Assembly: GCA_028700905.1 (NCBI GenBank)
Contig: JAQVRT010000015.1
Coordinates: forward strand, 1-14,124
Length of the DNA: 14,124 nt
Source of the DNA: Candidatus Iainarchaeum sp.
GTDB taxonomy: Archaea; Iainarchaeota; Iainarchaeia; Iainarchaeales; CSSED10-239
Reading direction: 5' to 3'
Shown here: positions 1 to 14,124 of the stretch, piece after piece
How the letters are laid out: the number at the start of each line of letters is the position of its first letter
Position numbering within the stretch: the stretch's first letter is position 1
Notes under the pieces: generated by a model
The model's input: the letters and a program-made list of their open reading frames with translations, nothing else
Database searches by the model: none
Told to the model about the DNA's origin: nothing
Made by a program: the position numbers and the translations under genes

Positions 1-194
1 GTTCTTACAAGCTTACCATCTTTGTTTTTTTTAGCTAAGATACAATTGTCAGGGCAATAAACATAGCACAGCATACACTGAACACATCTTTTTTTATCCC
101 ATACAGGTTTTTTATGTCTCCAGTTCCCTGTACTATAATGTTTAGAAGTACCTCCCTCTAAGACACCGCCAACAATTTTTTTTTCTTTCTCCAT
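1..194 (-). CDS. porD: Pyruvate/2-oxoacid:ferredoxin oxidoreductase delta subunit (4Fe-4S ferredoxin-type), 5' part only; continues past the left window edge
   Basis: Not in the ORF track because it is partial. My reverse-strand translation from the ATG at 194-192 gives MEKEKKIVGGVLEGGTSKHYSTGNWRHKKPVWDKKRCVQCMLCYVYCPDNCILAKKNKDGKLVR... It contains a CxxCxxCxxxCP 4Fe-4S motif. It lies 16 nt downstream of porG, matching the canonical porG-porD order. Confidence 0.8.
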   Translation of the reverse strand, partial: MEKEKKIVGGVLEGGTSKHYSTGNWRHKKPVWDKKRCVQCMLCYVYCPDNCILAKKNKDGKLVR

Positions 195-210
195 AGTTAT
201 TTCTTATTTT

Positions 211-765
211 TTATTTTCTAAAGTCATACCCTCTCTTAAGGCAATTAAGGTTTGGCATAATAAAATGTTCTTTTCTTTTTTTAGTAAATGTTTCTTTAAT
301 AACTTTTTCAACATCTTTATATTTAATAAAATTAATTTTTTTATCTTCTAAGATTTTTAAAAGAGAACCTATTAAAACAATATTTGGATTATTTATCTTA
401 ATTTCTTCTAAAGAAATCTTAGTTCCATCAACTATAAATATTTCTTTACTTTTAAAACCTTTAATCTCTGCATTTCCATTAATAATTAAAGGAGAAGTAT
501 ATTCTTTAATTTCTTTTAAAACATTTGCTAAATTACCATCAATTACAATAACAACATCAGGTTTTAAGATAGGTTCATGTGTCCTAATAGGTTTATCTGA
601 AAGTCTGACAAAAGATCTTACAGGAGCTCCTCTTCTCTCAGGCCCATACTCTGGAAAAGCTTGTACATTTTTTCCAGCCTTAACTCCAGCTTCTGCAATG
701 ATTTGAGCACAGGTTTTAGCACCTTGTCCCCCTCTACCGTAAATAGATATATTTATTGTGTCCAT
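211..765 (-). CDS. porG: Pyruvate/2-oxoacid:ferredoxin oxidoreductase gamma subunit
   Basis: 184-aa ORF. The N-terminus IYGRGGQGAKTCAQIIAEAG...AFPEYGPERRGAPVRSFVRLSDKPI is the characteristic POR gamma-subunit signature. TAA stop, followed by porD. Confidence 0.9.
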   Translation of the reverse strand: MDTINISIYGRGGQGAKTCAQIIAEAGVKAGKNVQAFPEYGPERRGAPVRSFVRLSDKPIRTHEPILKPDVVIVIDGNLANVLKEIKEYTSPLIINGNAEIKGFKSKEIFIVDGTKISLEEIKINNPNIVLIGSLLKILEDKKINFIKYKDVEKVIKETFTKKRKEHFIMPNLNCLKRGYDFRK

Positions 766-817
766 ATTTTTTCTTTCTTATAAATATTATATTATAGTTA
801 TTAACCAATAAGAATTA

Positions 818-840
818 AAACTTAACTTTTAATTAAGTTT
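818..840. promoter_or_regulatory. 8-bp inverted repeat AAACTTAA-N7-TTAAGTTT in the divergent porG / 109-aa ORF intergenic region; possible operator
   Basis: Perfect 8-bp arms at 818-825 and 833-840, read directly. The 766-973 spacer also has two copies of the TATA-like 11-mer TTATAAATATT, at 778-788 and 890-900. The AT-rich background makes chance occurrence plausible. Confidence 0.2.
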
Positions 841-973
841 AAAAAGTATATCTAAAACTTATTTTTGGTATGTTTTTAATATCCATATATTATAAATATT
901 CTTCTTATGTATTATATTAATATAAATAAAAAATGTTTCTATTAAAAGTATATAAAAAAAGGTGTTTTAAAAT

Positions 974-1303
974 ATGGCTAATATAAAATCAAAAGATAGT
1001 TTTTCTTGGTCAAAAGGATCTACTAATTATTCTTATAACCAAAGAGGGTATGATTCTCCAGTTTCTTTATCAAAAATTGTTACAGATATTAGAAAATTAC
1101 AAAGATTACTTTCAATTTCTTTAAATTCTTTAGATAGAGAAGATTTAACTGCTTTAAAGAAAGATATTTCTTATCTTCAACATTTAATTTCAGATAACAT
1201 CTCAAAAAAAGACGTTCCTTCAAATATTGAAAGAGATTATGATAGATTAAATGAAGATGTTAGATATAAAATTTCAGAAATAGATAAAAGAATCCTTGGT
1301 TAA
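974..1303 (+). CDS. Hypothetical protein, 109 aa, predicted helical/coiled-coil; no recognisable family
   Basis: Intact ORF with GGTG about 12 nt upstream of the ATG. Codon usage resembles its neighbours. The C-terminal two thirds show heptad-like spacing of L/I and charged residues. Its stop overlaps the convergent gene's stop in a shared TTAA at 1300-1303. Confidence 0.5.
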   Translation: MANIKSKDSFSWSKGSTNYSYNQRGYDSPVSLSKIVTDIRKLQRLLSISLNSLDREDLTALKKDISYLQHLISDNISKKDVPSNIERDYDRLNEDVRYKISEIDKRILG

Positions 1304-2604
1304 TGATTCTTTTTATATATTTTATTAATAATATATGTTAAAAGAATAGATCCTATTGTTAATAATAATATACCTAAAATACTTTGCATAAATTTATCTG
1401 CAACTGCAAAAGAAACACCAATACCAAAGATTAAAAGCCCACTAAATAATTTTAATACTTTTCCATGTTTTTCTTCCATTTTACTTATTTTTAAAGTAAA
1501 TATGGCTATTGCAAATAAAACAATTTCATCTAAAAGATAAATTAGCATATATGTACCTAAAAGTGTATAATAACCTGCACTTGAAAGAGTACTATTTGCA
1601 ATCATGTTTGCCCAAAGTAAAGGAAGTCCTGCTGTACATGGTATCTCTAGTATAGTTACTCCTCCAGCTAAGATTATTGTTCCTAACATAATTGCAAATA
1701 AACTATTTTTAGGATTCATTATATTTCTAATCCTATCATATATTTTTGGTTTTTCTTTTTCAGAAATTGTTAGAGAAATTCCTTTTTTATACCAAAAATA
1801 ATCTTTAATGTTTATTATTCCAAAGATTACTGCTACAAGAACAATTATTATTTTAATTATTGGGCTATAAAAGAAAATTAAAGCATTTAATACACTAGTT
1901 ATAAATAATCCATAGATAATAGCAGTTACTGCTAAAAAAGTTATTCCTATTAAAAATATTTTCTTCCTAGATCCAGAATAAACAACTATACTTAATAAAA
2001 ACATTAAAACCCATAAAGAACAAGGATTTAATCCATCTACAAAAGAAATTATTAAAGTATTTAAAAATAAAGATTTATTTCCAAGATCTATTTTTTTACC
2101 AAAAAAATTTATTGTTTTATTTTCATCTCCAGAAACATATTCTTCTGAAGAAGGAATTTTATTTGTTTTTGAAAGGATTGTTTTTTCAGGGCATGAACAA
2201 TTAATATTAGTGTTATAACATCTATCAATTTCTTTATCAAGATTGTTTTTAATATTTTCTTCTCCACTAATATATGTTTCTCCAATAAACACTATTGGAA
2301 AAATATCAACTTGTAGAGAATATAAATTTTTATATTTTTCAAAGAGTTCTTTATTATCAGCTTCTAAAAGATTATATTTTTCAGTAATTATAAATGGATA
2401 TTTATTTTCAATATATTTGAAATATTCTAAAGTATTTAAACATTGAGTGCAGTCAGAAACATAAAATAAATGAACATATACCTCTTCAATTTCTGGTGTT
2501 TCAAAACTAGTTTCTTTTTGTTCAAGAGCTGAAATACTTCCTATATATGTAGTACTTATAATTAATACTAAAAATATAAAAAGTATAATTTTTTTTAAAT
2601 TCAT
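1300..2604 (-). CDS. Membrane thiol:disulfide protein: signal anchor, extracytoplasmic thioredoxin/glutaredoxin-like domain (CTQC), and a 6-7 TM CcdA/DsbD-like (LysE-superfamily) domain
   Basis: 434 aa. The N-terminus has a hydrophobic signal/anchor, MNLKKIILFIFLVLIISTTYIGSISA. The redoxin-like segment is VYVHLFYVSDCTQCLNTLEYF...FPIVFIGETYISG, followed by a Cys cluster CYNTNINCSCPE. The polytopic domain carries Pro-Cys motifs in the first helix (DGLNPCSLWVL) and fourth helix (LEIPCTAGLPLLW). That placement matches the CcdA/DsbD TM1/TM4 cysteine arrangement. Confidence 0.65.
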   Translation of the reverse strand: MNLKKIILFIFLVLIISTTYIGSISALEQKETSFETPEIEEVYVHLFYVSDCTQCLNTLEYFKYIENKYPFIITEKYNLLEADNKELFEKYKNLYSLQVDIFPIVFIGETYISGEENIKNNLDKEIDRCYNTNINCSCPEKTILSKTNKIPSSEEYVSGDENKTINFFGKKIDLGNKSLFLNTLIISFVDGLNPCSLWVLMFLLSIVVYSGSRKKIFLIGITFLAVTAIIYGLFITSVLNALIFFYSPIIKIIIVLVAVIFGIINIKDYFWYKKGISLTISEKEKPKIYDRIRNIMNPKNSLFAIMLGTIILAGGVTILEIPCTAGLPLLWANMIANSTLSSAGYYTLLGTYMLIYLLDEIVLFAIAIFTLKISKMEEKHGKVLKLFSGLLIFGIGVSFAVADKFMQSILGILLLTIGSILLTYIINKIYKKNH

Positions 2605-2631
2605 TTAGTCAACTCTTTTTTTATAATGAAA

Positions 2632-3201
2632 TTAAAATATATTTTTAAAGAAATTTGCTATTCTTTTAAAAAAACCAATTTTTTCAGTTTTTTCTTTTTT
2701 AATTTCTTCTCCAAGATATTTAACATACTTGTCATTAGTTAAATATTCTTTAAATTCTTCTTGGTTTTCAAGATAACTATAAGAATCTTTACAAGTGTTT
2801 TCTCTACAATTATTGATTATTGTTTCCATTTGTCCTTGTATACTTTCTGAAAATCCAATCCATACTTTCTCTGAAATAAAAGTTATAGGTACACTTGTGC
2901 TTCTTTCTTGAAAAGCTTTTGAGAATTCAAGTAATAGTTTTGAATTGTTTCTTTGAGTATCAAGTTCAAAATAATAAACTCTTACATCTGGATTATTTTT
3001 TACATATTCTGTAAAAAATTCTTTTTCTTGAGCACAATAAGGGCAAGTTGAGGTTCCAAAGAAATACACATTTATTTTTGCTTCTTGGTTTGTATCAATT
3101 ATTACATTCTCATTAACATCAACATTTACATCTTCTGAAAAGACTGTGTTTGAAAAAATGGTTACAAGCACCATAATTATAAATAAATATTTTAATTTCA
3201 T
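2632..3201 (-). CDS. Secreted or surface-tethered glutaredoxin/thioredoxin-like protein with a CPYC active site
   Basis: 189 aa. Signal peptide MKLKYLFIIMVLVTIFSNTVFS. Redoxin segment INVYFFGTSTCPYCAQEKEFF...VPITFISEKVWIGF, then the pair CRENTC. The C-terminus IGFFKRIANFFKNIF is amphipathic. A GGAG lies 9 nt upstream of the ATG, inside the end of the preceding gene. Confidence 0.7.
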   Translation of the reverse strand: MKLKYLFIIMVLVTIFSNTVFSEDVNVDVNENVIIDTNQEAKINVYFFGTSTCPYCAQEKEFFTEYVKNNPDVRVYYFELDTQRNNSKLLLEFSKAFQERSTSVPITFISEKVWIGFSESIQGQMETIINNCRENTCKDSYSYLENQEEFKEYLTNDKYVKYLGEEIKKEKTEKIGFFKRIANFFKNIF

Positions 3202-3204
3202 AAA

Positions 3205-3420
3205 TTATTTCTCCTTTTTTTCTAAAAATTCATTTAAATCTTCGAGTAAAGATATTTGATCTATACCATACATTTCACAAACTGCACCAATTTCTAAAAT
3301 ATCCATTTCCATTCTTGCCATCGGACAAGTTACGCATGGAAAACCGTGTGCCATTAATATCTCAAAAATATCTTCTCTTTCAAGAAGTTCTTTTAATTTT
3401 GTTTCTGAAGTTATTTTCAT
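3205..3420 (-). CDS. DUF1858-type small redox-disulfide protein (hybrid-cluster-protein-associated redox disulfide domain family)
   Basis: 71 aa. HGFPCVTCPMARMEMDILEIGAVCEMYGID...LLEDLNEFL matches the G-x-x-C-x-x-CP...E...HGID...LN pattern of this family as I recall it. No signal peptide, so it is probably cytoplasmic. Confidence 0.7.
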   Translation of the reverse strand: MKITSETKLKELLEREDIFEILMAHGFPCVTCPMARMEMDILEIGAVCEMYGIDQISLLEDLNEFLEKKEK

Positions 3421-3422
3421 AG

Positions 3423-4547
3423 TTAATCAAATTTTTGATTTATTTTTTTAATCTCATTAATTAATTCTTTAGTGCTTTCTAAAGTGTTTCCTTTGCCTAA
3501 AGAAATTCTTAAAATTCCATTTTTTTTATTTTTTAAAATTTTTAGTGCTGAAACTACATGACTTTTTTCATTATTATTTGAAAGACATGCAGAACCTGTT
3601 GAAACATAAAATCCTTTTAAGTCTAAAGATAAAAGAATTGATTCAGATTCAATATTTTCAAATAATAGACAAACATTGTTTACAAGTCTATTTTCTTTTG
3701 ATCCTAATATTTTAATTGAAGGTATGTTTTCAATTTCTGAAAAAATATAATCTCTTAATTCTTTTTCTCTTAAAAGTTCTTCTTTATCTAAAGATTTTAT
3801 TGCTTCTCTAAGCCCAATTATACCAGGAACATTTAAAGTTCCGCTTCTTAAATTATTTTCATGTCCTCCTCCATGAAAAAGAGGAGTTAGGTTAATATTT
3901 TTTTTAATAATTATTGCACCTATGCCTTTAGGGCCATAGATTTTGTGTGCATTAATTGTTATAAGATCAATATTTTGTTCTATAAGATCTATTTCAGTTT
4001 TACAGAAGCTTTGACATGCATCTGTGTGTAAAAAAACTTTTTTTTCTTTACAGATTTGTCCAATTTTTTTAAGGTCTTGTAAAGTCCCAATTTCATTATT
4101 TCCATGAATAATTGAAACCAAAATTGTATCTTTTCTAATCTTTTTATTTAAATCTTCTAAGTCAATTAATCCTTCTGAATTGTTTTCAATATATTCTATA
4201 TCATATCCTTTTAGTTTAAGATATTTTGCAGAATTTAGAATTGAATCATGTTCTATTTTACTTATTAAAATATGATTTCCTTTTTCTTTATAACTTTCTG
4301 CAATTCCTTTAAGTGCAAGGTTATTACTTTCTGTTCCACCAGAAGTAAATATTAGTTTATGGTTAATACCATTTAATTTTTTTAAAATTTCTTCTCTTGC
4401 ATTTTCAACTTCATCTTTTGATTTTTCACCAAAAGAATGCATGCTTGATGTGTTTGCAAATTTTTCTGAAAAATAAGGTTTCATTTTTTCAAAAACATTT
4501 AAGTCAATAGGGCAAGTTGAAGCATAATCAAAATATTTAGTATTCAT
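3423..4547 (-). CDS. Cysteine desulfurase, NifS/IscS type (class V PLP aminotransferase fold)
   Basis: 374 aa. Motifs seen: FTSGGTESNNLA, HTDACQS, the PLP-lysine motif INAHKIYGPKGIGA, RSGTLNVPG, and the catalytic-cysteine loop STGSACLS. The start overlaps the ArsR stop in ATGA at 4544-4547. Confidence 0.9.
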   Translation of the reverse strand: MNTKYFDYASTCPIDLNVFEKMKPYFSEKFANTSSMHSFGEKSKDEVENAREEILKKLNGINHKLIFTSGGTESNNLALKGIAESYKEKGNHILISKIEHDSILNSAKYLKLKGYDIEYIENNSEGLIDLEDLNKKIRKDTILVSIIHGNNEIGTLQDLKKIGQICKEKKVFLHTDACQSFCKTEIDLIEQNIDLITINAHKIYGPKGIGAIIIKKNINLTPLFHGGGHENNLRSGTLNVPGIIGLREAIKSLDKEELLREKELRDYIFSEIENIPSIKILGSKENRLVNNVCLLFENIESESILLSLDLKGFYVSTGSACLSNNNEKSHVVSALKILKNKKNGILRISLGKGNTLESTKELINEIKKINQKFD

Positions 4548-4855
4548 TTTTTCTCATTTATCTTTCTTTTACATTTCCCATCACAAAAATCTCTCATATG
4601 ATCATTTAATATTTTAATAAGTGGTTTTATGGTTTTCTTGTTTAAAGAATATTTAATATATTTTCCTTGTCTTTGAGAAAAAACTACATTACATTCAAGA
4701 AGTATTTTTAAATTATGGCTAACCTTTGATTGTTCTTCATTAATATCTTTACAGATATCAGTTACAAATTTATCTGATGCATATAAAGAATTAATGATTT
4801 TCCATCTGGTCTCATTTGAGATTACAGTAAAAAAATAATATGATGCGCAGTTCAT
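4544..4855 (-). CDS. ArsR/SmtB-family winged-helix transcriptional regulator with a C-terminal H-x4-C-x3-C motif
   Basis: 103 aa. ISNETRWKIINSLYASDKFVTDICKDINEEQSKVSHNLKILLECNVVFSQRQGKYIKYSLN is a typical ArsR HTH core. It lacks the classical ELCVCDL site but has HMRDFCDGKC near the C-terminus and a Cys at residue 3. Confidence 0.85.
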   Translation of the reverse strand: MNCASYYFFTVISNETRWKIINSLYASDKFVTDICKDINEEQSKVSHNLKILLECNVVFSQRQGKYIKYSLNKKTIKPLIKILNDHMRDFCDGKCKRKINEKK

Positions 4856-4877
4856 ATTATATATTATATAGAAAATG

Positions 4878-4885
4878 TTTAAATA
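4878..4885 (-). promoter_or_regulatory. Candidate TATA box (TATTTAAA on the minus strand) for the ArsR operon; spacing suggests a leaderless transcript
   Basis: The element is centred about 26-27 nt upstream of the ArsR ATG at 4855, and there is no Shine-Dalgarno in between. Many TATA-like strings exist in this AT-rich DNA, so support is weak. Confidence 0.3.
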
Positions 4886-4918
4886 GTTATTTGTTTAGAG
4901 TTTATTCTTGTTTTCAAA

Positions 4919-6118
4919 TTAGTTTTTGTCTAAAATAAACTCTTTTGCTTTAGATAAATCTCCATTATAAAGAATATCAAAAAATCTTTGATAATCAAAG
5001 TCTTTGGAGATATTTGTTTGAGAGATCTGTTCAAAGAAAATACTTTTTGAAATTTCAAAAAGATTGCCTTTATTTTGTTCAATACTTTTAAGTTTTTCAA
5101 CACTTTCTTTTAATTTTTGTTCTTGTATTTTATTTGAAAAAGAAATGTAAAAATAATCTTTATATTTATCCTCAATTTCTTTAAGATTAATACTTTTTAA
5201 AAAATAACCTTTTAGTAATTCTCCTTTAAGCCTTATTCTTAGGAGAGGTTTTTTATCTTCTTTTTTTTCAATTAGTTTTTCAATCTCTAAAGTTATAATT
5301 TCAATTGTTTTTTCAGGAGTTGTTAACTTAAGATCTAAATCTTTATAGAAAACTTTCCTTGTATTTTTAATTGCATGAAAATCTAATTGATTTGTTTTTG
5401 TATCTAGAATGAAAAATCCTTTTTCAGTATCTGATTCAATTTTTTTATTTTGTGTAGAAACAGTTGACCCTGACATTATAAATCTTGTTTTTTCATCAAG
5501 TGGTTCTATTACTTTCCAATGAAGGTGTCCATTTGCTATAATATCAAAACCTTTTGGAAGGTTACTTAAAGATAACATTTCTTCACTTTCAAAAGGAAGA
5601 TATTCTTTAAAAGATTGATGAAGAAGTAAAATGTTATACCCTTCTTTAGGTGTAGGATTCCATTTATCTAAAATATCTTTTGCAAATCTATCTGGAACTC
5701 CTGAAAGACCAAAAACATTTACTTTTTCTTCTTCTTTTTCTATAGTTACTGAATCTGCATGTACAACTCTTAAAAAATTCATAACTTCTAAAAGTTCAAC
5801 AGTTGATTTAAAGTCTTTACCTCTAAATTCATGATTTCCAATAATTCCTATCATTGGTATTTTTAATTTTCTTTCTTGTCTTGATTTTAAATTAATTTTA
5901 TTTTCAATATCTACATTGTTAAGCACAGAAATAGCTTCATAATAAACTTCGTGTGTAGGTATGGTTTTATCAAATAAATCTCCACAAGTAATTATAAAAT
6001 CAATATTTTCTTCTTTAATCTGCATGAATGCTTCTGATAATTGAACAAAAGAATCCATTTCAAGATCTGTTCCAAAATTAAGGCCTAAGTGCCAATCACT
6101 AAATATTGCAATTTTCAT
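4919..6118 (-). CDS. mre11: Mre11-type DNA double-strand-break repair nuclease (calcineurin-like metallophosphoesterase)
   Basis: 399 aa. All phosphoesterase motifs appear in order: SDWHLG, CGDLFD, GNHE, LLLHQ, GHLH. They are followed by a Lys/Glu-rich C-terminal region. There is no rad50 on either side. Confidence 0.85.
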   Translation of the reverse strand: MKIAIFSDWHLGLNFGTDLEMDSFVQLSEAFMQIKEENIDFIITCGDLFDKTIPTHEVYYEAISVLNNVDIENKINLKSRQERKLKIPMIGIIGNHEFRGKDFKSTVELLEVMNFLRVVHADSVTIEKEEEKVNVFGLSGVPDRFAKDILDKWNPTPKEGYNILLLHQSFKEYLPFESEEMLSLSNLPKGFDIIANGHLHWKVIEPLDEKTRFIMSGSTVSTQNKKIESDTEKGFFILDTKTNQLDFHAIKNTRKVFYKDLDLKLTTPEKTIEIITLEIEKLIEKKEDKKPLLRIRLKGELLKGYFLKSINLKEIEDKYKDYFYISFSNKIQEQKLKESVEKLKSIEQNKGNLFEISKSIFFEQISQTNISKDFDYQRFFDILYNGDLSKAKEFILDKN

Positions 6119-6203
6119 AAATTTTACCTAATGTTTATAAACTATTCTAATTATTAAATATATACCTATGAAACATTATTTATAGTTTATGTAATGTTTT
6201 TTA

Positions 6204-6274
6204 GCCTCAATGGCAGAACGGTCATGCATCCGCCTGCAGAGCGGAAGAATAGGGTTCGACTCCCTATTGAGGCT
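6204..6274 (+). tRNA. tRNA-Cys (anticodon GCA), 71 nt, no encoded CCA
   Basis: Folded by hand. Acceptor GCCTCAA/TTGAGGC. Anticodon stem TCCGC/GCGGA with loop CTGCAGA, giving anticodon GCA. T-arm TAGGG-TTCGACT-CCCTA. 4-nt variable loop. Discriminator U, as expected for tRNA-Cys. It is the clearest GC-rich island in the window and is followed by TTTT. Confidence 0.9.
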
Positions 6275-6370
6275 TTTAATAGTTTAAAAGGATTTTTAAA
6301 ATATAGCAATTACAAGAAAAAAACCTTATGTTTCAAAAGGAACTTTACCAAGAATATCTAAATAAAAAAC

Positions 6371-6577
6371 ATGTCTATAGAATCTATTAAAAAGCATTAC
6401 ACACATGTTCTTGAAAGTGTAAATAAAGTTTACCCTCATGGCCTTTCAAAAATATAAAAAGAACATTTAAAAGATATGTTTTTAAAAAATCCAAGAGTTA
6501 CTTCTGGTGAAGTTTTAAAAGAAATGGGATATTTGTCAGGTATTGGCAAAGGAAAAGCTCCTTCTGTTAAAAAATAA
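6371..6577 (+). pseudogene. Possible decayed small ORF of about 68 codons, interrupted by an in-frame TAA at 6455-6457
   Basis: My translation is MSIESIKKHYTHVLESVNKVYPHGLSKI*KEHLKDMFLKNPRVTSGEVLKEMGYLSGIGKGKAPSVKK*. A further 20-codon fragment at 6328-6390 lies in another frame. No family recognised, and it may be non-coding. Confidence 0.25.
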
Positions 6578-6591
6578 TTTTTTTAAAAAAA
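6578..6591. terminator. T7A7 palindromic run; candidate bidirectional oligo-T archaeal terminator
   Basis: TTTTTTTAAAAAAA sits between the convergent small ORF, whose stop is at 6575-6577, and the PEP-synthase-like gene, whose stop is at 6594-6596. It presents an oligo-T tract on both strands. Confidence 0.4.
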
Positions 6592-6593
6592 TT

Positions 6594-8741
6594 CTAAACA
6601 GAAAGAAGATTCTTTAAAAGATCTCTTTCTTGTTTATAAATTGTATCTTTATATTCTAATTGTTCTTTATTAATAATTACTCCATTGATATTTGAATCAA
6701 TATATGTTTTAATATTTGAAATTGTATTTTTAGAATTAATTTCTGCAATTCTCATAATTTTATTTTCTTTACATATTTTAATAACTTCTTTTACTTTTAC
6801 AAAATCAATTTCTTCTAAATTAAAGGTTATATTTTCTATACCTCTTGAAATATATTCTGAAATTATATTTTCTTTAATATTTTCAACTAATACTCCTATC
6901 TTAGACTCTGTATTTTCTTTAACAGGAATTATTTCATCTGCAGATTTAATATTTTCAAGTAATATATTTATTCTACTTTTAAGTTCCATAATAGCTTCAA
7001 TTTCATAACTTGATACATTTTCAGTAATTAGGTTTTGTTTATGAGTATTTACTTTATAGAAAATTTCTTTTCCTTCAAATATTTTAGTAATTTCTAAAAG
7101 TTTATTTTTAATAGTTGGAACTAGTATATTAATATTTTCAAGCATACTTCCTTTTTCATAATTTGTAAATAAAGAATCTATATTTAAAACAATTCCATCA
7201 ATATCAGGTAAATTAATATTTTTTACTTCGTCTAGATTATTTATTTTAACAAATATTTTTGTAATTGTCTTTGGATATTCTGGATCTTTATTTTGAGCTT
7301 TTTCAATAGATACTTCATTTTCTCTTTTTGTTTCAGTGACTTTTGTAATTGGTGGGGCAACATACCCTATAACACTATACACTTTACCATTAAATCCATT
7401 TACAAGAACTGCTTGACCATCTCTTAAAATTTCTGTAGACCTTTCAGTGTGTACAACACAAGGCACATCATATTTTTTTGCAATTAATGCTGCATGACAG
7501 ATTGTACTTCCTGCATCTGTTACAATTCCTTTTGCTTTCCTTAATGTTTGTGACATTTCAAGAGTTGTCATTTTAGTTACAAAAATAGTGTTTTCATTAA
7601 CTCTTAAAAGATCTTCTTTATTATTAACTATTTTTACAATTCCTATTGAAAGTCCGTTTGAAACTCCAATTCCTTCTAAAAGTAAATTTTTTTTATAACT
7701 GTCAAGTTTCTCTTGATAAGTTGTAATATCTATTTTTTTCTTTTTCTTAATTTTTTTAAGATTAGGATCAATTGGGTTTACACTAACAATTAGAAATTCT
7801 TCATTTTCATCCATTACCCAATTAACTTCAAGAGAAGTTCCATAAATCATTTCAAGTTTATTTCCTATGTTTGCAAGTTCATTTAAATCTCTTTGATTTA
7901 ATTTTTGTTTATCATCATCTTTAACATCTACATTTGTTTTTGTTGTTTTTCCAACAATTCTTTTAAGCATCCATTCTTGATTTGATTTTGTTTTTTTAAT
8001 TGTAGTTAATGTTTTTTTATTAATTTCATAATGATCAGGAGTAACTTCTGTAATTAAACTTTTTCCTCCAAAACCATGTATTGCTTCAATTACAATTGTA
8101 TCTTTTGAATCATTTTTAGAAGTTTGCATTATTCCTGATTTTTTGCCAGGTATCATTTTTTGAATAATTATTGAAAGATGTATTTTATTTTCTTCAAAAC
8201 CTTTCTTAAACTTATATTCTAAGATTTCAGGAGAATAAAGATCTGCCCAACATTCTTTAATGCTGTTTAATACTTCTTCTCTTCCTTTAATATTTAAAAA
8301 ACCTGTATGTCTTTCTATTGGGTCAAGTTCTTTTAAAGGATATTCTTCTGAAGATACTGATGCTCTTATAGCAGTATATTCATCTACTTTAGTATTCATA
8401 AATCCAACTTTTGATTCTCCAAGCTTTGTATACATTTTTAAGACATCAGATATAAAATCTTCATCAAATTTTTGTTTTAAAAAAAGTGTTCTTATTTCAT
8501 TTGATTTATTTTCAATATCTTCTTTGTTGTTATAATCAATAGTTTTTAAGATTTCATTTATTTTTTCTTTTAAGTTATTTTTTTGTACAAAATTAAAGAA
8601 ATTTTTATAGTTTATAACAAACCCTCTTGGAAGAGGAATGTTTGCTTTTGAAATCTCTGATAAAATATGTGCTTTATATCCTACTTCTAGGACTTCGTGA
8701 TCTGAAATTTCTTTAAGCCATTTTATGTTTGTCTCAAGCAT
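6594..8741 (-). CDS. PEP-utilising enzyme family protein (PEP synthase / pyruvate,water dikinase-like) with a divergent C-terminal domain
   Basis: 715 aa. The N-terminal PPDK_N/ATP-grasp-like region is divergent: VGYKAHILSE, AIRASVSSEEYP, IIQKMIPGKKSGIMQT, VIEAIHGFGG, LEVNWVMDE...VSVNPI. The central swivel domain is clear: GIVTDAGSTICHAALIAKKYDVPCVV, with the His codon at about 7494-7496. The C-terminal 240 aa or so only loosely resemble the PEP/pyruvate-binding barrel. Confidence 0.8.
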   Translation of the reverse strand: MLETNIKWLKEISDHEVLEVGYKAHILSEISKANIPLPRGFVINYKNFFNFVQKNNLKEKINEILKTIDYNNKEDIENKSNEIRTLFLKQKFDEDFISDVLKMYTKLGESKVGFMNTKVDEYTAIRASVSSEEYPLKELDPIERHTGFLNIKGREEVLNSIKECWADLYSPEILEYKFKKGFEENKIHLSIIIQKMIPGKKSGIMQTSKNDSKDTIVIEAIHGFGGKSLITEVTPDHYEINKKTLTTIKKTKSNQEWMLKRIVGKTTKTNVDVKDDDKQKLNQRDLNELANIGNKLEMIYGTSLEVNWVMDENEEFLIVSVNPIDPNLKKIKKKKKIDITTYQEKLDSYKKNLLLEGIGVSNGLSIGIVKIVNNKEDLLRVNENTIFVTKMTTLEMSQTLRKAKGIVTDAGSTICHAALIAKKYDVPCVVHTERSTEILRDGQAVLVNGFNGKVYSVIGYVAPPITKVTETKRENEVSIEKAQNKDPEYPKTITKIFVKINNLDEVKNINLPDIDGIVLNIDSLFTNYEKGSMLENINILVPTIKNKLLEITKIFEGKEIFYKVNTHKQNLITENVSSYEIEAIMELKSRINILLENIKSADEIIPVKENTESKIGVLVENIKENIISEYISRGIENITFNLEEIDFVKVKEVIKICKENKIMRIAEINSKNTISNIKTYIDSNINGVIINKEQLEYKDTIYKQERDLLKNLLSV

Positions 8742-8853
8742 ATTTTATCTTTCTTTATAAGTTAATTAATAATTGTAATATAATATTTTATATAGCTATT
8801 TTAATAGTAGATAGAAAACTATTTATTTGTTTTTCTTATTTTTTGGTTTTTTT

Positions 8854-8874
8854 CTCGGCCAGCTACCCCCTACC
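8854..8874. other. Isolated GC-rich 21-mer CTCGGCCAGCTACCCCCTACC bracketed by the 7-bp inverted repeat TTTTGGT / ACCAAAA; function unknown
   Basis: Read directly. 14 of the 21 bases are G or C, within an otherwise AT-rich divergent intergenic region. The inverted-repeat arms are at 8841-8847 and 8872-8878. Confidence 0.3.
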
Positions 8875-8940
8875 AAAACACATATATTCTTTAAATTCCT
8901 TAATATAATTGTTTATAATAAATTAAAATGTGATTAAGAT

Positions 8941-10023
8941 ATGAAGAAAGAAAAGATTATGGATAATGAAGAAAATAATGATTTTGTAAATGAAACTATA
9001 GATGATTCTATAGATTCAGAAGATTTAGAAGAGTTTGAAACAGAAAAGCTCTCTTCTAAAGATGCTGATCCTATTAAAGATAAGATTAAGCCAAAGGATA
9101 TTCTTGATCTTCCAGGAATTGGTCCTACTTCTGCTGAAAAACTTAAAGCTGCTGGTTTTGATACTTATGAAGCAATAGCTGTAGCTTCTCCAATGGAACT
9201 TGTTGCAATTGCAGGTTTAGGAGAAGGAACTGCAATTAAGTGTATTAAAGCAGCAAGAGATTCTCTTGAAATGGGCTTTGAGAGTGCTGACATTCTTTTA
9301 GAAAAAAGAAAAATGATTGATAAAATAACAACTGGTTCTGCAAGTCTTGATGAACTTCTTGCAGGTGGTATTGAAAGTCAATCAATTACAGAGGTTTATG
9401 GTATGTTTGCTTCTGGTAAATCTCAATGGTGTTTTCAATTATGTGTAACAACTCAACTTCCTAAAGACAAGGGTGGTCTTGAGGGTGCTGTTCTTTATAT
9501 TGATACTGAAAATTCATTTAGACCAGAAAGAGTAAGTCAGATGGCAATTGCAAAAGGTCTTGATCCTGATGAAGTTATGAAAAACATTTTTGTTGCTAGA
9601 GCTTATAATAGTGATCATCAAATGCTTTTAGCAGAAAAAGCTGTTGATTTAATTAAAGAAAAGAATATTAAGCTTTTAATTGTTGACTCTCTTACAAGTC
9701 AGTTTAGATCTGAGTTTACTGGTAGAGGTCAACTTTCTGATAGACAACAAAAATTAAATAAACATATGAGACTTTTACAAAAGGTTGCAGAACTTTATAA
9801 TGTTGCTGTATTTGTTACAAACCAAGTAATGTCAAGACCAGATGTTTTGTTTGGTGATCCAACTGACGCTATTGGTGGAAATGTTGTAAAACACGCTTCC
9901 AAGACAAGACTATACTTAAGAAAAAGTTCTGGTTCAAAAAGAATTGCAAAGCTTGTTGATTCTCCTGCACTTCCTGATGGTGAAGTTGCATATAATGTTA
10001 CAGAAAAAGGAATTGAAGATTAA
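8941..10023 (+). CDS. radA: DNA repair and recombination protein RadA (archaeal RecA/Rad51 homologue)
   Basis: 360 aa. HhH region [28 protein letters not shown]. Walker [10 protein letters not shown]. Other conserved segments seen: [24 protein letters not shown], Walker [28 protein letters not shown], and [27 protein letters not shown]. An acidic leader of about 50 aa precedes the HhH domain, and the ATG at 8959 is an alternative start. Confidence 0.95.
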
Positions 10024-10024
10024 A

Positions 10025-10060
10025 TTCTTCTTTTTCTTTCCTTCTTCTTTCTGTTTTTTT
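10025..10060 (+). terminator. 36-nt polypyrimidine tract ending in T7; candidate radA terminator
   Basis: TTCTTCTTTTTCTTTCCTTCTTCTTTCTGTTTTTTT begins 2 nt after the radA stop and contains a single purine. The T7 run is at 10054-10060. Archaeal termination typically uses oligo-T. Confidence 0.4.
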
Positions 10061-10067
10061 AAATAAT

Positions 10068-10244
10068 TTATTTCATTTTGTAAACTAAAAAATAAATTAT
10101 TGCTGTAAGTATACTAAAAAATATTGCACAAATAGTCCAAATAACTTTTTTAACTGTTGAAAGGTTTTTATTTTTAGTAAACACATCATATATTACCCAT
10201 ATGGCTGCTGCTAAACCAACTAATCAAAAAATTATAGTAAGCAT
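10068..10244 (-). pseudogene. Small two-TM membrane protein, PLDc_N-like (cardiolipin-synthase N-terminal domain family), with an in-frame TGA at codon 7
   Basis: Not in the ORF track. My translation is MLTIIF*LVGLAAAIWVIYDVFTKNKNLSTVKKVIWTICAIFFSILTAIIYFLVYKMK*. GGAG (10254-10257 on the plus strand) lies 9 nt upstream of the ATG at 10244-10242. The W-x-I-x-D...K-x-x-W...I-x-Y pattern matches this small-protein family as I recall it. The TGA is at 10224-10226. Confidence 0.45.
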
Positions 10245-10385
10245 TTTTATCTTCTCCTTTTTTTTAATTTAAAAAATATTTATAAATTATTTTTTGTATG
10301 TTTGTAAATAAATACCTTACCTTTTTAAATTCTTTTATATATTAAATATATAGATGAATTATATTTCATTTATGTGTGATAATAT

Positions 10386-11156
10386 ATGACTAAAAATTTA
10401 ATTTCTATAAAAAATTTATCAGTTTCTGTTGAAGAGAAACAAATTTTAAACAATTTCAACTTAGATGTAAAAAATCAAGAGATCCACGCGATTATGGGAC
10501 CAAATGGTTCTGGAAAGTCAACTCTTGCATACTCTATTATGGGGCATCCTAAGTATAAAATTTCTTCTGGGAAAATAAAATTTTTTGAAAAAGATCTTTT
10601 AAAATTATCTGTTGATAAGAGAGCAAGAGAGGGAATATTTTTATCTTTTCAATCTCCTTTAGAGATTCAAGGTCTTAATTATTTTTCTTTTTTAAAAAAT
10701 TCTTTTTCATCAACTCATCAAGAAAGAATTTCTCCATTAAAATTTAATACTTTAGTAAAGGAAAGAATTTCTCTTTTAAACATGCCAGAAAACTTTTTAT
10801 CTAGAGATTTAAATGTTGGTTTTTCTGGTGGAGAGAAAAAACGTGCTGAAATTTTACAACTTAATTTATTAAATCCTAAACTTGCAATTTTAGATGAAAC
10901 TGATTCTGGTCTTGATATTGATTCTTTAAAGCTTGTTTGTAATTCTATAAATAATTTAAAAAAAGAAAATAAAGAATTTTCTGCAATTGTAATTACCCAC
11001 TATAAAAAAATACTTGATTTTTTAAAACCAGATTTTGTACATGTCATGTATGAAGGAAAAATAATTAAAAGTGGAGATAGTTCTTTTGCAAACTATATTG
11101 AAAAAAATGGTTTTACAAAAATAATTGAAGACTATAAAAAAAGTCTAAATAGATAA
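10386..11156 (+). CDS. sufC: Fe-S cluster assembly ATPase SufC
   Basis: 256 aa. Walker A GPNGSGKST, ABC signature FSGGEKKR, Walker B AILDETDSGLDID, H-loop ITHY, and the SufC-typical HPKY segment. It directly precedes sufB. Confidence 0.93.
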   Translation: MTKNLISIKNLSVSVEEKQILNNFNLDVKNQEIHAIMGPNGSGKSTLAYSIMGHPKYKISSGKIKFFEKDLLKLSVDKRAREGIFLSFQSPLEIQGLNYFSFLKNSFSSTHQERISPLKFNTLVKERISLLNMPENFLSRDLNVGFSGGEKKRAEILQLNLLNPKLAILDETDSGLDIDSLKLVCNSINNLKKENKEFSAIVITHYKKILDFLKPDFVHVMYEGKIIKSGDSSFANYIEKNGFTKIIEDYKKSLNR

Positions 11157-11159
11157 ATT

Positions 11160-12605
11160 ATGAATAGAAATAAAATAGATGGAAGAGTTAAAGATTCTTC
11201 TTTAAAAAAAGCTAAAAAAGCTACAAAAATAAAAAAATATGATTTTTCATATTCTACAAAAGATTATAAAATTAAGTTTGATAAAGGGTTAAATGAAAAA
11301 GTTATTAAAAATATTTCAAAAATAAAAAAAGAACCTAAATGGATGCTTGATTTTAGATTAAAAGCTTATAAAACATTTATAAAACAAAAATTGCCTTCTT
11401 GGGGAATAATGCCACTTGAAGAAATTGATTTCAAAAATATAACTTATTTTGCATCTGTTGGTGATTCTGAAAAAACAAATTGGAAAGATGTTCCAAAAGA
11501 TGTTAAAAAAACTTTTGATAGAATAGGGGTTCCAAAAGCTGAAAGAGATTTTCTTGCAGGTGTAGGTGCACAATATGATTCTGAAGTAATTTATCATAAA
11601 ACCAAAAAAGAATTTGAAGAAAAAGGTGTTGTTTTTTTATCCATGGATGAAGGATTAAAAAAATATCCTGAACTTGTAAAAAAATATTTTGGTTCTGTAA
11701 TTCCAATTGACGATAATAAATTTGCGTCTCTTAATTCTGCGGTTTGGTCAGGAGGTTCTTTTGTTTATGTCCCTAAAGGTGTAAAAGTTGATACTCCTCT
11801 TCAAGCATATTTTAGAATAAATTCTTCAAATATGGGACAATTTGAAAGAACTTTAATAATTGCAGATGAAGGTAGTAAAATCCATTATGTCGAAGGATGT
11901 ACAGCTCCAAGATTTTCAACACAGTCATTGCATGCAGCAGTTGTTGAAGTTATTGCTTTAGAAGGTGCTAGTATAAGGTATACCACAATTCAAAATTGGG
12001 CAAATAATATTTATAATTTAGTTACAAAAAGAGCTTTTGCTTATAAAAATGCAAGTGTTGAATGGGTAGATGGTAATTTAGGTTCAAGATTAACCATGAA
12101 ATATCCTGCAATTTATCTAAAAGGAGATAATTCTAGAGGAGAAGTATTATCTATTGCAATTGCTTCAAAAAATCAAAAACAAGATGCAGGTGCAAAAATT
12201 GTTCATCAAGCAAATAATACCACCGGAACAATTGTTTCAAAATCAATTTCAAAAGATGGTGGTGAATCTGCATATAGAGGGCTTGTAAGAATAGATAAGG
12301 GTCTTAAGAATGTAAAATCTAATGTTAGATGTGATGCAATTTTAATTGATTCAATAAGTAAGACTGACACTTATCCTGTAATATTTGTAAATGAACCTAC
12401 AGCTGAAGTTTCTCATGAAGCAACTGTTGGAAGAATAGGTGAAGAACAATTATTTTATTTAATGTCAAGAGGTATTGATGAATCTAAAGCAATTACTTTA
12501 ATTATTTTAGGTTTTATAAGTGAATTTTCAAAACAAATTCCTTTAGAGTATGCAGTAGAACTTAATAGATTAATTGAAATGGAGTTTGAAAATTCTGTAG
12601 GATAG
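11160..12605 (+). CDS. sufB: Fe-S cluster assembly scaffold protein SufB
   Basis: 481 aa. Conserved stretches: FASLNSAVWSGGSFVYVPKGVKV, FERTLIIADEGSKIHYVEGCTAP, NWANNIYNLVTKRA, and HEATVGRIGEEQLFYLMSRGI. Starts 3 nt after the sufC stop. Confidence 0.93.
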   Translation: MNRNKIDGRVKDSSLKKAKKATKIKKYDFSYSTKDYKIKFDKGLNEKVIKNISKIKKEPKWMLDFRLKAYKTFIKQKLPSWGIMPLEEIDFKNITYFASVGDSEKTNWKDVPKDVKKTFDRIGVPKAERDFLAGVGAQYDSEVIYHKTKKEFEEKGVVFLSMDEGLKKYPELVKKYFGSVIPIDDNKFASLNSAVWSGGSFVYVPKGVKVDTPLQAYFRINSSNMGQFERTLIIADEGSKIHYVEGCTAPRFSTQSLHAAVVEVIALEGASIRYTTIQNWANNIYNLVTKRAFAYKNASVEWVDGNLGSRLTMKYPAIYLKGDNSRGEVLSIAIASKNQKQDAGAKIVHQANNTTGTIVSKSISKDGGESAYRGLVRIDKGLKNVKSNVRCDAILIDSISKTDTYPVIFVNEPTAEVSHEATVGRIGEEQLFYLMSRGIDESKAITLIILGFISEFSKQIPLEYAVELNRLIEMEFENSVG

Positions 12606-12611
12606 GTTTAT

Positions 12612-13487
12612 ATGTTTATAAAAATTAATTTAAATAATTATAAATTAAAAGAAGTTTCTAAAAGTATTTTAAATACTTTAAATAAACTTAATCTTTCTAA
12701 TTATAGTGAAATCTATTTAATAGATGATTCTATTAAAGATTTTTCAAGTTTTAATATTTCTTCAGTTAAAAATAATTCTTTAATCATTTTTAATAAAATA
12801 TCTAATAAAAGTTTATTTGAAGTTTCTGATTTTAAAAATTTAAAACAGAAAAACATTATTTATTATTTTCAAAACACTAAATCCTTAAATTTCATAAGAG
12901 ACTTTAAAGTTAATGATTTTATTTATAATAATAATTTTATTTTAGATAGATCCACCATCTATATTTCAAATCTTTATTTTGATTTAAATAATTTAAAATA
13001 TAATCAAGATTCTTTTTTAAAAAAAGATTCTCAATTAAATCAGAATGATGTTTTACTTTTATCTAAATCTCAAAAAGCTTATATTAACATAAGAAATAAT
13101 CATCTTTATAGAGAAACCATCTCAAATACAACTATTAAAAATGTTTTAAAAAACAAATCTTTTTCAAGATATGATGGTATGATAAATATTTTAAAGTCTG
13201 GAGATTTTTCAAAAGCATATCTTGAAACTAATAGTATGCTTCTTTCAGATATCTCTAGGTCTATTAGTGTGCCTATGCTTGAAATAGTTCCAAAAAATGT
13301 AAAAGCAACTCATGCTGCAACAGTTGAACATGTAACTGAAGAACAATTATTTTATTTATCTTCAAGATCTTTATCTAAAAAGAATGCTTATAATTTAATG
13401 GTTTCTTCTTTTTTAAAAGCAAACATTTCTTTTTATCCTGAAAAGATAATTAGTTTTATTGAGAAAAAAATAAAAGATAAATTATGA
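12612..13487 (+). CDS. sufD: SufD-like Fe-S assembly protein, short and highly divergent
   Basis: 291 aa. Only the C-terminal third shows SufB/D signatures: YDGMINI, AYLETNSMLLSD, and ATHAATVEHVTEEQLFYLSSRSL. The N-terminal 170 aa or so are N/K/S/I-rich low complexity. Its position after sufB supports the call. The TGA stop overlaps the next start in ATGA. Confidence 0.7.
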   Translation: MFIKINLNNYKLKEVSKSILNTLNKLNLSNYSEIYLIDDSIKDFSSFNISSVKNNSLIIFNKISNKSLFEVSDFKNLKQKNIIYYFQNTKSLNFIRDFKVNDFIYNNNFILDRSTIYISNLYFDLNNLKYNQDSFLKKDSQLNQNDVLLLSKSQKAYINIRNNHLYRETISNTTIKNVLKNKSFSRYDGMINILKSGDFSKAYLETNSMLLSDISRSISVPMLEIVPKNVKATHAATVEHVTEEQLFYLSSRSLSKKNAYNLMVSSFLKANISFYPEKIISFIEKKIKDKL

Positions 13488-13903
13488 GTGATGATTATAT
13501 CCCAAGTCAAATAATCTTAGATTATTATTCTAATCCTGTAAATTATGGTGTGATAAAATCTTTTGATATTAAAATAGAAGGTAATAATTCTGGATGTAGT
13601 GATAAAGTTACAATTTATGTTAAATTTTCAAAAGATAAAAAAATAATTAAAAATATTTCATTTGTTCATTCAGGGTGTGTAATCTCAAAAGCAGGTGGAT
13701 GTATTGCAACTGAGCTTTCTTTAAATAAAAAAATAGAAGATGTTATTAACTTAAAACCTGAATCAATTATTGAAAATTTAGATGGTGTTTTACAAACAAG
13801 AGTAAGATGTGCTTATTTAACTTTAAATCTTTTAAAAGTTGCTTTAAAACAATTTATTTCTGAAAAACCAAAAACTCCTGTTAATTTTTCTTTAACTATT
13901 TAA
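13484..13903 (+). CDS. NifU/IscU/SufU-family Fe-S cluster scaffold or sulfur-acceptor protein
   Basis: 139 aa. Three conserved Cys contexts: NSGCSDKV (Cys38/Asp40), HSGCVISKAGG (Cys65), and TRVRCAYLTLNLL (Cys109). There is no LPPVK motif. The start is translationally coupled to sufD. Confidence 0.8.
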   Translation: MSDDYIPSQIILDYYSNPVNYGVIKSFDIKIEGNNSGCSDKVTIYVKFSKDKKIIKNISFVHSGCVISKAGGCIATELSLNKKIEDVINLKPESIIENLDGVLQTRVRCAYLTLNLLKVALKQFISEKPKTPVNFSLTI

Positions 13904-13906
13904 TTA

Positions 13907-14124
13907 TTATTTCCTCTTTAAACTAAGGTTTTCTGCATATTTAAACTTTCCAAAGTTTTTTCCAAGTTTTTCATTTTTTGATTTATCTCTATAATGAATA
14001 ACTCTCTCTTCTCTTTGTTCAATAGTTTCTGTAGATATTATGCCAGGTCCTCCCACACACCCTCCAGTACAGACAAGCATGTCAAGAAATCTTACTTTTT
14101 TATTTTCTCTAAATTTCATAATGG
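13907..14124 (-). CDS. C-terminal end of a [FeFe]-hydrogenase-like (Fe-only hydrogenase large-subunit C-domain / Nar1-like) protein; 5' part lies outside the window
   Basis: VRFLDMLVCTGGCVGGPGII resembles the H-cluster L3 motif M-x-C-x-G-G-C-x-x-G-G. The reading frame stays open from the listed Met (14119) to the window edge, so that Met is probably internal. The assignment rests on one motif only. Confidence 0.55.
   Translation of the reverse strand, partial: IMKFRENKKVRFLDMLVCTGGCVGGPGIISTETIEQREERVIHYRDKSKNEKLGKNFGKFKYAENLSLKRK

Follow-up and report, generated by a model that had tools for sequence, protein, structure and literature searches.

Small Fe-S-sensing winged-helix regulators such as IscR and SufR head desulfurase/scaffold operons, and IscR binds its cluster through three cysteines and one histidine. 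The minimal ISC (MIS) system is defined by a desulfurase and a scaffold (PMC12192291). The DUF1858 domain has been described as a fusion partner of SufT/DUF59 (PMC4982691) and in the form of a CxxU selenoprotein (PMC9312934). Members of the CcdA/DsbD group (PF02683, PF13386; including fused DsbD and ScsB) are polytopic membrane proteins of six helices, with one cysteine each in TM1 and TM4. Lipoyl-carrier antioxidant systems are represented by GcvH-L of Staphylococcus aureus (PMC12440151, PMC4518038) and by mycobacterial Lpd-DlaT-AhpD. Here, a five-gene cluster is compared with these systems. It lies in the window, the whole 14,124-nucleotide stretch of DNA that was analysed, and the source organism is a DPANN archaeon close to Ca. 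Forterrea (Iainarchaeota). We consider it likely that the cluster consists of two functional units side by side, an Fe-S module A and a surface thiol-redox module B.

The five genes are packed on the minus strand from 4855 to 1300. According to the ORF list they encode an ArsR protein (4544..4855, 103 aa), a cysteine desulfurase (3423..4547, 374 aa), a DUF1858 protein (3205..3420, 71 aa), a CPYC redoxin (2632..3201, 189 aa) and a membrane protein (1300..2604, 434 aa). The arsR stop and the desulfurase start share 4 nt (4544-4547), and the following gaps are 2 nt (3421-3422), with no scaffold gene in this first gap, 3 nt (3202-3204) and 27 nt (2605-2631). The packing described in the original prediction is borne out by these coordinates, as are its gene identities: an ArsR protein, an IscS/NifS-type desulfurase of class V, a DUF1858 protein, a redoxin of the Trx fold and a membrane protein whose CxxC domain lies outside. 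Every cysteine motif it quoted (HMRDFCDGKC, STGSACLS, PCVTCP, CPYC, CTQC, NPC(195) and IPC(323)) is present in the translations. Such dense same-strand packing is ordinary operon structure, and whether the genes form one functional unit is a separate question. An Mre11-like gene (4919..6118) lies upstream in the same direction, 63 nt from arsR. The intervening A/T-rich spacer of 63 nt (4856..4918, minus strand) is a candidate archaeal promoter for the cluster; it has a TATA-like TTTAAA about 25 nt 5' of the ArsR ATG, followed by ATATAATATATAAT, in a genome of 24% GC. A consensus scan of 900..6300 returned one terminator-like site, within the membrane gene, against about 0.9 in shuffled sequence. 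The two modules are probably co-transcribed, so that module B would be co-regulated with Fe-S assembly.

The first gene of module A encodes an ArsR/SmtB-family winged-helix regulator, matching Pfam HTH_5 with 35.7 bits (cut-off 22, E 7.7e-9) and NCBIfam HTH_metalloreg with 59.3 bits (cut-off 55); BigR, CmtR and the other NCBIfam equivalog models score far under their cut-offs. We collected 81 orthologues, and all source names given for them are archaeal except that of one partial sequence. Among 21 orthologues, C55, H86 and C95 are invariant and conservation of C91 reaches at least 90%. The gene directly 3' of the ArsR orthologue encodes an IscS-type desulfurase in each of the four contexts examined. 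This conserved adjacency suggests that the Cys/His-rich ArsR would be a dedicated regulator of the module A operon, probably sensing Fe-S, thiol or metal status through C55, H86, C91 and C95.

The 374-aa protein is a group-I (IscS/NifS-type) PLP-dependent cysteine desulfurase. It matches Aminotran_5 with 265 bits (E 1.2e-78, Pfam) and the IscS subfamily model NF002806 with 306.6 bits (cut-off 304), while the NifS and IscS equivalog models of NCBIfam stay under their cut-offs. The AHK context of the PLP lysine and the SACLS catalytic-cysteine loop are both present, and among solved structures Archaeoglobus fulgidus IscS2 is nearest (4R5F/4EB5, E 7e-94). Module A ends with a small cytoplasmic DUF1858 CxxC protein of 71 aa, which scores 33.9 bits with PF08984 (cut-off 32.2) and 41.3 bits with TIGR03980, slightly below the cut-off of 44.95. 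Three of its cysteines (C29, C32 and C48) are invariant, and 2K53 is its nearest solved structure.

Judged from gene order across genomes, module A appears to be the local form of a DPANN-wide ArsR-IscS-IscU operon to which DUF1858 is an Iainarchaeota addition. Two other Iainarchaeota loci (L094 and L095) have the order Mre11-ArsR-Aminotran_5-NifU_N-DUF1858 and then a convergent CoA ligase gene, with no module B. A woesearchaeotal locus with unrelated flanks (L096) has ArsR-Aminotran_5-NifU_N, and in a nanoarchaeotal one (L097) ArsR is followed by a desulfurase gene truncated at the contig end; these two loci also show neither redoxin nor membrane gene. IscU sits between desulfurase and DUF1858 in the closer relatives (L080-L083). 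DUF1858 follows IscS-IscU in six loci (L080, L082, L091, L092, L094, L095) and MnmA or SufCB-MnmA in three (L087, L090, L093). The CPR homologues of the window's DUF1858, which are 52-58% identical to it, come after MnmA-IscS-IscU, SufC-SufB-MnmA or MnmA, and neither a redoxin nor a membrane gene accompanies them in the loci examined.

We propose that module A is a "minimal ISC"-type unit for sulfur mobilisation and Fe-S assembly. The desulfurase would form an enzyme persulfide from cysteine, and in the relatives the sulfur would pass to the neighbouring IscU scaffold. In the window's genome the operon has lost IscU; the sole IscU-like sequence in the window (13484..13903) is 29% identical to the operon IscU of the relatives. 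It belongs to a plus-strand Suf system (10386..13903) of SufC, SufB, SufD-like and NifU_N (SufU/IscU-type) genes, recognised by Pfam ABC_tran, SUFBD_core with SufBD_N, SUFBD_core and NifU_N, respectively; no desulfurase gene accompanies this scaffold system within the window. Because the operon IscU is lost here, SufCBD-SufU, about 6 kb away, is the likely acceptor of the sulfur, which would most likely also reach thiolation enzymes. A desulfurase simply serving Fe-S assembly had been offered in the original prediction as the plainer alternative, and it is in essence what the comparative data show. The DUF1858 protein may act as a redox-active CxxC accessory of Fe-S assembly, for example as a reductant for persulfide resolution or cluster assembly.

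Module B begins with the 189-aa redoxin, which appears to be a secreted or anchored stand-alone protein of the Trx/Grx fold. Its translation has an N-terminal hydrophobic signal, and Grx/Trx matches in Pfam and NCBIfam are sub-threshold only. The invariant residues are F47, F48, C53, P54, C56, V104, P105 (at the cis-Pro position), C132, C137 and D139. The protein can be aligned to domain 1 of fused membrane homologues and to stand-alone redoxins of CPR loci, which marks it as a paralogue of that domain. It is encoded by a separate gene in the Forterrea clade; since in most homologues it makes up domain 1 of the membrane protein, redoxin and membrane domain form one unit.

The 434-aa membrane protein gave zero matches in Pfam or NCBIfam. 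It consists of a signal/anchor, an external Grx-like domain (CTQC) that matches thioredoxins in structure comparison, and a seven-TM domain of about 270 aa, in which DGxNPC195SxW in TM1 and ExPC323TAGxPxxW in TM4 are invariant. Conservation of the two TM cysteines had been anticipated, and they are invariant in 36/36 homologues. An external position of the redoxin domains agrees with the predicted topology; the positive charge of loops and tail fits a Grx domain outside and antiparallel TM1 and TM4, judged from the sequence and AF2 models. In the models (pLDDT 79.8 and 74.7), both TM1 and TM4 are interrupted where the Pro-Cys motifs lie. The family is large and unannotated, with more than 1000 homologues and 3730 clusters at 50% identity (E<=1e-3), and occurs in CPR, DPANN and Anaerolineae. 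Domain 1 mostly carries CPHC, a DsbA-like motif; the membrane proteins of L080 and L082 are without any Trx-fold domain. It should be mentioned that some members carry the JGI name "CcdA/glutaredoxin". The homology to CcdA/DsbD put forward originally went undetected: DsbD and DsbD_2 HMMs matched 0/36 members, hhalign against bona fide DsbD_2 neighbours gave a probability of 0.3%, the PDB-sequence profile search and Foldseek returned no match for the membrane domain, and no internal repeat was detectable in it.

The neighbourhoods of the family were surveyed in 79 species-level loci with 10-kb flanks, one genome per species. A GCV_H gene lies immediately 3' on the same strand in 26/79 loci and in 23/30 low-GC loci. 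Pyr_redox_2 (16 loci), LplA (14), LipA (13) and a stand-alone redoxin also recur. The occurrence of GcvH beside lipoylation genes (LplA, LipA) and an FAD disulfide reductase suggests that a lipoyl dithiol serves as a redox carrier in the CPR and other DPANN loci. No GcvH gene adjoins module B in the Forterrea clade, where a small cytoplasmic CxxC protein stands instead. We propose that module B is an extracytoplasmic thiol-disulfide system, in which the Pro-Cys pair would most likely shuttle disulfide and dithiol across the membrane, linking a dithiol carrier in the cytoplasm to the Trx-fold domains outside, as in CcdA/DsbD; reductant export is the probable direction.

Could the five genes instead form one ArsR-regulated relay, in which DUF1858, possibly persulfide-loaded by the desulfurase, donates to the membrane cysteine pair and thence to the external redoxins? 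The tight same-strand packing with its 2-, 3- and 27-nt gaps would suit such a relay, as would the redox-active nature of DUF1858 as a CxxC/CxxU protein (PMC9312934) and the donor vacancy left by the missing GcvH-like carrier, adjacent in 26 other loci. The 3-nt gap between DUF1858 and redoxin implies co-transcription, making some functional tie, at least co-regulation, likely. Every locus of the Forterrea subclade preserves the order DUF1858-redoxin-membrane gene, even at a DUF1858 identity of 67%, but with the entire 20-kb region collinear this does not count as independent evidence. The five-gene synteny that had been expected is confined to these close relatives, and distant ones have ArsR-IscS-IscU-DUF1858 without the redoxin/membrane pair; among the sampled genomes, the two modules appear to be joined only in the Forterrea subclade, where module B would have been added downstream of module A. 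DUF1858 is older than the junction, and its conserved partners are IscS, IscU, MnmA and SufCB rather than the membrane protein whose donor it was supposed to be. It lies within 10 kb of a membrane-family gene in the Forterrea locus and in 0/78 other species. A desulfurase gene is within 10 kb of the membrane gene in one of those 78, an unrelated Anaerolineales locus (L029) with SufB-SufD-SufS-SufU directly upstream; in our judgement this one further instance is too few to set apart from chance. The integrated desulfurase-to-surface relay is unsupported by comparative genomics and we regard it as improbable; a hand-off from DUF1858 to the membrane protein in this lineage alone likewise finds no specific support. 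The mechanism of module B is probably independent of the desulfurase.

Two other roles for module B were weighed. Disulfide formation of a quinone-independent DsbA/DsbB-like kind, used without a respiratory chain and passing electrons inward to a cytoplasmic acceptor, seems distinctly improbable to us. The domain-1 consensus CPHC is the DsbA motif and the CPYC of the window's redoxin is the DsbG/Grx motif, the extra conserved external cysteines (C132/C137) imply extracytoplasmic structural disulfides, and, to our knowledge, CPR and DPANN organisms are generally quinone-free. However, the membrane domain has two cysteines only, as in CcdA, whereas DsbB/VKOR have two loop pairs and a quinone site, and the conserved cytoplasmic neighbours, lipoyl-GcvH and an NAD(P)H-type FAD disulfide reductase, are of low potential by standard values, which fits reductant export better. 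Soft-metal or metalloid handling of the MerP/MerT or CadD kind would have the external CxxC bind metal, the membrane cysteines pass it on and ArsR sense it. MerT-type transporters do use cysteine pairs within TM helices, and within 6 kb in the 79 loci we found ArsR-family genes (19 loci), ArsP_1 permeases (18) and Thioredoxin_3 (13). These CPR ArsRs, however, are of another subtype with CC/CVC motifs (27-36% identical) and head a separate ArsR-Trx_3-ArsP unit 2-5 kb from the membrane gene, whose immediate conserved neighbour is GcvH, along with lipoylation genes and the FAD disulfide reductase; the orthologues of the window's ArsR go with IscS/IscU instead. The sole weak Pfam similarity of the membrane family is to SfLAP (3/36 members), and a genuine DsbD_2 neighbour also weakly matches SfLAP and the Cad cadmium-resistance family. 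Like oxidoreductases, the external domains combine a Trx fold and CxxC with proline in the cis-Pro position. We consider metal handling very improbable, and retain a thiol-disulfide system beside an Fe-S unit as the preferred reading.

Compared with the described systems, module A resembles the MIS and the A. fulgidus IscS-IscU pair (4EB5) in its group-I PLP desulfurase, followed directly by a NifU_N gene in relatives, and no carrier gene adjoins, which fits the MIS description (PMC12192291). It differs in having no scaffold gene in the window's operon and in starting with ArsR and ending with DUF1858, neither of which is in that description. Like IscR and SufR, its regulator is a small winged-helix protein heading the operon, and its conserved C55, H86, C91 and C95 are three cysteines and one histidine, as are the cluster ligands of IscR; in contrast, the fold is ArsR/SmtB HTH_5 rather than Rrf2 or DeoR-like, and cluster or metal binding is putative.

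The membrane family of CPR and other DPANN resembles the lipoyl-carrier antioxidant systems in the orphan GcvH-like gene 3' of it and the nearby LplA, LipA and FAD disulfide reductase, a neighbourhood that neither the window nor Ca. Forterrea has; the literature searched yielded no link between such systems and a membrane thiol relay. With CcdA/DsbD the family shares a polytopic domain with single essential-looking cysteines in TM1 and TM4, each preceded by a proline at a helix break in two antiparallel helices, and the fusion to or pairing with extracytoplasmic Trx-fold CxxC domains. It differs from them in having seven predicted helices rather than six, and in that GcvH and lipoylation genes take the place of thioredoxin as its conserved cytoplasmic neighbours.

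The five ORFs, all on the minus strand, are packed as the original prediction had described. The six-frame ORF list contains the ArsR gene (4855..4544, 103 aa), the desulfurase gene (4547..3423, 374 aa), the DUF1858 gene (3420..3205, 71 aa), the redoxin gene (3201..2632, 189 aa) and the membrane-protein gene (2604..1300, 434 aa), with a 4-nt overlap followed by gaps of 2, 3 and 27 nt, and every cysteine motif quoted for the products was found in the translations. A GTDB scan (one genome per species) recovered this arrangement, with 92-99% identity at the amino-acid level, from Candidatus Forterrea multitransposorum (complete genome CP045477.1, locus L001), which belongs to the Iainarchaeota/Diapherotrites among the DPANN archaea (PMC5905446). 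Metagenome contig L085 matches the window at 99-100% identity. In the comparison loci L080-L083, where the DUF1858 protein is 67-77% identical, the order is ArsR-desulfurase-IscU-DUF1858-redoxin-membrane gene. Throughout the Forterrea subclade the whole region is collinear, extending to SufCB, RadA, PEP-synthase-like and Mre11 genes in one direction and to ACS, H+-PPase and POR genes in the other, so that the five-gene order there provides no independent evidence of a functional module.

The two parts of the cluster, module A (ArsR, desulfurase and DUF1858) and module B (redoxin and membrane protein), are found apart in other genomes. The gene context was examined for four (L094-L097) of the 81 orthologues of the window ArsR, which share 43-100% identity with it. 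L094 and L095, from other Iainarchaeota, have the order Mre11-ArsR-desulfurase-IscU-DUF1858 followed by a convergent CoA ligase gene, and L096, a Woesearchaeote locus with unrelated flanks, has ArsR-desulfurase-IscU; none of these three carries the redoxin or membrane gene. In the Nanoarchaeote locus L097, ArsR is followed by a desulfurase gene truncated by the contig end. The neighbourhoods of the membrane protein were sampled in 79 species-level loci of its family, with 10-kb flanks where the contig allowed. When six-frame translations of these loci were searched by tblastn and with the DUF1858 HMM, DUF1858 was detected in L001 only, and a desulfurase in L001 and L029 only. L029 is an Anaerolineales locus (L029:2781-10068) in which SufB, SufD, a SufS-like desulfurase and SufU lie directly upstream of the membrane-family gene in the same direction, the sole case found outside the Forterrea clade of Fe-S genes adjoining this family.

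The original prediction had been that the five genes may form one relay carrying thiol or persulfide equivalents from the cytoplasm to the cell surface. The comparative gene contexts do not support such an integrated relay, since the two modules occur separately and the joined order is confined to the Forterrea subclade. The junction is lineage-specific and most likely arose when, in a compact genome, genes were inserted behind the last gene of an operon; co-regulation of the two modules is a plausible consequence. A scan for promoters and terminators returned the same counts as shuffled sequence, the models being bacterial and the organism archaeal. A desulfurase linked in one system to exported thiol chemistry would have been something novel in kind. 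What the data suggest instead is unremarkable, namely two units that came to lie next to each other in one lineage.

The second gene encodes a class-V desulfurase of NifS/IscS type, as proposed. Its product matches Aminotran_5 (PF00266, 265 bits), exceeds the cut-off of the IscS subfamily model NF002806 (306.6 against 304 bits), and carries the PLP-lysine context AHK and the catalytic-cysteine loop STGSACLS (SxxSAC type), in keeping with the fold and active site of group-I (IscS/NifS) desulfurases. The closest known structure is that of A. fulgidus IscS (PDB 4R5F/4EB5, E 7e-94). The protein falls below equivalog level for both NifS (TIGR03402, 398 against 530.75 bits) and IscS (TIGR02006, 366.7 against 643.2 bits). 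Relatives have an IscU (NifU_N) gene (L080:9609-9998, L082:3118-3501) after the desulfurase gene and before the DUF1858 gene; it is absent at the corresponding position of the window (3421-3422) and in Ca. Forterrea. Because L080-L083 carry IscU, the ancestral operon is taken to have contained it, and in the Forterrea genus (the window, L001, L085 and the related locus L086) the gene has evidently been lost from this operon position. The sole NifU_N gene of the window is a SufU-like ORF (13484..13903) in the suf cluster, 29% identical to the IscU of relatives, and the SufU/SufBCD genes (10386..13903) have no desulfurase among them inside the window. As IscU is locally missing, the desulfurase persulfide would most likely be delivered to SufU/SufBCD. 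The simpler alternative to the relay, that the desulfurase is a sulfur donor for Suf, matches this putative acceptor and is essentially right. Module A is proposed to be a minimal-ISC-type sulfur-mobilisation unit. It should be mentioned that in one Iainarchaeote the IscU gene (L094:7460-9055) is split by an intein with a LAGLIDADG endonuclease domain, giving a 531-aa product with the NifU_N matches divided between its two ends.

The 71-aa product of the third gene scores above the PF08984 cut-off (33.9 against 32.2 bits) with a conserved CxxC, which bears out its assignment to DUF1858. The score against TIGR03980, the hybrid-cluster-protein-associated redox disulfide domain, is slightly under the cut-off (41.3 against 44.95 bits), and no hybrid cluster protein gene is found near the DUF1858 gene. 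Three cysteines, those of the CxxC and a third, are invariant in the homologues. DUF1858 also exists as a CxxU selenoprotein (PMC9312934) and has been found fused to SufT/DUF59 (PMC4982691). Homologues 52-58% identical to the window protein, located in CPR-like contigs, follow MnmA-IscS-IscU in L091 and L092, SufC-SufB-MnmA in L087 and MnmA in L090 and L093, and no redoxin or membrane gene lies beside them. A word-indexed search with the 71-aa query returned close relatives only, and a pattern scan of metagenomes yielded 10 loci, so the wider DUF1858 context represents a small sample. DUF1858 could assist Fe-S assembly or sulfur transfer as a redox-active accessory protein.

The 103-aa product of the first gene exceeds the curated cut-offs of both the HTH_5 winged helix (PF01022, 35.7 against 22 bits) and the NCBIfam HTH_metalloreg model (NF033788, 59.3 against 55 bits), which agrees with its identification as an ArsR protein. 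Among the known ArsR/SmtB sensory sites, neither the alpha3 CVC, nor the alpha5 metal site, nor the BigR/SqrR cysteine pair at equivalog level was found. The alpha3 region reads ICKD, without CVC, and the equivalog scores are 27.9 against 155 bits for BigR, 28.9 against 150 bits for CmtR and 35.2 against 115 bits for TsoR. In an alignment of 21 orthologues (A5) there is no variation at C55, H86 or C95, and conservation of C91 is at least 90%. In Iainarchaeota, Woesearchaeota and Nanoarchaeota (L094-L097) this Cys/His-rich ArsR heads IscS-IscU operons, and its conserved position shows it, at the level of gene order, to be a dedicated regulator of its operon. The DPANN-wide pairing of ArsR with IscS-IscU is a question of real interest.

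Elsewhere the window, with a GC content of ~24%, encodes PorC, an Mre11-like phosphoesterase, tRNA-Cys, a PEP-synthase-like protein, RadA, SufC, SufB, a SufD-like protein and NifU_N. The tRNA-Cys (GCA) gene (6203-6275, plus strand; Rfam 59.8 bits and ARAGORN) is divergent from the Mre11-like gene, upstream of it and ~1.3 kb away from the cluster; its nearness is probably a coincidence. The PEP-synthase-like protein (6594-8741, minus strand, 715 aa) has a PPDK_N and a mobile PEP-utilizers domain, and its C-terminal ~260 residues have no Pfam match and no recognisable PEP-utilizers_C domain. A 109-aa ORF (974-1303, plus strand) is convergent with the membrane gene and overlaps its stop by 4 nt; it is kept in L001, L080 and L082 at 54-96% identity and has no family assignment. 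At the window end, a short ORF (13907-14119, minus strand) with the motif CTGGCVGGPG resembles the C-terminal part of [FeFe]-hydrogenase-like proteins, and this fragment has no Pfam match. A Fe_hyd_lg_C gene adjoins RadA in the relatives L094 and L095.

The 434-aa membrane protein has no Pfam or NCBIfam match. Its family is very large: the word-indexed database contains over 1000 homologues, an exhaustive profile search gave 3730 clusters at 50% identity (E<=1e-3), 715 of them at E<=1e-30, and at least 529 relatives occur in GTDB with one genome per species. Among the hosts are DPANN, CPR/Patescibacteria (several mislabelled), Anaerolineae and Bipolaricaulota, besides other groups. In 36 aligned members the order is signal or anchor, a Grx-like domain 1 (mostly CPHC), an optional Grx-like domain 2 (CxxC) and a membrane domain of ~270 aa with the invariant motifs D-G-x-N-P-C195-S-x-W and E-x-P-C323-T-A-G-x-P-x-x-W. 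The predicted Pro-Cys pair of TM1 and TM4 stands: NPC195 and PC323 are invariant in 36/36 members, and the AF2 models (pLDDT 79.8 full-length, 74.7 membrane-only) show seven TM helices, of which TM1 and TM4 are interrupted at these motifs. The TM3-TM4 loop, TM5-TM6 loop and C-terminal tail are rich in K/R, which would place the Grx domain outside and TM1 and TM4 antiparallel. Residues ~40-135 form a confident Trx fold (domain pLDDT >90), for which Foldseek returned thioredoxins (TM 0.55-0.69, probability 1.0), and 28/36 members match Glutaredoxin (best E 1.7e-14).

The 189-aa redoxin itself scores below the Grx/Trx threshold (19.5 against 22.9 bits). It aligns with domain 1 and with stand-alone CPR redoxins, and keeps the CxxC, V104-P105 at the cis-Pro position and C132/C137. 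On these features the pair belongs with the thioredoxin-fold oxidoreductases, which have their CxxC at an N-terminal helix and a cis-Pro loop. The fourth and fifth genes thus encode a redoxin and a membrane protein with a Trx-fold domain, as proposed. Close relatives differ in how many Trx-fold domains their membrane protein carries, with two in Ca. Forterrea (L001:10001-11662), one in the window and none in L080 and L082, and the stand-alone redoxin gene is kept in all four. Such variation shows redoxin and membrane domain to function together, as one unit. Fission of the redoxin from the membrane protein was considered and rejected, since in Ca. Forterrea a three-domain membrane protein exists alongside the stand-alone redoxin; the latter is therefore a domain-1 paralogue, and the window protein has lost domain 1.

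All genes within 6 kb of the 79 membrane-family genes were clustered and then identified with Pfam. The recurrent neighbours are GCV_H (26/79 loci), ArsR (19/79), the ArsP_1 permease (18/79), Pyr_redox_2 of CoADR/Nox-like type (16/79), a secreted 217-aa protein with no family name (15/79), LplA (14/79), LipA (13/79) and Thioredoxin_3 (13/79); GcvT and GcvP are not among them. In all 26 loci that have it, the GcvH-like gene is directly downstream on the same strand, 26-274 nt past the matched region; it is present in 23/30 low-GC (CPR/DPANN) loci, and none is adjacent in Forterrea. Loci of this type fall within L002-L033, L046 and L078 (e.g. L009:9863-14450 and L008:4366-9243), and the stretch downstream of the orphan GcvH often carries genes for a stand-alone redoxin, a CoADR/Nox-like FAD disulfide reductase (SPCALPY), LipA and LplA. 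This neighbourhood suggests a lipoyl-protein-dependent membrane thiol system, and the literature searched contains no description of the membrane family or of a link between GcvH and a membrane redoxin. The ArsR genes of the CPR loci were rejected as support for the five-gene module. They are of a different, CC/CVC subtype, only 27-36% identical, and head ArsR-Thioredoxin_3-ArsP units of their own, which lie upstream of the membrane gene at a distance of 2-5 kb. Trios of a CVC-type ArsR, an 83-85-aa Thioredoxin_3 (CPxC) and an ArsP_1 permease occur at L008:311-2037, L009:7494-9186, L015:6382-6953 and in many CPR loci, and five loci with the trio also have a genuine DsbD_2 protein.

Module B may operate as a transmembrane thiol-disulfide relay. 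Reductant export is the favoured direction, because its neighbours elsewhere (lipoyl-GcvH and the NAD(P)H-type FAD disulfide reductase) are low-potential and because the two-cysteine membrane core parallels CcdA; given the CPHC/CPYC motifs, an oxidative direction is left open. The default candidate for the cytoplasmic partner here is thioredoxin, and DUF1858 is possible. A more ambitious proposal, which we regard as quite unlikely, is that the family is a new transmembrane thiol relay of quinone-less cells, not detectably related to DsbD, fed by lipoyl-GcvH (through the FAD disulfide reductase) in most CPR/DPANN, and that in the Forterrea lineage DUF1858, whose gene closes the Fe-S operon, took over as the cytoplasmic partner. 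If true, the takeover would tie Fe-S assembly and the mobilisation of sulfur, both physically and in regulation, to thiol redox at the cell surface. A role of DUF1858 in the membrane relay of the single lineage that has no adjacent GcvH is a question of real interest, as is the unannotated family with its GcvH/lipoylation neighbourhood. With invariant intramembrane Pro-Cys motifs and fused redoxin domains, the family and the orphan GcvH/lipoylation genes form a testable candidate for extracytoplasmic cysteine redox in ultra-small quinone-less cells.

We have compared both modules to known systems. The minimal ISC system (MIS) consists of a desulfurase and a scaffold (PMC12192291). In the window only a 2-nt gap separates the desulfurase from DUF1858, with no NifU_N/IscU gene paired, whereas the pairing is found in the relatives L080-L083, L091, L092 and L094-L096. 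The cluster ligands of IscR are a set of three Cys and one His. The C55/H86/C91/C95 set of the ArsR resembles them, so Fe-S, thiol or metal status may be the signal sensed, and in function the DPANN ArsR is a candidate for the archaeal equivalent of IscR or SufR.

The membrane protein had been predicted to be a CcdA/DsbD-like exporter, a claim of which the Pro-Cys pair stood and the homology was not demonstrated. Pfam searches run up to E=10 gave no DsbD or DsbD_2 match (PF02683, PF13386) in 36 full-length and 17 membrane-domain members; the family profile has no match among PDB sequences, hhalign against five genuine DsbD_2 proteins from neighbouring CPR loci gave a probability of 0.3%, and Foldseek against the PDB gave no CcdA/DsbD match for the full-length AF2 model and no match at all for the membrane-only model (best E-value 0.63). 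The only similarity, a weak one, is to SfLAP in 3/36 members (best 3.6e-4), which a real DsbD_2 protein likewise matches weakly (1.8e-4). As to the 3+3 inverted repeat of six TM helices in CcdA/DsbD, seven helices are predicted for the family, hhalign finds no similarity between the halves of its membrane domain, and the charge distribution fits antiparallel TM1 and TM4. Like CcdA/DsbD the family has two conserved cysteines in TM1 and TM4, each beside a proline. The protein would accordingly resemble CcdA/DsbD in the way it works while not being filed as a member.
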